From Novosphingobium sp. 28-62-57 (GTDB lineage Bacteria; Pseudomonadota; Alphaproteobacteria; Sphingomonadales; Sphingomonadaceae): a stretch of DNA of 64,000 nucleotides. Of this stretch, positions 1 through 64,000 are shown one piece after another. The notes under the pieces were generated by a model, which worked only from the letters and a program-made list of their open reading frames with translations, was not told the origin of the DNA and ran no database searches. Made by a program: the position numbers and the translations under genes. Positions within the stretch are counted from its first letter, which is position 1. Every line of letters starts with the position of its first letter. Where the stretch lies: the NCBI RefSeq assembly GCF_002256985.1, contig NZ_NCGO01000007.1, positions 80,475 to 144,474 on the forward strand, in the 5' to 3' direction.

Positions 1-93
1 GGCCAGCCACCCATCCCACCCGCGCAAGGCGGCAAGGGCGATCATGGCAAGGCCGGTAAGGCCTGATAATGCTGTGACAAGTTCGGAAGTCAT
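1..93 (-). CDS. Partial (runs off window) small membrane protein, probably a further psp-operon member
   Basis: Hand translation from ATG at 93: MTSELVTALSGLTGLAMIALAALRGWDGWLA..., preceded by AGGGAG RBS. Hydrophobic N-terminus, same strand, directly after the paralogue array. Not in the ORF track. Confidence 0.6.
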   Translation of the reverse strand, partial: MTSELVTALSGLTGLAMIALAALRGWDGWLA

Positions 94-132
94 ATCGGCA
101 ACTCCCTGTTGCTCATGGCTTTGCGATTGGTC

Positions 133-381
133 TTATTTCTCGCGCAGTTGCTCGATCTCGCGCGAGAGGCGGCGGGTTTCGCCATCATCGGTGGCAATAC
201 GTTCCAGCACTTCAAGCCGCTGACGCAATTCTGCCAGTTCGCGTTCGAGGCTGGCGGTATAGGCAGCATCGGCATTCGTGCCATCGTACCCGCCGCTACC
301 GCGGTACTTGTCGCGGTTCATGCGGATGTTGGCAAAAGCGATGATCGCAGCGATGGCGACCATGGCACTCCAGAAAGACAT
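133..381 (-). CDS. Psp-associated single-TM coiled-coil protein (paralogue A)
   Basis: MSFWSAMVAI start at 381 after GGGGAAG RBS. N-terminal TM, then RQRLEVLERIATD...RLSREIEQLR tail shared with PspC and the neighbouring paralogues. Confidence 0.85.
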   Translation of the reverse strand: MSFWSAMVAIAAIIAFANIRMNRDKYRGSGGYDGTNADAAYTASLERELAELRQRLEVLERIATDDGETRRLSREIEQLREK

Positions 382-410
382 GGCGGAAACTTCCCCGGTG
401 TGTTGGCAGT

Positions 411-683
411 TCAATTGATCTTGGCGGTGCGCAACTGTTCAATCCGCAAGGCCAGATCGCTGTTGTTTTCGGTGGCGATGCGTTCCAGCACGCGCACCCG
501 CTGCTCCAGCCGCTCGGCCTGCGCGGCATATTGCGCGGCCTTTTCAGCGGTTTGCTTGGACAATAGTTCCAGCTCTCGTTCCCGGAAGGCAAGGCGGCGT
601 TTGTACATGTCAGACAGAACGCCCATCACCACCGGCACCACCACCAGCATGAAGGCAAGGCCATAGATGAGGTCGTCACTCAC
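411..683 (-). CDS. Psp-associated single-TM coiled-coil protein (paralogue B)
   Basis: N-terminal TM, AEKAAQYAA, RVRVLERIATE...LALRIEQLR; 4-bp overlap with the upstream gene. Confidence 0.85.
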   Translation of the reverse strand: MSDDLIYGLAFMLVVVPVVMGVLSDMYKRRLAFRERELELLSKQTAEKAAQYAAQAERLEQRVRVLERIATENNSDLALRIEQLRTAKIN

Positions 684-985
684 AGCGCGCTCCTACCGTC
701 TTGTCGGCGCAATGCCTCGATCTGGCCTGCCACGTCAAAGCCCCGGTCTGTGACAATGGCCTCGACATTGGCGAGCCGTTGGTGCGTTGCTTCAAGCTGC
801 TGACGCAGAACGGCATTTTCCTCGCGCAAGGCCACCATGGCCTGATCGTCGGCGCGCGGCGTCTTGCCGCCCCATTCATCTTCCAGCGCATAGCCATGAC
901 GCGCGCGGATCCAGTTGTTGATGATCCAGCCAACGGTTGAAATAGCGATGATGGCAAGTACGAAGTCCGGTCCGGCAAAGCTCAC
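680..985 (-). CDS. Psp-associated single-TM coiled-coil protein (paralogue C)
   Basis: TM, WIRARHGY, RLANVEAIVTD...QIEALRR; 4-bp overlaps on both sides. Confidence 0.85.
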   Translation of the reverse strand: MSFAGPDFVLAIIAISTVGWIINNWIRARHGYALEDEWGGKTPRADDQAMVALREENAVLRQQLEATHQRLANVEAIVTDRGFDVAGQIEALRRQDGRSAL

Positions 986-1326
986 TGCGGCCTCCTGTCA
1001 CCATTCTCCATGCGAAGCGCCTCGATCTGCTGGGTCAGACCAAAGCCGCCATCGGTGACGATCCGTTCGACATTGGCGAGGCGATCCTTGACCGATCCCA
1101 ATTCGGCGCGAAGCTGGGCGTTTTCCTGGCTCAACAGCCTGATCCGCTCAATCTCCGCGCTGGAGGTCTTGGGATAGACCGCCTGCCCCCAAGCACCGTC
1201 GAGCGGATATCCGTGGCGGACGCGCAGCCAGGTGGTGATGACCCAGCCTGCTACGCTCGCTATCGTCACAGTTGCGATGAGCGGCGCGAAGCTGGCGATT
1301 TGTCCAAGATTCTCGATGGCCATCAC
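982..1326 (-). CDS. Psp-associated single-TM coiled-coil protein (paralogue D)
   Basis: TM, WLRVRHGY, RLANVERIVTD...QIEALR; 4-bp overlaps on both sides. Confidence 0.85.
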   Translation of the reverse strand: MMAIENLGQIASFAPLIATVTIASVAGWVITTWLRVRHGYPLDGAWGQAVYPKTSSAEIERIRLLSQENAQLRAELGSVKDRLANVERIVTDGGFGLTQQIEALRMENGDRRPQ

Positions 1327-1604
1327 ATCCTCCGATCTTCAAGCGCGACACTATCGCGGCGCAGCGCTTCGATCTGCGAGGCAGTGTCGAAGCCCTTGTC
1401 GGTGACGATGCGTTCGAGCACGCGGACGCGCTCTTCGAGTTCGCGGGTGTGGGCGGCGTATTGGGCGGCCTTTTCGGCGCTCAACTCGGCGGTGGCCTTG
1501 ATTTGCATCTCGGCGATCTTCTGGCGGTGCTTGGTCCAGATCGCGACGATCGGAATGCACAGCGCGATGATCGGGATCAGCGGCCCTATAACGTCGGGTC
1601 CCAT
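1323..1604 (-). CDS. Psp-associated single-TM coiled-coil protein (paralogue E)
   Basis: TM, AEKAAQYAA, RVRVLERIVTD...QIEALRR; GGGGGA RBS upstream. Confidence 0.85.
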   Translation of the reverse strand: MGPDVIGPLIPIIALCIPIVAIWTKHRQKIAEMQIKATAELSAEKAAQYAAHTRELEERVRVLERIVTDKGFDTASQIEALRRDSVALEDRRM

Positions 1605-1630
1605 GATATTCAGTCCCCCTCAGGACAAGT

Positions 1631-1660
1631 TAGGTGCGTCTAGGTGCAGTTAGGTGCAGT
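1631..1660. repeat. 3 x 10-bp tandem repeat
   Basis: TAGGTGCGTC TAGGTGCAGT TAGGTGCAGT directly abutting the pspC stop codon. Confidence 0.85.
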
Positions 1661-2035
1661 TCAGCGCAGCTTCTCGATTTCGGCCGAAAGGCGCGGGTTC
1701 GAGTTGACGTAGAAGCTTTCCACATCGGCCAGACGGCGATCGATATCGCGGAAGCTGGCGCGCACTTCGCGCGCGGTGCGGGCCGGTGATTGGCGCACGC
1801 CCTGCCAGAACTTCTGTTCTTCGCGATCACTGTAGAGATGCGGCGGCTTCTTGGCGGCCAAGAAGCCGAGCACGAAGTAGAGCATGAACGGCCAGCCCAT
1901 CGAGAAGGCCAGGATCAGAAAGCCAAGGCGGATCCACAGGGCATCGACACCGGTGTAATCGGCAATCCCGGCGCAGACGCCCATGAACTTGCCATTGACC
2001 TTGTCACGGTAAAAGCGGGTGCGTGGGCTGCTCAC
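1661..2035 (-). CDS. pspC: Phage shock protein C (envelope stress response membrane protein)
   Basis: FYRDKVNGKFMGVCAGIADY PspC motif, one TM, C-terminal amphipathic helix; follows pspB. Confidence 0.93.
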   Translation of the reverse strand: MSSPRTRFYRDKVNGKFMGVCAGIADYTGVDALWIRLGFLILAFSMGWPFMLYFVLGFLAAKKPPHLYSDREEQKFWQGVRQSPARTAREVRASFRDIDRRLADVESFYVNSNPRLSAEIEKLR

Positions 2036-2340
2036 TTTGCGGTCCTTCCCTGTTCGGCGAACATCCGGTCCAGTTCGCGCAGTTTCTGATTGTCGATCTC
2101 ACGGTCATGCATGATGCGCGCCGGTTTGAAGTCTGGATTGTCGGACGCGACGAGCCGCTCGACCGTATCCATGCGCTCATCCAGCCGCTTGGCGAGCTGG
2201 TAGAGCTCCTCCAGCAGCGCTTCATCGCCGCTGGTCAGGGTGGGCGCGGTCTTCCACTTGGTGATGTAGTGCAGGATCAGCCACGGCAGGCCGACAAACA
2301 GCATGCCGACGACGCCGATGGGAACGAGTACGTCTTCCAT
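2032..2340 (-). CDS. pspB: Phage shock protein B
   Basis: TM with PWLILHY, then L..DE..LLEEL..LAKRLDERMDTVER; lies between pspA and pspC. Confidence 0.92.
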   Translation of the reverse strand: MEDVLVPIGVVGMLFVGLPWLILHYITKWKTAPTLTSGDEALLEELYQLAKRLDERMDTVERLVASDNPDFKPARIMHDREIDNQKLRELDRMFAEQGRTAK

Positions 2341-2343
2341 GGC

Positions 2344-3198
2344 TTAGCCTTCCTTGCCAAGCTGGCGCTTCATCGCTTCCAGCTCTTCGTCAATCTTGTC
2401 CTGCCCGGCCAGCGCGGCAATCTCGTCAGCAAGGCTTGGCTTGGCCGAGCCATCGGCGAGCCCCAACGCATCGGCGCGGCCTTCGGCGTAATCGACGCGG
2501 CGTTCGAGCTGGTCAAAGCGCGCCATCGCCTCGTCCACCCGCTCACTGGCGAGCAGAGTGCGCAGGCGGACGCGGTTTTCGGCGCTTTCGAGGCGAGCGG
2601 CGATGGCGGTCTGGCGGCTGCGGGCTTCGCGCAGGCGGGTCTGCAGCTTTTCAATGTCCAGCTCATAAGCGCGCATCGCATCATCAAGCACGGTGATCTC
2701 GGTGCGAAGCTGGTCGCCCATGTCGGCGGCCTTCTTCTTTTCAACCAGCGCGGCGCGGGCCAGATCCTCGCGGTCCTTTGACAGCGCCAACTGGGCCTTT
2801 TCCGCCCAATCTGCCTGCAGCCGATCCAGCTTTGCCACATGGCGGCCCATTTCCTTCTGATCGGCAATGGTGCGGGCGGCAGACGCGCGGACTTCGACCA
2901 GCGTTTCTTCCATCTCCATGATGATCATGCGGATCATCTTGGCAGGATCATCGGCCTTATCAAGCAAGTCATTGAAATTGGCGGCGATGATATCGCGAGT
3001 CCGCGAAAAAATGCCCATCAGGTTTACTCCGCTGTTGAATTTGGGGGACTTGAAGGAGCCATTGGATGCAGCCCCATCTTGCTGCCTGAATGGCTTGCTA
3101 GCAGAAGCGCGAAGGCGATCCAGTTCCGTGTCAAAGCGCGTGGCGCGGCCACCCTCTTTATCATGCGGCAGGATCGGCGAGAGGTCGCTGGTCATCAT
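2344..3198 (-). CDS. pspA: Phage shock protein A (PspA/IM30, ESCRT-III superfamily); alternative start at 3018
   Basis: MGIFSRTRDII..N.N.LLDKADDPAKMIRMII.EME and ERRVDYAEG motifs. ATG at 3198 overlaps the upstream ORF stop (ATGA); ATG at 3018 has its own GGAG RBS. Confidence 0.95.
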   Translation of the reverse strand: MMTSDLSPILPHDKEGGRATRFDTELDRLRASASKPFRQQDGAASNGSFKSPKFNSGVNLMGIFSRTRDIIAANFNDLLDKADDPAKMIRMIIMEMEETLVEVRASAARTIADQKEMGRHVAKLDRLQADWAEKAQLALSKDREDLARAALVEKKKAADMGDQLRTEITVLDDAMRAYELDIEKLQTRLREARSRQTAIAARLESAENRVRLRTLLASERVDEAMARFDQLERRVDYAEGRADALGLADGSAKPSLADEIAALAGQDKIDEELEAMKRQLGKEG

Positions 3199-3353
3199 GC
3201 AAGCTCACCGGTGATGGCCGCGGTCGAAGCGACAACGGTTGGCACCGAATTCACCTGCTGGCTCAGCGCGAAGCAGCACAGCACCACCATTGCACCAATG
3301 CTGGCAAGGCTGGCGCGTCCGAGCTGGGTGGAAAAGAAGCGGGCGGTGTACAT
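3195..3353 (-). CDS. 52-aa hydrophobic leader protein, first gene of the psp operon
   Basis: MYTARFFSTQLGRASLASIGAMVVLCCFALSQQVNSVPTVVASTAAITGELA*; GAAAGGT RBS 7 nt upstream; TGA overlaps the pspA ATG; below the ORF-track length cutoff. Confidence 0.7.
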   Translation of the reverse strand: MYTARFFSTQLGRASLASIGAMVVLCCFALSQQVNSVPTVVASTAAITGELA

Positions 3354-3407
3354 TCTCGATACCTTTCGGCGGGTTGGGTCGGCGTGCTGCCGGGTTGTTC
3401 ATGACAC

Positions 3408-3423
3408 AGCAAGCAGTGTGCCA
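3408..3423 (-). promoter_or_regulatory. sigma54 (-24/-12) promoter of the psp operon
   Basis: Minus strand reads TGGCAC-ACTGC-TTGCT, an exact match to TGGCAC-N5-TTGC; divergent from the sigma54 activator pspF. Confidence 0.9.
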
Positions 3424-3477
3424 AACTGCGCAAGGCCGGGAATTCCGGCACTTTCATCGAGCACAGCACTTTTCATG

Positions 3478-3514
3478 TTGGGAAATCTTGCGAAGGCTTG
3501 GGAAAATGCGCTAA
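3478..3514. promoter_or_regulatory. Two candidate PspF upstream activator sites
   Basis: TTGGGAAATCTTGCGAA (3478-3494) and TTGGGAAAATGCGCTAA (3498-3514), 20-bp period, between the sigma54 promoter and the pspF start. Confidence 0.55.
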
Positions 3515-3523
3515 TCTTCAGGG

Positions 3524-4555
3524 ATGGATCGTGAAACGCAATTCTTAGGCCAATCGGGCGCGTTCCTTGACGCAGTGGAACGGGCCAGCCGCGCCGCGCC
3601 GATGCGCCGTCCGGTGCTGGTGATCGGGGAGCGCGGGACCGGCAAGGAACTGATCGCCGAACGCCTGCACCGCCTGTCGTCACGCTGGACCGAACCGCTG
3701 GTGACGATGAACTGTGCGGCCCTGCCCGAAACGCTGATCGAGGCCGAATTGTTCGGGCATGAGGCCGGTGCCTTCACCGGTGCCACTCGCGCGCGGACCG
3801 GGCGGTTTGAAGAGGCGGACAAGGGCACGCTGTTCCTTGATGAACTGGGCACGCTGTCCATGGGCGCGCAGGAACGGCTGCTGCGCGCGGTGGAATATGG
3901 CGAAGTAACCCGCATCGGATCGAACAAGCCGGTGCGGGTGGACGTGCGCATCGTGGCGGCCACCAACGAGGACTTGCCGAAGATGGCCGAACAGGGGCGC
4001 TTTCGCGCCGACTTGCTCGACCGGCTGAGCTTTGAAGTGATCACCCTGCCCCCGCTGCGTGTACGCGAAGGGGATGTGGCGGTGCTGGCCGAATACTTCG
4101 GGCGGCGTATGGCGGCGGAACTGCAATGGGACGCCTGGCCCGGCTTTGCGCCATCAGTGCAAAAGGCGATGGAGGACTATCTGTGGCCCGGCAACGTGCG
4201 CGAATTGCGCAATGTGGTGGAACGCGCGGTCTATCGCTGGGATGATGGCACGCAGCCGGTGGGCCATGTGCAGTTCGATCCTTTCGAAAGCCCATGGAAG
4301 CCGGTGGGCATGCCACGGGCCGAAGCAGCGGGCGATGGCGAAGCGGCGGCGCCGGTGCGTGTGGCCGCGCCGACAGCGGATTTGGACGGAGTGAGCGACC
4401 TGCGCGCCGCGGTGGATGCGCATGAGCGCGCGATCATCGAGCATCATCTGGGCCGCAACCGTTACAACCAGCGGCAAACGGCCAAGGCGCTTGGGTTGAC
4501 CTATGACCAGTTGCGCCATTGCATGAAGAAGCATGGGTTGGGGGAGCGGGGGTAA
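3524..4555 (+). CDS. pspF: Phage shock operon transcriptional activator (sigma54 bEBP with no receiver domain)
   Basis: GERGTGKE Walker A, GAFTGA, LFLDE, WPGNVREL, C-terminal HTH LGLTYDQLRH; divergent from pspA. Confidence 0.93.
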   Translation: MDRETQFLGQSGAFLDAVERASRAAPMRRPVLVIGERGTGKELIAERLHRLSSRWTEPLVTMNCAALPETLIEAELFGHEAGAFTGATRARTGRFEEADKGTLFLDELGTLSMGAQERLLRAVEYGEVTRIGSNKPVRVDVRIVAATNEDLPKMAEQGRFRADLLDRLSFEVITLPPLRVREGDVAVLAEYFGRRMAAELQWDAWPGFAPSVQKAMEDYLWPGNVRELRNVVERAVYRWDDGTQPVGHVQFDPFESPWKPVGMPRAEAAGDGEAAAPVRVAAPTADLDGVSDLRAAVDAHERAIIEHHLGRNRYNQRQTAKALGLTYDQLRHCMKKHGLGERG

Positions 4556-4566
4556 GAGAAGGATTT

Positions 4567-4672
4567 TTTCGCGCGGAGGCGCGGAGGCGCGGAGGAAGGA
4601 AAAAGCTAATCGCGGCTGCGCCAAGTTCACTTCCCGTTTTTCTCGTCCGCGCCTCCGCGTCTCCGCGCGAAA
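4567..4672. repeat. Inverted repeat with arms built from GCGGAG(G/A)C heptamers
   Basis: TTTCGCGCGGAGGCGCGGAGGCGCGGA (4567-4593) and its reverse complement with 1 mismatch (4646-4672). Confidence 0.85.
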
Positions 4673-4720
4673 CACTCTTTTTTGCACAGAGCTACGAAAC
4701 CCACTAACGCCGCAACACCG

Positions 4721-5812
4721 ATGTCCCTAACCCGCCTCACCCTGCGCGATTTTCGCAATCATGCTGCTACGCGGCTTGAGGACATGCGGGCGTTCAACGT
4801 GTTGGTGGGGGAGAACGGCGCGGGGAAGACCAATGTGCTGGAAGCGATCAGCCTGCTGGCACCGGGGCGCGGGCTGCGGCGCGCGCAGCCTGCGGAGATG
4901 GCGTGGCGGGCCAAAGATACCGGGATTTGTGACGGCGGGTTTGCCGTGGTGGCCGACATGGAGGACGGCGCGGTGCAGATTGGCACGGCGACCGAGGCGC
5001 AGGCCCCCAATCGCCGCACGGTGCGGATCAACGGGGCCGAAGGTCCGGCGGCGCGGCTGGCTGAGTGGCTTTCGATCACCTGGCTGACGCCTGCGATGGA
5101 CCGCATCTTTGCCGAAAGCGCGGGATCGCGGCGGCGGTTCCTAGACCGGCTGGTGCTGGCGCGCGAACCGATCCATGCGCGCAACGCCACCCGTTATGAA
5201 ACCGCGCTGCGCGAACGAAATCGGCTGCTGGGCGATCCGGCTGAGCCTGATCCGCTGTGGCTTGACGGGATCGAGGCGCAGATGGCCGAGGCGGGCGCGG
5301 CGATGGCAGCGGCGCGCGCAGGCTTGGTAGCTGATCTGGGGCGCGTGCTGGAAACCGTGCCCGAACAGCCCTTTGCCCGGCCCGCCTTGACTTATGCCAG
5401 CGATGTGCCGCCAGAGGCCGAGGCGCTGCGGGAAATGCTGCGCGAGGGGCGGCGGCGGGACCGTGCTGCGGGACGTTCCCTCATCGGGCCGCATCGCGAT
5501 GATCTGGCCGTTATGCTGGCAGCCAAGAATTCCCCCGCCGCCGATTGCTCCACCGGCGAGCAGAAGGCGATGCTGATTGCCATCGTGCTGGCCCACGCTG
5601 GCCTGACTGCAGGGGACCGCCCCCGCCTGCTACTGCTGGATGAAATCGCCGCGCATCTCGATCCGATACGGCGCACAGCGCTGTTTGAACGGCTGGCCAT
5701 GAGCGGCGCGCAAGTGTGGATGACCGGGACCGAGATGGCCCCGTTCGCCGATATTGCCGGGCACAGCGCGGTGTGGAGTGTGTGTGATGGGGTGGTTAGG
5801 CGGGTGGCCTGA
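4721..5812 (+). CDS. recF: DNA replication/repair protein RecF
   Basis: LTLRDFRNH, GENGAGKTN Walker A, STGEQKA signature, LLLDEIAAHLD. Confidence 0.95.
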   Translation: MSLTRLTLRDFRNHAATRLEDMRAFNVLVGENGAGKTNVLEAISLLAPGRGLRRAQPAEMAWRAKDTGICDGGFAVVADMEDGAVQIGTATEAQAPNRRTVRINGAEGPAARLAEWLSITWLTPAMDRIFAESAGSRRRFLDRLVLAREPIHARNATRYETALRERNRLLGDPAEPDPLWLDGIEAQMAEAGAAMAAARAGLVADLGRVLETVPEQPFARPALTYASDVPPEAEALREMLREGRRRDRAAGRSLIGPHRDDLAVMLAAKNSPAADCSTGEQKAMLIAIVLAHAGLTAGDRPRLLLLDEIAAHLDPIRRTALFERLAMSGAQVWMTGTEMAPFADIAGHSAVWSVCDGVVRRVA

Positions 5813-5830
5813 ACTGGTACCAACCCCAAT

Positions 5831-5895
5831 CCGTTCGTGTCGAGCGAAGTCGAGACACAGTGCGCAGGTGTCTCGACTTCGCTCGACACGAACGG
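5831..5895. repeat. REP-like inverted doublet
   Basis: CCGTTCGTGTCGAGCGAAGTCGAGACAC (5831-5858) and its exact reverse complement (5868-5895), between convergent genes. Confidence 0.9.
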
Positions 5896-5919
5896 GATGT
5901 TGATTGATTATTTAAAGTA

Positions 5920-6336
5920 TCAGGAGAACACGTCCACCGGCGATGGGTTCTTTGGGTCTGGACCGAAGCGGTTGGGGCCGCGGGTGCCTTCGAGGCACAT
6001 CAGCACGAAGATGGCGAACCAGCCGAAGAACGGGATGATCCACAGCAGCAGGAGCCAGCCGGTGCGGTCCTGATCGTGCAGGCGGCGCACCGATACGGCA
6101 AGGCCGGGGATGAGGCTGGCCAGCCAGAACAAGCTGCCAATCCAGCCGCCTGCCCCGACCATGCGCGAGCCATAGACGAATGCGCCGCCCCCGCGCTGCA
6201 CCTCATTGGTGCCTAACACGATGTTCAGCCCCACCATCACAAGGATGTAGAACAGCGCGAAGGACCAGTATTCCTTGCGCCGCGAACGACCCGAAAACTG
6301 GGCGTAGCGGCGGTAAGGCAGGATCATCCAGTTCAT
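5920..6336 (-). CDS. DUF805 (YhaH-like) inner membrane protein
   Basis: Y..FSGRSRRKEYW, SV.VRRLHD.DR.GW, GT.GPNRFGPDP motifs. Confidence 0.9.
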   Translation of the reverse strand: MNWMILPYRRYAQFSGRSRRKEYWSFALFYILVMVGLNIVLGTNEVQRGGGAFVYGSRMVGAGGWIGSLFWLASLIPGLAVSVRRLHDQDRTGWLLLLWIIPFFGWFAIFVLMCLEGTRGPNRFGPDPKNPSPVDVFS

Positions 6337-6361
6337 TGCGCTGTTCTTCTCTCAGCAAGCC

Positions 6362-6832
6362 TTAGCCAAATACATCGTAACCAGCCGGGTTCTTTGGATC
6401 ATCGCCAAAGCGGTTGGTGCCGGTGGTGCCGGGCAGTGCCATCAGCACGATAAAGCCGATGCTGATCAACCCGCCGATGACCGGGATAGCCCCGCCCACG
6501 ATGAACCCAAGATACCACCAGCCCGACATATCGCGATCATGCAGGCGGCGCACGCCGACCGAGATCGAGGGGATGAAGCTGGCCAGCGCGAACACTGCGA
6601 AGAGCACAGCGCCCAGCCAGAACAGCGGGCCGAATTCGGGCGTCACAGGAGCCGCACCATCAGGTGATGGCAGGCCTGCGGTGAACGCATTCATCAGGCC
6701 ACCGGCCAGCATCATCCCGCCAAAAACCAGATAGACAAGGGTGATGAACAGCGCGAACATCCAGTATTCCTTGCGCCGCGAACGGCCCGAAAACTCGGCA
6801 TAGCGCCGGTACGGCATCAACATCCATTCCAT
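6362..6832 (-). CDS. DUF805 (YhaH-like) inner membrane protein
   Basis: Same motifs as the neighbour; start MEWMLMPYRRY at 6832 after AGGGGG RBS. Confidence 0.9.
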   Translation of the reverse strand: MEWMLMPYRRYAEFSGRSRRKEYWMFALFITLVYLVFGGMMLAGGLMNAFTAGLPSPDGAAPVTPEFGPLFWLGAVLFAVFALASFIPSISVGVRRLHDRDMSGWWYLGFIVGGAIPVIGGLISIGFIVLMALPGTTGTNRFGDDPKNPAGYDVFG

Positions 6833-6908
6833 GAAATTCCCCCTCGACAGGTATGAGACCGCCAAGTCACCACGGATTGCGCGCGGCTGCAAGTATGCGC
6901 GGTCACAT

Positions 6909-7826
6909 TTAGAGCCAGCCTGCCTCACGATACCACGCAGCAGTGGCGTGCAGGCCCATCGGCGTTTCGACTTGCGGGGTCCACAGCGCGGGCGGCGGCT
7001 GCATCCCCTCGCCCACGCGCCAATCGGGGTGGCACATGTAGCCGACGCGGTCCATCGTCAGCTTGGCACCCTTTCCCCGGAACCGCGCATCGAGCCTTGC
7101 GCCAAGCCGCAGCATTCCGGCGGGCAGGTTGATCGGCGTTGCGCGCCGGCCCACGGCCATGCCGATGGCGCGGGCCAGATCGTTATGGCTCCAGCCGCCG
7201 GGCCTGCCGTCGTCGGGCTCGAATGTCAGGTGCGTGACCTCCTCACCGCCGGGGATCAGCGCGAGGAGCAGGCGGGCAAGGTCGTTGACGTGGATGATCG
7301 ACAGGTGCCCCTGCGGCGGCAGCGGCACCACCCCGCGCCGGGCGAGCTTGAACAGCTCGAACATCTCGGTATCGCGCGGGCCATAGACGGCGGGCGGGCG
7401 CACCACGGTCCAGTCCAGACTGCTGGCCTTGACGATCTTTTCGCCGCGCAGCTTGGACTGGCCATAGACCGACAGGTCCGGCTCGCGCGCCGAGAGCGAG
7501 GAGACGTGGACGAAGCGCGGCACGCCAGCATCAAGCGCGGCGTTGACCACGTTCAGCGTGCCCCAGACGTTGCCGTCTTCAAAGCCTTGAGGATCGGGCG
7601 CATTGACCACACCTGCGATGTGCAACACCACGCTGGCCCGCCCGACAAGGCGCTGAAGCGCGCGCTTGTCTTGCAGGTCGCCCTGCACCCATTCCACCCC
7701 GGCGCGCGCATCCTGCGGGCGGCGGGCCAGCGCGCGCACTTCGATCCCGGCGCGGGCGGCGTAATCGAGCACGGCCTGTCCAACGAAGCCGGTGGCCCCC
7801 GTAATCGCCAGCAATTCACCCGCCAT
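6909..7826 (-). CDS. NAD-dependent epimerase/dehydratase (extended SDR); candidate ceramide reductase
   Basis: ITGATGFVG Rossmann motif, VSSLSAREP, Y..SK catalytic motif; start overlaps the proB stop (TAATG). Confidence 0.85.
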   Translation of the reverse strand: MAGELLAITGATGFVGQAVLDYAARAGIEVRALARRPQDARAGVEWVQGDLQDKRALQRLVGRASVVLHIAGVVNAPDPQGFEDGNVWGTLNVVNAALDAGVPRFVHVSSLSAREPDLSVYGQSKLRGEKIVKASSLDWTVVRPPAVYGPRDTEMFELFKLARRGVVPLPPQGHLSIIHVNDLARLLLALIPGGEEVTHLTFEPDDGRPGGWSHNDLARAIGMAVGRRATPINLPAGMLRLGARLDARFRGKGAKLTMDRVGYMCHPDWRVGEGMQPPPALWTPQVETPMGLHATAAWYREAGWL

Positions 7827-8959
7827 TACAACAGCACCAGCTGGTCGCGATGAATCAGCGCAGAGCGCGGGGCATAGCCCAGCAGGGCTTCGTGTTCACG
7901 GCTGTGATGGCCTTTGAGGGCAAGGCATTCAGCCGCATCATATTCCGACAAGCCGCGCGCGATCGTCTGGCCATCAGGACCGATGACCGCGATGGCATCC
8001 CCGCGCTGAAAATCGCCGTCGACTGCCGTGATCCCGGCGGCGAGAAGGCTGGAGCCTTTGGCCAAGGCAGCGGCGGCTCCGGCATCGACCGACACGCTGC
8101 CGCGCATCCGCATCCGCCCGCCGAGCCACGCCTTGCGCGCCTGCTGCCGCCCGCGCGGCAGGAACAGCGTGCCCCGGTCCGCGCCGAAAGCCGCGCTGAT
8201 CGGAGACGTGGGCTGACCATCGATGATCGCCAGGGCCATGCCGGCCAGCTCGGCAATTTCAGCGGCTTGCAGCTTCGATGTCATCCCGCCAGAGCCGAGG
8301 CCTGAGGATGAGCCGCCAGTCGCCATCGCATGAATTTCGGGCGTCACGCCGCGCACCACCGGGATGCGCGTGGCCCCTTCTGCGCGCGGATCGCGGTCAT
8401 AGAGGCCGTCGATATCGGACAGCAGCAGCACGCCCGATGCGCCTGCGGCCTGCCCCACGCGCGCGGCCAGCCGGTCATTGTCGCCAAAACGGATTTCCTC
8501 GGTGGCCACCGAATCGTTTTCATTGATTACCGGAACCGCCCCTGCGGCCAGCAGCGTGCCCAGCGTGGCGGTAACGTTGAGGTAGCGGCGGCGGTCCTCA
8601 AGATCCTCCAGCGTCAGCAGAATCTGCGCAGCCGTAAGGCCGTGCGCGGCCAGCAGGTCTGCCCACAGGCCTGCCAGCGTAATCTGGCCGACCGAGGCCG
8701 CCGCCTGCGCATCGGACAGACTGCCGCGCCCGCCTTTGGCAAGGCCCAGCTTGCGCGCGCCCAGCGCGATGGCGCCGGAGGACACGACGATGACTTCCTG
8801 TCCGGCAGCACGCGCGGCGGCGATTTCGGCCACCAGCGCGGTCAGCCATTCGCGGCGCGGCGCGCCGTCCTTGCCCACGAGCAGCGCCGAGCCGACCTTC
8901 ACCACGAGGCGCGGGCAGGTGGCAGCGTCGGTCAGATGGGCAAGCTGGCTGATCTTCAT
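7826..8959 (-). CDS. proB: Glutamate 5-kinase with PUA domain
   Basis: VVKVGSALL, VSSGAIA, INENDSVAT.EI.FGDNDRLAA, GGM.SKL, C-terminal PUA. Start placed at ATG 8959 because the longer ORF runs into a REP element. Confidence 0.95.
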   Translation of the reverse strand: MKISQLAHLTDAATCPRLVVKVGSALLVGKDGAPRREWLTALVAEIAAARAAGQEVIVVSSGAIALGARKLGLAKGGRGSLSDAQAAASVGQITLAGLWADLLAAHGLTAAQILLTLEDLEDRRRYLNVTATLGTLLAAGAVPVINENDSVATEEIRFGDNDRLAARVGQAAGASGVLLLSDIDGLYDRDPRAEGATRIPVVRGVTPEIHAMATGGSSSGLGSGGMTSKLQAAEIAELAGMALAIIDGQPTSPISAAFGADRGTLFLPRGRQQARKAWLGGRMRMRGSVSVDAGAAAALAKGSSLLAAGITAVDGDFQRGDAIAVIGPDGQTIARGLSEYDAAECLALKGHHSREHEALLGYAPRSALIHRDQLVLL

Positions 8960-9043
8960 GGTGAGCCGCTTAAGCGATTTGTGACGAGGCGTGAAGGGTT
9001 GTCGGTCGGATGTCTGGTGCGCTTTGACCGGGGCGCGCGCCTT

Positions 9044-9074
9044 GCGTCCTTCGACAGGCTCAGGACGAGCGGAG
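9044..9074. repeat. Solo REP unit
   Basis: GCGTCCTTCGACAGGCTCAGGACGAGCGGAG with internal hairpin CGTCCT/AGGACG; related to the 5831 element. Confidence 0.7.
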
Positions 9075-9110
9075 TTTGGGGACACACGTTTGCAAAATAG
9101 CCCCCTGACG

Positions 9111-9182
9111 CGTCATTCCTGCGCAGTCGGGAATCCAGATTTAGACGTTGCGCGCTGGATTCCCGCCTGCGCGGGAATGACG
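9111..9182. repeat. CGTC-type REP inverted doublet
   Basis: CGTCATTCCTGCGCAGTCGGGAATCCAG ... CTGGATTCCCGCCTGCGCGGGAATGACG. Confidence 0.88.
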
Positions 9183-9208
9183 AATTAGGAGAGAGAACGG
9201 CACTAAAC

Positions 9209-10267
9209 TTAGATCGGCGACCAGGGCTTGGCGTCTTCGGCGTCCTCGATCTGTCCGGTCGGGCGTTCGGTTACGGTCGCACTGGGGAGGTAGGCAAGCA
9301 CGGCGTCCATCAACGCATCCATGCCCTTTCCGGTTGCGCCCGAGATCGGATAGACCTTGTGCGCTCCGGCCTGCTTCAGTTCCTTGGTGAATGCCTTGAC
9401 CAGTTCGGCATCGACCAGATCGATCTTGTTCAGCGCGATCAGGCGCGGCTTTTCATCCAGCCCTGATCCATAGTTCTCAAGCTCCGCCTCGACGATATGC
9501 ATCGCTTCGGCAGGGTCGGTTTCGCTGTGAATGTCGATCAGGTGGATCAGCACGCGGCAGCGTTCGATGTGACCAAGGAAGCGGTCGCCGATGCCTGCGC
9601 CCTCTGCCGCTCCCTCGATCAGGCCGGGAATATCAGCCAGCACGAATTCGCGGTTGCGATGGCGCACCACGCCCAGTTGCGGACGCAGCGTGGTGAAGGC
9701 GTATTCGCCCACCTTTGCCTTGGTGTTCGTCACCTGATTGATAAACGTGGATTTGCCCGCGTTCGGCAGGCCGACCAGCCCGGCATCGGCCAGCAGTTTC
9801 AGCCGCAGCCAGACGTACATTTCCTCGCCCGGCCAACCCGGGCCGTGCTGGCGCGGGGCGCGGTTGGTCGATGTCTTGTACGAAGCATTGCCACGCCCGC
9901 CATCGCCGCCCCGCAGCAGGACGACCCGCTGGCCAACTTCGGTGAGATCAAGCAGCACGGTCTCGCGATCATCATCGAGCACTTGCGTGCCGACCGGAAC
10001 CTTGATGACCAGGTCTTCGCCACCGGCACCGGTGCGGTTGGAACCCGCACCGCCATGCCCGCGCTGCGCTTTGAAATGCTGGGTATAGCGAAAGTCGATC
10101 AGCGTGTTCAGCCCGGCCACTGCCTCAAAGATGATGTCACCGCCCTTGCCGCCATTGCCGCCGTTGGGGCCGCCATACTCTTCATACTTTTCCCGGCGGA
10201 AGCTGACGGCTCCGACGCCGCCAGCGCCAGAGCGGATGAAAATCTTGGCCTGATCGAGAAAATGCAT
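9209..10267 (-). CDS. obgE: GTPase ObgE/CgtA
   Basis: MHFLDQAKI, Gly-rich Obg fold, GLPNAGKST, FTTL, DIPGLI, NKID. Confidence 0.97.
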   Translation of the reverse strand: MHFLDQAKIFIRSGAGGVGAVSFRREKYEEYGGPNGGNGGKGGDIIFEAVAGLNTLIDFRYTQHFKAQRGHGGAGSNRTGAGGEDLVIKVPVGTQVLDDDRETVLLDLTEVGQRVVLLRGGDGGRGNASYKTSTNRAPRQHGPGWPGEEMYVWLRLKLLADAGLVGLPNAGKSTFINQVTNTKAKVGEYAFTTLRPQLGVVRHRNREFVLADIPGLIEGAAEGAGIGDRFLGHIERCRVLIHLIDIHSETDPAEAMHIVEAELENYGSGLDEKPRLIALNKIDLVDAELVKAFTKELKQAGAHKVYPISGATGKGMDALMDAVLAYLPSATVTERPTGQIEDAEDAKPWSPI

Positions 10268-10414
10268 GCGGGTAACCGATTCCATGGCAGGCCCGAAGCA
10301 AATGCAACATCGCGCCCCGTAACCGAGCCTTTACCCGTTCATGGAGAGCTTGTAACGCCGAACCGCAAGGCGCCTGCCTGATCAGACGGTTCGGTGAAAT
10401 TTGCCGGAAACATA

Positions 10415-10490
<76 letters not shown>

Positions 10491-10643
10491 GTCCCCGGTA
10501 TCGCCCGCCAGTTCTGCCATGGAGCATTGCCGCCGGGACCGCCGCCCTTAGCGCAGCAGCCCCAGCCTGCAAAGACCCTTTGATGATTTATTCAGCGCAG
10601 GACCGGCGCAGCCTTGGCCCGGTTTGGCTTCAGACAGGCAGGA

Positions 10644-11360
10644 TCAGTTGGCCGCTCCACCCACAGCTTGCGCCGCCACCGGCAGCACAGCCGTGGTCAC
10701 TGGCTGCTCATACTGCGCTTTCCAGATCGCCAGATCATTGCGGTAGATTTCATAGCGACGATAGAAATCATCGAACACCACTTCGATGCTGGGCAGGCTG
10801 CGAATCGCAAAGGCCTCAAGCTCGGCAGATTTGATCGCCGCACCATCGCGCGCCACGGCCCCTACGGCATCGCAGAAATCGGTCAGCGTGGGTGGCAGCG
10901 CGAAGTGATTGTAGACTTGCGTCATATAGGATTCGCGCGGAACGATAAACTTTGCGCCATGCTTGGCCTTGAACTCTGCATCGACCTTCTTGTTGGCCGC
11001 GGTCAATGCCTTGGCATGCGTGGTCAGGAAGGTCTTGTAGAGCGGCAGAATCCCGACATGTTGCGGCTTTGAACAATTGAGCGCCGCCACATTATAGGCC
11101 GAGCGCAAGTTCCACACCATTTGCGCCGGGCTGATATTGCGGTTGAGCGAATAGCGCAGGCCATTGGCATCGGCTGGCGGAATACCAAGGTTTTCCGATG
11201 CTCCATTGGGCGCGCGCGGCTTTGGCGGAATGACCACAACCTTTGGTGGCGGCGGCGGGGGCGGTGGGGGCGGCGGAGGCGGCGGCGCGCACGAGGCAAG
11301 GCCGATTGCCAGCACCATCGTTGCCACAGCAGGCGCAATAACGCGCCGGTATTCAAACAT
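10644..11360 (-). CDS. Hypothetical lipoprotein with a 14-residue polyproline tract
   Basis: Signal peptide ending in lipobox LASC, then A and 14 Pro codons (11244-11285), then a helical domain of unknown function. Confidence 0.8.
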   Translation of the reverse strand: MFEYRRVIAPAVATMVLAIGLASCAPPPPPPPPPPPPPPKVVVIPPKPRAPNGASENLGIPPADANGLRYSLNRNISPAQMVWNLRSAYNVAALNCSKPQHVGILPLYKTFLTTHAKALTAANKKVDAEFKAKHGAKFIVPRESYMTQVYNHFALPPTLTDFCDAVGAVARDGAAIKSAELEAFAIRSLPSIEVVFDDFYRRYEIYRNDLAIWKAQYEQPVTTAVLPVAAQAVGGAAN

Positions 11361-11487
11361 TGGCATTCCCCCGGAAATCGGCTTTTTCGGCAATATCACA
11401 ACCAGCAAATACGCATAATTGCTGCAACCTTGCTGCAGCATGAAACGAACCCTAGCGCGCTAATGCCGTTATGAGAATCCCTTGCGC

Positions 11488-11522
11488 AAAGAAAACCCGG
11501 CGAACCGTTAGGTCCGCCGGGG
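11488..11522 (-). terminator. Rho-independent terminator of yccA
   Basis: Minus strand CCCGGCG...CGCCGGG stem followed by TTTTCTTT. Confidence 0.75.
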
Positions 11523-11552
11523 ATATCCGTTCAGCTTGCCCGCTTTGGCAGA

Positions 11553-12296
11553 TCAGCGGCGTTCGCCCATGAACTGCAGCAGGAACTGGAACATGTTGAT
11601 GAAATCGAGGTAGAGGCTGAGTGCGCCAAGCACGATCGCCTTGCCTGCGAATTCCGTTCCAGCCACGTAAGCGTACTGTTCCTTCAGGCGCTGCGTATCA
11701 TAGGCGGTGAGGCCTGCGAAAATCAGCACGCCCAGGAAGCTGATTGCCCAGCCAAGGCCCGACGACTTCAGGAAGATGTTCAGCAGCGAAGCGATCAGCA
11801 GGCCGAACACGCCCATGATCAGGAAGCTGCCCATGCCGGACAGGTCCTTCTTGGTGGTGTAGCCATAGAGGCTTAGGCCTGCAAAAGCGCCCGCCGTGGC
11901 GAAGAAGGTAGTGGCGATCGAAGCGCCGGTGTAGACGAGGAAGATCGTCGACATCGACAGGCCCATGGCCACGGCAAAGCCCCAGAACATGCCCTGCAGG
12001 GCCGTGGTCGAGAACTTGTTCTGCCCAAAGCTCATGAACATCACGAAGGCCAGCGGTGCCAGCATCACCAGCCACATCAGCGGCGTGCCAGCAATCGCCC
12101 GGGTCATGCCCGAGGATGCGGCCATCAGCGCGACAATGCCCGAGAGCATCACGCCCGAAGCCATGTAGTTATAAATCGATAGCATGTGACGACGCAGGCC
12201 CGCATCGAACACTTCGCTGCGGCCCTGGAGGCCGGAAAGGCCCGGAGACGCGCCGAATCCCGTCCCGGTGGGGCGAGGGTCGTTCCAGTTTGCCAT
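11553..12296 (-). CDS. Bax inhibitor-1/YccA family membrane protein
   Basis: DAGLR.HM..IYNYMA.G, seven TM segments, YGYTTKKDLS, TAYDTQRLK, ALSLYLDFINMF. Confidence 0.92.
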   Translation of the reverse strand: MANWNDPRPTGTGFGASPGLSGLQGRSEVFDAGLRRHMLSIYNYMASGVMLSGIVALMAASSGMTRAIAGTPLMWLVMLAPLAFVMFMSFGQNKFSTTALQGMFWGFAVAMGLSMSTIFLVYTGASIATTFFATAGAFAGLSLYGYTTKKDLSGMGSFLIMGVFGLLIASLLNIFLKSSGLGWAISFLGVLIFAGLTAYDTQRLKEQYAYVAGTEFAGKAIVLGALSLYLDFINMFQFLLQFMGERR

Positions 12297-12339
12297 TTTC
12301 AAAGCTCCGTTCTGTGGCCCCAATGACCACGTAAACGGA

Positions 12340-12368
12340 ATATCGGCGCTTTGGGTCCCGCTTTCAAG
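12340..12368 (-). promoter_or_regulatory. Candidate RpoH (sigma32) promoter
   Basis: Minus strand CTTGAA-N16-CCGATAT, 43 nt upstream of the yccA start; resembles the alphaproteobacterial RpoH consensus. Confidence 0.55.
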
Positions 12369-12431
12369 CGAAACCGGTACGAGAGGCGATCAATCATTTG
12401 TAACGAATTGTTGCAAATGTGCGAGAGTGGC

Positions 12432-13238
12432 TCAGGATTTGGCCCGCGCCTGCTCGGTCATTTCCACGCTGCGGTCGCGCGCGCCGCGCAAGGTATCGGT
12501 CATCAAGGCCACCAGACGCTGGTCCTGATCCAGCACATCGATGCCCACTTGCGTGACCCCGCCGGGGCTGGCGACACGGCGTGCGAGTTCGGCAGGGCCA
12601 TGGTCGGAGGCTGCGGCCAGCATCGCGGCCCCTTCCACCATCGACAGCGCCAACCGGTCAGCCTGATCGCGCGGCAGCCCCAGTGCCGCGGCCCCTTCGG
12701 CCAGGGCATCGATAAACCGGTAGACGAACGCCGGGCCGGACCCGGCAAGCGCGGTGACCAGATCCATCTGATCCTCCCCGCTCAACCATTCAGCCTGCCC
12801 CAGCGGGGCCATCAGCGCATCGGTCTGCGCCCGCGCAGCGGCATCAGCCTCGCCCACCAGCGCAATGGGCGATTTGCCGAGCGCAGCGGCCAGATTGGGC
12901 ATCACGCGCACGATTGCCTGCGCCTGCGGAAATGAGCCGCGCAAAGTAGCAAGATCAACGCCCGCCAGGATCGAGAGCAGCAGTGTTTGCGGGCCGACGC
13001 AAGGCCGCACCATGGCGGCGGCATCGGGCAATTGCTGCGGCTTGAAGCCCAGCAGGACGACATCAAATGCCCCTTCCCCATCCGGTGCCGCCTGCAACAG
13101 GCGCACGCCAGCAGGGGCTGTCGTGAGATAAGGATCGACGATGGTGAAGGTTTCAGCCGCCAACCCGCCTGCCAGCCAGCCCTTGAGCATGGCCCCACCC
13201 ATGTTGCCGCAGCCGAACTGGAGAATGGTCTTGGTCAT
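12432..13238 (-). CDS. proC: Pyrroline-5-carboxylate reductase
   Basis: GCGNMGGA, KPQ, VRVMPN, TALAGSGPAF, VASPGG.T. Confidence 0.93.
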   Translation of the reverse strand: MTKTILQFGCGNMGGAMLKGWLAGGLAAETFTIVDPYLTTAPAGVRLLQAAPDGEGAFDVVLLGFKPQQLPDAAAMVRPCVGPQTLLLSILAGVDLATLRGSFPQAQAIVRVMPNLAAALGKSPIALVGEADAAARAQTDALMAPLGQAEWLSGEDQMDLVTALAGSGPAFVYRFIDALAEGAAALGLPRDQADRLALSMVEGAAMLAAASDHGPAELARRVASPGGVTQVGIDVLDQDQRLVALMTDTLRGARDRSVEMTEQARAKS

Positions 13239-13314
13239 GGGCTGGTCCTTGAGTCGCGTGCCGACGCTCAATGGCAATACGCCACCCGCTCCGCAAGCTT
13301 CCCCGCGCCCTCTC

Positions 13315-13405
13315 ACCGCGCCCCCGCGCAGGCGGGGGCCTCAGGAGGTTTACGGAACGCTAGCGTGCTAAACCCTGAGGCCCCCGCCTTCGCGGGGGCG
13401 CGGTG
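13315..13405. repeat. REP-like inverted doublet (GGAGGTTTACGGAA-loop subfamily)
   Basis: CACCGCGCCCCCGCGCAGGCGGGGGCCTCAGG ... CCTGAGGCCCCCGCCTTCGCGGGGGCGCGGTG; loop sequence shared with the 42627 and 42783 copies. Confidence 0.88.
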
Positions 13406-13454
13406 CTTTAGCTTCGTGCTTTACGTTTGTGTTTTAGCTTTGCGTTTTAGCGTT
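13403..13454. repeat. 4 x 13-bp degenerate tandem repeat
   Basis: GTGCTTTAGCTTC / GTGCTTTACGTTT / GTGTTTTAGCTTT / GCGTTTTAGCGTT. Confidence 0.75.
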
Positions 13455-13465
13455 AGCTTTGGCCG

Positions 13466-13969
13466 TTACGCCTCGCCGGCAGCGTCGACCATCGCGCTGG
13501 AGAGCGCTTCGGACGGGCTCTTGTCGCCCCACAGCACGAACTGGAATGCGGGATAGAACCGGTCGCATTCGTCCACGGCCGCTTCAACCGCGGCTTGCGC
13601 CTGGCTGATGCTCAGCAGGCCATCATCGCCCAGCATCAGGCCGTGACGGTACAGCAGGACCGAGCCGTTCGACCAGATATCGAAGTGGCCGATCCACACC
13701 TGCTCGTTGATCAGCGCCATCAGCTCAAACACCGCTGGCTTCTTGTCATCGGGAATGCGGGTATCGGGCAGGCACAGGATCTGCAGCACGTGATCTTCGA
13801 CGCGCCAGATCGCGCGGAGCTGATAATTGGCCCACGAACCCTGAATTTCGCCGGTCACTTCATCGTCGGACACGAACTCGCACGGCCAGCCGCGGGCTTC
13901 AAAAAGCGAGGCAATCATGTCGACGGGCGCTGCGTCATCGCGCTCGTTGTCGTCATGGCCGGTCCGCAT
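13466..13969 (-). CDS. YbjN-domain protein
   Basis: PVDM...F.A.GW, EI.GSW..YQLR, INEQ.W.GHFD.W, DECDRFYPAFQFVLW; start ATG 13969 after GGGGAC. Confidence 0.85.
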   Translation of the reverse strand: MRTGHDDNERDDAAPVDMIASLFEARGWPCEFVSDDEVTGEIQGSWANYQLRAIWRVEDHVLQILCLPDTRIPDDKKPAVFELMALINEQVWIGHFDIWSNGSVLLYRHGLMLGDDGLLSISQAQAAVEAAVDECDRFYPAFQFVLWGDKSPSEALSSAMVDAAGEA

Positions 13970-14135
13970 CGTACGTCCCCTGAACACTTTGCTTGGGCCT
14001 CCTTGGCTGATTGGCTCGGCTGGTTGGCCCGGCAGGGCGAAATGCACTGCTTGCTGCTCTGATGCGTCAATGGCGGTTAACACCCCCCAGCGACAATCGC
14101 GGATTAACAGGCGGTTGGGCAAAACTCGATAAGCT

Positions 14136-14155
14136 TGTGGGAAAGCTGTGGACAA
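14136..14155. promoter_or_regulatory. Two tandem DnaA-box-like 9-mers
   Basis: TGTGGGAAA (14136-14144) and TGTGGACAA (14147-14155), same orientation, 11-bp period. Confidence 0.45.
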
Positions 14156-14197
14156 GGGGTGAACGCCGCAGTGCACAGGCAGCGCTGTGAAACCCGC

Positions 14198-16273
<2,076 letters not shown>

Positions 16274-16337
16274 CCTGCCGCGCTCAATACATCATTCCAG
16301 ATGAAGCGGGGGCAACATGTGCCGCCGCTCATCGCTA

Positions 16338-17792
16338 TTACTGGTTGTTCTGCCGCCCGAGGAAACGCGGAATGTTGAGCGAACCGCCATCATCCCCATC
16401 ATCATCCTCGCCCGCCTTGGTCCCGCGCGAAAGATTGGCCATCCGTTCGAACAGCGTGCTGCCCCCGGCAGGCTTGGCTGCTCCGGCATCGTCCGACCGG
16501 CTCAGCCGTGGCATGACAGGCTCTGCCGCAGGCGGCGTTGCCGGTTGGGCACCGCCGAGCAGCAGTTCACCAGCGGGCGCTTCCGGCACTTCTTCCTGCG
16601 CCGAGGTCAGATCGAGCGTCAGATCAAACGGCTCCGGCTCGGGCGCAGGAGGAGCGGGCGGTGGCGCGAACGCTGCCGGTGCAGGTTCAGGCTGAGCGGG
16701 CGGCGGGGTATAGACCGGCGCTGCAGGCGCAGCAGCAGCCGCTGCCGAAGCGGCCGTCGGCACAGCAGGCCCACGCGATGTGCCGGGGATCGACACCGGG
16801 CGCGAGGCGATTTCGGCCTGCTCGTTGCTCTGTTCGATACCGGTGGCCACAACCGACACGCGAATCTTGCCATCAAGATCGGGATTGAAGGCCGAGCCCC
16901 AGATGATGTTGGCGTTGGGATCGACCAGTTCGCGGATGTGATTGGCGGCCTCGTCAACCTCAAGCAGCTTCATATCGTCGCCGCCGATGATCGAGATGAT
17001 CACGCCCTTGGCCCCTGCCATCGACACGCCATCAAGCAGCGGATTGGCAATGGCACGTTCAGCGGCTTCGAGTGCGCGGTTCGGGCCTTCGCCTTCACCG
17101 GTGCCCATCATCGCCTTGCCCATTTCGCCCATGACCGAGCGGACATCGGCAAAGTCGAGGTTGATCAGGCCGGGCATGACCATCAGATCGGTGATCGAAC
17201 GCACGCCCTGCTGCAGCACTTCGTCGGCCAGCTGGAACGCTTCCTTGAAGGTGGTTTCCGCCTTGGCCACCAGGAAAAGGTTCTGGTTGGGAATGACGAT
17301 CAGCGTATCAACGTGCTTTTGCAGTTCCTCGATGCCCGAATCCGCCGCGCGCATGCGCCGGGTGCCTTCGAACAGGAACGGCTTGGTCACCACGCCGACG
17401 GTCAGCACGCCCTTGCGGCGGGCGGCTTCGGCGATGACCGGAGCAGCCCCAGTGCCGGTGCCGCCGCCCATGCCAGCGGCGATGAACACCATGTGCACGC
17501 CATCCAATGCCCGCTCAATCTCTTCAAGCGTTTCTTCGGCGGCGGCGCGGCCCACTTCGGGGCGGGCACCGGCGCCAAGGCCCTGCGTAATATCGGGGCC
17601 AAGCTGGATGCGGGTTTCGGCAATCGCATTATTGAGCGCCTGCGCATCGGTGTTGACGACGATGAAGTCGACCCCTTCGATCTGCGCGTTGATCATGTTG
17701 GCGATGGCATTGCCGCCTGCGCCACCAACCCCGATCACCGTGATGCGGGGCCGAAGCTCGTCGATGGCCGGCGGTCCGATGTTGATGCTCAT
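16338..17792 (-). CDS. ftsZ: Cell division protein FtsZ
   Basis: [16 protein letters not shown] tubulin signature, NLDFADV, C-terminal L.IPRFL.RQ. Confidence 0.98.
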
Positions 17793-17914
17793 AGACGGTC
17801 TCCCAAGCGGGTCGCTGGATAGGCCACCGACAGTTTCCTGCCTTTGGCACGATTGGACAATATCACATTAACCTGTTGCACATGCAGGCTGATCGAATCA
17901 AAGGCGCACAAACC

Positions 17915-17923
17915 TTTTCCACA
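17915..17923 (+). promoter_or_regulatory. DnaA-box-like 9-mer upstream of ftsZ
   Basis: TTTTCCACA (1 mismatch to TTATCCACA) in the ftsA-ftsZ intergenic region. Confidence 0.5.
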
Positions 17924-17987
17924 GGTTGCAACACTATGACGGGCCAAGAGCCCGGGCAGTTTGGGCCGGAACGGTGCAAATCACACC

Positions 17988-19268
17988 TCAGAAATAATCC
18001 TTCACGGCCCGCAACAGCCGACTCGGCAGGCTCCAGCCCTGATAGGTGCCGCTGGGCGAATAGGCCGGGCCAATGCTGCGGATATCAACAGGATCGGCCG
18101 CCGCGAACAGGATCAGGCCCACCAAAGTGGTCGAACTGGGCGTGGCGTGGCCCGGCGGCAGGCCCAGCATCGTTGGCGGCGATCCGATCCGCACCGGGCG
18201 ACCCAGCGCGGATTGGGCATAGTCGGCAAGCCCCGGCAATTGCGCTCCGCCCCCGGTCAGCACCACCTGCTGCCCGGTCTGGCCGACAAAGCCCATGGCT
18301 TTGAGCGCCTTGGCAACTTCTTCAGTGAAAAAGCCCAGTTGCTGCGTGATGACCGAAATCAGCTCGGCACGCGGAATGCGGTTCTTGTCATCGGCATGGC
18401 GCGCCATGGGGCCGCCTTCGGGATCCCCCGGCGCATTGACCGGGATCATCTCGCGATGGTCAGCCGGGCTGGCAATGGCCGAACCGGACATGCATTTCAG
18501 CCGCTCTGCCTGATAACGGCGAATGCCAAAGGCCGAGGCGATGGCATCGGTGATATCGCCCGAACCGTACTGGATCACTTGCATGCCCAGCAGCATGCCA
18601 GCGGCGTGGACCGACACCGTGGTCACTTCCGCCCCGAATTCCACCAGCGCCACACCCAGTTCGCGCTCTTCGGGCGTCAGGCAGGCGTGGCCTGCGGCGA
18701 TGGGTGAGCCAACGACGGTCTCCACATCGAGATGCGCGTTCTGCACCGCTTCGCGCAAGTTGCGGATCGGCGCGCCATCGGCCAGCATGACATGGATATC
18801 CACGGCCAGCCGCTCTGCATGCAGGCCCTTGGGATTGGGCACGCCGTGCGCGCCATCGAGCGTATAGTGCGCAGGTTGCGCGTGCAGCACGGTGCGGCCA
18901 TCGGGCTCGATCACTTCGCGCCCAGCCACCAGCAGATGTTCGATATCGTCCTGCTCGATCCGGCGGCCGCCGATCTCGACCTCGACTTTGGCCGTGGTGC
19001 TGCCAAGGCCTGCGCCCGAACAGCCGATCCACACCTTCTGAATGCCGATATTGGCCATCTTTTCAGCGCGTTCGACAGCATCACGCACCGAATGGGTGGC
19101 GGCCTGCATATCAGTCACATAGCCGCGCTTGATCCCTTGCGCGGCCCGGTGGCCCGATCCCAGCACGACCATGTCGCCGGTTTCCGAAAGTCCTGCGATC
19201 ATCGCAGACACACGGAACGAGCCGATGTTGACGGCGGCAAAGACTTTGGTGATGCGCGGTGTGGCCAT
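17988..19268 (-). CDS. ftsA: Cell division protein FtsA
   Basis: NIGSFRV, GIKRG, GSGDIT.AIA, AERLK, VLTGGGAQL; position in the dcw cluster. Confidence 0.95.
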   Translation of the reverse strand: MATPRITKVFAAVNIGSFRVSAMIAGLSETGDMVVLGSGHRAAQGIKRGYVTDMQAATHSVRDAVERAEKMANIGIQKVWIGCSGAGLGSTTAKVEVEIGGRRIEQDDIEHLLVAGREVIEPDGRTVLHAQPAHYTLDGAHGVPNPKGLHAERLAVDIHVMLADGAPIRNLREAVQNAHLDVETVVGSPIAAGHACLTPEERELGVALVEFGAEVTTVSVHAAGMLLGMQVIQYGSGDITDAIASAFGIRRYQAERLKCMSGSAIASPADHREMIPVNAPGDPEGGPMARHADDKNRIPRAELISVITQQLGFFTEEVAKALKAMGFVGQTGQQVVLTGGGAQLPGLADYAQSALGRPVRIGSPPTMLGLPPGHATPSSTTLVGLILFAAADPVDIRSIGPAYSPSGTYQGWSLPSRLLRAVKDYF

Positions 19269-19277
19269 GGCTGCAGG

Positions 19278-20246
19278 TCAGCCCTCGTCCGCACGAGCAG
19301 CAGCGGCAATGCGCTTGGCCTGCGCCTTGGCTTCGGCCGCGGCGCGCTTCTGTTCGGCCATTTCATCGGCATGGCCGGGAACGCGCATATAGATGCGGTC
19401 CGGCGCGCGCATGTCGAACGCGGCGACCTTGCCACCCAGCAGGCGGTTGACCCCGTCCATGCGCGCAAAGCTCAGCAGTGCGCCCGCAGACTTTTCGTCA
19501 CCCTCTGGCAAAGCCAGCACTTGCCCGGTCTTGAAGGTCAGGTTCCAGCGGCGATTGCCGACCCACTCGGCCTCGGCCACTTGCGGCTTGAGCGCAGGCG
19601 CTGCCTCCAGCAGGCGGGACAGGTCCTGCACCCGCTTGCCCACGCCAAGGCCGTTCAACACCAGCATGCCCTTGGCCCGGTCAGGCTTGACCGTTTCCAG
19701 TTCGGTCCCGGTATCGTCGATCAGCACCAGCCGGTCAGGCTTGCGCAGCACGGCATGCGGGTTGCGCTCCACGATATCGATCACCAGCGTATCGGGCAGC
19801 TTGCGTGATACGCGCGCATCCTTGACCCACGAAATGGCGTTCAATTCCTCGCGCAGGCCCGCCAGATCAAGCGTGGTCATGGCGCGGTCATTCTGGCCGA
19901 GGACCTTTTCGTAGATCTTCTGCTCGTTCATGCGGTTCACGCCGCGCACTTCAAGGTGGCTGACTTTGAAGCCGGCGTCCGATGCAATCAGCGCGGCCTG
20001 TTCAGATGCCAGCGCGGGCACGCCTGCCATAACGGCAACAGTCCAGATGATCGCTGCGGTCACGGCGAGGATAAGCGCCATCACGATCTTGTGCAGCGTA
20101 TCTTCGCTGAACGGCATCCATGCCATTGCGCTGTCAAACAGCGATCCGGTCTGCTTGCGGGCGGTCTGGACCTTGCGCTGGGTCGTGCGCGCTGCTGCTG
20201 CGCGCCGCACGCCCTTTCCGCCACCACGCTTGATCGTCTGCGCCAT
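19278..20246 (-). CDS. ftsQ: Cell division protein FtsQ
   Basis: Single TM, POTRA (WVKDARVSRKLPDTL.I.IVER), GNRRW, DMR.PDR. Confidence 0.93.
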   Translation of the reverse strand: MAQTIKRGGGKGVRRAAAARTTQRKVQTARKQTGSLFDSAMAWMPFSEDTLHKIVMALILAVTAAIIWTVAVMAGVPALASEQAALIASDAGFKVSHLEVRGVNRMNEQKIYEKVLGQNDRAMTTLDLAGLREELNAISWVKDARVSRKLPDTLVIDIVERNPHAVLRKPDRLVLIDDTGTELETVKPDRAKGMLVLNGLGVGKRVQDLSRLLEAAPALKPQVAEAEWVGNRRWNLTFKTGQVLALPEGDEKSAGALLSFARMDGVNRLLGGKVAAFDMRAPDRIYMRVPGHADEMAEQKRAAAEAKAQAKRIAAAARADEG

Positions 20247-20249
20247 GGT

Positions 20250-21203
20250 TCAGACCTTTCTTTCGTCAGCTTTGGCGTCCTGGAGGGCCTCGGCAATGAT
20301 CGCCTCGACCAGATCGGGATAGTCCATACCCAAAGCCTTGGCCTGTTCGGGCACGAGGCTCAATGGAGTCATGCCGGGCTGGGTGTTCACTTCGAGCAGG
20401 AACAGCCCTTCGACACCTTGCGTATCATCCCAGCGGAAGTCCGACCGACTGGTGCCCTTGCACCCCAGCAACTGGTGCGCGCGCAAGGCAATCTGCTTGC
20501 AGGCCTGCGTGATTTCCTCAGGGATTTCAGCCGGGCAGATATGGTCGGTCATGCCTTCGGTGTACTTGGCATCGAAATCATAGAAACCAGACTTGGGCCG
20601 CAGTTCGGTGACCAGCAGCGCACGGTCTCCAATCACGGCGGTGGTCAATTCAAGCCCGCGAATGAAGGGTTCGGCCAGCAACTGGTCGAATTCTTGCCAC
20701 GGGCCTTTGCTATCCGCGCTGATCGGGTTGCCGTAATTGCCATCGGCGGTGACGATGGCGACGCCAACCGATGACCCCTCATTCACCGGCTTGAGCACAT
20801 AGGGGCGCGGCAGGGGATCCACTTTGAAGAGGTCCGCCACTTTGACCATGCGCCCGCCGGGCATGGGGATGCCATGTGGGACCAGCGCTTGCTTGGTCAG
20901 TTCCTTGTCAATCGCGACGACCGAGGTGGCAAGGCCCGAATGGGTATAAGTCAGGCCCATGATGTCCATCAGGCCCTGAATCGAGCCGTCTTCTCCGGGC
21001 GTGCCGTGCAGCGCATTGAACACCACATCGGGCTTGGCTTCGGACAGCCGCAGCGCCACATCGCGGTCCATGTCGATGCGGGTGACGGTGTGGCCCTTCG
21101 ATTCCAGCGCCTTGGCCACGCCCTCGCCCGACATGAGGCTGACCGGGCGCTCGCTCGACCAGCCGCCCATCAATACGGCTACGTGGAGTTTGGGGAGAGT
21201 CAC
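20250..21203 (-). CDS. ddl: D-alanine--D-alanine ligase
   Basis: VLMGG.SSER.VSL.SG, LHG..GEDG, KP..EGSSVG, LEVNTQPGMT..SLVP; GTG start overlaps the murB stop. Confidence 0.95.
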   Translation of the reverse strand: MTLPKLHVAVLMGGWSSERPVSLMSGEGVAKALESKGHTVTRIDMDRDVALRLSEAKPDVVFNALHGTPGEDGSIQGLMDIMGLTYTHSGLATSVVAIDKELTKQALVPHGIPMPGGRMVKVADLFKVDPLPRPYVLKPVNEGSSVGVAIVTADGNYGNPISADSKGPWQEFDQLLAEPFIRGLELTTAVIGDRALLVTELRPKSGFYDFDAKYTEGMTDHICPAEIPEEITQACKQIALRAHQLLGCKGTSRSDFRWDDTQGVEGLFLLEVNTQPGMTPLSLVPEQAKALGMDYPDLVEAIIAEALQDAKADERKV

Positions 21204-22192
21204 TTGCGACCAATCCTTTTGATTTCCCATTCGAGGTCCACGCCTGCGCTGTCTTTCACGCGGCGGCGCACTTCCTCGCCCAGCGCTTCGATCTCGGCGC
21301 TCGTCGCCTCACCGGTGTTGATCAGGAAGTTGGTGTGCTTTTCGCTCACTTGCGCACCCCCCATGGTGAGGCCCCGGCAACCGGCCTTGTCCACCAGTTC
21401 CCATGCCTTGTGGCCATCCGGGTTCTTGAACGTCGACCCGCCGGTCTTGGAGCGAAGCGGCTGCGAGGCTTCGCGTGCGGCGCTGATGCGGTCCATTTCG
21501 GCCTGAATGGCCGCCGGTTCGCCCGGTTCACCGCGAAAGCGTGCGGCGACCACGATGCAGCCGTCAGTCAGGTCAGAATGGCGGTAGGTGTAGCCCAGTT
21601 CCGACAGCGGCAGCGTGGCGATCTCGCCCGAGCGGATCACGACGTCGCAATCCACCAGCACATCCTTGACCTCGCGGCCATAGGCCCCGCCATTCATGCG
21701 CACGAAGCCGCCCACGGTGCCGGGGATGGAGCGCAGGAATTCAAGGCCAGCAATGCCATGGTCGCGCGCGGTGGAGGACACGAGAATGCCGCTGGCCCCG
21801 CCGCCGCAGTTGAGGGTGGTTTCATCTGTGCGTTTGACTTTAGCGAAAGCCTTGCCGAGGCGGATGACGACGCCCGGAACACCGCCATCGCGCACGATCA
21901 GGTTGGAGCCAAGGCCAAGCGCCATGACCGGCACGTCGGGCGCGAGATTGGCGAGGAAGTCCTGCAGGTCGGCCAAGTCTTTGGGTTCAAACAGCCAATC
22001 GGCCGTGCCGCCGGATTTGAACCAGACCAGCGGGGCGAGCGGGGCGTTGGGGGTGAGTTTGCCGCGAAAGGTTGGAGGCACCACCCCCCGACCCCCTCCT
22101 CTGAAGAGGAGGGGGAGATTGATAGCGCTTACTTGCCCCCCCTCCTCTTTAGAGGAGGGGGCTGGGGGGTGGTGGTGATCCAAAGCGCTCAC
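21200..22192 (-). CDS. murB: UDP-N-acetylmuramate dehydrogenase, with an in-frame palindromic insert near the N-terminus
   Basis: [44 protein letters not shown]; GTG start overlaps the murC stop. Confidence 0.95.
22079..22174. repeat. 96-bp inverted pair of CCCCCTCCTCT-NN-AGAGGAGGGGG hairpins inside the murB ORF
   Basis: Perfect hairpins at 22092-22115 and 22138-22161, flanked by CACCACCCCCC/GGGGGGTGGTG; length is exactly 32 codons. Confidence 0.9.
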
Positions 22193-23616
22193 GCCACAGC
22201 CCTCTCAGCCGCAATCGCATCGGCCAGACCCGCCGCCCACTTGGTGATGTCGCCCGCGCCAAGGCACACGACCATGTCGCCTGCCTGCACCGTAGCCGCC
22301 AGTTCGCGCGCCAGGGCATCCGGCCCGGCGATCAGGTGCGCACTGCGATGCCCGCGCGCCTTGATGCCTTCGACCATCGCTGCGCTGTCCACGCCCTCAA
22401 TCGGCGCTTCTCCCGCAGGATAGACCGGCGCAGCATAGACCACATCGGCATCATTGAACGCGCCCTGAAACTCTTCCATGTGATCGCGCAAGCGCGTGAA
22501 GCGGTGCGGCTGGACCACGGCGATTACGCGGCCCCCCTGACCTTCTCTGGGCACACCTTCGCGCGCGGCGGCGAGAACGGCGCGGATTTCGACCGGGTGG
22601 TGGCCGTAATCGTCGATTACGGTGACTCCGTCTACCTCGCCCACCTTGGTGAAGCGGCGCTTGACGCCGCCGAACTTGGCAAAGCCGGTGCAGATCAGAT
22701 CGTCCGACACGCCCATTTCCACTGCGACTGCCACAGCCGCAAGCGCGTTCTGCACATTGTGGCGGCCCGGCATCGGCAGTTCGAGCCCTTCGATGCGGCG
22801 GAACGAGCCATCGCGCTGGCGCAGCAGCACATCGAAACGGTTACCGCCCGGGATCGGCGTCACGGCTTCACCCCGAACGTCGGCCTGCGCGGAGAAGCCG
22901 TAGGTTATCACTCGGCGGTCGCGTACCTTGGGGATGATCGCTTGCACTTCAGGATGATCAATACATAGCATCGCCGCGCCATAGAACGGCACGTTTTCAA
23001 TGAATTCCACGAAAGCGGACTTCACCTTGTCAAAGCTGCCGTAGTGATCGAGGTGTTCGGGATCGATGTTGGTGACGACCGCCAGCGTGCCATCGAGACG
23101 CAGGAACGAACCGTCGCTCTCGTCAGCCTCGACCACCATCCACTCGCTGTCACCCAGCCGTGCGTTGGAGCCGTAGGAATTGATGATGCCGCCGTTGATC
23201 ACGGTCGGATCCACCCCGCCCGCATCGAGCAGGCACGCGATCATCGAGGTCGTGGTAGTCTTGCCGTGCGTTCCGGCCACAGCCACGGTGTTTTTCAGCC
23301 GCATCAGTTCGGCCAGCATTTCAGCCCGGCGGACAACGGGGATGCGGTTTTCGAGCGCGGCGACGACTTCGGGGTTATCGCGCTTGACGGCAGTGGAAGT
23401 GACGACCACGGCCACACCATCGACGTTTTCGGACTTCTGCCCGATCATCACCGTGATGCCACGCTTGCGCAGGCCGTCGACCACATAGCTCTCGGCCATG
23501 TCCGACCCCTGCACCGCATAGCCCATGTTGTGCATCACTTCGGCAATGCCCGACATGCCAATCCCGCCGATGCCGACAAAGTGGATCGTGCCGATTTCAG
23601 TGCCGACGCCCTTCAC
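22189..23616 (-). CDS. murC: UDP-N-acetylmuramate--L-alanine ligase
   Basis: [42 protein letters not shown]; GTG start overlaps the murG stop. Confidence 0.96.
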
Positions 23617-24827
23617 TTGGTCTCTCCGTTTGCGTGCGCGCGCTTTGCAAGCTGCTCCTGCCCCGATGGCACGGCGCTGCGCTTTTCGACGCGGATCACG
23701 TCCATGATCGGATCGCCGCCGAACCCTTCGACCAGATCGGCCAGATCGCTGACGGCATTGGGCAAGCCGCAGTTCCACGCCGCATGCGCCGCATTGGCGA
23801 GGGTTTGCGGGTGCTGGGCCATAACCTGAATCTGCTTGGCCAGCTCCTTTGGCGTAAAGCCGGTCTGGCGGATCGCGCGTGCGCCGCCTGCCGCCACCAT
23901 TTCGCGCGTGTTGGCGGCCTGATGATCGTCGGTGGCGATGGGCAGCGGGATCAGGATGGCGGGGCGGCCCACGGCGGTCAGTTCAGCAATGGTCGAAGCC
24001 CCAGCGCGGCCGATAAACAGATGCGCGCCGGCCAGGCGGGCCTGCATGTCTTCAAAATAGGTGCCAAGTTCAGCCGGAATCTCATGCGTGGCATAGCGCG
24101 CGCGCACGGCTTCAAGGTCCTCAGGGCGGCACTGCTGCGTCACCTGCAAGCGGTGGCGCAAGGCTGGTGGCAGCATCGCGAGGCCATCAGGCACCACCTC
24201 TGACAGGATCGAAGCGCCCTGACTTCCGCCCGTCACCAGCACGCGGAACAGACTGTCTTCGGTGAATTCGGGGAAAGCCTCACCGCGCAAGGCCAGCACT
24301 TCGGGCCGCACCGGATTGCCCACACGGTGGACCTTGCCCCACAGCTTGGGATCGAGCCGATCAACCTCACCATAAGCCGTGGCGATGGCATCGACCCGGC
24401 CCGAGAGGAAGCGGTTGACGCGGCCCAGCACGGCGTTCTGTTCGTGGATTACCGTCGGGATCTTGGCCGCACGTGCCGCCAACAAGGCAGGCAGTGCAGG
24501 ATACCCGCCAAAGCCGATGACGCACGAGGGCTGAAAGCTTTCAAACAGGCGCAGCGCCATAGCCCGGCCCTGCCAGATGGCGCGCAACCCCTTGGCCAGC
24601 GCAACCGGGTTCTTGGCCAGACGTCCGGCGGGAAGCACATGGGCTGGCATGAAATCGGGCTTGCCGGGGATCATCGCCCCGCGTTCATCGGTGACCAGTG
24701 CAACATGGTGGCCGCGCCGGTCCAGTTCGATCGCCAAGGCAAAAGCGGGGATCAGATGGCCGCCGGTGCCGCCCGCAGCCAGCACGAAATGCCGGGAAAC
24801 GCCGATGGCCGGATTGGGGGCGTTCAT
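23613..24827 (-). CDS. murG: Undecaprenyl-PP-MurNAc-pentapeptide GlcNAc transferase
   Basis: GGTGGH..P, GFGGY, HEQN..LG.VN, GGSQGA, RAGAST, DDHQ..N. Confidence 0.96.
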
Positions 24828-26059
24828 TTGCGCACCAGTTCTGCAATGTCGAACTTCTCGCGCGACAGGTAGGGATTGCGGCGCGTGATCGCCAGCAGCA
24901 GCCCCACACCAAGGAGCAGCGCAATCGTGGATGATCCGCCATAGCTGATAAGCGGCAAGGTCATGCCTTTCGAAGGGAATATCTGCACGTTGACAAGGAT
25001 GTTGATGAACGCCTGCCCCACCAACTGCGCGGTCAAACCAGCAGCGGCAAGGATGGTGAACATGTCATCCTCATCCAGCAGGCGCATCAGCACGCGCAGC
25101 GCGATTGCACAATAGATCAGGACGATCACCGCACAGGCAATCAGCCCGAATTCCTCTCCGATCACCGAAAAGATATAATCGGTATGCGCTTCGGGCAGAG
25201 CATTCTTGCGGCTGCCGAGCCACAGGCCCGTGCCGCTCCACCCGCCGTTGGTCAGCGTACGCATGGCCAGATCAACCTGATCGAATTCGCTGCCGCCGGA
25301 GATGAAGCTGTCGATACGGTGTGTGGCATTGGGATAGAACAGATAGGCCGCTATTCCCACCAGCACACCGCCGCCCAAGGACCAGATGATCTTGTTCAAC
25401 GACAGACCGGAAAGCAGGACCAGCACAAACCAAACGCCGCCAAACAGCACCGTCGAACCAAAATCGGGCTGCGCCATGAGCAGCACGCCCACCAGCCCCA
25501 TGATGCCGACTGTGACCGGAATGACCGGAATGTTCGGATCGCGCACCCGCCATGACAGGATCCATGCCAGCGCAATGGCAAAGCCGGGCTTGAGAAATTC
25601 GGACGGTTGCAGGCTGAAGCCCAGCCACAGCCAGCGCCGCGCGCCCTTCACTTCGCTGCCAACCAGCGGCACCAGCATCAGGCCGATCACCATTGCCACC
25701 GCCAGCAGGATCGCCGCGCGCCGCGCCGCTTCCTTGGGCAGGACCGAGGCAAAGAACATTGCCACCATACCCACCGCCACCCAGCGCAGGTGAATCCAGA
25801 AGAAATAGAGATCGCCCAAAGACTTCTTGGCCGTAGACAGGCGATGCGCACTGGCCGGAGACGAGGCTGCCACCGCGATGCAGCCAATGGCCACCAGCGA
25901 CAGGATCAGCGTCAGCAGCACACGATCAATCTCGCGCCACCAGATCAGCAATTCGCTGCGGCGGCTGCGGCGAAAGCGCGCGCCATGGCCCACCACTCGC
26001 ACCCCGCCATCGGGCGTGGGGGTGGTGACCAGACGGGTGGGCGTGGGCGCTGTGCTCAT
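24824..26059 (-). CDS. ftsW: SEDS peptidoglycan polymerase FtsW
   Basis: GARRWL, QPSEF.K, QPDFG, LPEAHTDYIFSVIGEE, KGMTLPLISYGGSS. Confidence 0.96.
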   Translation of the reverse strand: MSTAPTPTRLVTTPTPDGGVRVVGHGARFRRSRRSELLIWWREIDRVLLTLILSLVAIGCIAVAASSPASAHRLSTAKKSLGDLYFFWIHLRWVAVGMVAMFFASVLPKEAARRAAILLAVAMVIGLMLVPLVGSEVKGARRWLWLGFSLQPSEFLKPGFAIALAWILSWRVRDPNIPVIPVTVGIMGLVGVLLMAQPDFGSTVLFGGVWFVLVLLSGLSLNKIIWSLGGGVLVGIAAYLFYPNATHRIDSFISGGSEFDQVDLAMRTLTNGGWSGTGLWLGSRKNALPEAHTDYIFSVIGEEFGLIACAVIVLIYCAIALRVLMRLLDEDDMFTILAAAGLTAQLVGQAFINILVNVQIFPSKGMTLPLISYGGSSTIALLLGVGLLLAITRRNPYLSREKFDIAELVRK

Positions 26060-26069
26060 TGTCCAGTGC

Positions 26070-27401
26070 TCATATGCCGATTTCCGGGGGGCAAGGGCTG
26101 CTGCGGTCTTCGATCAGCGCTTCGACGATCTGGCGAAAACTGTCGCCGCGCGCTTCGAAATCGCGGAACTGGTCAAAGCTGGCACAGGCCGGAGACAGCA
26201 TCACGACATCGCCGGGCTGCGCCGCTTCCATGGCCTGCCGCACCGCATCGCACATCATCTCGCTGCGCGTGACAGGCATGACAGGTTCGAGCAAGTCGGC
26301 AAACATCGGCCCGGCCTCACCGATGGTATAGGCAGCCACGACGTTGCCGAAATAGGGCGCGCATTCATCCAGATTGTCGCTCTTGGGCAAGCCGCCCAGA
26401 ATCCAGTGGATGCGGGGATAAGCGCCAAGCGCCGGTGCGGTGGACGCCGCATTGGTGGCCTTGCTGTCGTTGACGAACAGCACGCCGTTGGCCTCAGCCA
26501 CCCGCTCCATACGGTGCGGCAGGCCAACAAAGCTGGCCAGCGCGGGCCGCCACACCTTTTCACCAATGCCAAGCTGCTGCGCAATCGCAACGGCGATGGC
26601 AGCGTTCTGCAGATTGTGCGGCCCTTGCAGCGAAGGCCAATCGCCCTGCCCCTGCAGCAGTTCCGGCTCTACCACATGGACGAACCCGGGTTCGTGTCGC
26701 GCGGAAGTTTGCAGGGCGATGTTTAAAGTGTGCTGATCACCGCGGCCAAACACCGCATGGTGGCGCGCTGACTGCATCTGAAACAGCCGTGCCTTGGCCG
26801 CAGCATAGCCTTCAAAACCATCATAGCGGTCCAGGTGATCGGGGCTCAGATTGATCAGCGCGGCCACATCGCAATCGAGGCTATGCGTCAGGTCGATCTG
26901 GTAGCTGGACAATTCCAGCACATAGACGCCGCCTTCTGGCAACGGCTCCTGCCCCAGAACGGGCAACCCGATATTGCCGCCAAGCCGCGCCTCAAAGCCT
27001 GCGGCCTTACAGATGTGGTGGACCAGCATGGTTGTGGTCGATTTGCCGTTCGTGCCAGTAATCCCGACGACCTTGTGCGGCGGCAGATCGGCGCGCGCTT
27101 GGGCAAACAGTTCGATATCGCCAATCACCGGCACACCGAACGATGCGGCATGGGCAGCGATGGGATGGCGGTTCAGCGGAACGCCGGGGCTGACGACCAC
27201 CCCTGCAAAACCGGTCAGATCAATCGCCAGCGGATCGGCAATCTGGCAACGTCCTTCATAAGCAGCGCGCGGTTCTTCGCGGCTATCCCACACGGTAACT
27301 TCTGCCCCGCCCGCCAGCAGCGCCTCGACGCTGGCCTGCCCCGAACGGGCAAGGCCGAGCACTGCAAAGCGCTTGCCGGCAAAGGTGGGCGAGACGATCA
27401 T
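26070..27401 (-). CDS. murD: UDP-MurNAc-L-Ala--D-glutamate ligase
   Basis: [47 protein letters not shown]. Confidence 0.96.
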
Positions 27402-28462
27402 CGCACCTTCAGCGTGGCAAGGCCGATCAGCGCCAGCACGATCGATACGATCCAGAAGCGGATCACGACGGTCGATTCCTTCCAGCCCAACTGTTCGAAG
27501 TGATGGTGGATCGGGGCCATGCGGAACACGCGCTTTCCGGTGCGCTTGTAGACTGCCACCTGCACGATCACCGAAACGGCCTCCATCACGAACAGCCCGC
27601 CGACGATGGCCAGCACGATCTCATGATGCGCGGCCACCGCGATAACACCCAGCGCGCCGCCAAGCGCGAGGCTTCCGGTATCGCCCATGAACACGGCCGC
27701 TGGCGGCGCGTTGAACCACAGGAAGGCCAGCCCCGCCCCCATCATCGCCGCGCAGAAGATCGCGAGTTCACCCGCGCCCTTTACGTGCGGGATGCCAAGG
27801 TAGCTGGAATAGTCCACGCGGCCTGCCAGATAGGCGATGATTGCGAACGTGCCTGCGGCAATGATCACCGGCATGATCGCCAGACCATCCAGCCCATCGG
27901 TCAGGTTCACGGCATTGCCCGCGCCAACAATCACAAAGATGGCAAAGAGATAGTAAAACGGCCCCAGCGGAATGTAGAGGTTGCTGAACACTGGCACATA
28001 GAGGTTCGTCTCCCCCACAGCCAGCCACGCCGCCAGCGCGGCTACGACGAACTCCCCGGCAAGGCGGACCTTGGCTGGCACGCCTTTGTGCGCATACTTG
28101 GTGACCTTGTCGTAATCATCGAGGAACCCGATCAGGCCAAAGCCCAGCGTCACGACAATGCACGACCACAGCAGGCGGCTGGTCATGTCCATCCACAGCA
28201 GCAGCGAAAGCAGCAGCGCGGTCACGATCATCAACCCGCCCATTGTGGGCGTGCCACGTTTGGCCAGGTGGGTTTGCGGGCCGTCTTCGCGGATTGGCTG
28301 GCCTTTGCCCTGGCGGACGCGCAGCATGTTGATGAAGCGCGGACCGATGATCAGGCCGATCAGCAGCGCGGTGAGCAGGGTAATGCCCGCGCGGAAGGTC
28401 TGGTAACGGATGAGGTTGCTGAAACCTTCAAAATTCAGCCATTCGGCCAGCTGATAGAGCAT
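27398..28462 (-). CDS. mraY: Phospho-MurNAc-pentapeptide transferase
   Basis: [42 protein letters not shown]. Confidence 0.97.
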
Positions 28463-29932
28463 TCACTGTTCCCTGGCGGCAAGCGAACGCACGATCGCGC
28501 CCAGCCCTACCGAATTCGACCCCTTGACGAGCAGGGCATCACCACCGCGCACGCCATCGGCCGCGAGACACTGCGCTGCTTCGGCCGCAGTCTGCACATG
28601 CGTTACATCGATTCGGGCGGCAAGCGATGATGCGCCGCTTTTCCCCAGCACTTGCGCCAATGGGGCCATTTCGGTCCCGACCAGCACCAGCTTATCGACT
28701 TTGCCTTCGGCAATCGGCCCGGCAAGTTCGGCGTGATAGCGAGCCTCATCTGCGCCCAGTTCCTTCATCGCGCCCAGAATGGCCACACGCCGGGCCGCAG
28801 GCGTCGCCCCCAACTGGCGCAAGGTCACCGCCATGGACGCGGGATTGGCGTTATAGCTTTCATCGATCAGCAGCGCAGTGCCAGACCCATCGCCCCCCTG
28901 CGCCGGGATGGTGTGGCGCGCGCCGCGTCCGGCAAGGCCTTCCATTTCCGCCAGCGCAAGCCCCGCCGCGCCAAGGTCTCCGCCGATCGCCTCAACCGCG
29001 GCCATGATCGCCAGCGAATTGGCCACCCAGTGCTCGCCGGGCTGCGAAATCGTGTAGCACACCTTGCGCCCGCCCAGATCGGCGGTGACCAGTGTCCCGC
29101 CATGAGCCGAAGCCACCGCATCAAGCAGGCGCACATTGGCATCGGCATGGCGGCCAAAGCTCACCACCCGTTCGGCGTGCTGCACGGCCTTGGCGCGGAG
29201 GCGTTCATAGTGCCGGTTGTCGTGCGGGATAATGGCAACGCCGCCGTGCTCAAGCCCTTCAAAGATCTCGGCCTTGGCATCGGCTATGCCCTCCTCGCCC
29301 GCAAAATGGCCGATGTGTGCAGGCGCAATCGTGGTGATGATCGCCACATGCGGCCGCACCAGTTGCGTCAGCGCGGACAATTCGCCCGCATGGTTCATGC
29401 CCATTTCGAACACGCCAAAGCTGGTGCGCGCGGGCATCCGGGCAAGGCTCAGCGGGACGCCCACATGGTTGTTGTAGCTCTTGACCGAACGGTGCGCCCG
29501 GCCCCTGCTCGCCCGGTCGAGCGCGGCATAGAGCGCCTCTTTAACCCCGGTCTTCCCCGCAGAGCCGGTCACACCAATAATCCCGGCATCCACCCGCGCG
29601 CGCGCGGCCTTGCCCAGGTCCTCCAGCGCGGTTGCGGTGTTGGCGACGAGGACGTGCGGGCCAAAGCTGGCATGCTCCACCACCGCGCCTGATGCACCAC
29701 GCGCAGTGGCGCCTTCAAGGTAGCGATGGCCGTCCGAAGCCTCACCCTTCAGCGCAAAAAAGAGATCGCCTTCCACCACTTCGCGGCTGTCGATCTCCAC
29801 GCCGGACACGGCAAAATGGGCGCTGGCCCGCCCACCGGTGGCGTGGGCGATGTCCTCGCTGGTCCAAAGCGCAAGACCCGCCGCATCCGACGGGTCTTCT
29901 GGCCATGAAATAAGCGCGGGATGGGCGGTCAT
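28463..29932 (-). CDS. murF: UDP-MurNAc-tripeptide--D-Ala-D-Ala ligase
   Basis: IDSR, GVTGSAGKT..KE, SYNNHVGVP, EMGMNHAGE, DESYNANP.SM; ATG overlaps the murE stop. Confidence 0.95.
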   Translation of the reverse strand: MTAHPALISWPEDPSDAAGLALWTSEDIAHATGGRASAHFAVSGVEIDSREVVEGDLFFALKGEASDGHRYLEGATARGASGAVVEHASFGPHVLVANTATALEDLGKAARARVDAGIIGVTGSAGKTGVKEALYAALDRASRGRAHRSVKSYNNHVGVPLSLARMPARTSFGVFEMGMNHAGELSALTQLVRPHVAIITTIAPAHIGHFAGEEGIADAKAEIFEGLEHGGVAIIPHDNRHYERLRAKAVQHAERVVSFGRHADANVRLLDAVASAHGGTLVTADLGGRKVCYTISQPGEHWVANSLAIMAAVEAIGGDLGAAGLALAEMEGLAGRGARHTIPAQGGDGSGTALLIDESYNANPASMAVTLRQLGATPAARRVAILGAMKELGADEARYHAELAGPIAEGKVDKLVLVGTEMAPLAQVLGKSGASSLAARIDVTHVQTAAEAAQCLAADGVRGGDALLVKGSNSVGLGAIVRSLAAREQ

Positions 29933-31377
29933 GTCGTGCACTCCCTTGCGACCTCTACGTCATCGAACGGCAGGATGCGCATTGCCTCACCCCTGCCAAT
30001 GATCTGACCCTGTTCGTGCCCCTTGCCTGCAATCAGGACTATATCATCGCGGCCCGCCTCGGCAATGGCAGCAGCGATGGCGGTGCGCCGATCCCCAATC
30101 TCGCGCGCCTTGCCATCGCACCCAGCCAAGACTGCGGCGCGGATCGTGGCGGCATCTTCGCCGCGCGGATTGTCATCTGTGACGATGACCACATCGGACC
30201 CGGCGCAGGCGGCGCGGCCCATCTCCGGGCGCTTGCCCCCGTCACGGTCGCCGCCAGCGCCGAAGACTGTGATCAGCCGCCCGGCGGTGTGTGGCCGCAG
30301 CGCCAGAATTGCGGCCTCTATCGCATCGGGCGTGTGTGCGTAGTCGACATAGACCGGCGCTCCAGCGCGATTGATCGCCGCCCGTTCAAGCCGTCCGCGC
30401 ACCGGCTGCAACCGTGCAAGCGCATCGAACACCTTGTCGGCATCGCTGCCCGAGGCGATGGCGAGGCCGGCCGATACCAGCGCGTTGGCGGCTTGATAGG
30501 CCCCGATCAGCGGCAGCGCGATCTTGCGCGCCTTACCCTGCCATTCGATCTCCAGCGTCTGCCCAAGCTGGGTTGGCGCGCGTCCGGCGAGGCGGATCGA
30601 GGTGCCGATCGTGCCGACCGAGAAGAGCTGCAGGCCCCGGCGCTGTGCATGGTCAGCGGCTCGGGCCGACCATTCGTCGTCCATCCACACCACCGCCTTG
30701 CCGCCATCTGTCACGACGTGATCGAACAGCCGCATCTTGGCCGCGAAGTAGTCTTCCATCGTGGCGTGGTAATCGAGGTGGTCACGGCTCAGGTTGGTGA
30801 AGCCGCCTGCCACCACGCGCAAGCCTTCGTTGCGGTATTGCGAAAGGCCATGGCTCGATGCCTCATAGGCAACGTGGCTTACGCCTTCGCGGGCGAGGCC
30901 GGTCATGTTCGCAAGGAACGTAACGATATCAGGCGTGGTCAGGCCGGTGGAGATGCTCTCGTCAGCGGTGGTGACGCCCAGTGTGCCGATCGAGGCGGCG
31001 GACTGGCCCAGCATGCGCCAGATCTGGCGGGTCATTTCGACCGTCGAGGTCTTGCCATTGGTGCCGGTGACGGCAACGACCGTTTCGGGCACCGGTTGAA
31101 AGAAGCGCGCGGCCAGCATGGCAAAGGCGCGGCGCGGTTCGGCATCGGCAATGTGGATCGCGCCTTCAACTTTCGCTTCAGGCCGGGCGACGATTGCCAC
31201 CGCGCCAGACTTTACGGCATCGGCAATGAAATCCTCGCCGTTGAAGCGCGCGCCGGGGAAGGCACCGAAGATCGTGCCCGGCGCAACCTTGCGGTGATCG
31301 ATGGCAAAGCCGGTGACGTTGGCATCACCGGCAGCTGCCGGAAACCCCGCCGCTTCGCAGATCGCCGCCAGCTTCAT
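29929..31377 (-). CDS. murE: UDP-MurNAc-dipeptide--diaminopimelate ligase
   Basis: VTGTNGKTS, LTTPD, EASSHGL.Q, DYAHTPDA, GAGGDRD, DDNPR (mDAP-type), AGKGHE. Confidence 0.96.
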   Translation of the reverse strand: MKLAAICEAAGFPAAAGDANVTGFAIDHRKVAPGTIFGAFPGARFNGEDFIADAVKSGAVAIVARPEAKVEGAIHIADAEPRRAFAMLAARFFQPVPETVVAVTGTNGKTSTVEMTRQIWRMLGQSAASIGTLGVTTADESISTGLTTPDIVTFLANMTGLAREGVSHVAYEASSHGLSQYRNEGLRVVAGGFTNLSRDHLDYHATMEDYFAAKMRLFDHVVTDGGKAVVWMDDEWSARAADHAQRRGLQLFSVGTIGTSIRLAGRAPTQLGQTLEIEWQGKARKIALPLIGAYQAANALVSAGLAIASGSDADKVFDALARLQPVRGRLERAAINRAGAPVYVDYAHTPDAIEAAILALRPHTAGRLITVFGAGGDRDGGKRPEMGRAACAGSDVVIVTDDNPRGEDAATIRAAVLAGCDGKAREIGDRRTAIAAAIAEAGRDDIVLIAGKGHEQGQIIGRGEAMRILPFDDVEVARECTT

Positions 31378-33119
31378 TCGCCATTCCCGTTGCCGACCAG
31401 GGGCGAAAGGTCGGAAATGTCGATATCGCGCGTATCATCAGGCACGACGCCGAGGAACGGGCCGATGCGTGGCACCAGACGGCCGACGATAGGGCCGGCA
31501 TTCCACGCTGCCGTGCGCTGATAGGAGGTCGCCGCCGTGCCCTTGGGTTCATCGAGCATGGCGATCACCACATAGCGCGGTTTGTCCATCGGGAAGGCTG
31601 CTGCGAATGTCGCGACCAGCGAAGTGCGGTTGTAACCACCCTTCCCGCCGGGCTTTTCAGCCGAGCCGGTCTTGCCCCCGACACGGAAACCGGGAGCATT
31701 GGCTGATTTGCCGGTGCCATCGACCACGATCATGCGCAGCAACTGACGCATGCGCGCGCTGGTGGAGGCTTTGAACACGCGGCGGCCTTCGGAGGCTTTG
31801 GCCGGATCGACCTTGTAGAGCGTGGCCGGACGCCAGACGCCACCGTTCACCATCGCCGCATAGGCCGCTGCAAGGTGCAACGGCGTGACCGCAATGCCGT
31901 GGCCATAGCTGACCGTCATCGTGGTGATGCGCGCCCATTCGCCGGTCTTTTCGTGGCCGCGTGGCCAAAGCGGGAAGCCGCGCGCGGGCAGTTCGATATA
32001 GGGGCGCTCGTTCATGCCCAGCGCCGCCATGGTCTTCTTGAGCGCCGGACCGCCGAGCTTGTCGGCCACTTGCGCGGTCACGATGTTCGATGAATGGATC
32101 AGCGATTCGGGCACGTTGAGCGAAGCGCCGAAGCTGTGGCTATCGCGAATGCGGAAGCCGCCGATTTCCAGCGGGCGATCCGCCGGATAGCGCACCGAAA
32201 GATCGGTAACCACCCCGGCATCGATGGCGGCGGCTACCGAAAGCGGCTTGAACGTGGAGCCCAGTTCGTAAACCTGATTGGTGACCTTGTTGAACACCAG
32301 ATCGTTGTAGGCCATGTCCGAACGATTGGGATTGAACGAGGGTAGTGAGGCGAGCGCGATGACTTCGCCAGTATCAACGTCCAGAATGATCCCGGCGGCA
32401 CCCTTAGCCTCGGTCTCCAGCATGCCCCGGCCCAGTTCATCCTCAAGCGCACCTTGGGCGCGCATGTCGATAGACAGCGACACCGGAACTGCGCGCTTGG
32501 CCGGATCGAGCAGGTCTTCTTCGAGCACCTGCTCCATGCCGACATGACCTTTGCCTTCGCCATCGACATAGCCAAGGACGTGCGCGCCAAGCGAGCCTTG
32601 CGGATAATAGCGCTGATTTTCGCGCGGGAACTCCAGAGCAGGTTCGCCCAGCGCGAAGATGCGGTTGGCCTCTTCGGGCATGATCCGCGCGCGCAGATAG
32701 CTGGGGCGGTCAGATTTCAGCCGCCGCAGCAGATCAGCATAGTCCGCATCCGGAAAGATCTGCATCAAGGCGGCGGCGACTTCCTCCGGTGACTTTACCA
32801 GCGGCGACCCATTTTCGCCAAAAGCCTTGGGATTGTACCACAGCGCATAGGCCGGAAAAGCGCGCGCCAGCGGCGCCCCGTTGCGATCCACAATCTCGCC
32901 ACGGGGCGGCAGCAGCGCCTCGGCCAGCGAACGGCGCTCGGGCGCGCCTTCAAACAGGCCAAGCTGCAGAATGCGCGCAAAAGCGGCCAGGGCCGCGCAG
33001 ACGAACAGGAATGCCACCACCAGCACGCGAATCTTGGCTTCGACCAGCGAACGCTGGCGGACGTTGGCAAGAGTGACCCGGCCCGAGGCAATGGCGGCTG
33101 AAGCGGTTAGCGCATTCAC
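31374..33119 (-). CDS. ftsI: Septal transpeptidase PBP3/FtsI
   Basis: RGEIVDRNG, E.GSTFK (SxxK), HSSN (SxN), GKTGSA (KTG). Confidence 0.95.
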   Translation of the reverse strand: MNALTASAAIASGRVTLANVRQRSLVEAKIRVLVVAFLFVCAALAAFARILQLGLFEGAPERRSLAEALLPPRGEIVDRNGAPLARAFPAYALWYNPKAFGENGSPLVKSPEEVAAALMQIFPDADYADLLRRLKSDRPSYLRARIMPEEANRIFALGEPALEFPRENQRYYPQGSLGAHVLGYVDGEGKGHVGMEQVLEEDLLDPAKRAVPVSLSIDMRAQGALEDELGRGMLETEAKGAAGIILDVDTGEVIALASLPSFNPNRSDMAYNDLVFNKVTNQVYELGSTFKPLSVAAAIDAGVVTDLSVRYPADRPLEIGGFRIRDSHSFGASLNVPESLIHSSNIVTAQVADKLGGPALKKTMAALGMNERPYIELPARGFPLWPRGHEKTGEWARITTMTVSYGHGIAVTPLHLAAAYAAMVNGGVWRPATLYKVDPAKASEGRRVFKASTSARMRQLLRMIVVDGTGKSANAPGFRVGGKTGSAEKPGGKGGYNRTSLVATFAAAFPMDKPRYVVIAMLDEPKGTAATSYQRTAAWNAGPIVGRLVPRIGPFLGVVPDDTRDIDISDLSPLVGNGNGE

Positions 33120-33937
33120 AAGACTGCCTTAGCCTCCTTGCTCTTGGCCACGCGCGGGGCCGTAGTGGCTTTGTCTTTCTTTGCCTTTGGCTTGTCCGCA
33201 GGGGTGACAGCCTTGCTGGCCTGCTTTGTGCCAGCAGTCTTTGTGGCCTTGGCGGCGGGCTTGGAAGCCGATTTCGACGCAGCCTTACCTGATGACTTGT
33301 CAGAGTCTGATGACTTTTCCGAACGCTTCTTCGCCTCAGGCCCCGGCTTTTCGGAGGCCGTGGCCGTGCGCACCGGCTTGCGGGGCCGCGCTTCGACAAC
33401 TTTGCCCAAGCGCTCGTTCAGCGTTTCGACCGCTTCGGCACGATCAACAACGGAAGTCTTACCACTGGCCTTGGTCAGCACCGCCCGGTCATCGCCGGAC
33501 TTTGCAGGTGTGCCTTGCTCATCGGTGTCGCTCAGCGGCTTGCCCGAAAGCGGCGAGACCATGGCCGGGAATGCTGCTGAGGCAATCACCGCATCGTCCA
33601 CGCTTGCCACGCGGATCGGGGCCGGAGCATTGGGCACGCTGGGTACGCTGAAGGCTGCCAGTTGCCGCTCGCCTTCCAGATACTGCCCGGCCAGCGGTGC
33701 GGCGTAGCCGAATTCAACATCGTTCCACGTTTTCAGCTGCTGCTGGTTGGCGCGCGTCTCGAACTCGGTTTCGAGATACATCTTCTCCTGCTTCAGCGCG
33801 ACGATGCGCGCTTCGGCACGGTGAATCTGGCTGCGCAGCGCATTCACACGGAATGCCAGCACCAGCACCATCGCCAGACACAGGCCCAGCAGCACCAGCC
33901 ATCCGACCGAGCGCAGGCGATTGGCAGAGGCGATCAT
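33116..33937 (-). CDS. ftsL: FtsL-like protein with a long Lys/Ala/Ser-rich tail
   Basis: Position between rsmH and ftsI; TM plus coiled coil, then a low-complexity C-terminus. Confidence 0.75.
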
Positions 33938-34938
33938 GCTGCGGCCCTCCCCGTGGCTGCGCGCGCCGGTGCTGCTGTGCGGACCGCCCAGCGCAAGGTG
34001 GCCGAGCGCGCACGCGGGTTGCGCGCTTCTTCTTCTGCAGTGGGGCGGATTGCGGCCGATGGCTTTTCGAACACGGCGACCGACTTTTGCGCCATCTGCG
34101 GCATATGGCGTGAACCCGCCGGCATCGCCCCTGCCGCTTCGCGCAGGAACTGTTTGACGATACGGTCTTCCAGACTGTGGAAGCTGACCACGGCGATGCG
34201 ACCACCGGGTGCGAGCACTTTTTCTGCCGCGGCAAGTCCTGCCACCAGCTCGTCCAGCTCGCCATTCACGTGGATGCGCACCGCCTGAAAGCTGCGCGTT
34301 GCCGGGTCCTTCTGCGCCTTGGGGCCTTTGATATCAGGACGATAGCCAAGCGCCTTGCGCACGACAGTGGCAAACTGACCGGTTGTGGTAAGCGGGCGGG
34401 CCGCCACGACGGCGCGGGCAATGCGGCGCGACTGGCGTTCCTCGCCGTAGCGATAGAGCACGTCTGCGATATCTTCCTCAGCCGCTTCATTCAGGAAATC
34501 CGCCGCAGTTGGACCGTCCTGTGACATTCGCATGTCTAACGGCCCGTCCGAGGAAAACGCAAATCCGCGCGCTGCCTGATCAAGCTGCATCGAGCTGACG
34601 CCGATATCGAAGACCACGCCCTGAACGCTGGCAATTCCGGCATCGGCAAGCCCTTCTGCCAGTTCGGAAAAGCGGCGCGGGTGCAGGATCAGGCGTGGAT
34701 CTTTTCCACAGGTTTCTCCCCAGACCTGTCCAGCCGCAATCGCATCAGGATCGCGGTCAAAGGCATGGACGGTTGCGCCGGTGTCAAGGATCGAACGGGT
34801 ATAGCCGCCTGCGCCGAAAGTTGCGTCCACGATCAAGTCGCCAGCTTTCGGGTTCAGCGCGGCAAGAACTTCATCGATCAGCACGGGAATGTGCGGGGCG
34901 CGCATGGTGTCAGCCGGGGCCACTTCAGGGGCGATCAT
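33934..34938 (-). CDS. rsmH: 16S rRNA m4C1402 methyltransferase
   Basis: [48 protein letters not shown]; ATG overlaps the mraZ stop. Confidence 0.96.
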
Positions 34939-35441
34939 TTGCGCTTGCCCTTTGCAGCTTCGGCCATCTTGGCGCGGCAACCGGCCTGGGCAATCGCCCA
35001 AGCAGCATCCTGTTCAAACAGGATGCGCGGGTTCCAGATCGTGATCTGCCGGCCACCACCGTGGAAATAGAGGCCGTCCTCTACTTGCCCGAGTTCGGAC
35101 AGGTAATCGGGCAGGACGAACCGGCCGCTGTCATCATAGCTGACGCGGGTGAAGCCGTAGACCTGACCCTCTGCGGCATCGCGATCAAAATCGAGGCCAA
35201 GCCGCAGCTTCTTTTCCTCTTCGCGATCAATCTCGGCAGCAAAATCGGCAAGGCGGGACAGGCCAAATCCGGTGAGGCAAGGCAGGCGCGGATGCTTGTC
35301 GAGGCAGAGCACGCGCTGATTCGCAGATGCGGTGAAGATATCGGAGCGGAAATCGGCAGGCAGGACAAAGCGGCCCTTTTCGCCGCGTGGCGAAAAGCCT
35401 TGTCCTACGAGATTTACCGACCCTCCCGTCACGCCGACCAC
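34935..35441 (-). CDS. mraZ: Division/cell wall cluster repressor MraZ
   Basis: [11 protein letters not shown] and DDSGRFVLP AbrB-like repeats; first gene of the dcw cluster. Confidence 0.88.
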
Positions 35442-35550
35442 CCCGCTCGCGGACGAAAAACTCCATGGCCCGGCCCCGCGCCTGCGCGCAGAGCCGACTC
35501 ATCCCCCGCGGATGCGACTGGAGTTCGTCCCGATAGCGCACACTACTAAC

Positions 35551-35595
35551 GCGGGACCGGGCGGGCGAAAAGGGGAAAATGCGGGAAAACGCGGA
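35551..35595. promoter_or_regulatory. 10-bp-periodic direct repeats upstream of mraZ (candidate MraZ boxes)
   Basis: GCGGG (35551), GCGGG (35561), AGGGG (35571), GCGGG (35581), GCGGA (35591). Confidence 0.5.
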
Positions 35596-35755
35596 CTAGC
35601 TATGATTCCGTAGCATTTTTTCTACTTACTTACGAAAGAGTAACCATAACCTGCTGCAAATAGTGGCACAGAACGGCCCGAGATTCAGGCCTTTATCCTT
35701 TGCTTGGATTTGCCGAAGCGCTGCCTGCCCGCAGTTTCCCGCATGCGGGGCCATT

Positions 35756-36475
35756 TCAACGGTCAAACGCTTCATCCAGGAGGCGCTGCAGCCCGGAAAT
35801 GCGGGCACTTTGGCCTTCGCCGCTTTCCAGCAGAGCGGCATCTGCCACCAGCACGGCCCGCCCTTTGCCGATGCGGCAGCGCGCAATCAGGCCCGCTGTG
35901 CCGATTTGGCAATCGGCATCCTGCCCGCCTGCCCTTGCCACAAATTGCCCCGGAAGGTTGACCGGGAGGCGCTCTCCCGCATTTTCCCGCTCACCTGCGG
36001 GCTGGTCTTCATCAAAGCGGAGTTCCAGCCCCCAGCGCGCGAGGATCGGCGAAACCAGCGCCACGTCCTGCGGCCTGCGCCGATCACCCAGCGCGAAATG
36101 GCTGTCTTGCGTGAGCATGGGATCGGCAAAGAACAGCACCGCGCCACCTGCGCGCACCCATGAATCGAGCGCGACGTTTTCTTCCGGGGCAAGCGGGCGC
36201 GGTTGGGCGATGATCAGGTGACGGACCGCGGAAAGATCGAGCAGCGTATCGAGCGGGGTCACCTGCGCGCGCTCTTCCAGCACGGCGCGCGCCCAATGCG
36301 GCCCCTCACCGCCATCGAGCATGCCCTTGAGGTCGCTCGATTCGCTCCAGAGGAGCGGCAGACTGGTGAACAGGCCTAGGTTCTGATCCGCGGCTTTGCC
36401 GCGCGATGTGGTGAACCAGACCACGCTGGTAACAGCCGCTGATACCACCAGCGCGAGGATAAGAAGGCGGCGCAT
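35756..36475 (-). CDS. GldG/DUF4350-like ABC-transporter auxiliary protein
   Basis: N-terminal TM; LIIAQPRPLAP.ENVALD.WVR.GG..L.FADP and G.GRAVL.ADA.LL resemble this glutaminase-like fold. Confidence 0.55.
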   Translation of the reverse strand: MRRLLILALVVSAAVTSVVWFTTSRGKAADQNLGLFTSLPLLWSESSDLKGMLDGGEGPHWARAVLEERAQVTPLDTLLDLSAVRHLIIAQPRPLAPEENVALDSWVRAGGAVLFFADPMLTQDSHFALGDRRRPQDVALVSPILARWGLELRFDEDQPAGERENAGERLPVNLPGQFVARAGGQDADCQIGTAGLIARCRIGKGRAVLVADAALLESGEGQSARISGLQRLLDEAFDR

Positions 36476-36481
36476 CGCCGC

Positions 36482-36886
36482 TCAGGGCGGTGGCGCGTTG
36501 ACCGATGGCGCAGGCGCGGGCGGTGCTGGCGATAGCGTGACGGTGGGCTTTTCGTTGGCGCTGACGGGAAGCTTGGGGGCCACGCCCATGTCCGCCAGTG
36601 GGTCCTTGGCCGAAGTTGCGCTTGGTTCAATCACCGGGGCCGCCGTGTTGACCGCGCTGGCATCGATATATTTGGCCCGGTCCATGATCACATTGGCAAG
36701 GCTGACGAGCAGCAGCATCCCGGCAAGGCCGAACAGCCCCACTTGCAGCCGGTGGACCGCCTGGGCCCGCATTTCTCGCATGGTGGGCGGCACGTGCGCC
36801 AAGGCGCTGGCGACGGCCGCAGCGGCCTGCTGCTCCGCCGGAGAGGCGGCTGCCTGTTTTCTGCCGGGAAGGCCGAACTTTGCCAT
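36482..36886 (-). CDS. Hypothetical bitopic membrane protein
   Basis: RLQVGLFGLAGMLLLVSLANVI TM, KDPLADMGVAP, Pro-rich tail; start placed at 36886 to avoid overlapping cysK. Confidence 0.7.
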   Translation of the reverse strand: MAKFGLPGRKQAAASPAEQQAAAAVASALAHVPPTMREMRAQAVHRLQVGLFGLAGMLLLVSLANVIMDRAKYIDASAVNTAAPVIEPSATSAKDPLADMGVAPKLPVSANEKPTVTLSPAPPAPAPSVNAPPP

Positions 36887-36900
36887 GATGGCAGAGTAGC

Positions 36901-37899
36901 CTATTGCTCCAACCAAGGAAAGACCGGGAGGCCCTTCGCCTTCAACCATTCAGGGTTGTAGAGCGAGGAGAGGTAGCGGAAGCCGGTGTCGCACAGGATC
37001 GTGGCGACGCGGCTGCCGGGGCCAAGCTGCTTGGCCAGCGCCACGGCACCCGCCACATTGATCCCGCTCGACAGACCGAGGCACAGGCCTTCATCGGCCA
37101 ACAGTCGCTCTACCCAGTAGAGGCCCTCTTCGTCCGAAATGCGGAATTGCGTGTCGATCGGCGCGCCATCGAGGTTGGCGGTGATGCGTCCCTGCCCAAT
37201 GCCTTCGGCTACCGAAGAACCTTCGGACTTCAATTCGCCGTTGGCGTAATAGTTGTAGAGCGCTGCGCCGTGCGGATCGGTCAGCGCGATGGTGACGTTC
37301 TCGTCAAAAGCCTTGAGGCCCATGCCCACACCCGCGATGGTGCCGCCGGTGCCCGCAGCGCAAGTAAAGCCATCGATGCGATGCTCCATCTGCTCCCAGA
37401 TTTCCGGCGCGGTGGTTTCGATGTGGGCGCGGCGGTTGGCGATATTGTCGAACTGGTTGGCCCAGACCGCACCTTCGGTTTCCTCGGCAATGCGGCGCGA
37501 GGTGTGGACGAAGTGGCCGGGGTTTGAGAACGGCGCTGCGGGGACGAGCACCAGTTCAGCCCTGAGCGCGCGCAGGGTATCCATCTTCTCGCGCGATTGC
37601 GTTTCGGGCATGACGATGACCGATTTGTACCCGCGCGCATTGGCAACCAGCGCAAGGCCAATGCCGGTGTTGCCCGCGGTGCCTTCAACGATGGTGCCGC
37701 CAGGCTTCAGTATCCCGCGTTCTTCAGCATCGCGAACGATCCACAGCGCAGCGCGGTCCTTTACCGAAGCGCCGGGATTGGCAAATTCGCACTTGCCATA
37801 GATCTCGGCCCCTGCCGCCTCGCTCGGCCCTTTCAGCAGGACGAGCGGCGTGTTGCCGATGAGCGAAATGGTTTCGGATGCAATCTGTGGAGCGTTCAT
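36901..37899 (-). CDS. cysK: Cysteine synthase A family protein
   Basis: IGNTPLV, K.EF.NPG.SVKDRAA (PLP lysine), TAGNTG, GTGGT, EGIG. Confidence 0.88.
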   Translation of the reverse strand: MNAPQIASETISLIGNTPLVLLKGPSEAAGAEIYGKCEFANPGASVKDRAALWIVRDAEERGILKPGGTIVEGTAGNTGIGLALVANARGYKSVIVMPETQSREKMDTLRALRAELVLVPAAPFSNPGHFVHTSRRIAEETEGAVWANQFDNIANRRAHIETTAPEIWEQMEHRIDGFTCAAGTGGTIAGVGMGLKAFDENVTIALTDPHGAALYNYYANGELKSEGSSVAEGIGQGRITANLDGAPIDTQFRISDEEGLYWVERLLADEGLCLGLSSGINVAGAVALAKQLGPGSRVATILCDTGFRYLSSLYNPEWLKAKGLPVFPWLEQ

Positions 37900-37966
37900 A
37901 GCGCCCGAGTTAGGGCGTGTTGGTGCGATTGCCAACGAATTTGCGCTTGTCCGCGATGAAGCGGAT

Positions 37967-38629
37967 TTACTCGCGCCCTGCACGTATAGCCGCTCCCCCG
38001 GCAAAGGGCGCAACGGCCAGGGCGACAAGGCTGCATGCAGCCAGCAGGGCCAGCCCGCCCTCGCCATCCGGCTGCAGCGATCCTGCGCCGAAAATCAGCA
38101 GCGGCACCGCCATCGGGATCGCCAGCAATCCGCCCAGCGCCGCGCCTGCGCGCATTCCGGCGGTCAGCGCGGCAATCGTCACGCCTATCGCGGCCAGCCC
38201 CGGCGTGCCCAGCAACAGGCCCAGTTCCACCATCCACAACTGCTGCGCATCCAGCGACAGCAACCCTGCCGAGAGCGGCGCGGCGAGCATCAGCGGCACA
38301 CCAAAGCTCAGCCAATGCGCCAGCACGCGCACCGCCAGCAGCGCCTCTTCTGAAATGCCGCGCAAGGCCCATTGGTCGAACAGGCCCGCCTCCACATCCG
38401 GCTCTACCAGACGGTCGAGCGGCAGGATCGCCGCAAGCAGCGCCGCCACCCAGATCACCCCCGCCCCGGTCCGCGCCAGCAACCGCGCATCCGGGCCGAC
38501 CGCGAAGGGAAACAGCATCGCCACGGCAAGGAAGAACAGCAGCGGCAGGACCGCCCCGCCCCGCCCTTGCGCGCCGCGCGTCAGCAGCGCGAGATCGCGG
38601 GTGAAGATCGGCCAGAGCTTGCGGATCAT
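37967..38629 (-). CDS. ccmB: Heme exporter permease CcmB
   Basis: LFPFAVGPD..LL, IWVAALLA, P..VPLLIFG; downstream of ccmA. Confidence 0.92.
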   Translation of the reverse strand: MIRKLWPIFTRDLALLTRGAQGRGGAVLPLLFFLAVAMLFPFAVGPDARLLARTGAGVIWVAALLAAILPLDRLVEPDVEAGLFDQWALRGISEEALLAVRVLAHWLSFGVPLMLAAPLSAGLLSLDAQQLWMVELGLLLGTPGLAAIGVTIAALTAGMRAGAALGGLLAIPMAVPLLIFGAGSLQPDGEGGLALLAACSLVALAVAPFAGGAAIRAGRE

Positions 38630-39201
38630 AATTGAAAATCCAGCAGCTTGATTTCATGCACAGCTTCAAGCGCCAGCGGCTGGTGCGAGGCGATCACCAC
38701 CGCGCCGCCTGCCCGGCAATGGGCAGCAATGGCAACCTGCGCCTTGCTCGACCAATAGGTGTCGAGGCCGTTCAACGGCTCGTCCAGCAGCCACAGCGGG
38801 GCACCGCTTGCCGCCACGCGGGCGAGCGCCGCGCGCTTGCGCTGGCCCGTAGACAAGTAGCGTACCGGCACGTCGAGAAGGTCGGCAAGGCCGAAGTCGG
38901 CTTGCTCCGGCTCGGCGCGGTCGATGCGCTGCCAGAAGGCCAGCGCCTGTGCCAAAGGTTGGTGCCCGTCGAGCGCCAGCCGCTCATCGGCCAGCGCGAT
39001 GCCGCCGGTGCGCTCGACCGTCCCGGCATAGGGCCGCAGCAAACCAGCGAGGATGCGGATCAGGCTCGATTTGCCGATGCCGTTGGGCCCGGCCAGATGC
39101 ACGATCCCGCCGGAACGCACGGACAGCGACAGGCCCCGGAACAAAATCCGGTCCCCGCGCCTGCAGGCAATATCCGTGGCGACGAGACCGCACTCTTGCA
39201 T
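38626..39201 (-). CDS. ccmA: Heme exporter ATPase CcmA
   Basis: [31 protein letters not shown]; ATG start at 39201. Confidence 0.92.
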
Positions 39202-39254
39202 GGGATGAGGCGATAGGGGAAACGGTGGCGACTGCCAAGCTTGCCAAAGGACCG

Positions 39255-39563
39255 ATGATGACCATAGCCCGCCTGACCCCGAAACCACTATCAAACGCCG
39301 AACGCGATGCGCTGCTGGCCGAACTGCCCGAATGGCAATTGCGCGAAGATGGGCTGGCGATAGTCCGCACCTTCCGCTTCGGCGATTTCTCCGAAGCGTG
39401 GGCCTTCATGAACCGCGTGGCGCTCTACGCCGAAAAGGCAGACCACCACCCGGAATGGTTCAACGTCTACAACCGCGTGGAAGTGACGCTGACGACGCAC
39501 GATGCCGATGGGCTGTCGGCAAGGGACGCGGCGATGGCGCGGGCGATGGAGGCATTCCTATAA
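39255..39563 (+). CDS. Pterin-4-alpha-carbinolamine dehydratase
   Basis: F.DF..AWAFM.RVA..AEK.DHHPEW.NVYNRV...LTTHD..GLS.RD. Confidence 0.93.
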
Positions 39564-39784
39564 TGACCCACTTCTCGCCCGGCGACATTTATGAGGATTG
39601 CGCAAATCATCCGTGCCTGTGCATCGAAGTAAGCGAAGCCGACGACGAAATCTGGGGCATCTCCTTGATCGACGGCAGTCATCCCCGCGCTTGTAGCTTA
39701 GCGCATTGCGGCATAACGAAGCTAACGCCAGCAGAGGCCTGGGATCGCAAGAAATCCATTCAGGGTTTCGAGGGCTTTGATTGA
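39563..39784 (+). CDS. 73-aa Cys/His-rich hypothetical protein
   Basis: [20 protein letters not shown]...GISLIDGSHPRACSLAHCG...; ATG overlaps the upstream stop (TAATG). Confidence 0.65.
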   Translation: MTHFSPGDIYEDCANHPCLCIEVSEADDEIWGISLIDGSHPRACSLAHCGITKLTPAEAWDRKKSIQGFEGFD

Positions 39785-39846
39785 AAGCTGTCGTTCGGGA
39801 GACGACGCTGTGGCAGACGCCAACGTGATTATGACAGGATTACGCC

Positions 39847-40281
39847 ATGAAATGCCAATTAGTCTTCCGCTATGATTTTAGTAGCGACGGTGATGACTTT
39901 GGTTGGCTTGCCGCGCAAATTGACACGCCACAATTCAAAGCGGTCAACGGCACATGGGTTCAATGGCAGGACATCGAAGAACTGACTGCGTCGTTGGGCC
40001 GCTTTCCAATAGAAGCTCTCGAACCTGTTGTAGGTAAATGGGGGTTTAGTGAAGATGGTCGAGACACAGAGGTCACCAAGATCGTCATTAAACCTCAAGG
40101 GATAGCGAGCGCACTAAGCGTTCACGTGTTGCTGGCGAACAACTACAAGCCCGCCAACCTTTGCAGCGTTCAGTTTGTGACAGATTATCCAGCGCTTGCG
40201 AAATTTTCTGGTGAACTCAGGCGGATGTTGCAGGATCGCGTAGGCAGCGCTGCGCTGGATGGCTGGGCAGACGACAGCTGA
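39847..40281 (+). CDS. AT-rich orphan hypothetical protein
   Basis: 144-aa ORF with atypical composition (42-48% GC in two hand-counted 60-nt lines vs 73% in a flanking line); no function recognised. Confidence 0.7.
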   Translation: MKCQLVFRYDFSSDGDDFGWLAAQIDTPQFKAVNGTWVQWQDIEELTASLGRFPIEALEPVVGKWGFSEDGRDTEVTKIVIKPQGIASALSVHVLLANNYKPANLCSVQFVTDYPALAKFSGELRRMLQDRVGSAALDGWADDS

Positions 40282-40331
40282 CCACCCACTTCCTGCTACC
40301 CAAGTTCTTCACACCACATCCCAAAACCGAA

Positions 40332-40419
40332 CGTCACCCCGGACTTGATCCGGGGTCCCGCTTTTCTTGGGCGGCACAAAAAGGGGACAGCGGGATCCCG
40401 GGTCAAGCCCGGGATGACG
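40332..40419. repeat. CGTC-type REP inverted doublet
   Basis: CGTCACCCCGGACTTGATCCGGGGTCCCGC ... GCGGGATCCCGGGTCAAGCCCGGGATGACG. Confidence 0.88.
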
Positions 40420-40457
40420 AATGGAGGGGTGGATTCTTGGCGTTGGGCAGGATGCCC

Positions 40458-41261
40458 CTACTTCCCCAGCGGCTTTTCCGACGACCGCATCTGCTTCCGC
40501 AGCGCCCCCGGCATCCAGCGCGAGGCGAAGGCCAGTTTGCGGGCGGTCTTGCCGACCACGGTGTGCAACCGGCTCCCGTGCACCGCTGCCCACGCAGCCT
40601 CGGCCACTTCGCTCACCGGCGTGAGTTCGAGGCCAGCGCCGAGCACGCGGGTGCGGATGTCTTCGTTGCTGGCGCGGTTGGGGGCGTGGTCGAGCAGCGG
40701 GGTTTCGATGAAGCTGGGCATCAGGTCTCGCACCGCGATCCCGTCCTCGGCCCATTCACCGTCGAGCGATTCGGTGATGGCGCGCACGCCGAACTTGGTG
40801 GCGGAATAGACCGAGGCTCCGGGTGAGCCGTAGATGCCCGCCGCGCTGGCGGTGTTGAGCAGGCAAGATCCCGGCGCGCTGGCCTTGAGCCAAGGGTGCG
40901 CCGCCTGTGCGCCGAAGATCACGCCCTTGAGGTTTATGTCGAGCGTGCGTTCGATTTCCTCAGCCGTGAGATCGACGATTGCGCCGCCGATGGGAACGCC
41001 AGCGTTATTGAACACCACATCGATCCGCCCGCCCGAAGCCTTGGCGCAATCGGCCAGCGCCTGATCCCAGGCCGCGCGGTCGCGCACGTCGAGTTTGTGG
41101 CAGGAGCTTTGCCCTGCAGTCAGCAGCGCGGCGGTTTGCGCCATGCCGGCCTCGTTCACATCGGCCAGCCCCACGAACCAGCCGCCTTGCGCAAAGCGCT
41201 GCGCCACCGCGCGGCCGATGCCTGATGCGCCGCCGGTGATGAAGATCGTCTTGCGCGGCAT
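40458..41261 (-). CDS. Short-chain dehydrogenase/reductase
   Basis: ITGGASGIG, FNNAG, S.......YSATKF. Confidence 0.92.
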   Translation of the reverse strand: MPRKTIFITGGASGIGRAVAQRFAQGGWFVGLADVNEAGMAQTAALLTAGQSSCHKLDVRDRAAWDQALADCAKASGGRIDVVFNNAGVPIGGAIVDLTAEEIERTLDINLKGVIFGAQAAHPWLKASAPGSCLLNTASAAGIYGSPGASVYSATKFGVRAITESLDGEWAEDGIAVRDLMPSFIETPLLDHAPNRASNEDIRTRVLGAGLELTPVSEVAEAAWAAVHGSRLHTVVGKTARKLAFASRWMPGALRKQMRSSEKPLGK

Positions 41262-41358
41262 GCTGCTCCCCCTGCTCACATTGTTGTCAGCAACAAATTA
41301 CAGGTTTTGGTCGACGTGCAAAGCCGTCAGTTGCGCTTCCCCCCAACCTCGCTGCTTT

Positions 41359-41448
41359 CGTCACCCTGAACTTGGTTCAGGGTCCATTTCTCGTCACCAG
41401 CGGCAGTTTGATCGGCACAATGGATGCTGAAACAAGTTCAGCATGACG
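41359..41448. repeat. CGTC-type REP inverted doublet
   Basis: CGTCACCCTGAACTTGGTTCAGGGTCCATT ... AATGGATGCTGAAACAAGTTCAGCATGACG. Confidence 0.88.
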
Positions 41449-41477
41449 ATAACTTTAGAGTATCGCTTGGACCGCGT

Positions 41478-42095
41478 TCACAGCGCCGGATTGTTATAGC
41501 AATGCCACGTGAAAATCGCCGCCGCGCCGCGATGGGGGCGCCAGTCTTCGGCCAACGCGCGGGTTTCCTTCTCGCTCGGCCGCTCTTCAAGGCCCAGCAG
41601 TTTGCCCAGACCCACTTGCACCGCCAGATCGCCTGCCGGCCAGATGTCGGGACGTCCTTCGGCAAAGAGCAGGTAGATTTCCGCCGACCAGCGCCCGATG
41701 CCCTTGATCCTGACCAGTTCGGCAATCGCCTCCTCGTCATCCTTGGGCAGCGCATCAAGATCGAGTTCGCCCGAAACGACCAGTTCGCACAAGGACCGCG
41801 CATAGCCCTGCTTCTGACGCGATAGCCCGCAGGCGCGTAGCGAATCGAAATCAGCGGCGAGCAGATCGTGCGGGGGCATGTCCTCGCCAAGCAGCGCCTC
41901 CAGTTTGTTCCACACCGATGCAGCGGCGGCCACGCTCACCTGCTGGCCCACGATGGTGCGCAGCAGCGTGCCATAGCCGGTGGCGCGAATGCGGGGTTCG
42001 GGATAGCCGACGCGCTCAATCGCGCTGGCCAAGAGCGGATTGCGGGCGGCGATGAAGTCCAGCCCTTCGCGGATCGCTTCAGCCGTCAATCCCAC
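41478..42095 (-). CDS. alkA: DNA-3-methyladenine glycosylase II (AlkA family)
   Basis: IVGQQVSVAAA, GLSRQK, HhH motif IKGIGRWSAEIYL, WPAGDLA, WRP.RG.AA; GTG start after GGAG. Confidence 0.88.
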   Translation of the reverse strand: MGLTAEAIREGLDFIAARNPLLASAIERVGYPEPRIRATGYGTLLRTIVGQQVSVAAAASVWNKLEALLGEDMPPHDLLAADFDSLRACGLSRQKQGYARSLCELVVSGELDLDALPKDDEEAIAELVRIKGIGRWSAEIYLLFAEGRPDIWPAGDLAVQVGLGKLLGLEERPSEKETRALAEDWRPHRGAAAIFTWHCYNNPAL

Positions 42096-42231
42096 CCTAA
42101 ATCTCCGCAATGCAGTTTTGGCCGGTTCAGCAGTTGCCAAAGGCCTGATGGCGCGATAGCAGCGCCACCCAAAGGCGAACAGGGGGCGCGGGACTTGCGT
42201 TTGGCCCGGCGCTGCATTTGGAGATAAAGCG

Positions 42232-42549
42232 ATGCCGAAGATCGTGGTTGTCAATCGTGCAGGTGAAGAAAAGACGGTCGAGGCCGATGCTGGCCTTTCG
42301 GTGATGGAAGCCATCCGCGACAACGGTTTTGACGAATTGCTGGCCCTGTGCGGCGGCTGCTGCTCGTGCGCCACGTGCCACGTCTATGTCGACCCGGCCT
42401 TTGCCGACAAGGTTTCGCCGATGAGCGAAGACGAAAACGACCTGCTCGACAGCTCGGACCACCGCAACGAAACCTCGCGCCTGTCGTGCCAGGTGCAACT
42501 GACCAGCGCGCTGGACGGTCTGCGCGTGACGATCGCGCCGGAAGACTGA
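42232..42549 (+). CDS. [2Fe-2S] ferredoxin (adrenodoxin/putidaredoxin type)
   Basis: [11 protein letters not shown] ... SRLSCQ. Confidence 0.95.
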
Positions 42550-42570
42550 TTTTCCGCGCTTTGCGTGTTG

Positions 42571-42610
42571 AAAAAGGGCCCGCCTCCGGATGGAGTGCGG
42601 GCCTTTTTCT
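42571..42610. terminator. Bidirectional rho-independent terminator
   Basis: AAAAAGGGCCCGC...GCGGGCCTTTTT between convergent fdx and argC. Confidence 0.8.
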
Positions 42611-42626
42611 TTGCTTGCTTAGCTTT

Positions 42627-42710
42627 GCTCCCCCGCGCAGGCGGGGGCCTCGGGAGGTTTACGGAAGCTCTGCTTAAAAGGCCTGAGGTCCCCGCCTTCG
42701 CGGGGACGCG
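42627..42710. repeat. 84-bp REP-like element, tandem copy 1
   Basis: GCTCCCCCGCGCAGGCGGGGGCCTCGGGAGGTTTACGGAAGCTCTGCTTAAAAGGCCTGAGGTCCCCGCCTTCGCGGGGACGCG. Confidence 0.9.
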
Positions 42711-42782
42711 AGATGTTGTGGCATTATAGTGTTTTGGTGTGACGGCGCTGCGGCGCTGCGGCGTACAATCCAAACTCAACAT

Positions 42783-42866
42783 GCTCCCCCGCGCAGGCGG
42801 GGGTCTCTGGAGGTTTACGGAAGCTCTGCTTAAAAGGCCTGAGGTCCCCGCCTTCGCGGGGACGCG
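42783..42866. repeat. 84-bp REP-like element, tandem copy 2
   Basis: Near-identical direct repeat of 42627-42710 (156-bp period); differences confined to the left arm. Confidence 0.9.
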
Positions 42867-42897
42867 GGGAGGCACTAAGTTGCGCGGGAGGTTTGGG

Positions 42898-43827
42898 TTA
42901 GACCCGCAAGCCCGCCGTTTCGTCCAGCCCGGCCATAAGGTTCAGCGTCTGCACCGCAGCGCCACTGGCGCCCTTCCCCAGATTATCCAACACCGCCACC
43001 AGCCGCGCTTGTTCGCCATCGGCGCTGCCCATCACATGCAGCTTCAGCCCGTCCCACGGTTCCATCGATCCGCGCAGCAGCAATTCACCTTCAGCCGGAG
43101 CATCCTGCGCCACGGTGACGATTTTTGATTCGCCATAGAACTGCGTCAGCGCCGTGCGCAGCAATTCAGGCGGCACATTGCCCGGCATCACGCCCAGCGG
43201 CAGCAGCACTTCGACCACCATGCCGCGATGCGCCGGCACCACGGCGGGGCTGAACAGCGGGGCAATGGCAAGGCCGGCATAGCGCTGCATTTCTGGCACG
43301 TGCTTGTGCCCGAAGCCAAGGCCATAGCCACGCCATGCGATATCGCGGTCATCCTCGAACCGCTTGATCAGCGCCTTGCCGCCGCCCGAATAGCCAGACA
43401 CGCCCGTGCAGGTATAGGGCCATGCCGAAGGCAGCAACCCATTGTGGACCAGCGGGGCCAGCAGGGCGAGGAAGCCGGTGGGGTAGCAGCCGGGGTTCGA
43501 AACCCGCGTGGCCTGCGCCACCACCTCGCGCCCGACAAGCTCCGGGAAACCATAAGTCCAGCCATCGGCCACACGGTGCGCGGTAGAAGCGTCGATAACC
43601 TTGGTCCGGTCGTTGCGGATCATCGCCACGGCATCGCGCGCGGCATCATCGGGCAGGCACAGGATCACCACATCGGCGTCATTGATGGCCTCGGCCCGCG
43701 CGGCGTCATCCTTGCGCCGCACATCGTCGAGCGCGATGATCGTGAATTCGCTGCGGCCTGCCAGCCGATCGGCAATCTCAAGGCCAGTGGTGCCCGCAGC
43801 GCCATCGATAAAGACCGAAGTTGTCAT
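42898..43827 (-). CDS. argC: N-acetyl-gamma-glutamyl-phosphate reductase (short type)
   Basis: VFIDG.AGTTGL, LCLPD.AA, DASTAHR, SNPGCYPTG, DNLGKGASGAAVQ. Confidence 0.95.
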   Translation of the reverse strand: MTTSVFIDGAAGTTGLEIADRLAGRSEFTIIALDDVRRKDDAARAEAINDADVVILCLPDDAARDAVAMIRNDRTKVIDASTAHRVADGWTYGFPELVGREVVAQATRVSNPGCYPTGFLALLAPLVHNGLLPSAWPYTCTGVSGYSGGGKALIKRFEDDRDIAWRGYGLGFGHKHVPEMQRYAGLAIAPLFSPAVVPAHRGMVVEVLLPLGVMPGNVPPELLRTALTQFYGESKIVTVAQDAPAEGELLLRGSMEPWDGLKLHVMGSADGEQARLVAVLDNLGKGASGAAVQTLNLMAGLDETAGLRV

Positions 43828-44249
43828 GCCGATGGCTCCAGTTGCGCGATTTCGACATAGCCGACCAGCAGGTCTGTGGCAGCCTGTCCCCAGGCCCAGC
43901 CGCCTGCGATATCAAGCACATCGAACCCTTCGCCCGCCGCCAGCGCACGCAATTCTTCGCCATCGGGCTTGCCAGCAGCCCGCAGCATGGCGGGCGATTT
44001 CAGCACGTGCGGCATGGGCACGGCATAGTGCGGCACGAAATAGCGCCCTGCGAGGCCAATGTGCGCCAGATCGCCGCGCACCGGCAGGTGCGGCTTGTCC
44101 GAACGGTCCGCCGGACGGGTCAGCACCAACGGTCCGGTCGGCAGTTCGGCAGAAAGAGGCGTGGCGTCAACGGTCAATTCAGGGTGCCCTCGCAGCAGGA
44201 AAGCCGGGCGATTAGCGGCGTCGGGGCGGTAGGGCAAGTCATGCGGCAT
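43824..44249 (-). CDS. Stand-alone bacterial SH3-domain protein
   Basis: P.RGDLAH..LAG, GE.FDVLD..GGWAWGQ...D..VGYV resemble the SH3 region of alphaproteobacterial NlpC/P60 proteins; no catalytic domain present. Confidence 0.7.
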   Translation of the reverse strand: MPHDLPYRPDAANRPAFLLRGHPELTVDATPLSAELPTGPLVLTRPADRSDKPHLPVRGDLAHIGLAGRYFVPHYAVPMPHVLKSPAMLRAAGKPDGEELRALAAGEGFDVLDIAGGWAWGQAATDLLVGYVEIAQLEPSA

Positions 44250-44261
44250 GAGCAGGCGCAA

Positions 44262-45644
44262 TCAGCCGTAGCGCGCCTTCAGCAGGCCCCATGCCGCACG
44301 CAAGCCCAAGGCATCGCCGCCTTTGGGTCGCCCGGGCTTGGCTGCAGGCCGCCAAGCGAAAGTATCAAAGTGTGCCCAATCAAGGCCTTCGCCCACAAAC
44401 TGGTCCAGAAACAGCGCGGCAGTGCTGGCCCCGGCAAAGCCGCTGGCAGGTGCGTTCAGCAGGTCTGCCACATCAGATTTGAGGTATTCGCGATAGCCTT
44501 CATGCAAGGGCAGTTGCCAGCACGGATCATCACGCTCAAGCCCTGCGGTGATCAGGCCTTGCGCGGTTTCGCTGCGCCGCGCGAACAGGGCGGGCAGGTC
44601 CGGCCCCAGCGCCACGCGGGCCGCGCCGGTCAGCGTGGCAAAATCGATGATCAATTCAGGCTTCAATTCGCTGGCACGGGTCAGCGCATCGCCCAGCACC
44701 AGCCGCCCTTCGGCATCGGTATTGGTGATCTCCACCGACAGGCCCGCGCGTGACCGCAGAATGTCGCCGGGGCGGAAAGCATTGCCGGATATGGCATTTT
44801 CCACAGCAGGCACAAGCAGATGGAGCCGGATCTTCAGGCCCAGTGCCATGATCAGCCCGGCAAGGGCAATGGCATGGGCCGCGCCGCCCATGTCCTTTTT
44901 CATCAGCGCCATGCCGGACGAAGGCTTGATATCGAGCCCGCCGGAATCAAAGCAGACGCCCTTGCCGACAATGGCGACGCGCGGATGCTTGGGATCGCCC
45001 CATTCCATCTCGATCATGCGCGGCGCATGGCTGCGGGCAGCGGCGCGGCCAACGGCGTGGACCATCGGGTAATCGTGCTCCAGCGAATCGCCTGCAACCA
45101 CGTGGACTTCGGCATGGTGGCGTTTGGCCAGCGCGCGCACTTCAGATTCAAGCTGCAGCGGCCCCATGTCTTCGGCCGGGGTGTTCACCAGATCGCGCAC
45201 AACCAGCACAGCAGCGGCCTCGGCCAGCACAGGTTCGATCCGCGCCACATCTTTGGTCAGGAGGATGCGCGGCTCTGTGTCCTTGGCGTCCTTGCGATAG
45301 CGGTCGAAGCGGTATTGGCCGGTTACCCAGCCGTGCAGCGCTTTTCCGGGTTCTGCTCCGGCGCGGCGATAGGTGCCGCCGGGCAGGACATCGGCCAGCT
45401 TGGCCATGCACCACGAGGACAGGTCATTGACATTGGCAACGCCTGCCACGGCAAACCAGCCATCGCCATCGGGTATGATGGCGTGTTCATAGCCGCCCCC
45501 TTCAAACTTCTGCGCCATAAGCGCCGCGCGCTGGCCGGGGTTCAGACTTTTGAGAAAGTCCGGCAGGGTGGCCTTGTCAACCAGGTGGAGGGCGGTGGCC
45601 GGTTGGCCGCGATCAGGCTGGATCAGCGCGTGTTTGTCGGTCAT
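44262..45644 (-). CDS. Leucyl aminopeptidase (peptidase M17)
   Basis: VGKGV.FDSGGLDIK, MKKDMGGAA, NTDAEGRL.L.D, ATLTGA. Confidence 0.93.
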   Translation of the reverse strand: MTDKHALIQPDRGQPATALHLVDKATLPDFLKSLNPGQRAALMAQKFEGGGYEHAIIPDGDGWFAVAGVANVNDLSSWCMAKLADVLPGGTYRRAGAEPGKALHGWVTGQYRFDRYRKDAKDTEPRILLTKDVARIEPVLAEAAAVLVVRDLVNTPAEDMGPLQLESEVRALAKRHHAEVHVVAGDSLEHDYPMVHAVGRAAARSHAPRMIEMEWGDPKHPRVAIVGKGVCFDSGGLDIKPSSGMALMKKDMGGAAHAIALAGLIMALGLKIRLHLLVPAVENAISGNAFRPGDILRSRAGLSVEITNTDAEGRLVLGDALTRASELKPELIIDFATLTGAARVALGPDLPALFARRSETAQGLITAGLERDDPCWQLPLHEGYREYLKSDVADLLNAPASGFAGASTAALFLDQFVGEGLDWAHFDTFAWRPAAKPGRPKGGDALGLRAAWGLLKARYG

Positions 45645-45805
45645 GTTGTGCCAATGCATGCCGCACAGCGCCGCGCGTTGCGAGTGGAATTTGCATCGCG
45701 GGATGCGCGCGCGCCCTTGGGACAGCGCCCGAATACTGCCAGCTGCGATGAAAAGGCACCTATGGCCTTGCCGGACACCTCGCATTTTGCAGCATCATTC
45801 GCTAC

Positions 45806-46645
45806 ATGGGCGCGATGACACAATATCTGACCGTTGAAGACCACGATGTCCTGATGAGGGACGGCACCATCAAGCTGCACGGCCCCGCCGGGTTCGAAGG
45901 CATGCGCAAGGCCGGGCGTCTGGCCGCTGAAATCCTTGATGCGCTGGCACCGCTGGTGGTTCCCGGCGTGCGCACCGATCATCTGGATGATGTGGTCCGG
46001 CAGATGACGCTGGATGCCGGCGCGATTCCCGCAACGCTCGGCTATCGCGGCTATGCGCATTCTTGCTGCATTTCGATCAATCACGTGGTGTGCCACGGCA
46101 TTCCTTCGGACAAGACGCTGAAGGATGGGGATATCGTCAACATCGACGTGACGCCTTTGCTGGATGGCTGGCACGGGGATTCCAGCCGGATGTATCTGGT
46201 TGGCGATGTGCCGCTGAAGGCGCGCAGGCTGGTTGATGTTACTTACGAATGCCTGATGATCGGGATCGCGCAGGCCAAGCCGGGTGCGCGGCTGGGCGAT
46301 ATTGGCGCTGCGATTCAGGCCCATGCCGAACGGCAACGCTATGGCGTGGTGCGCGAATTTTGCGGGCATGGCCTTGGCCGCCTGTTTCATGATTCGCCCG
46401 AAGTCATTCATGCAGCGCGTGCCGGAACCGGGCCGGAACTGCGCCCCGGCATGTTCTTCACGATTGAACCGATGATCAATCTGGGCAAGCCGAGCGTCAA
46501 AATTCTGGAAGATGGCTGGACGGCGGTGACGCGGGACCGCTCATTGTCTGCACAGTTCGAACATTCGATCGGCATTACCGAAGACGGGTGCGAAATCTTC
46601 ACCGCCAGCCCCAAGGGATTGCACCAGCCGCCCTATGCAGCCTGA
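45806..46645 (+). CDS. map: Methionine aminopeptidase type I
   Basis: SINHVVCHGIP, DGDIVNIDVT, HGDSSRM, GHGLG..FH, FTIEPMIN, SAQFEHS. Confidence 0.96.
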   Translation: MGAMTQYLTVEDHDVLMRDGTIKLHGPAGFEGMRKAGRLAAEILDALAPLVVPGVRTDHLDDVVRQMTLDAGAIPATLGYRGYAHSCCISINHVVCHGIPSDKTLKDGDIVNIDVTPLLDGWHGDSSRMYLVGDVPLKARRLVDVTYECLMIGIAQAKPGARLGDIGAAIQAHAERQRYGVVREFCGHGLGRLFHDSPEVIHAARAGTGPELRPGMFFTIEPMINLGKPSVKILEDGWTAVTRDRSLSAQFEHSIGITEDGCEIFTASPKGLHQPPYAA

Positions 46646-46647
46646 TC

Positions 46648-46686
46648 TGCCCAAAAAAGCGGCAGCCTCTGCGCAAAATTTGAGCA
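46648..46686. promoter_or_regulatory. Two NtrC-type binding sites
   Basis: TGCCCAAAAAAGCGGCA (46648-46664) and TGCGCAAAATTTGAGCA (46670-46686), both TGC-N11-GCA, upstream of glnB. Confidence 0.7.
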
Positions 46687-46812
46687 TTATTTTAACAACC
46701 CTGCGCAATCTTGCGCATGGAATGTCTGCGCATTCGATTCAAATCTTGCCCGCACCCGGATTTTACGGCTTTCGCGATGCAACATGTTCGCCTAGTGATT
46801 TGTGACAGCGTG

Positions 46813-46828
46813 TGGCACGATTCTTGTA
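46813..46828 (+). promoter_or_regulatory. sigma54 promoter of glnB-glnA (variant -12)
   Basis: TGGCAC-GATTC-TTGTA; -24 perfect, -12 reads TTGT instead of TTGC. Confidence 0.65.
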
Positions 46829-46867
46829 AAGTTTGCATTTGTAGAGTCAGTGTCACGCTCAGGATAA

Positions 46868-47260
<393 letters not shown>

Positions 47261-47403
47261 CGCTTGCGAGTAGATTTGGCCTCTTCCGGCATATGCCAGT
47301 AGGGGCGTCAAAGCGGGGGTAGGCCTGTGGACGGGCACGCTTCCAGAAAAAACCCCAGATATCCCCCGGACCTCTCCCCCGGGGGCAGAAAGAAGGACCA
47401 GCG

Positions 47404-48813
47404 ATGGCTAGTGCAAAGGACATTCTCGCCCGGATCAAGGACGAGGAAATCGAGTGGGTCGATCTGCGCTTCACCGATCCGAAGGGCAAGTGGCAGCACC
47501 TGACCATGGTTTCGACCGTGCTTGGCGAAGATGAACTTGAAGATGGCCTGATGTTTGACGGCTCGTCCATCGAAGGCTGGAAGGCCATCAACGAATCGGA
47601 CATGATCCTGAAGCCCGATCTTGATGCTGTGTACATCGATCCGTTCTCGGCCTCGCCGATGATGGTCATCTGCTGCGACATCGTCGAGCCTTCGACCGGC
47701 GAACTCTATTCGCGCGATCCACGCTCCACCGCCAAGCGCGCCGAAGCCTTTGTGAAGGCTGGTGGCTTTGGTGACACCGTCTACGTTGGTCCGGAAGCTG
47801 AATTCTTCCTGTTCGACGACGTCAAGTTCTACGACGGTTACGATGGCAACGGCTTCAAGATCGATGACATCGAACTGCCGACCAACTCGGCCAAGGATTA
47901 TGAAGGCGGCAACCTTGCGCACCGTCCGCGCGCCAAGGGTGGCTACTTCCCGGTCGCTCCGGTCGACAGCTGCGTGGATATCCGCGGCGAAATGGTCTCG
48001 ACCATGATCGAAATGGGCCTGCCTTGCGACAAGCACCACCACGAAGTGGCCTCGGCGCAGCACGAACTCGGCCTGACCTTCGGCACGCTGGTGCAGACGG
48101 CTGACCGCATGCAGGTTTACAAGTATGTCGTGCAGCAGGTTGCGCAGGCCTATGGCAAGACCGCCACGTTCATGCCCAAGCCGATCAAGACCGACAACGG
48201 TTCGGGCATGCACACGCACATCTCGATCTGGGAAGGCGGCAAGCCGCTGTTCGCCGGTAATGGCTATGCGGGCCTTTCGGAAATGTGCCTGTATTTCATC
48301 GGCGGCGTGATCAAGCATGCCAAGGCGCTGAACGCCTTCACCAACCCGACCACCAACAGCTACAAGCGTCTGGTGCCGGGCTATGAAGCGCCGGTGCTGC
48401 TGGCCTATTCGGCACGCAACCGGTCGGCATCGTGCCGCATTCCCTATGGCGCTGGCGCCAAGGCAAAGCGCGTGGAATTCCGCTTCCCCGATGCGATGGC
48501 CAACCCCTACCTGTGCTATGCCGCGCTTCTCATGGCAGGTCTCGACGGGATCAAGAACAAGATCCATCCGGGCGAAGCCATGGACAAGAACCTGTACGAT
48601 CTGCCCCCAGCAGAACTCGCCCAGGTCCCGACCGTGTGCGGCAGCTTGCGTGAGGCGCTCGACAGCCTTGAAGCCGATCACGACTTCCTGCTGCAGGGCG
48701 GCGTGTTCACCAAGGACCAGATCGAAGCTTACATCGAACTGAAGTGGCCCGAAGTGATGCGTTGGGAAACCACGCCTTCGGCCGTCGAGTTCGACATGTA
48801 CTACTCGCTCTGA
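47404..48813 (+). CDS. glnA: Glutamine synthetase type I
   Basis: [45 protein letters not shown], adenylylation-site NLYDLP. Confidence 0.98.
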
Positions 48814-48835
48814 TCCACGCGATCTTTGTCGACAG

Positions 48836-48867
48836 AAAAGGGCGTCCGGGAAACCGGGCGCCTTTTT
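48836..48867 (+). terminator. Rho-independent terminator of glnA
   Basis: AAAAG GGCGTCCGG GAAA CCGGGCGCC TTTTT. Confidence 0.85.
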
Positions 48868-48913
48868 CGATTCCGGCAATGGCGGACCAGCAACAACGCA
48901 CGCCGCTGTGATT

Positions 48914-48922
48914 TTATCCACA
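48914..48922 (+). promoter_or_regulatory. Consensus DnaA box upstream of the CHAP gene
   Basis: TTATCCACA, exact match. Confidence 0.6.
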
Positions 48923-49008
48923 GGTTGCGACGAACCGAGGTGAGTGGTGATTGCTGCAGGATGAACGGAGCCGCGCCGGACTCCCGAAATCCGCCAAATT
49001 CCTTAGTC

Positions 49009-49503
49009 ATGCTGCCCATGATAAGAAACGCGGTCGCAGCACTCCTTGCCCTTTTTGCCTTCGCGGCGCTCCCCACGGTGGCCCATGCGCGGCTGCAGTG
49101 CGTGACATATGCCCGGCAGATTTCCGACGTGCAGATCAGCGGCAATGCACGCGAATGGTGGAGCAATGCGCAGGGCCGCTACGAACGCGGTCAGGAGCCC
49201 AAGGCCGGAGCCGTGCTGGCTTTCAGCGGCACGCGCGCGATGCCTTATGGCCATGTCGCGGTTGTGCGCAAGATCGTGGATGACCGCCACATCCTGATCG
49301 ATCACGCCAACTGGTCACGCCCCGGCATGGTCGAGCGCGGAGTCATGGCTGTGGATGTTTCTGCGGCTGGCGACTGGAGCGAAGTGCGCGTGTGGTATGC
49401 TCCCACCAAATCGGTCGGCCTGCGTGCCAGCCCGGCCAAGGGCTTTATCTACCCAAACACGCAAACCGCCGGGGCCAATACAAAGTCTGACGTTCAGGGC
49501 TGA
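49009..49503 (+). CDS. Secreted CHAP-domain peptidoglycan hydrolase
   Basis: Signal peptide (A.A cleavage), LQCV.YAR (Cys), GNA..WW, YGHVAVV (His), HANW. Confidence 0.88.
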   Translation: MLPMIRNAVAALLALFAFAALPTVAHARLQCVTYARQISDVQISGNAREWWSNAQGRYERGQEPKAGAVLAFSGTRAMPYGHVAVVRKIVDDRHILIDHANWSRPGMVERGVMAVDVSAAGDWSEVRVWYAPTKSVGLRASPAKGFIYPNTQTAGANTKSDVQG

Positions 49504-49515
49504 TCGGCAGAACGC

Positions 49516-51822
49516 TTAGCCGTTTACAACCTTGGCTGGCGCGATCACAGGCACATCGCCTAGCAAAGCTCTGGCATCCTGCGCTGGCATGGCTTCCCAG
49601 AACAGATGGCCCTGGATCATCTGGCAGCCCGCAGCTTGCACCAGCGCACGTTGCATCGGGGTTTCCACACCTTCAGCCACGACTTTCATCCGCAGCGTGT
49701 GCCCAAGCGAGACGATGGCGCGCAGGATGGCATGTGCATCCAGATCCGCCTCGATGTTCTGCACGAAGGACCGATCGATCTTGATCCGGTCAAACTGGAA
49801 CGAGCGCAGATAGCTGAGCGAGGAATACCCGATCCCGAAATCGTCCAAGGCGATACGGAAACCACGATATTTCAGTCCCTTGAGCATATCGACCACATGG
49901 TCGCTGCGATCCAGCATGATGCCCTCGGTCACTTCCAGCACAAAGCGCCGGGGATCGGCACCCGTTTCGCGCACCAGATCATCGATGGACTGCAGGAAAT
50001 CGTTGGCCATAATTTGCAGCGGTGACAGGTTCACCGAAATGTCGCAGTCGGGCCAATCCCGGCATTCGGTAAACACCCGCCGCAAGACCCACGCGCCCAG
50101 CGGGATCATCAGTCCGGCCTGTTCGGCTACGGGCACGAACAGGCCCGGCCTGATCCAGCCGCGTTCCGGATGTGGCCAGCGCAGCAAGGCTTCGAAGCCT
50201 TCGATCCGGCCATCGGCTGCCGTCACGATGGGCTGGAACGCCAGCGTCAGTTCATCCCGCGCGATGGCCCGGCGCAGTTCCATTTCCATCTCGCGCCGCA
50301 GCTTGACCGAAGCATCCATATCACGCGTGAAGCGCCGATAGCGCGCACGCCCGCGCTGCTTGGCCCGGTACAGCGCGATGTCAGCGCGGCGCAGCAGTTC
50401 GCCAGGATCCTCGCTCTGTTCAGGGCCCCAGCTTATCCCGCAGGACAGGCTGATATCCAGGCTGTGCCCCGATATGATGAACGGCTCCTGCGCCATCGCC
50501 ATCAGCTGGCGGCCCAGCATATCGGCTGCAGCCTTGCCGCCGGTGCTACGGCGCATGAGCACGAATTCGTCTCCGCCAAAGCGGGACAGGAAATCGCCCA
50601 GCGGTAGCGAGCGGCGCAGCCGAATGGCCACCTGCCGCACCAGCTCGTCACCCACGTGATGGCCCAGCGTGTCGTTCACAACCTTGAACCGGTCAATATC
50701 GACGTAAGCGACGAAGACATCGCCAAGTTCGCGACGGGTGACGCAAGCTGCCAGTTCCTGGCGCAGCCGCTGCATGAAGTGGGCACGGTTCGGCAGGCCG
50801 GACATCGCATCGTGCAGGGCATTGTGCTGCGCCTGGGCTTCACTCGCCATCAGTTCGCTGGTGGTGCGCCGCATCCGCCGCACGATGATGGCGCCGCCTG
50901 CCACCACACCGACGAAGAACAAAATGTAGATTGCCAATAACGGTGCCGTCTGGCGCAGGATCGCAGGCCCCGGTGGCTTGGTCTTCCAGCTGAGCCAGGC
51001 GATCGTGTGCCCGCGCGGATCCCGGATGGACAGGAGATTGCGCGTCGCCGCGCTGGTCGGTGCCATCAGGATGCGCACGTCTTCCAGCAGCAACGAGGAT
51101 TGCAGGTCGGCAATGACACGCTGATCCAGTTTGCGCACCAGCACGATGTAATCCGGTGCGCCCTTCAGCACAGATGGCGTTGCGTCGGGTACGATAGACG
51201 CCACAGCAATAATGGCCGGTCCGCCATCGACAGGCACCATCGCCGAAGCCCCCAGCGACAGCGGGAGCCCCTGTGCATCGTAAGGCCAGTTCACCGCCCC
51301 TTGCCGTCGCCACACGCGGGCATCTTTGCCCGCGGCATCCTTGCGCAACGAGCGGTTGATCAGGTCCTGCACAGTGGATTGCAGTTGATCATAGCGGCAG
51401 TCCTGGGCGGCCCCGGACGGCACCGCCTGCGATCCCTTCCAGCAGCGCACCAATTGTCCGCTGATCCCTACGTGGTAGATCCGGTCGATCCGATGGCTGC
51501 CCCCGAAATAGCCCGCGATATAGTCCCGCGCCCAGACTTCGGCATCAGGCGCGCGCAGCTTGGTGACCGCTTCATCCCAGACGAGTTGCAGCGCCCCGGT
51601 CTCCAGTATCTGGCGTTCGCTGCGCTCCAGAAAGCGCTGGACCAGATGCTGCTCTTCCTCGCGGGCAAACTGATCGGCGATATCGGTGGAATTGCGAAAA
51701 GCCGCCACCAGCGCCGCAGTCAGCGCCACAAGCGCGAGGAATGTCGCCACGACAATCCATCCGGCGTTTGCTCCGCCGGTGGCATGCCGTCGTGCGGCGT
51801 TTGTCGAGGGTGCTTTGCCCAT
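49516..51822 (-). CDS. Membrane-bound GGDEF-EAL protein with a CHASE4-like periplasmic sensor
   Basis: Two TMs flanking a WDEA-containing domain; SRFGGDEF; FEALLRW, DDFGIGYSSL, KIDRSF, AEGVET. Confidence 0.9.
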   Translation of the reverse strand: MGKAPSTNAARRHATGGANAGWIVVATFLALVALTAALVAAFRNSTDIADQFAREEEQHLVQRFLERSERQILETGALQLVWDEAVTKLRAPDAEVWARDYIAGYFGGSHRIDRIYHVGISGQLVRCWKGSQAVPSGAAQDCRYDQLQSTVQDLINRSLRKDAAGKDARVWRRQGAVNWPYDAQGLPLSLGASAMVPVDGGPAIIAVASIVPDATPSVLKGAPDYIVLVRKLDQRVIADLQSSLLLEDVRILMAPTSAATRNLLSIRDPRGHTIAWLSWKTKPPGPAILRQTAPLLAIYILFFVGVVAGGAIIVRRMRRTTSELMASEAQAQHNALHDAMSGLPNRAHFMQRLRQELAACVTRRELGDVFVAYVDIDRFKVVNDTLGHHVGDELVRQVAIRLRRSLPLGDFLSRFGGDEFVLMRRSTGGKAAADMLGRQLMAMAQEPFIISGHSLDISLSCGISWGPEQSEDPGELLRRADIALYRAKQRGRARYRRFTRDMDASVKLRREMEMELRRAIARDELTLAFQPIVTAADGRIEGFEALLRWPHPERGWIRPGLFVPVAEQAGLMIPLGAWVLRRVFTECRDWPDCDISVNLSPLQIMANDFLQSIDDLVRETGADPRRFVLEVTEGIMLDRSDHVVDMLKGLKYRGFRIALDDFGIGYSSLSYLRSFQFDRIKIDRSFVQNIEADLDAHAILRAIVSLGHTLRMKVVAEGVETPMQRALVQAAGCQMIQGHLFWEAMPAQDARALLGDVPVIAPAKVVNG

Positions 51823-51918
51823 AGTCGGGAACCTAGACAACGGGTTGCAAAGAAATGGTTACCAAATGGTACGCGCCGCGACCTTAAGCATTGAAAGACT
51901 TGATTCATCTGTCGCTGC

Positions 51919-51943
51919 GGAACCGAAAGTCCGTTTGCCGGTT
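51919..51943 (+). promoter_or_regulatory. Candidate EcfG (general stress sigma) promoter
   Basis: GGAAC-N17-GTT ending 37 nt before the ATG at 51981. Confidence 0.6.
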
Positions 51944-51980
51944 GAAGACCTGTTCCGGGACGGGATGTGGAGAGACTTTT

Positions 51981-52127
51981 ATGTTGCTGACAATCGCTCT
52001 TGTACTCTTCGTCCTGTGAGCACTGGGCGTTTTTGCGTTCAAGGTTACCGCCGGTCTGATCCATCTGGTGCTGGTCGTCGCGCTGGTTATCGGCCTCGTG
52101 CAGCTTATCCGCGGGCGCAGGGTCTGA
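51981..52127 (+). pseudogene. lmo0937/DUF5670-like small membrane protein interrupted by an in-frame TGA
   Basis: MLLTIALVLFVL*ALGVFAFKVTAGLIHLVLVVALVIGLVQLIRGRRV; TGA at 52017-52019 where this family typically has Trp; GGAGAGA RBS. Confidence 0.75.
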
Positions 52128-52252
52128 ATGGCACGAATGGCCCTGATGGATTAGCCGGTGAGAAGGGTTGCGGATTGCAACCGGGCTGACTACCTTTCAG
52201 CCTGAGAGAGACGCCGGTTGTCTGGCGGATTCAACATTGTCGGGAGAATGAC

Positions 52253-53677
52253 ATGCGCGAGCGGCTGCAGCAGTACATCAATGGCCAATGGGTCGACAGC
52301 GAAGGCGGCAAGCGCCATGAAGTGATCAACCCGGCAACGGAAGAAGCCTGCTGCGCGATAACGCTGGGCACCAAAGCCGATGTCGACAAGGCTGTCGCCG
52401 CTGCGCAGGCCGCCTTCAAGACCTTCAGCAAGACCACGCGCGAGGAACGACTGGCGCTGATGGATCGCATCGTGGCCGAATTCAAAAAGCGCGCGCCAGA
52501 CCTTGCCGTTGCCATGGCCGAGGAAATGGGCGCACCGGTCAGCTTTGCCGGAACCGGACAAGTCGGCGCCGGGATCGGCGGCTTCCTTGGCACGATGGCT
52601 GCGCTCAAGAATTTCAACTTCATGGAAGACAACGGGGCCTACAAGGTCGCCTATGAACCGATCGGTGTGGTTGGCATGATCACCCCGTGGAACTGGCCGC
52701 TCAACCAGATCGCGCTGAAGGTTGCACCGGCGCTGGCGGCGGGCAACACGATGATACTCAAGCCATCGGAAGAATGCCCGACCAACGCTGCGATCTTCGC
52801 CGAAATCATGGATGCAGCGGGCGTTCCTCCCGGCGTGTTCAACCTGATTCAGGGCGATGGCCCCGGGGTTGGCACGGCGATCAGTTCACACCCCGGCATC
52901 GATATGGTGAGCTTCACCGGATCGACCCGCGCAGGCATCCTTGTCGCCAAGGCCGCGGCTGACACGGTCAAGCGCGTGCATCAGGAGCTCGGCGGGAAGT
53001 CGCCCAATCTGGTCCTGCCCGATGCCGATTTCGCCGCACATCTGCCTTCCACCGCTTCCGGCCCGCTGGTCAACAGCGGCCAGTCGTGCATCTCGCCCAC
53101 GCGCATTCTGGTGCCGCGTGAGCGTGAGCAGGAAGCGGCAGCCTTCGTCTCTGCGATGTATGCGGCAACGCCGGTGGGCGATCCGATGCAGGAAGGGCAG
53201 CACCTTGGCCCGGTGGTGAACAAGACGCAGTTCGACAAGATCCGGGGGCTGATCCAGTCCGCCATCGATGATGGTGCCAAGCTTGAAACGGGCGGGCCCG
53301 ACCTGCCCGCCAACGTCAACCGCGGCTATTACATCAAGCCCACGGTGTTTTCGGGCGTGACGCCGGACATGCGCATCGCGCAGGAAGAAATCTTTGGCCC
53401 GGTGGCCACGATCATGGCCTATGACAGCCTTGATCAGGCCATCGAAATCGCCAACGACACCGCCTATGGCCTGTCCGCATGCATCACCGGCGATCCGGCC
53501 AAGGCAGCGGAAATCGCGCCAGCTTTGCGCGCTGGCATGGTCGCGATCAACAACTGGGGCCCCTCGCCGGGCGCGCCGTTCGGCGGGTACAAGCAATCGG
53601 GCAATGGCCGTGAAGGCGGGCTTTATGGCCTGAAGGACTTCATGGAAATGAAGGCGATCAGCGGCCTGCCTGCCTGA
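52253..53677 (+). CDS. NAD-dependent aldehyde dehydrogenase
   Basis: ITPWNWP, KPSE, SFTGS, ELGGKSP, GQSC (catalytic Cys), EEIFGPV, PFGG.KQSG.GRE. Confidence 0.96.
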   Translation: MRERLQQYINGQWVDSEGGKRHEVINPATEEACCAITLGTKADVDKAVAAAQAAFKTFSKTTREERLALMDRIVAEFKKRAPDLAVAMAEEMGAPVSFAGTGQVGAGIGGFLGTMAALKNFNFMEDNGAYKVAYEPIGVVGMITPWNWPLNQIALKVAPALAAGNTMILKPSEECPTNAAIFAEIMDAAGVPPGVFNLIQGDGPGVGTAISSHPGIDMVSFTGSTRAGILVAKAAADTVKRVHQELGGKSPNLVLPDADFAAHLPSTASGPLVNSGQSCISPTRILVPREREQEAAAFVSAMYAATPVGDPMQEGQHLGPVVNKTQFDKIRGLIQSAIDDGAKLETGGPDLPANVNRGYYIKPTVFSGVTPDMRIAQEEIFGPVATIMAYDSLDQAIEIANDTAYGLSACITGDPAKAAEIAPALRAGMVAINNWGPSPGAPFGGYKQSGNGREGGLYGLKDFMEMKAISGLPA

Positions 53678-54929
53678 TTTTCACACCCGGCAACAACGAC
53701 AGGGCCGCCCCCACCGTGGAGCGGCCCTTTTCATTGCGCTGCCGTGCCGAAGCCAGCGCGCGGGGGTAGACCTCCCCGAGCAACTGTTCGAACGTCTGCT
53801 GCCATTCGAAGCGCCCGGCAACATGCGCGCGGGCTGCGCGGCTCATCGTCTCACGCTCGCCACCTTGCCACACCTGCGTGACCGCGGCCGCCATCGCGGC
53901 TGCATCGTCAACGCCGACCAGCAGGCCAGTGCCCGGAACAATGCGTTCATTCATCGCGCCCGATGCCACGCCAACCACGGGCAAACCGCTGGCCTGCGCC
54001 TCAACAATCGAGATGCCGAACGTCTCGTCCGCCATAGCGGAGACATAGATATCGGCCGACGCCAGCGCGCGGGCCAGAGCGCTACGATCGCTCATGAACC
54101 CCGGAAAGGCGACCTGCATGCCCTTGGCCTCATCGCGCAAGCCTTCGCGCAGCTTGCCATCGCCAATCATCACCAGCGCGGCATCAAGCGCCGGTGGCAG
54201 CCGCCGGAACATGGCCAGTAGCCGGTCGGCCCGCTTTTCGTTGTCAATCCGCCCGGCATAGATCAGCAGCGGTCCCTTGGCCGTGAGGCCAAGTCCTGCG
54301 CGAAATGCCGAATCGCGACGTCCGGGGTGGAACAGCGCCGTATCCACACCCAGCGACATCACGTCCACGTGATCAACGCGATACCCCCTCAGCACATCGG
54401 CCATCATCGCGCTCAGGGTATAGACCCGATCAAACTCGCGATAGGTCACTTGCGCATAGCTGGTTGCGAGCCGCCGCAAACCGCTGCCGACGAATTCGCC
54501 GAACAGTTCCGAGCCGACCCGGTGGATATGCGCGTTGGGAAAATCGGTGTGATAGCCCGCCACCAGCGCCGTGTGCGGAAAGGCCCGGCGATAATTGATC
54601 GCGGTCCATGGCAGGACCCAAGGGCATTGCGATTCAATCAGATCGGGCCGATATTGTTCAAGCACTTCGCGCACCACTTTTGTGCGCATGATGAAGCGAT
54701 AGTTCGGGCTGCCGCGCACGGGATCTGCGCCCACCTCAACCCAGATATGCCGCCCCTGCTCCACCACGCGGTCTTCGGGACCGGGCACGATCTGCAGCAA
54801 GCGGTGCGGTGTCTGCCCGATGATGTGGCGCTGCTTTTCGCGCAAATAGGTGCCAATCCCGCCGCCGCCATGCGGGGCGTAGCTTTGGGTGAGATCGCAG
54901 ATCAGCAGGGGTTCGGCGGTGTGGTTCAT
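53658..54929 (-). CDS. Glycosyltransferase family 4 (GT-B)
   Basis: D.T..Y...GGG..TYL, GVD...F.P, YAGR...EKR, ETFGISIVEAQASGLPVV. Confidence 0.9.
   Translation of the reverse strand: MNHTAEPLLICDLTQSYAPHGGGGIGTYLREKQRHIIGQTPHRLLQIVPGPEDRVVEQGRHIWVEVGADPVRGSPNYRFIMRTKVVREVLEQYRPDLIESQCPWVLPWTAINYRRAFPHTALVAGYHTDFPNAHIHRVGSELFGEFVGSGLRRLATSYAQVTYREFDRVYTLSAMMADVLRGYRVDHVDVMSLGVDTALFHPGRRDSAFRAGLGLTAKGPLLIYAGRIDNEKRADRLLAMFRRLPPALDAALVMIGDGKLREGLRDEAKGMQVAFPGFMSDRSALARALASADIYVSAMADETFGISIVEAQASGLPVVGVASGAMNERIVPGTGLLVGVDDAAAMAAAVTQVWQGGERETMSRAARAHVAGRFEWQQTFEQLLGEVYPRALASARQRNEKGRSTVGAALSLLPGVKIRQAGR
53701..53731 (+). terminator. Rho-independent terminator of the ALDH gene (inside the 3' end of the opposite-strand GT gene)
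   Basis: AGGGCCGC...GCGGCCCTTTT. Confidence 0.7.
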
Positions 54930-55010
54930 GCCACCCGACAGGCCACGCCAGCGTTTCAGTTTCGGGACGACATGAAGCTGGCGTTACAGTTGATTCGTAG
55001 TCCTAGGGCC

Positions 55011-58000
55011 TCAATAGTCCTTGGCGATGCGCAAGTTCAGGCTCTGATCGCCAATCGTGGAAACCATGCCCAGCAGGGCCAGCCAGCGCGTGATGCGGAA
55101 TTCGACCGAAGTGGCGTTATATCCCGCACCATCGGTAATCAGTTCCACAAACACCCGCCGCCCCAGATATTTTCCCACCGCAATGCTGGTGCCCGCACCC
55201 AGAGCCGGGTCGGCCCCGACAATCCGCAACCGATCCAGCCCGATGGCCGCGCGCAGCTTGTTGATCGGATCGAGCCCGCCGCCGCCGCGCAGCGATGCCA
55301 GCGCTGCTGCCAGTTGCACCGCCTCGGGCGCGGAAATCTGCGTGATCGAGCTGCCAAACAGGATGCGGCTCAGCAGTTCCTCTTCGGGCAGTGCCGGGGT
55401 TGACGAGAACGCGATCACCGGCTTGTTCCCGGTGCCGGAAATCGTGATCTTGGCATTGATATTGTTGGCATCGCCTTCGGCCACGATATCAAGCTGCGGA
55501 TCAACCGGCACTTCGCCGGCAAAACGGATGCGCCCGCGCGTCAGTTCAAAACGCTTGCCCGCAAATTCATAGCCACCGCGCACCAGGTCCGCCGTGCCAA
55601 AGATTTGCGGCGCGGCCGTTGTCCCGCGCAAGCGGATGTCGGCCCCCCATTCGCTGTCCAGCCCCAGCCCGCGCACATCGATGCGGTTTGCGCCCGCCGC
55701 ATCGATCATGAACTGCCACGGTTTGAAAGCGGTGCGGGGTGGTGCCGCATCGGCATGGGCATTGATCTCACGCGTCGGGATATTGGGCAGCTCGTTCACC
55801 GCCGTGGCCTGCCCCAAGGCCCATTTCGCCCGCTCGATCCGCACGCGCCCCGCGATGGTGCCGCCCACGCCGGAACTGATGATCCGCAAAGGCCCGGTTA
55901 CGGTTGCCCCCATGTCATCCCGGCTGATCAGTTGCGCATTCTGGGCCGACAGCCTCAGATCGATGCTCGGCCCATGTTCAGACAGTTCGGCCAATCCGAT
56001 CGTGCCACTGCCCGAAACGCGCCCGCCGTTGGTCGTCACCCCGCTAAAGCGCGCGAGTTGCAGCGACGAATCGGTGAACGACCCCGTCAGAGCAACATCG
56101 CGAATGTCGGTGCCGGTCAGCGTGCTTTGCACGCGCAGCCCCTTGGAGGACACCGCCCCGCGCAATACCGGAGCCATGATCGTGCCCGAGATATCGGCCT
56201 GCACGCCCAAAGGCCCTGTCAGATCAAAGATTTCCACGCCCGAAAGCCGCCACAGCGCCTCAGCCGCACCGGAATAGCGCAGTTGCCCCGCCAGTTGCCC
56301 GGCCTCAAGCCGGTCCATGAATGCGCCACCGCGCGGCAGCCCGCTGATGCGGGCCTGCAAACGCCCGCGCACAGCACCGCTTTCGCGGAACACGGTGCGC
56401 ATCTGCACGGCATCCGGGTCCAACCGGCCCACCAGCGCGACGTCCACCGGACGCGACGTGAGCACAAGGCCCGAGCGCGACAATCCCTTGATCATCAGCG
56501 CCACATTGCCCGAAGGCGCGCCCTGCCCGTCGTTGCTGTAATCGATAATGCCCGAAGCAAGGCCGCCAAGTCCCAGATCAGCAACGACTATATCGATCAC
56601 CGACAATGGCATTCGCGCCAATTGCACGCGCAGTTGGGTCGGCCCTCCCAATACGCGCCCTTCGGCGATGATGATGCCCCGGCCAAAGCCGATCTGGGTT
56701 GGCGACAGGCGCCAGCCACGTTCCTCTCCTTCACCCTCGCGGGTCAGGATGGCGCGGCGGGGCATTGAAACCTGCCGTCCGGCATATTCACCCGAAACGT
56801 ATGCCACCACCTGTTCGGGTGAGAATGCGGCCGTGCCTTGCAGGTTGAACCGGGTTCCCCGCCGTCCAGCCACCGATGCGGTTACCGAGCCACTGCCATC
56901 CTGCAGATAGGCCGCAGCGGCCAGTTTGCCGATGAACACTTTGCCCTTGCCGATACCCTCGGCCAGGAGATTGCCCTCAATGGTGGAACTGCCGTCCTTC
57001 AACAGTCCGCTCGCATCGATCCGTGCATAGCCAACCGAAAGCGGGCTTGCTCCGCCAAACTTGGCCTTGCGCGCGATGATATCGGCATCAAAGCCCTGCC
57101 CGCCGTCGCGCGGAACCAGTTGCACCGTGCCATCAAGACCCCCGCCGACCAGCGCGATCTGCCCCGCCATCCCATCATCACCAAGCGTGAGTCCGCCGGT
57201 CACATCGGTCTGCCACACGCGGAACCGCTCGATAGCGATGCGGGTTGGCTGGCTCGGCGGCATGAACAGGCCGAAAGCACCGTTGAACGGGCCCAGCGTG
57301 GACTGGCCTTCCGTCTCGATCCGGAAACCATCAGCAATGGGAGCGAGCGCCACGCGCACATCTTTCAGCCCGGCGGCGGGTAGCGGATTTGCCAGCACCA
57401 AAACCGCGTTCGGACCATCAGAGGTCATCGCCGCTTCGACCGTAAACGCCCCGTACTCGGTATGCCGCCCGCTGCCCTTGAGCGATGCGGCGCCCCCCAT
57501 TTCGACCCGTCCGTCGAGCGCCATTTGCAGCTTGGCCGAGTTGATCGTGGCCTTGCGGAAGGTCACAGGCACCCGCTCACCCAGCGCCAGACCACCAGCA
57601 AAGCGCACGCCGCCGCCGGTCAGGGTTTGCAAAGTGGTATTGTCGATCCGGGTCATGCGCCCGGCAAGGTTGGCTTGCAGTGTCCAAGGCACGCCATTGC
57701 CCAGCTTGAACAGGATCTTGGCAGTGCCATCCACCGCGCCAAGATTTTCCACCGCAAAGCCGCGCGCCACAATCGGCCCGGCCAGCGCATAGCCACCGCG
57801 CGCCATATCGCCGCGCAGGTAGAGCTTTGCGCCAAGGCCTTTCATCGCCAGCGTCAGATCATCAGACGTCAGTTTGCTGCCTTCAAACACCAGATTGCCG
57901 CCAATGCGTGCGCCGGGAAAGCGCGGATCGATCATGGCATTGCCGCTGACTACGCGGCGCGCCGTCACGGCCAGCGGCAGCACGAAGCGCTTGCCATCCC

Positions 58001-59243
58001 ACGTGGCCGTGCCAACAGACCGCAGCCCTTGGGCATCCAGCGTGCCCAGCTTCAACCGCTCAACCGCAACAGTGTGGTCGATAGCCAGATCATCAAACGC
58101 GCCATCCAGCGTTGCATCAATGTCCACGCCCGCCAGTTCGGGCGTTTCCAGCACCAGCGCAGGCCGCAGCAGCTTTGCTTTTACTTTCAGCGCATCAGCG
58201 GTGTTTTCAGCAAGGTTCAACTCGCCCTCGGCCGATGCCTTGAACGCCGCTCCTGCCGTGCGGAACCGCCCGTTGAAAACATTGCCCGCAAATGTGCCGT
58301 CATAAAGCACCGACAGCGCCTCACCCACGGCCTGCCCGGCGGTCCCGCTCAACACCGCTTCCGGGTAGGCTTGCCCGGCGAGCCGATAGATGCCCGAACG
58401 GTTGCCAAGCTGAAACGCCGCCAGCTTGCGTCCATCCTGCGTGGCATAGGCGATGCCGTCCCATTTCGACCAACCGCCACTGCCAAAGACGCGCGCCTTG
58501 ATATCGGATTCCACACCCGCCATCGCCGCGATCACGCCATCCTTGGGCGCATCATAGACCAGCCGCAGATCGAACTTGTCGCGATCCGGCTCGCTGTCCA
58601 GCCGGAACATGATCCGGTCCTTGCCGCCAAACAGGCCGTCCACATCGACAATGGCATTGCCGCCCCGGATATCGGCCTTGGCCAGCACATCCACGCGCCG
58701 TTTCTGCCCGGCCAGTGCTTCGGACACGGTCAGGTTGTCGATCACCAGCTTGTCTACGCGAATGTCGAAATCGGGCAGGATCGGCGCGTTGGGATCTTCG
58801 CTGGGCCGCAGGCGCGGGGCGCGGCGCAGAACACCGCGATGCAGTGCAAGCAGCCGCACATCGAGACCGGTCTTGAGCCAAGACAGCGGCCGCCAATCCA
58901 GCTCTGCCTCGGGCACGGTCAGAAACACACCTTCGGGGTCGCTCACCCGGATATCGCGGAGCTTGGCCTCGCCATAGATCGAACCATCGATCCGACCGAT
59001 CTCGATGCGCAAACCGGACCCCGGCGTAATCGCGGCGATCCTGTCGGATACCAGCCGGTGCCCCAGCGAAGAATCGAGGATAAGCAGCGCCGCCAGCACA
59101 AGTGCAACCGCGGCAACCGCCAAGATTGCCAACCGCTTAGCCAAGCCGCGCACAATGCGGCTGCGGCGCGACCGGACCGGCGCTGTCGATGGCGCGGTTG
59201 CAGGCGGCTCTGGCGGCGATACAGGCGGCAACTCGTCGGCCAT
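55011..59243 (-). CDS. tamB: Translocation and assembly module protein TamB
   Basis: 1410 aa, N-terminal TM, beta-taco repeats, C-terminal DUF490-like region (G.Y.FAGKRF.L..G.I.F, GKYLG.R.FV); coupled to tamA (TGATG). Confidence 0.88.
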   Translation of the reverse strand: MADELPPVSPPEPPATAPSTAPVRSRRSRIVRGLAKRLAILAVAAVALVLAALLILDSSLGHRLVSDRIAAITPGSGLRIEIGRIDGSIYGEAKLRDIRVSDPEGVFLTVPEAELDWRPLSWLKTGLDVRLLALHRGVLRRAPRLRPSEDPNAPILPDFDIRVDKLVIDNLTVSEALAGQKRRVDVLAKADIRGGNAIVDVDGLFGGKDRIMFRLDSEPDRDKFDLRLVYDAPKDGVIAAMAGVESDIKARVFGSGGWSKWDGIAYATQDGRKLAAFQLGNRSGIYRLAGQAYPEAVLSGTAGQAVGEALSVLYDGTFAGNVFNGRFRTAGAAFKASAEGELNLAENTADALKVKAKLLRPALVLETPELAGVDIDATLDGAFDDLAIDHTVAVERLKLGTLDAQGLRSVGTATWDGKRFVLPLAVTARRVVSGNAMIDPRFPGARIGGNLVFEGSKLTSDDLTLAMKGLGAKLYLRGDMARGGYALAGPIVARGFAVENLGAVDGTAKILFKLGNGVPWTLQANLAGRMTRIDNTTLQTLTGGGVRFAGGLALGERVPVTFRKATINSAKLQMALDGRVEMGGAASLKGSGRHTEYGAFTVEAAMTSDGPNAVLVLANPLPAAGLKDVRVALAPIADGFRIETEGQSTLGPFNGAFGLFMPPSQPTRIAIERFRVWQTDVTGGLTLGDDGMAGQIALVGGGLDGTVQLVPRDGGQGFDADIIARKAKFGGASPLSVGYARIDASGLLKDGSSTIEGNLLAEGIGKGKVFIGKLAAAAYLQDGSGSVTASVAGRRGTRFNLQGTAAFSPEQVVAYVSGEYAGRQVSMPRRAILTREGEGEERGWRLSPTQIGFGRGIIIAEGRVLGGPTQLRVQLARMPLSVIDIVVADLGLGGLASGIIDYSNDGQGAPSGNVALMIKGLSRSGLVLTSRPVDVALVGRLDPDAVQMRTVFRESGAVRGRLQARISGLPRGGAFMDRLEAGQLAGQLRYSGAAEALWRLSGVEIFDLTGPLGVQADISGTIMAPVLRGAVSSKGLRVQSTLTGTDIRDVALTGSFTDSSLQLARFSGVTTNGGRVSGSGTIGLAELSEHGPSIDLRLSAQNAQLISRDDMGATVTGPLRIISSGVGGTIAGRVRIERAKWALGQATAVNELPNIPTREINAHADAAPPRTAFKPWQFMIDAAGANRIDVRGLGLDSEWGADIRLRGTTAAPQIFGTADLVRGGYEFAGKRFELTRGRIRFAGEVPVDPQLDIVAEGDANNINAKITISGTGNKPVIAFSSTPALPEEELLSRILFGSSITQISAPEAVQLAAALASLRGGGGLDPINKLRAAIGLDRLRIVGADPALGAGTSIAVGKYLGRRVFVELITDGAGYNATSVEFRITRWLALLGMVSTIGDQSLNLRIAKDY

Positions 59244-61489
59244 CAGAACGCCTGCCCCAGCGCCACATAAACGCCAATGCGGCTATCCCCCGGCGAAGGA
59301 TTGATCGGCGTGCCCAAGTCGATTCGGATCGGGCCAAAGTTGGTTTCATAGCGCAGGCCGATCCCTGCACCGACCTTGATATCGCGCAGGCGCGGCGTGC
59401 TGGTGATATCCACCGCGCCCGCATCGACAAACGGCACAAGGCTGATCGCGCCGCCCATCAGGCCCGTCTTCACACGCGCTTCCAACGAGAACTCGCTGAG
59501 CGACCTGCCGCCGCTCGGCTCGCCCGCCGTGTCGCGCGGGCCGATCAGCTGGAAGCCATAACCGCGTACCGATCCGCCACCACCGGCATAGAACCGGCGC
59601 GATGGAGCGATGTTGGTGATATCGGTGCCAAGGATCGATCCCAATCGCACGCGCCCTGCCACCACCAGTTTTTCGCCGAAGGGCTGATAGTAACTGGCAT
59701 CGAACTGCAGCTTGCCATAGCTCGACCGCGCACCATCCTGCACCGAGATTTCGGGCGAGGCGCGCAGGCCCACGCGGAAGCCCCGCTTGGGATCGAGCAG
59801 ATCATCGCTGCCATCATAGGCAATGCGCATCGGCAGGGCGCCGATGAAATAGGTCTGGCGCGGGGCATTGGCGGCAATCGCTGCGGCATCGCGCTCGCTC
59901 GTCGCCAGAATTTCAACGCCTGCGGCAAAGATCAGCGGTTTCTGGAACAACAGGGTCTGCAACCGCTCCAGCCCGCCAAGGAACGATACCGTGCGCGCCT
60001 GGAAGGCGGTGTTGCGCTGCTGGCGCGCATAGAGATCGGCGGTCAGCACCAGATCACGCGTCAGGAAGTTGTTGCGGCGGAACGTCAGCCCCAGCAGCTG
60101 CTCTTGCGTCCCTGCCACACCGCGCACACGCACCATGCCTTCGGGAGGGAAGAAGTTGCGGTGCTCCCAGCTTGCTTCAACGCGGAAGCCTTCGCCGCTG
60201 GAATAGCCGACCAGCCCGGCCAAAGTGCGCAGCGGCCCCGGTGTCAGCGAAACATCGACATCAACCGTTCCCGGCTCTCCATTGGCAGGCGGTGTGGCTT
60301 CGCGCGTTTCGACCGACACCGATGATACCAGCCCGGTCGCCAGCACAGCTTGGCGCAGGTCATCCACGTCCGAGCGCTGGTAGACCTCGCCCGGATCAAA
60401 CTTGGCAATGCGCTGCAGGTGCTTTCCGCTCAGGAACTTCTCGCGCGATGATGTGACTTTGCCAAAGCGATAGACGCCGCCCGGCGTTACCGGCACGGTC
60501 AGATCGCCTGCGCGCCGCTCATGATCGATCAGCAGGTCCGTTTCGGCCACTTTGGCAAAGGCATAGCCGCTCTCACCCAGCGCGGCCTGCAGGTTCAGCC
60601 GTTCGGTCACGATCCGGTCCGCATTTACCGCATCGCCGGGGTTCAGCTTGAACGCACCGCGCAGGGCTGCATAATCGCTGCCGGTGGTTTCCAGATCGCC
60701 GAAGGCCAGTTTGCCAAACTTGTATTGCGGCCCCGGCTGGATATCGAAGCGGACCGCCACTTTTTGAATATCAATCGGCCCGCGTGCCTCACCCTCACCC
60801 ACTCGCTCCAGCCCGCCCAGCGATTGAAACACGCTGGCATCGTAGTAACCGTAAACCCGCAAAATCTCGACCAGCAGCTCAGAGTCAGTGCGTCCGCGTC
60901 GGACAATCTGCGCAAGATTATCCTTGTCATCGTCATAGGCCTTGAGGCTCGATAGCGCGGCAAAGCGGGCGACGATATCGCCCTTTTCAGCAATCGCCTC
61001 TTCGCCAATCGGAAAGGCAAGTTCCACCTGCTTGCCGATCCGCGCAATGTCGGCCTTGGCAAGGCGCTCCTCAACCTCGGCCTGCTCCTGCCCCGGAAGC
61101 GCCTCGACCGCTGCATCGACAGACTGTTCGGCCACATCAATATCGGGATCGGGCGATAGCGGCGTAATCTCGGCGATCTCGCTGCCATCGGGCCAGGGGA
61201 TCGTAAGCCCTGGCAGTTCAGGCATTTCCACGTCGGCTGAAAGCTCGTCAATCGCCATGGCCGTGGGCACAACGGTGCGCGCCGCTTCGGTATCCAGCGC
61301 CCAGGCATCGGCATTCTGCACGGCCGAATCCGGGATCAGCGCTTCAAGTTCCTGATCTGCATCCAGCGATTGGGCCAGCGCGTGGCCGGGCAATGCCAGC
61401 GCCATCAGTCCGGCAAGGATGCGCGCCAGCGGCAGCTGGCGAGTAGCTCTAAATGTGGGCGTAACGCTCCTGCGCGCCGTGGATGCCAT
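59243..61489 (-). CDS. tamA: TamA / Omp85-family outer membrane protein
   Basis: Signal peptide, POTRA domains, [22 protein letters not shown]-terminal GQAF; start uncertain (61489 or 61405). Confidence 0.85.
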
Positions 61490-62309
61490 CCTTGAGGCTG
61501 CCTTCGACACCCGATTCCACACCAGGGCGGACCCGCCGCAAAGACACCGCACGTTCGATGGCAGTGGCTTGCTCGGCAGGCTCAAACCGTTCCCAGCCAT
61601 CGCGGCCCAGCTTTTCCATCGGGCGGAAGCGCACCTTGTATTGCATGCGCTCGGACCCTTCGACCCAATAGCCGAGGTACACATAGGACAGCCCGACCTG
61701 AGCCGCGCGCTGAATGTGGTCGAGGATGATGAAAGTGCCAAGCCCGGCCCGCGTCTCGTGTTGGGGATCGTAAAAACTGTAGATCATCGAGAGGCCATCG
61801 CCCTGCTCGTCGGTCAGACAGGCTCCTACCAGTCTTCCCGGCGAGCCGTCCAGCGTTGGCTCCCTGTATTCAATCACATGGCTCTTGACGGGCGTGTGCT
61901 CCACCATGTCCGCGAAATCCATCTCGTCCATGGTCGCCATCCCCCCGCCGGGATGACGCACGGCCAGATAACGCTGCAACAGTTCGAATTGTTCCGGCGT
62001 GGACCACGGTTTGCAGACATTGACCACCAGATCGCGGTTGCGCTTCCATATGCGCTTCTGCGTGGACGATGGCCGAAACTCGTTCGATACCACGCGAACC
62101 GACACACAGGCCGTGCAATCGATGCAGCTTGGCCGATAGGCGACCGTCTGGCTGCGGCGGAAACCGATGCGGCTCAGCGCATCGTTCAATTCATCCGTGT
62201 TCGTGCCTTTAAGCTCGGTAAACACCTTCCGCTCGCTCCGCCCCGGCAAATAAGGGCACGGCGCGGGGCTGGTCACGAAAAAGCGCGGAAAGCGGACGGG
62301 CGCGGTCAC
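61449..62309 (-). CDS. bpt: Arginyltransferase-like aminoacyl transferase (ATE/Bpt, N-degron pathway)
   Basis: [21 protein letters not shown]...AYRP.C..C.AC, GLS..YSFYDP, YLGYWV.GS.RM.YK. Confidence 0.88.
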
Positions 62310-62380
62310 GGCGTTGCGGATGCTCCTCAGGCTGGACTATCCCGCCTGTCATCAAGGAACATGCCCCAGTCGCGGCATTC

Positions 62381-62399
62381 GTAAAAGCCCCTTAACCAT
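62381..62399. promoter_or_regulatory. Candidate CtrA box
   Basis: GTAA-AAGCCCC-TTAACCAT (one mismatch to TTAA-N7-TTAAC), 71 nt upstream of the bpt start. Confidence 0.5.
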
Positions 62400-62518
62400 G
62401 CTCTTGTGTACATTTTTGGCAGAAAACGGTGCCGAAACGGCGTCAACACGCCATCAGATACCGCCAGTCCGGATACAGGACACTGCCGCGGCAACAAGTT
62501 AACGCCACCAAGGCGCGC

Positions 62519-63769
62519 TCAGCCCAGTTCCACCTGCTCCACATCGTATCCTTTGGCGCGCAAGCCCGCCACCAACTGGTCGATCTGTTCGCGGTCCCGC
62601 GCTTCGCACTCGATCTCAGCCGTCAGCCCCTTGGCAGGCAGCGAAGTGAAAATGCGCTGGTGCCACACCTCAAGGATGTTCACCTGATGGCGGTTGAACT
62701 CCTCCACCACCTTGAACAGCGCGCCCGGCCGGTCCTGCAATGTGATGCGCAGCCGCCCCAGCCGTCCAGACCTCGCCAGATCGCGCAGCAGCACGTTGGC
62801 CAGCAGCCGCGTGTCGATATTGCCGCCGCACAGCACCACGCCCACCTTGCGCCCGGCAAAGCGCTTGCGGTGCGTCATCACGGCCGCCAGCCCCGCGGCG
62901 CCTGCGCCTTCAACCACGGTCTTTTCAATCTGCAACAGCAGCGCAACCGCACTTTCCAGCGCCGGTTCGCCCACCAGCACGATGTCATCGACAATCCTGG
63001 CCAGCACCTTGCGGGTAAACTGCCCCGGCTCCTTCACCGCAATGCCCTCGGCCAGCGTATCGCCGCCGCAGGGCAGATCGAGGTGCTTGAGCGTGGCATA
63101 CATCGAAGGGAACAGCTGCGCCTGCACGCCCACCAGCCCGATCCCCGGCTTGATCCCGCGCGCCGCCGTGCCCATGCCTGAAAGCAGCCCGCCGCCGCCG
63201 ATGGGCACGACCAGCGTCTCGATCTCGGGCGCATCTTCCAGCATTTCCAGCGCCACGGTGCCCTGCCCTGCCGCAACGTTGGGATCGTCAAACGGGTGAA
63301 CGAAGGTCAGCCCCAGTTCGCCCTCCAGCCGCCGTGCGTGGGCATAGGCCTCGTCAAAGGTCTCACCCTCCAGCACCACTTTGCCGCCAACCGCCTCGGT
63401 CTGCATGATCTTCACGGTCGGCGTGGTCTTGGGCATCACGATCGTCACCGGCACGCCCAGCCGCGTGCCGTGATAGCTGAGGCCCTGCGCATGGTTTCCT
63501 GCCGAAGCGGCAATGACGCCCCGCGCGCGCTGCTCGTCATTGAGCAAAAGCAGCGCATTGAGCGCACCGCGCTCCTTGTAGGCCGCGGTAAACTGCTGGT
63601 TTTCAAACTTCAGCCAGATTTCGGCCCCGGTAATCGCGCTCAGCGTCTTGCTGTGCATCGTGGGCGTGCGCACCACGTGCCCGGCAATTCGCCCCGCTGC
63701 CGCACGAACATCGGCAAGGGTCAGCAGGGCATCGCCCTGATCGGCAGTCTTGAGCGCAGCGTTTTCCAT
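62519..63769 (-). CDS. Threonine ammonia-lyase (dehydratase) with a C-terminal ACT domain
   Basis: K.EN.Q.T..YKERGA (PLP Lys), SAGNHAQG, PIGGGGL, CGGNID, DRPG.L ACT. Confidence 0.92.
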   Translation of the reverse strand: MENAALKTADQGDALLTLADVRAAAGRIAGHVVRTPTMHSKTLSAITGAEIWLKFENQQFTAAYKERGALNALLLLNDEQRARGVIAASAGNHAQGLSYHGTRLGVPVTIVMPKTTPTVKIMQTEAVGGKVVLEGETFDEAYAHARRLEGELGLTFVHPFDDPNVAAGQGTVALEMLEDAPEIETLVVPIGGGGLLSGMGTAARGIKPGIGLVGVQAQLFPSMYATLKHLDLPCGGDTLAEGIAVKEPGQFTRKVLARIVDDIVLVGEPALESAVALLLQIEKTVVEGAGAAGLAAVMTHRKRFAGRKVGVVLCGGNIDTRLLANVLLRDLARSGRLGRLRITLQDRPGALFKVVEEFNRHQVNILEVWHQRIFTSLPAKGLTAEIECEARDREQIDQLVAGLRAKGYDVEQVELG

Positions 63770-63832
63770 AGGGGAGCGCCCTAACGGAAAGCGGGCTTCA
63801 AGAAAACCTCCGAGTCTGCACCAAACTGCCGG

Positions 63833-64000
63833 TCAGGCCGCGCTGCGCTGCTCCAACAGACTACGAAACACCGCCACTGGCACCAATCCCGCGCAGATCG
63901 CAGCAGTATCGGCCACCCAATCGCGCCAATCCGCCGTGCGATGCAGCACCGGAATCGCCTGAACCAGCTCTATTCCCGCCCCCACGAGCGACAGCGCCAA
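63833..64000 (-). CDS. C-terminal fragment of a VanZ-like membrane protein (starts outside window)
   Basis: Hand translation LALSLVGAGIELVQAIPVLHRTADWRDWVADTAAICAGLVPVAVFRSLLEQRSAA*. Confidence 0.6.
   Translation of the reverse strand: MALSLVGAGIELVQAIPVLHRTADWRDWVADTAAICAGLVPVAVFRSLLEQRSAA

Follow-up and report, generated by a model that had tools for sequence, protein, structure and literature searches.

Nearly all that is known of Psp signalling comes from E. coli and Yersinia, each of which has one PspB and one PspC. Their PspB, encoded in the psp operon, has about 75-110 aa, an N-terminal transmembrane segment (TM) in N-out/C-in orientation and a cytoplasmic helix with the zipper-like core R-x-x-x-[LV]-E-x-[IL], all of which are also found in the small proteins that we describe here. 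As regards PspC, its zipper or tail is the PspA-binding element both in E. coli and in Yersinia (PMC3068692; PMC5596341). The leucine zipper of the E. coli protein is required for the interaction with PspA, and the fragment PspC40-119 binds PspA and, when it is co-expressed with PspB, induces psp (PMC3068692). The premise on which the first-pass annotation of this DNA was built, namely that the PspC tail recruits PspA, is in agreement with this literature (PMC3068692).

The closest described gene organization is found in Ravi et al. 2024 (mSystems, PMC11237479), whose Table S3 lists for Erythrobacter litoralis (AOL22920.1) a pspFABC variant with "PspB duplicates in the operon", and also X->PspA, a small X gene being included. 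As in the locus presented here, pspF is divergent and pspA-pspB-pspC are followed by several genes encoding a TM and a PspB-like part, and the GTDB places Erythrobacter and this Novosphingobium in one family. The same authors view the PspC tail as a divergent PspB domain (PMC11237479). Since they already list the architecture, the array cannot be called an undescribed system, as had been proposed from the sequence at the outset. It should be noted that their description consists of one clause and one table row, in which types, order, spread and function are not described, and that the papers on Psp evolution that we consulted, Ravi et al. 2024 included, and our literature searches offer no function for the array.

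The window, i.e. the whole stretch of 64,000 nucleotides from Novosphingobium sp. 28-62-57 that was analysed (contig NZ_NCGO01000007.1, 80,475-144,474), carries at its beginning pspF, a sigma-54 promoter and pspA-pspB-pspC followed by six small genes, the operon being on the minus strand. The gene pspF (3524..4555, plus strand) encodes a sigma-54 enhancer-binding activator and is divergent from the operon (TIGR02974, 478 bits vs a cut-off of 443.55). The promoter TGGCACactgcTTGCT (TGGCAC-N5-TTGCT; 3408..3423, minus strand) is the only recognisable one of the unit. ORF X (3195..3353, minus strand) encodes 52 aa with one hydrophobic segment, and its stop overlaps the start of the long form of pspA (ATGA). 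Counterparts of this ORF, of 52-63 aa and with the pattern M.D/T.RFF..LG.A...SIAAM..., occupy the equivalent position in the five other loci (5/5) where the region was examinable. Also on the minus strand are pspA (canonical form 2344..3018, from ATG 3018, 224 aa; long form from ATG 3198; TIGR02977, 277 bits), pspB (2032..2340, 102 aa; PF06667, 82 bits, and TIGR02976, 88.7 bits) and pspC (1661..2035, 124 aa; TIGR02978, 124 bits), which overlaps pspB by 4 bp and has the tail RRLADVESFYVNSNPRLSAEIEKLR. PspF, PspA, PspB and PspC are all above the curated cut-offs of Pfam and NCBIfam.

We lettered the array genes A to F from pspC onward, in the opposite direction to the first-pass annotation; all of them are on the minus strand and their products have 93, 114, 101, 90, 82 and 70 aa, respectively. 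Gene A (1323..1604, type A), whose orthologue is Saro_1159 in the array of N. aromaticivorans DSM 12444, has its own Shine-Dalgarno sequence, GAGGGGGA, at 1614-1621. Gene B (982..1326, type B) carries the juxtamembrane motif W.R.RHGYPL..WG and has a GTGA overlap with A; gene C (680..985, type C) overlaps B, and gene D (411..683, type D, akin to A through its AEKAAQYAA motif) overlaps C, in both cases by GTGA. Gene E (133..381, type E) begins at ATG 381, and the consensus start of its orthologues is MSFWTA. A D/E overlap would need a TTG start that the orthologues do not back, and there is instead a spacer of 29 nt. Gene F (1..93) has its first 31 codons inside the window and ends 119 nt outside it (to -119) when the contig is read past the edge, where sufE and then a DUF454 gene are found downstream. 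From this reading, gene F has 70 codons and no further array gene separates it from sufE, so that the array has six members. Spacers of 56, 29 and 39 nt precede genes A, E and F, each of which has a Shine-Dalgarno sequence of its own. The five complete small genes and the sixth one crossing the window edge, as initially called, were confirmed as ORFs of the minus strand, and the four genes said to be chained by 4-bp overlaps are joined by GTGA at A/B, B/C and C/D.

A profile search showed that array genes are present in 136 of the 151 genomes of the GTDB family, usually as 3-7 tandem copies, and that 12 of the 15 genomes without them are also without pspA; in this genome, the search found no array copy elsewhere. 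The hosts include Novosphingobium, Erythrobacter, Altererythrobacter, Alteraurantiacibacter, Croceibacterium, Qipengyuania, Sphingorhabdus, Parasphingorhabdus, Sphingomicrobium and Sphingomonas. For synteny we compared 20 loci, this one and 19 others of the family, and the order pspF / pspA-pspB-pspC-(2-7 copies)-F-sufE was observed in 20/20. The spacers between pspC and the array have 13-56 nt, 41 of 105 junctions are overlaps of -4 or -1, and nearly all the others have 2-57 nt. The gap between F and sufE is about 24 nt in 7 loci. In this survey of copy number and synteny, of the kind that the first-pass annotation had suggested, the array belongs to the psp locus: its order is fixed and it is mostly lost together with pspA. 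Beyond the family, a bona fide PspB is present in about 29 genomes of the class, and a weak array-type match in only 4/298. The sister families within the order have one or two weaker copies, some after pspC and some stand-alone; these stand-alone relatives, located away from psp genes, indicate that the fold need not be linked to Psp.

The paralogues are old. A tree of 106 proteins, cross-checked by best-hit typing, resolved six orthologous types across genera, with the usual order A-C-B-D-E-F. The clades comprised F in 20/20 loci (support 100), B with 18 rows (100), A with 18 rows (99) and C with 11 rows (95), D being allied to A and E placed near F. Within the 20 loci, F was present in 20, B in 19, A in 18, E in 17, C in 12 and D in 11. 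The tree of old orthologous types rules out a recent tandem amplification. From the TM to the tail, each type keeps a stretch of its own; examples are W.R.RHGYPLE..WG (B and C) and AEKAAQYA (A and D). In this genome, B and C are swapped relative to a congener. Gupta & Mok 2007 reported Saro_1160 and Saro_1163 among the hypothetical proteins specific to Sphingomonadales, and the numbering of both beside Saro_1159 indicates that they are probably array members. The array genes are annotated as "hypothetical" and have no curated model; a model of the family would name several genes per genome in most sphingomonads.

Every array tail has a helix resembling a leucine zipper (R-L-x-x-L-E-R-I-V-T), then a short interruption and a terminal helix (x-I-E-x-L-R), with the exception of gene F, which encodes the TM and the first tail helix only (MRERLRKLEAIAAGVDL). 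The tail pattern written in the first-pass annotation holds in all five complete genes except for its gap of 5-8 residues, given that E has 10, and we therefore allowed 5-10 residues in the gap for the search. Among the six-frame ORFs of the whole genome (6.3 million residues), the widened pattern matched exactly the five complete array genes, and when it was loosened the sole additional match was PspC. In addition, we built a tail-only HMM of 33 positions from 80 relatives of other genomes, leaving out the copies of this genome. With this model, the five complete array genes were recovered at E values of 1e-15 to 2e-10 among 58,352 ORFs, the next ORF had an E value of 0.16, and PspC, PspB and F were all within the following dozen. 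Both searches place the tail motif far above a random coiled coil, which settles a doubt raised at the beginning, i.e. that the match might be no better than that of any such segment.

The relation to PspB and PspC was evaluated with hhalign profiles of 85 array proteins against the PspC tails and the PspB proteins of the same loci, with reversed-sequence controls. The array aligned with the C-terminal tail of PspC at a probability of 88.8% (E 2.5e-6) over 36 columns that included both tail halves, the reversed control giving 16.6%. This result and the loosened pattern bear out the proposal that the tail is shared with PspC. With the N-terminal half of PspC the value was 0.1%. Against PspB it was 43.9% (E 2.4e-4; reversed control 4.4%) over 23 columns only, and the other array genes aligned with F at 86.9%; all reversed controls of the array comparisons were at or below 17%. 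None of the 85 array proteins reached a curated PspB or PspC cut-off. The window copies obtained 11.9-23.2 bits vs 25.6 and 51.7, the cut-offs of the PspB models PF06667 and TIGR02976, which at E<=0.01 were matched by 4/85 and 23/85 array proteins, respectively, all of them sub-threshold. The PspC model TIGR02978 was matched by 46/85, all below the cut-off, and the matches of the window copies and of the first member fall on the C-terminal part of the model, where the tail module of PspC corresponds to positions of about 74-121. The array genes are real, ancient and divergent paralogues of the PspB/PspC-tail lineage, the link to PspB being the weaker one. The array proteins differ from PspB in having the extra terminal I-E-x-L-R helix. 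With their TM and tail they resemble a PspC without its N-terminal domain; however, no array copy matched PF04024 (the PspC domain), and the TM is not alignable with that of PspC. In sister families, a PspC-domain gene that lacks the tail precedes a gene for TM and tail. This TM + tail gene has its own TM, and for this reason the simple split of a duplicated PspC was set aside as the origin of the array, which may descend from PspB or from PspC.

With respect to the topology, the N-terminal flank (about 5 residues) contains a mean of 0.1 K/R and 0.8 D/E in 105 proteins, vs a mean of 3.1 K/R over the 15 positions that follow the TM, and the positive-inside signal is observed in 99% of them. The array proteins are thus predicted to have a single N-terminal TM with the N-out/C-in orientation of PspB, in line with the topology assigned to them originally, and an anchor of this kind places the tail in the cytoplasm. 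The N-terminal segment is labelled "SIG" in the table of Ravi et al. 2024; a cleavable signal peptide is ruled out by the lack of a basic n-region, and for this reason we read the segment as an uncleaved N-out signal anchor. The AF2 model of gene A (single chain) is one long featureless helix with a pLDDT of 80.6. The conserved part of the array proteins is the cytoplasmic protein-interaction tail and not the membrane part.

The sigma-54 element TGGCAC-N5-TTGC[AT] is present upstream of pspA in 17/20 loci, and wherever the start could be reliably called it lies 360-490 nt upstream of pspA. Inside the arrays of the 20 loci, no such element was found except for one degenerate match. In this locus, no sigma-70-like promoter was found in positions 1-3600, and a terminator scan found no convincing terminator. 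With one sigma-54 promoter, no internal promoter and no convincing terminator, the array is likely to be co-transcribed with pspABC. A search of the literature on psp expression in sphingomonads found nothing relevant.

We consider it reasonably probable that the products of the six genes serve the Psp system of sphingomonads as accessory subunits in the membrane and are made together with those of pspABC. According to this model, the single PspF/sigma-54 promoter would drive the array as well as pspABC, translation would be coupled, and after induction the membrane would gain several extra PspC-type tails. By means of these tails, the array proteins would enter the PspB-PspC complex and/or keep PspA at the membrane, and the outcome would be a stronger release of PspF and a stronger recruitment of PspA. 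The formation of hetero-oligomers and the binding to PspB or PspC are putative, and the docking of PspA by the tails is plausible. Nearly all sphingomonads retain between three and eight additional proteins of the PspB/PspC-tail kind, with a conserved gene order, and in most members of the family PspA has, in addition, an N-terminal extension that bears the motif. Should the tails bind PspA, the number of membrane anchors that an ESCRT-III-like protein requires could be studied here in a natural setting, as could the ways in which the PspB/PspC switch can be elaborated.

The first-pass annotation had favoured a diversified bank of adaptors or sensors, in which each paralogue senses its own stress, lipid or partner through the TM or juxtamembrane part and recruits PspA independently. 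The conserved TM-to-tail segment of each type, together with the tail common to the array and PspC, is what such a bank would predict. However, sensor banks usually expand lineage by lineage, whereas these types are inherited together and keep their order; a single promoter and the coupling of many copies make a separate deployment impossible, and a periplasmic part of only about 5 residues leaves scant room for sensing outside the membrane. We therefore regard the bank as unlikely. The age, joint inheritance and fixed order of the six types, the one recognisable promoter and the many coupled genes are better accounted for by subunits made together than by alternative adaptors, and co-produced accessory subunits are for us the more likely explanation. 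A different possibility concerns the sign of the effect. In Yersinia, cytoplasmic-domain contacts between PspB and PspC silence the response (Flores-Kim & Darwin 2016, as cited in PMC5596341). By analogy with this silencing of PspC by the cytoplasmic domain of PspB, the PspB-like array proteins could equally damp the response, as dampers of a negative feedback whose tails would contact the PspC tail, or would rival it for PspA but leave PspF unreleased, so that the induced array would shut the response off. The PspB-like topology and the weak similarity to PspB are compatible with this proposal, but the array tails are closer to the PspA-binding tail of PspC than to PspB, and we find it improbable to a similar degree.

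Two further explanations would dispense with PspA. The array proteins could be effectors on their own, i.e. small proteins of the inner membrane which, once induced, would stabilise it themselves, as PspD and PspG may do in enterobacteria. They resemble PspD and PspG in being small inner-membrane proteins presumably co-induced with PspA, and this likeness is an analogy only, because their sequence is unlike that of PspD and PspG, which are without the zipper tail, and the models of both proteins gave no matches among the array genes. The location of small membrane proteins within a psp operon and the stand-alone relatives outside psp loci in sister families speak for effectors of this type, but the conservation resides in the cytoplasmic tail rather than in the membrane part, and we judge this reading to be very unlikely. 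Finally, the array might be a mere neighbour of psp, an independent unit with no role in Psp and perhaps working with sufE, which follows F in all 20 loci and in some of them at a short distance. The joint loss of array and pspA in most cases, the homology of the tail with that of PspC, and the tight spacers to pspC, where no promoter was found, speak against such independence, to which we give hardly any credit.

Another aspect to mention is the N-terminal extension of PspA. The long form of pspA adds 60 aa carrying the helix RFDTELDRLR, and upstream of the canonical PspA start the motif SRLDxEVERLRxSPT was found in frame, with no stops, in 16/20 loci. This motif sits within low-complexity linkers of variable length, and the extension mostly ends with G-[AV]-P-[LFW] directly before Met1. 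The codon-position entropy of the motif across genomes is 9.6/6.9/19.7, and as its codons vary mainly at third positions the region is translated. In Novosphingobium, the extension begins with the conserved MM(A/T)DEL(S/T)PIR, which here overlaps the stop of ORF X. The extension aligned with the last 11 residues of PspC (hhalign 86.8%) and with the array tails (61%), reversed controls being at or below 15%, and the AF2 model of the long PspA presents an isolated helix (21-33) between disordered linkers.

A tail-like motif fused to PspA is an indirect hint, of the fusion type, at a functional link between the tails and PspA. It is conceivable, although rather doubtful, that the terminal helix [ST]-R-[LF]-[DE]-x-E-[VIL]-[ED]-x-L-R is a reusable docking peptide of the sphingomonad Psp, present at the end of PspC, in the array tails and, through a disordered linker, at the N-terminus of PspA. 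The PspA copy would then sit on a site in cis or within the polymer and self-inhibit, and the membrane-anchored copies, more abundant after induction, would compete for this site. No mechanism of this type is known to have been described for any Psp system; if it were true, it would mean a graded pull of an ESCRT-III-like protein to the membrane by multiple adaptors. We also considered the terminal helix as a motif similar to the MIM1 of ESCRT-III, and discarded this option given that the key residues are misaligned and no Vps4-like partner is known here. In other genera, array proteins of types A and C end with SGVPLN..KEKA (18 proteins; shuffles 0.02), an ending reminiscent of the G-x-P-L with which the PspA extension closes.

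In the window, pspA (minus strand) is preceded in frame by a 60-amino acid N-terminal extension (3019-3198), which, judged from its sequence, is a translated part of the protein. An extension of this kind was found in 16 of the 20 psp loci of the family Sphingomonadaceae, the window locus included, and the variation across it follows a third-codon-position pattern. Within the extension of the window there is a conserved helix, RFDTELDRLR, for which the family consensus is SRLDxEVERLRxSPT, and this helix resembles both the terminal helix of PspC and that of the tails of the array proteins. Between the sigma-54 promoter and pspA, the same strand carries a conserved, hydrophobic ORF of 52 amino acids, ORF X (3195-3353), whose stop codon overlaps the start of the long pspA in an ATGA. 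Similar ORFs were observed at five other loci, and the arrangement 'X->PspA' is given in Table S3 of Ravi et al. 2024 (PMC11237479).

As regards the array, the gene order in the window is A-B-C, with types B and C (680-1326, minus strand) swapped, whereas a congener and most of the other genera present the order A-C-B. An additional C-terminal motif, [DS][SA]G[VI]PL[ND]...KE[KR][AV], is found on types A and C outside this genus, at loci L024, L027, L031, L034, L036, L040 and others; it was found in 18 proteins, against 0.02 expected from shuffles, and is missing from the array copies of the genome studied here. This motif recalls the G-[AV]-P-[LFW] that closes the PspA extension.

Another layout comes from sister families of the order (L043, 5711-5950; L049, 4980-5276; L052, 6457-6702): pspC is followed by a second PspC-domain gene without the tail (about 75-95 amino acids) and then by a single gene encoding a TM and the tail. 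This organization may be a clue to the origin of the array. In sister families of the order there are also stand-alone relatives, distant from any psp gene (L044, L045, L047, L048, L050, L051, L053 and L054), with the consensus MNPFEMVV...LEERIRVLERIATDK..LA.EID.L.

The spacer from pspC to gene A is occupied in the window by three tandem 10-bp units, ACTGCACCTA, ACTGCACCTA and GACGCACCTA (1631-1660, minus strand), and such units are confined to the nearest Novosphingobium relatives (L055, L056, L058 and L073). In other species the spacer is shorter, and the ribosome-binding site GAGGGGGA is identical there.

At the other end of the array, a sufE-like gene lies outside the window, 177 nt past gene F (contig NZ_NCGO01000007.1, 79755-80177, minus strand), and may share a transcript with F. 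In each of the 20 loci of the family it comes next after F, as it does at L046, a locus from a sister family, and in seven loci the gap is about 24 nt.

Follow-up and report, generated by a model that had tools for sequence, protein, structure and literature searches.

The pspA gene of this Novosphingobium genome appears to have two starts, the upstream one adding to PspA an N-terminal extension of 60 residues that carries a short helix resembling the C-terminal tail of PspC. With moderate confidence, we regard a dual-start pspA with a PspC-tail-like docking helix as the best explanation of the observations as a whole. The existence of two PspA isoforms is well supported by comparison of related genomes; the long form is very likely made and functional, and the short form is likely to be made as well. 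From the conservation of both starts we infer that both proteins accumulate. There is about an even chance that the helix of the extension and the PspC tail bind one and the same surface of a partner. A function as a tethered mimic of that tail is plausible on the evidence of the motif, and a role specifically in auto-inhibition or capping is doubtful.

Arrangement of the psp locus

The features of the locus are listed in Table 1. A pattern scan of the window (the whole stretch of DNA that was analysed, 64 kb) for the exact sigma54 promoter core TGGCAC-N5-TTGC returned a single match, which is placed between the divergent pspF and pspA genes at a distance of 405 nt from the canonical pspA ATG at 3018; rpoN is encoded in the genome. 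The same element was located 256-491 nt 5' of pspA in relatives. The leader ORF, the first cistron after the promoter, begins approximately 45 nt 3' of the expected transcript start. The pspA leader contained no known RNA element, the best Rfam match being at chance level (E = 0.81), and a simple scan of its minus strand revealed neither an internal sigma70 promoter nor an attenuator. The free third codon positions described below argue against conservation of this region at the RNA level. At the loci of relatives without the extension (L054-L090), the -12 element of the sigma54 promoter is often CTGCA instead of TTGC (for example, TGGCACGCCTCCTGCAAG), and the promoter lies approximately 250-390 nt 5' of pspA, indicating that a long leader is a trait of the whole family.

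Table 1 Features of the psp locus, with positions in the window
Feature	Position	Strand	Evidence or remark
Paralogue A	133..414	-	ends in RLSREIEQLREK
Paralogue A tail RLSREIEQLR	142..171	-	
PspC	1661..2035	-	
PspC C-terminal tail RLSAEIEKLR	1664..1693	-	
Long pspA ORF, 284 aa + stop, MMTSDL...	2344..3198	-	
Canonical PspA, 224 aa + stop	2344..3018	-	TIGR02977, PF04012, PDB 4whe
PspA C-terminal helix KIDEELEAMKR	2365..2397	-	
Canonical start ATG (MGIFSR...), residue 61 of long form	3016..3018	-	
N-terminal extension, 60 codons	3019..3198	-	predicted disordered except for one helix
Internal Shine-Dalgarno GGAG	3027..3030	-	8-nt spacer to canonical ATG
Helix motif TRFDTELDRLRA, residues 20-31 of long form	3106..3141	-	AlphaFold2 helix; hhalign to PspC tail
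RFDTELDRLR, residues 21-30 of long form	3138-3109	-	
DLSPILP	3166..3186	-	diverged copy of the N-terminal motif [DN]-P-L-[GST]-P-E/I of most relatives (alignments)
Leader ORF, 52 aa, small hydrophobic protein	3195..3353	-	first cistron after sigma54 promoter
Sigma54 promoter core TGGCACACTGCTTGC (-24/-12)	3409..3423	-	exact TGGCAC-N5-TTGC match
pspF, sigma54 activator, divergent from pspA	3524..4555	+	PF00158 (E = 4e-62); HTH_8 domain

The core of PspA

The equivalog model TIGR02977 matched residues 61-281 of the long form over model positions 1-218 of 219 with 279.1 bits (cut-off, 242.95), and matches were also obtained to PF04012 (E = 3.2e-37) and to PDB entry 4whe (E = 1e-37). Alignments to TIGR02977, to PF04012 and to all solved PspA/Vipp1 chains, bar two N-terminally truncated constructs, begin at residue 61-63, and residues 1-60 had no match in Pfam, NCBIfam or the PDB. 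The gene was found in the context of a psp operon, with a sigma54 promoter, pspF, pspB and pspC. These results identify residues 61-284, which end in ...DKIDEELEAMKRQLGKEG, as an ordinary full-length PspA equivalog. The short form has the amphipathic helix alpha0 (MGIFSRTRDIIAANF...; predicted by AlphaFold2 as a helix at 65-81 in long-form numbering) at its very N-terminus, and in the long form 60 residues precede it.

Conservation and distribution of the extension

The upstream region of pspA was compared among 29 other Novosphingobium genomes (PspA 74-97% identical) and 60 genomes from across the genera of the same family. An open in-frame extension of 44-90 codons was present in every member of the genus with sufficient upstream DNA, in all 23 sampled genomes of other genera whose PspA is at least 79% identical, and in one further genome at 73%. 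Coding counts were made on 52 of these genomes (28 of the genus and 24 from other genera), which are related and thus phylogenetically non-independent; at these loci the pspA frame of the extension contained 0 stops in 3,436 codons, compared with 79 and 66 in the other two frames. The tether sequences have diverged beyond alignment between genera, so the lack of stops is not merely inherited identity. In three indel-free close pairs, dN/dS over the whole extension was 0.48-0.60 in frame versus 0.84-2.55 out of frame, and PspA proper in the same pairs gave 0.02-0.12.

Most of the extension is variable, with abundant Ser, Pro, Thr and Gly. It contains a single conserved block, S-R-[LFI]-D-x-E-[VIL]-[ED]-R-L-R, often followed by SPTPTQ. 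Diversity within the helix motif was 0.38, 0.24 and 0.59 at codon positions 1, 2 and 3, the first two being near-fixed and the third variable, and its codons switch between relatives from Ser TCN to AGC and from Arg CGN to AGG or the reverse. These results indicate that the 60-codon extension is real coding sequence selected at the protein level, and the pairing of a variable tether with a constrained block suggests a fast-evolving tether bearing a short constrained helix. The preliminary description of this DNA had named an extension that was unconserved, or that contained stops in relatives, as an outcome that would count against its proposal of two isoforms; in all 52 genomes the extension was open and conserved at the protein level.

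The extension was missing from family members whose PspA is no more than 76% identical, the 73% carrier aside, and these have the leader ORF followed by a non-coding spacer; in other families of the order, 3-40 open codons were found upstream of pspA, and no more. From this correlation with PspA identity we infer one origin of the extension. When a profile of the extension was searched against 1.84 billion representative proteins, 44 matches were obtained, and among the 27 inspected, all that run past the extension continue MGIFSRTRD..., indicating that the module is confined to the PspA of one clade. Four metagenome-derived proteins (P0021, P0029, P0049 and P0053) consist of the extension and PspA followed by unrelated sequence; they resemble assembly chimeras or frameshifts, and their lengths are thus no guide to domain architecture. 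Derivation of the extension from the leader ORFs of outgroups was considered and gained no support, as those ORFs lack the tail motif.

Several subgroups differed in the sequences flanking the helix. In loci L031-L053 and most of L005-L021 the helix runs straight into SPTPTQ, and [DN]-P-L-G-P-E-R stands close to the N-terminus; ASASKP and DLSPILP are the diverged counterparts of these in the genome of the window. In the Novosphingobium subclade L023-L028 the N-terminal part has been lost, and the long protein begins M-SRLD.

Two conserved starts of pspA

The ATG at 3198-3196 overlaps the leader-ORF TGA at 3197-3195, giving ATGA. An NTGA overlap of this kind (ATGA, GTGA or TTGA) between the leader stop and the extension start was found at approximately 40 of 48 loci, and most of the others restart 2-28 nt past the leader stop. 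The leader ORF itself is kept in nearly all relatives across the family, including genera without the extension, in which 30-130 nt separate its end from pspA; in the clade with the extension its C-terminus reads ...VELA* or ...GELA*. It is a 'hypothetical protein' in public records (for example, Saro_1155). Three genomes that lack the leader ORF nevertheless carry the extension and its motif, and the extension thus exists not merely for coupling pspA to the leader. In two of these, L020 (1261-1290) and L026 (1234-1263), the distance between the T of TGGCAC and the extension ATG is 27 nt, which places the start at approximately +1/+2 of the transcript, and in the third, L042, the distance is 52 nt. 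This arrangement implies a leaderless or near-leaderless sigma54 transcript in these genomes. Together, the conserved overlaps and the retained extensions indicate that the upstream start of pspA is under selection. L029, which stands furthest from the rest of the genus, has a 51-aa ORF on the minus strand in another frame, approximately 300-140 nt 5' of the canonical ATG; it lies between the leader ORF, with which it has an ATGA overlap, and the extension GTG, and may represent either a coupled chain of three ORFs or an assembly frameshift.

The canonical ATG was present at 53 of 53 loci. At 12 to 9 bases 5' of it, GGA was found in 53/53 and GGAG in 48/53, within surroundings that are hypervariable. 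In this genome, GGA accounts for 7.7% of Gly codons when long open frames are counted, so its invariance points to selection at the nucleotide level, that is, on a Shine-Dalgarno site; in relatives without the extension the same GGAG element is the working Shine-Dalgarno sequence. These results indicate that the internal start is also under selection. Each of the two in-frame starts is therefore conserved together with an initiation signal, and selection on both is as predicted for a gene with two isoforms. The preliminary description had proposed that long and short isoforms may exist, coupling ATG 3198 to the leader through ATGA and giving ATG 3018 a GGAG of its own; its coordinates and strings are all correct, and the conservation of both starts now lends the proposal strong comparative support.

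Most extension starts have weak Shine-Dalgarno complementarity, below that of the internal site, which suggests that the short form would be the major product and that the long form may be a minor one. The internal Shine-Dalgarno site had a mean predicted probability of being unpaired of 0.29, compared with 0.46 for the surrounding 160 nt (region 2898-3138; 52 loci, with no control set). If it is base-paired as predicted, upstream translation might help to expose it. In the public protein collection, exact 284-aa and 283-aa products were present and the 224-aa product was absent.

Resemblance of the extension helix to the PspC tail

Throughout the genus, PspC has the invariant C-terminal sequence SNPRL[SA]xEI[ED]xLR, a tail that lies within the PspC equivalog model TIGR02978. 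When 51 extensions were aligned with 22 PspC C-terminal halves by hhalign, one match was returned, that of the helix to the tail (E = 2.7e-5, probability 74%). A PspC-tail HMM was built without this genome and run against the genome's 58,352 six-frame open frames as background. In 14 of the 52 relatives the extension came third or higher on this scale, with only PspC and paralogue A above it, and in approximately 27 of the 52 it fell in the top 60; the tail of paralogue A was the second-best match in the genome. The helix of the window itself, which has F for L, D for S and L for I and is among the most diverged, scored at background level (rank 2037). In the opposite direction, the tails of PspC and of the paralogues scored no better than ranks 48-178 of 58,352 with an HMM of the extension. 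The likeness of the extension to the PspC tail is thus strong at the level of the clade and weak for this genome. The preliminary description had noticed the likeness in RFDTELDRLR, which is borne out by the clade alignment and is stronger in the relatives than here.

The pattern R-[LF]-x-x-E-[IL]-[ED]-x-L-R had 3 matches among 5.3 million residues of the six-frame translation of the whole genome, all of them in the psp operon; it was fitted afterwards to those three sites, so this count demonstrates specificity and not independent significance. The tail motif proper, R-L-[SA]-x-E-I-[ED]-x-L-R, is matched by profile at the level of the clade, and the copy in the window has diverged from it. 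The helix comprises residues 20-31 of a soluble PspA, in place of the C-terminal position of the PspC tail, and is therefore a look-alike of that tail and not a member of the PspC family. The C-terminal helix of PspA was tried as another model for the extension: it gave the best local match within canonical PspA, at E = 0.039 and probability 1.3%, and the resemblance to KIDEELEAMKR that had been pointed out earlier is thus not significant.

Co-variation with PspC was seen at position 8 of the helix (E-x-E-[X]-L-R) among loci L001-L029. In all 5 genomes with Ser in the PspC tail, the extension has a residue other than Arg, and where the tail has Lys or Arg the extension has Arg in 13 of 17 genomes. 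This co-change, which represents approximately three independent events, is suggestive of a shared partner. The motif is approximately 10 residues long, charged and amphipathic, and such a composition can arise convergently.

In an AlphaFold2 prediction of the full-length protein, run on a 28-sequence alignment, a helix at residues 21-32/33 (pLDDT approximately 73) lay between low-confidence segments and was followed by the usual PspA helices. The same helix was predicted for the extension alone (pLDDT approximately 84). Judged by pLDDT alone, docking of the helix on PspA gave no signal in AlphaFold2, since confidence was no lower for the extension by itself than in the full-length protein. 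These predictions support an extension composed of one helix on a flexible tether.

Proposed mechanism and alternative explanations

In the proposed mechanism, the PspF/sigma54 promoter at 3423-3409 would yield a transcript whose first cistron encodes the 52-aa membrane peptide. Ribosomes ending at the leader TGA would restart at the overlapping ATG at 3198 to give the 284-aa long PspA, and others would bind the internal GGAG (3030-3027) and initiate at the ATG at 3018 to give the canonical 224-aa PspA. In the 60 extra residues, a single amphipathic helix of 12 residues would be carried on a flexible tether, which across the clade is 10-45 residues long. As the helix has the same motif as the PspC tail, long PspA would most likely join the same partner switching, by either of two routes. 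The helix could compete with PspC by filling the site on PspA that binds the tail, either within one subunit or on a neighbouring one, such that long PspA would resist recruitment by PspC or cap assemblies. Alternatively, it could dock on the other partner of the PspC tail, probably PspB-type proteins; Flores-Kim and Darwin reportedly found in 2015 that the C-terminal domain of PspC binds PspB while the Psp system is off. A further-reaching reading, which we consider somewhat unlikely, is that long PspA is a natural fusion of PspA to the PspC docking helix which engages the surface used by the PspC tail, that translation of the leader peptide versus initiation at the internal Shine-Dalgarno site sets the ratio of long to short form, and that this ratio sets the threshold of the Psp response.

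Several features would also fit an extension that is translated solely as a side effect of the coupling between pspA and the leader ORF, as in a uORF or in ribosome delivery along a long, structured leader, with a functionless peptide: an NTGA overlap conserved in this way is a usual sign of coupling, the leader extends over 256-491 nt, and most of the extension evolves fast (dN/dS approximately 0.5). However, coupling cannot account for the amino-acid conservation of the helix with its free third positions and codon-family switches, and the three leader-less genomes retain both extension and motif. Where relatives lack the extension, a plain non-coding spacer follows the leader ORF, so coupling needs no in-frame extension, and we consider this account very improbable. 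It is also quite unlikely that only the long protein is made, with a PspA N-terminus that is simply longer and an internal GGAG and ATG that are a relic or a pause site. Public annotation, which lists the 283/284-aa form alone, the protein-level selection on the extension, and the internal Shine-Dalgarno site being predicted more paired than its surroundings would all agree with that account, yet GGA occupies the Gly codon at every locus despite its rarity in the genome, and the ATG is invariant. The GGAG, moreover, is held at a fixed 8-nt spacing in hypervariable sequence across approximately 24 genera, where a relic would have drifted, and it is the same element that serves relatives without the extension as a working Shine-Dalgarno site.

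A further alternative, which we consider somewhat unlikely, accepts both forms and takes the likeness of the helix to the PspC tail as convergent. The extension might then block or modulate alpha0, crowd the lumen of the PspA rod, contact PspF, or act as a cleaved pro-peptide. The alpha0 helix is thought to require access to the membrane, and the extension, which is joined directly to alpha0, might simply impair it. In a preprint, alpha0 is described as binding the membrane and lining the lumen of PspA rods (bioRxiv 10.1101/2025.06.13.659447), and binding of the PspA C-terminal domain to a second site on PspF has been reported (PMC6003685). Convergence would accord with a motif that is short and of common coiled-coil composition, with the background-level score of the window's own copy against the PspC-tail HMM, and with the lack of a docking signal in AlphaFold2. 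Against it, the profile-profile match to the PspC tail was the sole hit, many genera have extensions that score above all non-psp frames of the genome, and PspC tails with Ser-8 always occur with a non-Arg position 8 in the extension.

Significance and comparison with known systems

The literature search returned no report of a dual-start pspA, of a PspA extended at its N-terminus or of psp in Novosphingobium, and two surveys of Psp diversity make no mention of such an extended PspA. The clade-wide N-terminal module, the identity of its motif with that of the PspC tail, the two conserved starts and the coupling to a leader peptide therefore appear to be unreported. The long ORF as an annotated protein is already in public records and is not new. 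Those records give the long form only and family models begin at residue 61, a caveat for annotation. A whole clade keeps a PspC-tail-like helix tethered to PspA, and the long and the short form each have a start signal of their own. If the further-reaching reading is true, the helix fused to PspA would be a partner switch within one gene and a handle for mapping the recruitment of PspA by PspBC. The pspA of this clade offers a simple genetic system for the hand-over of PspA by PspB and PspC, from PspF to the membrane, in which the contact surfaces are poorly mapped.

Like PspA of Escherichia coli and Yersinia enterocolitica, the protein described here is a full-length equivalog encoded behind a sigma54 promoter, with a divergent pspF and with pspB and pspC downstream. 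It differs from these in its 60-aa N-terminal extension with a conserved helix, in a second, upstream start that is coupled to a leader ORF, and in a 5' leader of approximately 380 nt; in enterobacteria the promoter is followed directly by pspA. The extension shares a 10-residue core with the PspC tail (R-L-D-x-E-V-E-R-L-R in the clade, R-L-S-x-E-I-E-[KR]-L-R in the tail). The helix of PspC forms the very end of a membrane protein, C-terminal to its TM segment and coiled coil, whereas that of the extension is near the N-terminus of a soluble protein and is followed by a disordered tether, and the resemblance is a likeness rather than established common descent.

Terminal helices that act on a related core are known from ESCRT-III subunits, which are auto-inhibited by a terminal helix folded back on the alpha1-alpha2 hairpin, and Vipp1 carries an extra C-terminal helix as a lineage-specific appendage. 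Those helices are C-terminal and have been studied experimentally, whereas the predicted PspA extension helix is N-terminal and resembles the tail of a partner protein rather than PspA's own alpha5 (E = 0.039, not significant). By analogy with them, this short helix, near one end of the protein and joined by a flexible linker to a PspA/ESCRT-III core, could occupy the hairpin groove and control assembly.

Two isoforms produced by in-frame internal starts are known for ClpB (long and short), CheA (CheA-L and CheA-S) and IF2 (alpha and beta), for which both products have been seen experimentally and in which the N-terminal module of the long form alters partner binding. As in these proteins, a single ORF has an upstream start and an internal Shine-Dalgarno site and start, and the long form bears an extra N-terminal module. 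Unlike them, the PspA isoforms are deduced from conservation, and the upstream start would be fed by termination and reinitiation from a leader ORF. If both forms are made, PspA would be added to the few bacterial proteins that are regulated via alternative in-frame starts.

Follow-up and report, generated by a model that had tools for sequence, protein, structure and literature searches.

A palindromic doublet in frame within the first codons of Novosphingobium murB, probably translated from the murC-coupled start

The murB gene of Novosphingobium sp. 28-62-57 contains, within its first codons, a 96-nt REP-like inverted doublet that leaves the reading frame open. This element is probably translated from the ancestral start codon, which is coupled to the end of murC, and MurB would then carry a mostly disordered tail of 32 residues before its fold. 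The locus lies in a 64,000-nt stretch of contig NZ_NCGO01000007.1, here called the window, in which murB and murC coordinates are given. An initial annotation of the window had described a 96-bp inverted doublet in frame from murB codon 7, behind a GTG overlapping the murC stop, and we find all of these features where it had placed them. In-frame palindromic repeats in genes are not a new phenomenon (Rickettsia RPEs; Di Nocera 2013). What may be new is the rule that insertions preserve coupling, the repeated hits at the murC-murB junction and a DUF559 gene bracketed by hairpins of the repeat family. The interest lies more in this coupling-sieve rule and in the DUF559 association than in the single murB insertion.

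Both genes are on the minus strand. The murC ORF (22189..23778; 529 aa as listed, 475 aa in a conspecific assembly) ends in a TGA at 22191-22189, 14 nt 5' of the element, and this stop overlaps the ancestral murB start, a GTG at 22190..22192, as GTGA. An SD-like GAGAGGG (22200..22206) stands 7 nt 5' of the coupled GTG and is the same in the closest empty-site relative. The minus-strand order is GCG TGA (the murC stop), then murB codons 1-6 (GTG AGC GCT TTG GAT CAC), then the element and, directly 3' of the 96-nt block, CCT CCA ACC TTT CGC GGC AAA (PPTFRGK). The element (22079..22174) occupies codons 7-38 of the long murB ORF, encodes 32 residues and begins at +19 from the coupled start, near the assumed edge of the initiating-ribosome footprint. 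The long ORF (21200..22192) has 330 aa with Pfam FAD_binding_4 and MurB_C matches, and the conserved fold sets in at about residue 42 (FRGKL).

The element consists of two hairpin units in a 'tails-out' arrangement, with the layout CACCACCCCCC-AG-(CCCCCTCCTCT AA AGAGGAGGGGG)-22 nt-(CCCCCTCCTCT TC AGAGGAGGGGG)-TC-GGGGGGTGGTG. Both hairpins are perfect 11-bp stems, and the outer tails pair with one another (5' tail CACCACCCCCC, 22164..22174; 3' tail GGGGGGTGGTG, 22079..22089). Hairpin 1, which is 5' on the mRNA (22138..22161; -23.4 kcal/mol), reads PSSKEEG when translated, and hairpin 2 (22092..22115; -28.9 kcal/mol with flanks) reads PLLFRGG, the energies of the inner hairpins folded singly spanning -23 to -29 kcal/mol. 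The 22-nt spacer between them (22116..22137) differs among copies of the family. Within the 3' arm of hairpin 2 is an AGGAGG (22100-22095) that is SD-like for two in-frame GTGs in the 3' tail (22084-22082 and 22081-22079), the murB starts of the public annotation. The 96-nt RNA as a whole folds into a single 37-bp hairpin of -81.5 kcal/mol, with z = -10.2 against shuffled sequences. Its 5' boundary is ambiguous, as a start one codon earlier, giving 99 nt, is equally possible; the murB and ligA copies show no clear target-site duplication, and it is ambiguous whether the left junction has an extra CAC.

The initial annotation had called the element REP-type, and it does belong to a dispersed palindromic family, here family A. 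The family A unit, CACCACCCCC-NNN-CCCCCTCCTCT-NN-AGAGGAGGGGG, is a hairpin with an 11-bp stem and a 2-nt loop, preceded by a CACCACCCCC tail. Within the window the 24-nt hairpin motif is present in two copies, where 0 are expected. Across the 4.1-Mb genome the 22-nt hairpin core has 55 copies with up to one mismatch and 66 with up to two, and a reversed control pattern has 0. These copies group into about 39-52 loci, of which most are doublets. Tails-in doublets, with a start-to-start spacing of 77-79 nt, are the commonest, and tails-out doublets have a spacing of 37-46 nt; the murB copy is tails-out with 46-nt spacing, like the copies in ligA and rnr and those at C27:51586 and C35:493694. A sister subfamily, D (CCCCTCCCCT..AGGGGAGGGG with GGGGGTGGGGG tails), is abundant in this genome, as are two families of unrelated palindromes, B (TTCGACAGGCTCAG...) and C (TCGTGTCGAGCG...). 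Most family A loci appear intergenic on inspection by eye, and at least eight family A or D loci lie within Pfam-verified genes.

Comparison of murC-murB junctions brought to light, in close relatives, the empty site that had been predicted. Most Novosphingobium genomes have a compact junction with about 10 codons before GKL and an NTGA overlap between murC stop and murB start, an overlap that is present in nearly all relatives. Once the element is excised from the present sequence, the N-terminus agrees with what close relatives have at their empty sites, such as VTTIALPQVRGKL and VTTLTLPSVRGKL. In the closest relative, whose MurB is 95% identical, the empty junction is GTGACAACCATCGCGCTGCCGCAGGTTCGCGGC (VTTIALPQVRGKL), and the 24 nt 5' of the murB start, including the SD-like GAGAGGG, are near-identical in the two genomes. 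Repeats often cause misassembly and this genome is a 39-contig draft, both of which favour an artefact of assembly or binning, for instance collapse of a repeat into the dcw contig. However, the junction is identical over 190 nt in two other assemblies of the same species, GCA_002279815.1 and GCA_002281675.1, and therefore the insert is not an artefact. Seven other species also have family A at this site, among them the isolates N. hassiacum DSM 14552 and N. capsulatum NBRC 12533, and the flanks are collinear with relatives, so that the artefact explanation retains virtually no credence. Taken together, the empty sites, the near-identical start region and the two identical assemblies identify the murB insertion, by sequence comparison, as real and young, at species level.

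We propose that a Novosphingobium REP-like family gave rise to the element, a young copy that is non-autonomous and that would have landed in the first murB codons because the murB start overlaps the murC stop and there is no intergenic space in this clade. Ribosomes ending murC would restart at the overlapping GTG (22192), where the SD is unchanged, pass through the 96 nt, melting the hairpins, and yield a 330-aa MurB. The 32 extra residues would form a low-complexity, largely disordered tail ahead of the FAD-binding fold, tolerated but not useful. The internal GTGs may give rise to a minor second isoform, and the two MurB isoforms may coexist. Ribosomes that terminate are reported to restart preferentially at whichever start codon is closest to the upstream stop, and coupling weakens rapidly with distance (review PMC12548453). 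As a counterpoint, a 37-bp hairpin 15 nt past the start could depress initiation or elongation, and structure just 3' of an upstream stop correlates with weaker coupling (PMC12548453).

In this genome the element is stop-free in the murB frame only. The closest solved MurB structure, PDB 9dtk, can be aligned from residue 42 onward only, and an AlphaFold model of the 330-aa MurB, built on 53 relatives, scores residues 1-22 below 50 in pLDDT and residues 21-40 at about 70, and most of the core exceeds 90. The extra residues therefore precede the MurB fold. The 330-aa form is absent from the protein collection, and residues 1-45 had no match at E <= 1e-3 in a collection of 5.8 billion proteins, the peptide being too short and of low complexity.

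The murC-murB junction has received inserts throughout the sphingomonads. Among about 100 relatives compared, we counted sphingomonad loci with at least 60 extra nt, of which 42 are distinct; they carry families A-F, a few non-palindromic stretches and, in Sphingobium, a conserved 65-codon ORF. An ORF that starts on the murC stop spans the whole insert in 41 of these 42 loci. In 20 it is fused to murB and in 21 it forms a relay, the ORF stop again overlapping a murB-frame start as NTGA; the single exception is a MAG in which murB itself is frameshifted. The coupled frame is open across the insert in 38/41 loci, compared with 37/82 for the other two frames, and there would be no reason for a coupled frame open over the entire insert if an independent downstream start sufficed. 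We propose that insertions at this junction survive only where translation remains continuous from murC, whether by in-frame fusion or by a short relay ORF. The in-frame rule would also be satisfied if coupled-start ribosomes were merely productive and most MurB came from an internal start.

Family A is found at this junction in eight species, namely the present one, N. hassiacum, N. capsulatum, a genome designated G013 and four MAGs. The coupled-start frame is open in all eight, despite inserts of unlike length. In seven family A species the distances from murC stop to GKL are 104, 107, 119, 119, 125, 128 and 131 nt, all of them 2 mod 3, which is the spacing that fusion to murB needs. The carriers read hairpin 2 in three different frames, yet each insert as a whole comes back into frame. 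G013 has its tail GTGs out of frame and lacks any start further downstream, and therefore at least half of its element must be translated. The comparative events are not fully independent. On a tree that rests on two genes (murC and murB) the carriers are scattered, each beside a sister with an empty site or with family B. We rejected a single ancestral insertion as sole explanation on account of this scatter; one ancient insertion followed by many precise losses is a conceivable alternative history.

The initial annotation had left two outcomes side by side, an added peptide or a new RBS and GTG start. The tail GTGs are present as it described and are used by the public annotation, but the comparative evidence favours the peptide. 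If the start had been rewired, the element would be effectively intergenic, with MurB beginning at GTG 22084 or 22081 behind the AGGAGG of hairpin 2, and 22192 to 22085 would be an untranslated or incidentally translated leader. Although we consider this unlikely, it has several points in its favour. Public NCBI entries begin murB at exactly these codons (294 aa on this contig, 293 aa in the two other assemblies), giving an N-terminus of normal length. The tail GTG-GTG is in frame in 7/8 family A cases, though the frames of hairpin 2 differ, and AGGAGG precedes the tail GTGs by 10-13 nt in family A (10 nt before the first GTG here), which together make an element-borne start plausible. A periplasmic binding-protein gene (C29:51213) has its signal peptide directly after the same tail GTGs, and Di Nocera 2013 warns that many N-terminal REPs are truly extragenic (PMC3733652). 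However, the SD would be locked in a perfect 11-bp GC stem within the 37-bp hairpin, and the start would be 105-108 nt from the murC stop, too distant for efficient coupling (PMC12548453). The part of the insert upstream of such a start would be free to drift or to gain stops, yet it never does so in the eight family A junctions or in 41 of the 42 loci overall, and G013 has no in-frame tail GTG at all. Moreover, the coupled start and its SD are intact, and ribosomes starting there would therefore make the long form anyway.

The insert could alternatively be kept for a function at the RNA level, the hairpin tuning the MurC:MurB ratio by shielding upstream mRNA from 3' exonucleases, by damping coupling or by stalling murC-terminating ribosomes 14 nt upstream, and the peptide being a by-product. 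Of the sphingomonad loci examined, about 40% have the 25-nt murC-murB site occupied, with sister species often carrying different families, and at least four unrelated palindromic families occur there; such repeats are far less dense in the genome at large. The fold has high stability, REPs prefer gaps between co-directional genes near the upstream stop (PMC3733652) and structure just past an upstream stop lowers coupling (PMC12548453). Against this, the murB-ddl junction is expanded about as often (26/103 loci), which weakens the case for the murC-murB junction as a unique hot spot, and junctions in general therefore collect repeats. Most close relatives do well with an empty site, and older copies at the junction have decayed stems (loci L056, L018 and L057), which argues against selection on structure. 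In the element we found no U-tract and no terminator-like or promoter-like site, and an Rfam scan returned nothing above threshold, its sub-threshold matches being eukaryotic miRNA precursors only, as for a generic long hairpin. We therefore regard an RNA-level role as improbable, and a selected role of this kind is not needed. We read the overall pattern as the product of two things: these repeats have a general affinity for junctions within operons, and at the coupled murC-murB junction there is a strict filter for continuous translation.

The analogy with Rickettsia RPEs drawn in the initial annotation holds beyond murB, as the same family stands in frame within other essential genes of this genome. 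Like RPEs, family A has stop-free in-frame copies in several unrelated conserved genes that are missing from the orthologues. In ligA the in-frame element adds 34 aa that are missing in 25/25 relatives and splits the Pfam adenylation domain. The rnr insert is in frame inside the RNB-domain match (residues 269-632), glyS has in-frame elements at three sites, valS has one that splits the catalytic domain, and a gene for an FtsX-like permease has another. Pfam domains flank the insert on both sides in rnr, glyS, valS and the permease gene, and for the inserts in these genes and in ligA an alternative start cannot rescue the protein. Intragenic copies were accepted where an ORF running through the repeat had Pfam support (LigA, GlyS, RNase R, ValS, FtsX-like permease and MurB). 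Several other candidate ORFs through repeats, of 260-483 aa, were discarded as spurious by eye. A codon-usage log-odds classifier of intragenic and intergenic copies was also rejected, because in a genome this rich in GC antisense frames receive coding scores; it assigned the wrong strand to glyS.

In Rickettsia genes, in-frame palindromic repeats are known as RPEs (Ogata et al. 2000, 2002, summarised in PMC10969869), and in vivo expression is documented for some N-terminal decorations by RPE-1 (cited in PMC3733652). Family A resembles RPEs in being a set of small palindromes dispersed in an alphaproteobacterial genome, with many copies in frame in unrelated housekeeping genes, where they are read as additional peptides, at the surface or at a terminus, that the fold can accommodate. 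It differs in that the host is free-living, with 62% GC and a 4.1-Mb genome, in that the sequences are unrelated and in that its unit has about 37 nt and its doublet 96 nt, as against about 150 nt for RPE-1. The murB copy is also at a translationally coupled -4 junction, unlike RPEs in internal loops.

Intragenic REPs with a GTAG or CGTC tag are known from several phyla, including sphingomonads (Di Nocera, De Gregorio and Rocco 2013, PMC3733652), with ORF-borne copies in tRNA synthetase genes of S. alaskensis and E. litoralis and in a DNA ligase gene (PMC3733652). The present elements share with them a short GC-rich stem-loop with a tail, mostly in inverted dimers, a location in co-directional gaps near the upstream stop and a minority of copies within ORFs, where they encode 20-30 aa. 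Families B and C look like the alphaproteobacterial REPs of that study, a likeness drawn from appearance and not from comparison with its catalogue. The family A unit, in contrast, has neither the GTAG nor the CGTC tag, and its stem of 11 bp and loop of 2 nt differ from the 8-9 bp and 4-5 nt of CGTC REPs. That paper (PMC3733652) doubts that N-terminal copies are coding, whereas our comparative data argue that the murB copy is.

The arrangement found in 21 of the relatives, in which a relay ORF links murC to murB, has a further parallel. In work by Supply et al. in 1997, mycobacterial interspersed repetitive units (MIRUs) reportedly lie between the genes of operons, their short ORFs overlapping the flanking starts and stops so that coupling is kept. 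MIRUs are, however, direct-repeat minisatellite units and not palindromes, and in the present genome the insert is fused to murB, with no separate relay ORF.

These comparisons bear on annotation. Pipelines call murB short and treat the repeat as intergenic, but the comparative evidence indicates that the long form is probably made, and the same question arises for many 'N-terminal REPs' treated in the literature as likely misannotation. The sphingomonad murC-murB junction amounts to a natural experiment in which dozens of inserts have left the chain of translation unbroken, a sign that murB depends on murC-coupled ribosomes. Likewise, the in-frame repeats in ligA, glyS, valS and rnr, in a free-living, culturable genus, would offer a tractable model for the 'selfish DNA in proteins' of Rickettsia. 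A bolder reading, which we hold tentatively while leaning slightly against it, is that sphingomonad murB depends for its expression almost wholly on ribosomes passed on from murC, that this has sieved some 25-30 independent insertions from at least five families down to fusions and relays, that the REP peptides are expressed, and that the invading family belongs to an undescribed 'REPtron' class with a DUF559 (Vsr-like) nuclease as its driver in place of a RAYT, each nuclease paralogue having its own hairpin family. On that reading, essential proteins of a free-living bacterium would include expressed peptides encoded by REPs.

Family A probably spreads through a DUF559 (Vsr-like) nuclease gene sitting between two of its units; the link to mobilisation is one of genomic association only, and a literature search returned no paper tying DUF559 to repeats. 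What moves REPs that have no dedicated transposase was left open by Di Nocera et al. (PMC3733652), and the DUF559 link, if real, would place a new kind of enzyme behind REP-like repeats without a RAYT. We rejected a RAYT as the mobiliser of family A, as this genome has one PF01797 (Y1_Tnp) gene only (C38:28953-29276), and the repeat on its flanks is a different one, AT-rich and with about six copies. Nor did an IS-derived MITE find support, as no parent IS with the same ends was found. Family A tail pairs 400-3000 nt apart, which occur only in the DUF559/ligA repeat cluster, enclose no transposase.

There are six DUF559 genes in the genome. One of them, A-type (C1:322114-322473), lies immediately upstream of ligA, exactly in the spacer position of a tails-in family A doublet. 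Another (C35:293625-293957) is bracketed likewise by family D, a third (C3:63852-64145), between trpB and trpA, by a third repeat type, and a fourth (C1:362726-363040) by family-F-like modules. This organization recalls REPIN-RAYT systems and REPtrons, in which the mobile unit is a doublet of REPs in inverted order (Bertels and Rainey 2011, PMC3116915; Nunvar 2010) and cognate repeats flank a single-copy gene that keeps its chromosomal place in related species, here upstream of ligA. The bracketed gene, however, encodes a DUF559 (Vsr-like PD-(D/E)XK) nuclease instead of a Y1 HUH transposase.

The distribution of the A-type gene among 41 genomes can be set beside that of the repeat. Orthologues (63-73% identity) are found only in G019, G001 and G021 and are all bracketed by A hairpins; the gene adjoins ligA in the present genome (G000), G001 and G021. 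Three further genomes (G011, G020 and G008), whose assemblies are fragmented, have 6-12 A hairpins and no close DUF559 orthologue, and 28 genomes have zero A hairpins. The counts are 55 in G000, 46 in G001, 28 in G019 and 2 in G021, and all three genomes with at least 28 A hairpins have the A-type DUF559 gene.

Family A, the REP-like hairpin-plus-tail repeat of the murB insert, is also read in frame in ligA, where a doublet of two inverted hairpin units with the same tails-out layout as the murB copy lies outside the window within the adenylation domain (contig C1:323064-323157). The 34 amino acids of this insert are missing in all 25 relatives checked. Further along ligA, a palindrome of the unrelated family C is also in frame and is read as SVSTSLDTNG. 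The 863-amino-acid ORF of glyS, likewise outside the window (C1:443075-444543), contains three separate in-frame doublets of family A or its sister subfamily D, together with additional repeat-like stretches (SPAQAGASG... and PAFAGTQ). These account for an ORF that is about 130-160 amino acids above the expected GlyS length, which we take from a rough estimate. In-frame A or D units are also found, again outside the window, in the genes for RNase R (C1:653319-653418), ValS (C27:89837-89938) and an FtsX/MacB-like permease (C1:547992-548013), and in all three Pfam domains flank the insert on either side. About 20 more candidate ORFs of at least 450 amino acids in this genome have an internal copy of family B or C, both palindromic (for example, ORFs of 926, 923, 841 and 641 amino acids).

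Some 29 kb upstream of where the window begins, a family-A tail adjoins a Peripla_BP_2 periplasmic binding-protein gene (C29:51213-51234), the lipoprotein-type signal peptide of which (LFAFAALAASLTSGC) starts right behind the GTG-GTG of the tail. The element may be the source of the start codon or n-region of this gene. Within the window, the mechanical murC ORF (22189-23778, minus strand) is 529 amino acids long and has an Arg-rich N-terminal extension of 50 residues. Because murC is called at 475 amino acids in a conspecific assembly, the true start is probably internal to this ORF.

At the murC-murB junction, seven Sphingobium loci (L099, L101, L103, L108, L114, L118 and L123) have a conserved ORF of 65-72 codons (MFELFAVGLEMQKRMIDAQMQG...), the start of which overlaps the murC stop and the stop of which overlaps the murB start; it may be a genuine small gene within the dcw cluster. 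Expansion of the murB-ddl junction exceeds 50 nt in 26 of 103 loci (L016-L125) and reaches 500-1000 nt in several.

Outside the window, four genes for DUF559 (Vsr-like) nucleases (C1:322062-322497, C35:293595-294025, C3:63820-64210 and C1:362640-363130) have inverted hairpin-plus-tail modules on both sides, with a different dispersed repeat family bracketing each gene. The A-type copy lies upstream of ligA in this genome and in two relatives (G001 and G021). A third-type copy lies between trpB and trpA in this genome, as it apparently does in another relative (G011), judged from the upstream flank.

An AT-rich 30-nt repeat (GAATTACGGTGACACTTTACTAAATCCCC), present there in about five copies, surrounds the sole Y1_Tnp (IS200/RAYT-like) gene of the genome, also outside the window (region C38:28400-29330). 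A truncated duplicate of the 5' end of this gene lies upstream of it.

Follow-up and report, generated by a model that had tools for sequence, protein, structure and literature searches.

A small low-GC gene between phhB and a convergent oxidoreductase gene of Novosphingobium as the probable payload of an exchangeable cassette

The gap between two convergent genes in Novosphingobium sp. 28-62-57 raises the question of whether small genes can be shuffled as single cassettes by a system other than the integron. Within the window, the 64,000-nucleotide stretch of contig NZ_NCGO01000007.1 analysed here, phhB, encoding pterin-4a-carbinolamine dehydratase (39258..39563, plus strand; Pfam Pterin_4a, E 6.6e-35), forms the conserved left flank of a hotspot of variable gene content, and a gene for an SDR oxidoreductase (40458..41279, minus strand; Pfam adh_short, E 3.5e-44) forms its conserved right flank. 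Between them lie two small ORFs on the plus strand, which the original prediction took for a two-gene islet of orphans left by a non-integron cassette system, pointing to a perfect 9-bp inverted repeat, AGCTGTCGT (39786-39794) versus ACGACAGCT (40271-40279), to an imperfect palindrome at the end of ORF1, CGAGGGCTTT-GATTG-AAAGCTGTCG (39769-39793; complementary at 8 of 10 positions), and to the AT-richness of ORF2. The features that it described, the repeat and the palindrome among them, are all found where it placed them; the ORF2 TGA (40279-40281) overlaps the end of the right 9-bp arm, and GC, which is 62% in the genome as a whole, drops across ORF2 to about 50%, the ORF itself standing at 51.6%.

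Taken by itself, the short repeat says little. At least one 9-bp inverted repeat occurs in 77% of shuffles of the 738-nt region, ACGACAGCT is found 29 times in the genome with 30 expected, and RACGRCAGCTK, with 40 matches against 20 expected, falls mostly in ordinary coding DNA, so that the short motif was rejected as a cassette marker. What survives of the predicted sites is that RACGRCAGCT is part of two longer elements, a left element (LE) and a right element (RE), that contain both arms of the repeat and are conserved across about 50 copies. The long LE alone is diagnostic of the family.

ORF1 (39563..39784, plus strand) encodes a small, Cys/His-rich conserved protein of 73 aa and is coupled translationally to phhB, its ATG overlapping the phhB stop (TAA, 39561-39563) as TAATG. 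Homologues in Sphingomonas, Rhodospirillales, Lysobacter and other groups fall into 61 clusters, with identities of 47-92%. Comparison with the orthologue in G048 gives a dN/dS of 0.11 at a dS of 0.39 (phhB, dS 0.31), and at the same locus the gene is present in G048 and L123 and absent from G020, G019 and L076. ORF1 is neither an orphan nor a cassette payload; its last codons and TGA extend into the region just 5' of the LE core.

The LE core spans 39784..39821 on the plus strand, with a head (AAAGCTGTCGT, 39784-39794) that includes the left 9-bp arm, a spacer (TCGGGAG, 39795-39801) and a tail (ACGACGCTGTGGCAGACGCC, 39802-39821); in the family consensus, AAAGCTGCCGT-TCnGGAn-ACGACGCCATTGCnGAC, head and tail are likewise separated by a 7-nt spacer. 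It is preceded by a moderately conserved region (37 aligned copies), here at 39757..39783 on the plus strand, where the family consensus GgCnGcttT-N17 reads cagGGTTTcgagggctttgattg and where the left palindrome arm is located. The palindrome exists at this site but is not conserved as a structure. Run on 32 LE copies, RNAalifold returns 0 conserved pairs, no family-wide pairing of the upstream region with the LE head and hence no conserved hairpin at LE, though single copies pair well. This genome holds eight LE copies by nhmmer, the one at ORF2 with E 9e-9, and beyond it we find about 45 others, none of them outside Novosphingobium and close Sphingomonadaceae. Among 151 genomes of the genus, 13 match the LE pattern, with 22 matches in all; a search of 185,579 species genomes yields 12 loci, all Novosphingobium or Sphingomonadaceae, and metagenomes contribute 23. 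LE sits 30-32 nt 5' of the payload start codon, counted from TTGC. Counted from the LE AAGCTG, the ATG lies at 60-62 nt in 13 of 24 forward payload ORFs (at 62 in ORF2), and the same spacing recurs in L091, L094, L100, L103 and L123 and twice on the ES2-1 plasmid.

RE occupies 40270..40297 (plus strand) and consists of an A motif, GACGACAGCT, which holds the right 9-bp arm, a TGA stop within the element, and a B motif, CCACCCACTTCCTGCT. Its consensus, ACGnCAGCT followed by CCCCACCCAATTCC, overlaps or abuts the payload stop codon, and in its opening ACGnCAGCT it repeats the LE head as the reverse complement. Of 29 LEs, 11 are followed by a same-strand RE core no more than 1.2 kb downstream, where about 2 would be expected by chance, and upstream the figure is 4 of 32; by eye, the stop lies within, overlaps or is at most about 15 nt from the A motif in roughly 13 of 24 listed payload 3' ends. 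A complete unit, of about 350-650 bp, thus runs from LE through a non-conserved leader of about 25 nt and one small low-GC gene to RE. Units occur singly or in tandem arrays of two or three, in intergenic gaps between convergent housekeeping genes; L071 has three units, L037, L077, L079 and L083 have two each, and arrays are also found on the ES2-1 plasmid. Mean GC is 54.6% for payloads and 63.3% for their upstream flanks. A family of short, low-GC, exchangeable cassettes confined to Novosphingobium and close Sphingomonadaceae is well supported, and the predicted cassette-like, non-integron family, with conserved sites abutting or overlapping the stops of small low-GC genes, is borne out.

The genes carried are under purifying selection, and most of them, ORF2 included, have no direct Pfam match. 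Matches were obtained to SMI1_KNR4 (SUKH; E 7e-12), SUFU (E 3e-19) and Imm35 (E 9e-9), which, like WapI, are immunity families (PMC3482391); payloads of a recognisable family are, as judged from these matches, polymorphic-toxin immunity proteins. ORF2 (39847..40281, plus strand; 144 aa) is no orphan in the sense of lacking relatives, its family comprising 92 clusters at 50% identity, and comparison with a 63%-identical homologue gives a pN of 0.24 and a pS of 0.75. The AF2 model (pLDDT 96.5) predicts a Whirly/PUR-like beta4-alpha-beta4-alpha fold, the best Foldseek matches being Whirly and PUR-alpha at a TM of about 0.5. ORF2 itself has no Pfam match, the WapI-like immunity family PF24716 included, and 3 of 46 members of its family match that family weakly (best E 7.8e-4). 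We consider ORF2 a candidate orphan immunity protein.

Comparison among relatives shows what changes at the locus and where. The convergence of phhB and the SDR gene is kept genus-wide, with synteny in relatives confirmed by tblastn, and the gap, in the order phhB, LE, payload, RE, REP-type repeat, SDR, has six different fillings (G000, G048, G020, G019, L076 and L123); in several more distant species it is empty, the two stop codons lying a few nucleotides apart. A second hotspot, between a gene for a 276-aa protein and rimO, holds three different payloads, and a third follows a sugar kinase gene. When the window is aligned by blastn with the locus of the sister species G020 (L010), the matching segments are 38301-39552, 39763-39808 and 40271-41448, and the G020 gap between 39808 and 40271 is filled by an 86-aa gene. 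Homology with G048, G020 and G019 stops at 39808, inside LE, and that with G020 resumes at 40271, which is the first base of the right 9-bp arm and of the RE A motif. The segment that differs from G020 (39809..40270, plus strand) comprises LE tail, the 25-nt leader and ORF2 minus its last three codons. Downstream of RE, a spacer ending in CCCAAAACC (40298..40337, plus strand) is common to G020, G019 and L123 in by-eye alignments and blastn, and since it is shared it is, by alignment, part of the locus. Within LE itself, the L010 head matches that of L023, from the same locus, at 18 of 20 positions and that of L022, with the same payload, at 13 of 20, whereas its tail matches L022 at 21 of 26 and L023 at 14 of 26 (all by eye). 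The LE head thus follows the locus and the LE tail follows the payload.

The 86-aa payload also speaks for movement between loci. It occupies the phhB locus in G020 and C19:268.9k in G000, with a dS of 0.06 between the two genomes where phhB has 0.30, and is also present in G146 and G001. With few copies per genome, and with elements that are both old and diverged, recent movement rests on this one payload. A search for the empty orthologous site of the C19:268.9k unit in 12 relatives matched the payload only, the flanks themselves being accessory. Among relatives ORF2 is replaced, with the breaks inside the elements and homology resuming at 40271. Between close strains, no whole unit was seen to have been precisely gained or lost.

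On this evidence ORF2 and its short leader are probably, if not securely, the payload of a small exchangeable cassette whose LE and RE serve as exchange junctions. Payloads would be exchanged at these junctions most likely through a recombinase encoded elsewhere in the genome, or through recombination over short homologies once DNA has been taken up. LE probably supplies or positions expression signals as well, and the cassettes would then amount to a reserve of orphan immunity genes, spread over many sites, against competitors' toxins. More tentatively, and with the balance somewhat against it in this full form, Novosphingobium may possess an undescribed, integron-independent cassette system, in which a bipartite RE+LE junction (about 140 nt in arrays) would be the target of a recombinase whose gene lies elsewhere and which may be a housekeeping enzyme. 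Through its action orphan immunity genes would be inserted, excised and swapped one at a time at numerous sites on chromosome and megaplasmid, with LE also setting the translation start at a fixed distance.

As the original prediction noted, no integrase is linked. All 11 tyrosine-recombinase genes (PF00589) of G000 lie more than 25 kb from each of the 8 units, tblastn of the 11 recombinases against about 57 loci detects an integrase-like fragment at one only, and at three loci examined on the ES2-1 plasmid there is no recombinase within 5-6 kb. The expected empty site, AAGCTGCCGT-N7-ACGGCAGCTT with at most 2 mismatches, matched 2 times in 301 genomes against about 35 for the control, the sites being old and degenerate; a promising attB match in G058 turned out to be another LE variant with a payload. 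Payload 3' ends are enriched neither for the unit's own LE spacer (p 0.33) nor for LE-core-like sequence (p 0.8). L024, with an exact TCCGCAA, stands alone.

To our knowledge, how orphan immunity genes are collected is understood only for integrons and, in part, for the recombinase-linked rAID clusters of gut Bacteroidales. As in integron cassettes, the ORF2 unit has a single compact, mostly promoterless-looking ORF with a recombination-type site abutting its stop, and the family shares with them junction ends that are reverse complements (as R''/R'), tandem arrays, some inverted genes and variable content at a fixed site, a resemblance of behaviour and not of membership. Unlike integrons, it has no IntI and no conserved attC-like hairpin; as predicted, its sites are unlike attC, the RYYYAAC/GTTRRRY cores being missing. 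What is conserved in it stands for the most part 5' of the ORF, with a set spacing to the ATG, and many independent chromosomal sites take the place of one attI platform. The pdif (Xer) modules of Acinetobacter plasmids, together with other XerC/D-dependent IMEX elements, are likewise small gene modules with short recombinase-type boundary sites, and their recombinase is encoded elsewhere, as that of the cassettes may be. LE has an 11-7-11 core with partly palindromic arms; by reading, it differs in bearing no resemblance to dif or pdif and in a spacer of 7 and not 6 nt, and furthermore the two ends of the module differ and the predicted palindromic empty site was not found in 301 genomes. In comparison with the attL/attR of tyrosine recombinases, we find neither an empty attB nor an identical overlap at both junctions, a weak negative given old and degenerate sites.

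In Bacteroidales, the recombinase-associated acquired interbacterial defence clusters, rAID-1 (Ross et al., bioRxiv 10.1101/471110), carry a XerD-like recombinase gene at the 5' end, and their genes, as many as 31, form long arrays that all point the same way. In rAID-1 and polyimmunity loci alike, orphan immunity-type genes (SUKH, SuFu, Imm) with a GC below that of the host stand without cognate toxins (10.1101/471110; Zhang et al. 2012, PMC3482391), and their intergenic repeats are conserved and 'reminiscent of integrons', their content varying between close relatives (10.1101/471110; PMC3482391). The SMI1_KNR4, SUFU and Imm35 payloads place the cassettes beside these loci, as members of polymorphic-toxin immunity families. 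They differ from rAID-1 in lacking an adjacent recombinase, in being single or in groups of 2-3 scattered over many loci, in repeat sequence and in their alphaproteobacterial host. An rAID-1 or polyimmunity locus has at least 2-4 immunity genes in one extended co-directional array, with intergenic repeats that are conserved; relatives here have 2-3-unit arrays with conserved junctions, and the window has a single unit. In Vibrio cholerae, orphan effector/immunity arrays of the T6SS arise by sequential displacement at a fixed locus via conserved flanks, leaving orphan immunity genes behind (PMC5361080). Replacement of a module at a fixed locus is common to both; the Vibrio arrays, however, lie in T6SS clusters by effectors and have long homologous flanks, whereas the cassettes have no adjacent toxin or secretion genes and conserved flanks of 20-65 nt.

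Orphan immunity genes are thought to protect against competitors' toxins. If the cassettes are real, they point to a second route, in free-living alphaproteobacteria, by which single genes are captured and shuffled, and the defined boundaries (38 and about 25 nt) and few hotspots make its mechanism directly testable. Why LE and the start codon stand a fixed 30-32 nt apart is another puzzle, with a bearing on cassette expression.

A rival reading makes LE and RE expression signals only, promoter, operator or 5' leader on one side and 3' end or terminator region on the other, shared by small stress or immunity genes that form a regulon specific to the lineage. The gene differences would then be due to ordinary horizontal transfer and homologous recombination in which the signals act as homology patches. 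The spacing from LE to the ATG, fixed across non-homologous genes, is what such signals would produce, as is a linear motif of no conserved structure; LE has also diverged along with its gene in the 63%-identical ORF2 homologue, and the missing recombinase linkage fits as well. Nevertheless, LE fits no promoter consensus compared, a sigma-70 scan finding nothing within it and the spacings of sigma-54, EcfG and LexA-box consensus sequences misfitting by reading. Payload genes are occasionally inverted and inverted payloads retain both LE and RE, which argues against LE as a promoter only. Breakpoints that separate the LE head from its tail or coincide with the RE A motif, a stop codon that in four unrelated genes is embedded in RE always in the same frame, and stretches of exact identity that do not exceed about 12 nt, where RecA-dependent exchange would call for far more, are likewise difficult to reconcile with signals alone, and we regard this explanation as rather unlikely.

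Less probable still, and in our view improbable, is that the units are passengers of REP/MITE-type hairpin repeats and that a Y1 (HUH) transposase, of the RAYT or IS200/IS605 kind, mobilises them in single-stranded form, LE and RE being subterminal recognition sequences. A REP-type palindromic repeat (40338..40413, no strand assigned), one of a separate mobile hairpin family often found after RE, follows RE at a fixed distance in many units, the genome encodes one Y1_Tnp protein, short inverted repeats of the GGCAG...CTGCC type occur in both LE and RE, and on the ES2-1 plasmid there is an LE whose two arms have changed in a compensatory manner. However, the Y1 gene is flanked by a different, unrelated repeat, the RE head stands at only 2 of the 26 genomic matches to the strict REP pattern, L022 and L024 have RE without REP, and no hairpin is conserved across the family; unlike IS200/IS605 PATE or REP/RAYT systems, we find neither conserved subterminal hairpins nor a Y1 transposase with matching repeats. 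That the 9-bp repeat and the palindrome are chance and both ORFs ordinary strain-specific genes without special architecture, as the unenriched motif and the shuffles taken alone would allow, can be given hardly any credence, as the arms lie in elements that recur about 50 times in a fixed arrangement with respect to start and stop codons and the locus comparisons break exactly at those elements.

Two minor observations concern ORF2 and its surroundings. Terminator-like hairpins are predicted at the REP on both strands, and its matches in Rfam are sub-threshold only, to the miRNA hairpin family mir-605, again on both strands. A 9-bp direct repeat, ACCCACTTC (39566 and 40284), was considered as a target duplication and rejected: it occurs 34 times in the genome with 30 expected, several repeats of 9-10 bp are expected per 1.5 kb, and its downstream copy belongs to the RE consensus.

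Across the genus, the convergent genes phhB (pterin-4a-carbinolamine dehydratase) and an SDR oxidoreductase gene are kept as a pair, their stop codons separated by just a few bases in several species. In the clade of the window's own genome (G000), the gap holds a left conserved boundary element (LE), one gene, a right element (RE) and a REP, and the gene differs between genomes: ORF2 (144 aa) in the window, an unrelated sequence in G048, an 86-aa gene in G020, a 113-aa gene in G019, another sequence in a metagenome contig (L076) and a 99-aa membrane protein in a Logan contig (L123). By blastn, homology between the window and G020 covers 38301-39552 and 39763-39808 and restarts at 40271, exactly where the right arm begins of the inverted repeat from which the original prediction was drawn; homology with G048 ends at 39808. 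Two more hotspots behave like the phhB/SDR site, namely the gap between a 276-aa gene and rimO, which carries three different payloads (the genes between LE and RE), and a site downstream of a sugar kinase. The data fit exchangeable cassettes with junctions in LE and RE. The proposal of a cassette-like islet is largely borne out for ORF2, which is replaced between relatives with breaks in LE and RE, but not for ORF1, which lies outside the exchanged segment.

Re-reading of the sequence recovered every feature originally described. The phhB stop TAA (39561-39563) overlaps the ATG of ORF1 (39563-39784) as TAATG, the imperfect palindrome CGAGGGCTTT-GATTG-AAAGCTGTCG spans 39769-39793, and ORF2 (39847-40281) is low in GC (about 50% vs 62.3% for the genome), its stop overlapping the right arm of a perfect 9-bp inverted repeat, AGCTGTCGT (39786-39794) with ACGACAGCT (40271-40279). 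The caution that this repeat might be due to chance was well placed for the repeat taken alone, as the 4.1-Mb genome has 29 occurrences of the 9-mer vs 30 expected and a 9-bp inverted repeat is present in 77% of shuffled versions of the region. A few genomic matches of the degenerate motif built on it extend into much longer similarity. The repeat is the local case of a family-wide complementarity between LE head and RE, both arms in the window carrying a T/A variant of the consensus C/G pair.

The core of LE consists of a head, a 7-nt spacer and a tail, and the consensus of 37 distinct copies reads GgCnGcttT-N17-aAAAGCTGCCgTTCnGGAnACGACsCCaTTGCgGaCnTT. A 31-nt search followed by nhmmer found eight copies in G000. 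The degenerate LE pattern yielded 22 sites in 13 of the 151 genomes of the genus, and the exact pattern, searched in 185,579 species with one genome each, yielded 12 loci, all in Novosphingobium or unclassified Sphingomonadaceae; 23 further loci came from a metagenome scan, and LE copies also reside on the 620-kb plasmid p1 of Novosphingobium sp. ES2-1. RNAalifold detected no conserved secondary structure in 32 LE copies, the palindromic sequence where ORF1 stops is therefore no feature of the family, and LE behaves as a linear sequence motif. At one locus (L108, 4976-5040; NZ_CP063446.1, ~519.2 kb) the upstream arm and the head are both changed with pairing kept (CGGCGGCT and AGCCGCCG vs consensus CGGCAGCT and AGCTGCCG), the sole compensatory pair in a family otherwise devoid of a conserved hairpin. 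A computed scan and our own reading gave no match in LE to any promoter consensus applied. Of the 24 copies with a forward ORF, 13 have the start codon 60-62 nt past the LE AAGCTG, though the encoded proteins are mutually unrelated, and this spacing recurs in all further copies inspected; the 25-30 nt between LE and ATG are without conservation.

RE is found directly at the end of the gene 3' of LE. It begins with an A motif, ACGnCAGCT, the reverse complement of the LE head AGCTGnCGT, followed by CCCCACCCAATTCC-like sequence. By eye, the stop codon falls inside, overlaps or lies within ~15 nt of the RE motif in ~13 of 24 listed payload 3' ends, and four unrelated genes cross the motif in the same frame (gacgacagcTGAccaccc in the window, aacgaccgcTAAccaccc, aacggcagcTAAccaccc and gacgtcagaTAAccaccc). 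Of 29 LEs, 11 have a same-strand RE core in the 1.2 kb that follow, ~2 being expected by chance, vs 4 of 32 with one upstream. Ten of 12 positions agree between the RE B motif CCACCCCATTGC and the LE tail CGACGCCATTGC (e.g. L108 5548-5562), so that LE reads C-spacer-D and RE reads rc(C)+D'. In one unit (L024, G000:C35:140259-140603) the 7-nt LE spacer, TCCGCAA, is repeated exactly in the last payload codons, 5 nt before the A motif; no other unit has a spacer common to its left and right junctions. Three units carry an inverted ORF between intact LE and RE. Several relatives possess arrays of two to three units, in which the junction, ~140 nt in total, runs stop / ACGGCAGCT, CCCAACCACTTCC, ~45 nt, GGCAGCTT-N17 and LE core. 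A two-cassette array lies 3' of an M16 peptidase gene (L109, G000:C9:76900-78300), in the order diverged LE with a 69-aa ORF, LE tail alone with an inverted Imm35 gene, and RE; the Imm35 gene, read as overlapping 82-aa and 113-aa ORFs, may be frameshifted.

One payload also occurs at different sites. At the phhB site G020 has an 86-aa payload that in G000 stands at C19:268.9k, behind a different LE, and because its synonymous divergence is 0.06 vs 0.30 for phhB (G000 vs G020), the sequences indicate that transfer was recent. In G146 and G001, whose copies are more distant, a degenerate LE is retained with unaltered spacing, and in G001 RE-like sequence adjoins the copy on both flanks; a 63%-identical ORF2 homologue on an unrelated contig keeps a degenerate LE at +31. 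Counted by eye, the LE of locus L010 matches that of the same locus elsewhere (L023) at 18/20 head and 14/26 tail positions vs 13/20 and 21/26 for a locus with the same payload (L022); the head thus tracks the locus, the tail the payload.

ORF2 has no match in Pfam, NCBIfam or PADLOC. Its family comprises 92 clusters at 50% identity, three of 46 members matching the WapI immunity family weakly; an AlphaFold model from the family alignment (pLDDT 96.5) predicts a beta4-alpha-beta4-alpha fold, nearest among solved folds to Whirly and PUR-alpha (TM ~0.5). Other payloads match SMI1_KNR4/SUKH-1 (7e-12), SUFU (3e-19) and Imm35 (9e-9), all of them immunity families that belong to polymorphic toxin systems (PMC3482391). 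Next to the units whose flanks were read or annotated, no toxin gene was seen. Mean GC is 54.6% for payloads vs 63.3% for upstream flanks. ORF1, taken earlier for an orphan, has 61 related clusters, from numerous alphaproteobacteria and also from outside that class. It evolves under purifying selection (dN/dS 0.11) and diverges in step with phhB, to which it is coupled; in one Rhodospirillales relative it has different neighbours, phhB not being adjacent. The family, spread over several orders, lacks a Pfam model. The 73-aa, Cys/His-rich product (C..HPC.C...H..C...HC) may be a small metal-binding protein, and its translational coupling to phhB is TAATG in the window and TGATG in L123.

How would the cassettes be exchanged? 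As originally noted, no integrase accompanies them, there being no tyrosine recombinase near any unit. The LE core has an 11-7-11 layout, as in a recombinase core site, and RE is the perfect complement of the LE left arm, hence a model in which attL and attR would stem from an attB of palindromic form. The empty attB that it predicts is absent from 301 genomes, and payload 3' ends show no enrichment of the unit's own spacer or of an LE-like half-site. These results leave the model unsupported, although the sites are old and degenerate. A Y1 transposase as the mover was rejected, the sole Y1 gene of G000 having unrelated repeats. Several copies of a 37-nt repeat, GGGGAATTACGGTGACACTTTACTAAATCCCCAAACT, precede this RAYT-like Y1_Tnp gene (L025, G000:C38:28250-29300), and a duplicate of the gene's 5' coding end is located there too; the repeats form a system of their own.

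We found no description of the Novosphingobium cassette family in the literature searched. The nearest described systems are the recombinase-associated acquired interbacterial defence (rAID-1) clusters of Bacteroidales and polyimmunity loci, in which orphan immunity genes and integron-like intergenic repeats adjoin a XerD-like recombinase (bioRxiv 10.1101/471110; PMC3482391). The Novosphingobium family is alike in behaviour, yet has neither an adjacent recombinase nor a long array. Integrons come next; they too are alike in behaviour, whereas the family lacks attC and IntI, in agreement with the non-integron character originally proposed.

The REP strict pattern has 26 matches in the genome. 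The REP-type palindrome at 40338-40413 gives a sub-threshold Rfam match to the microRNA hairpin family mir-605 on both strands, which looks like a false positive from a long hairpin. A solo LE without payload (L006, G000:C2:75821-75885) lies directly 3' of a gene for a ParE-like toxin; RE plus REP are found in the same orientation 4.5 kb away, with a TonB receptor / PepSY / DUF2946 operon between them on the opposite strand.
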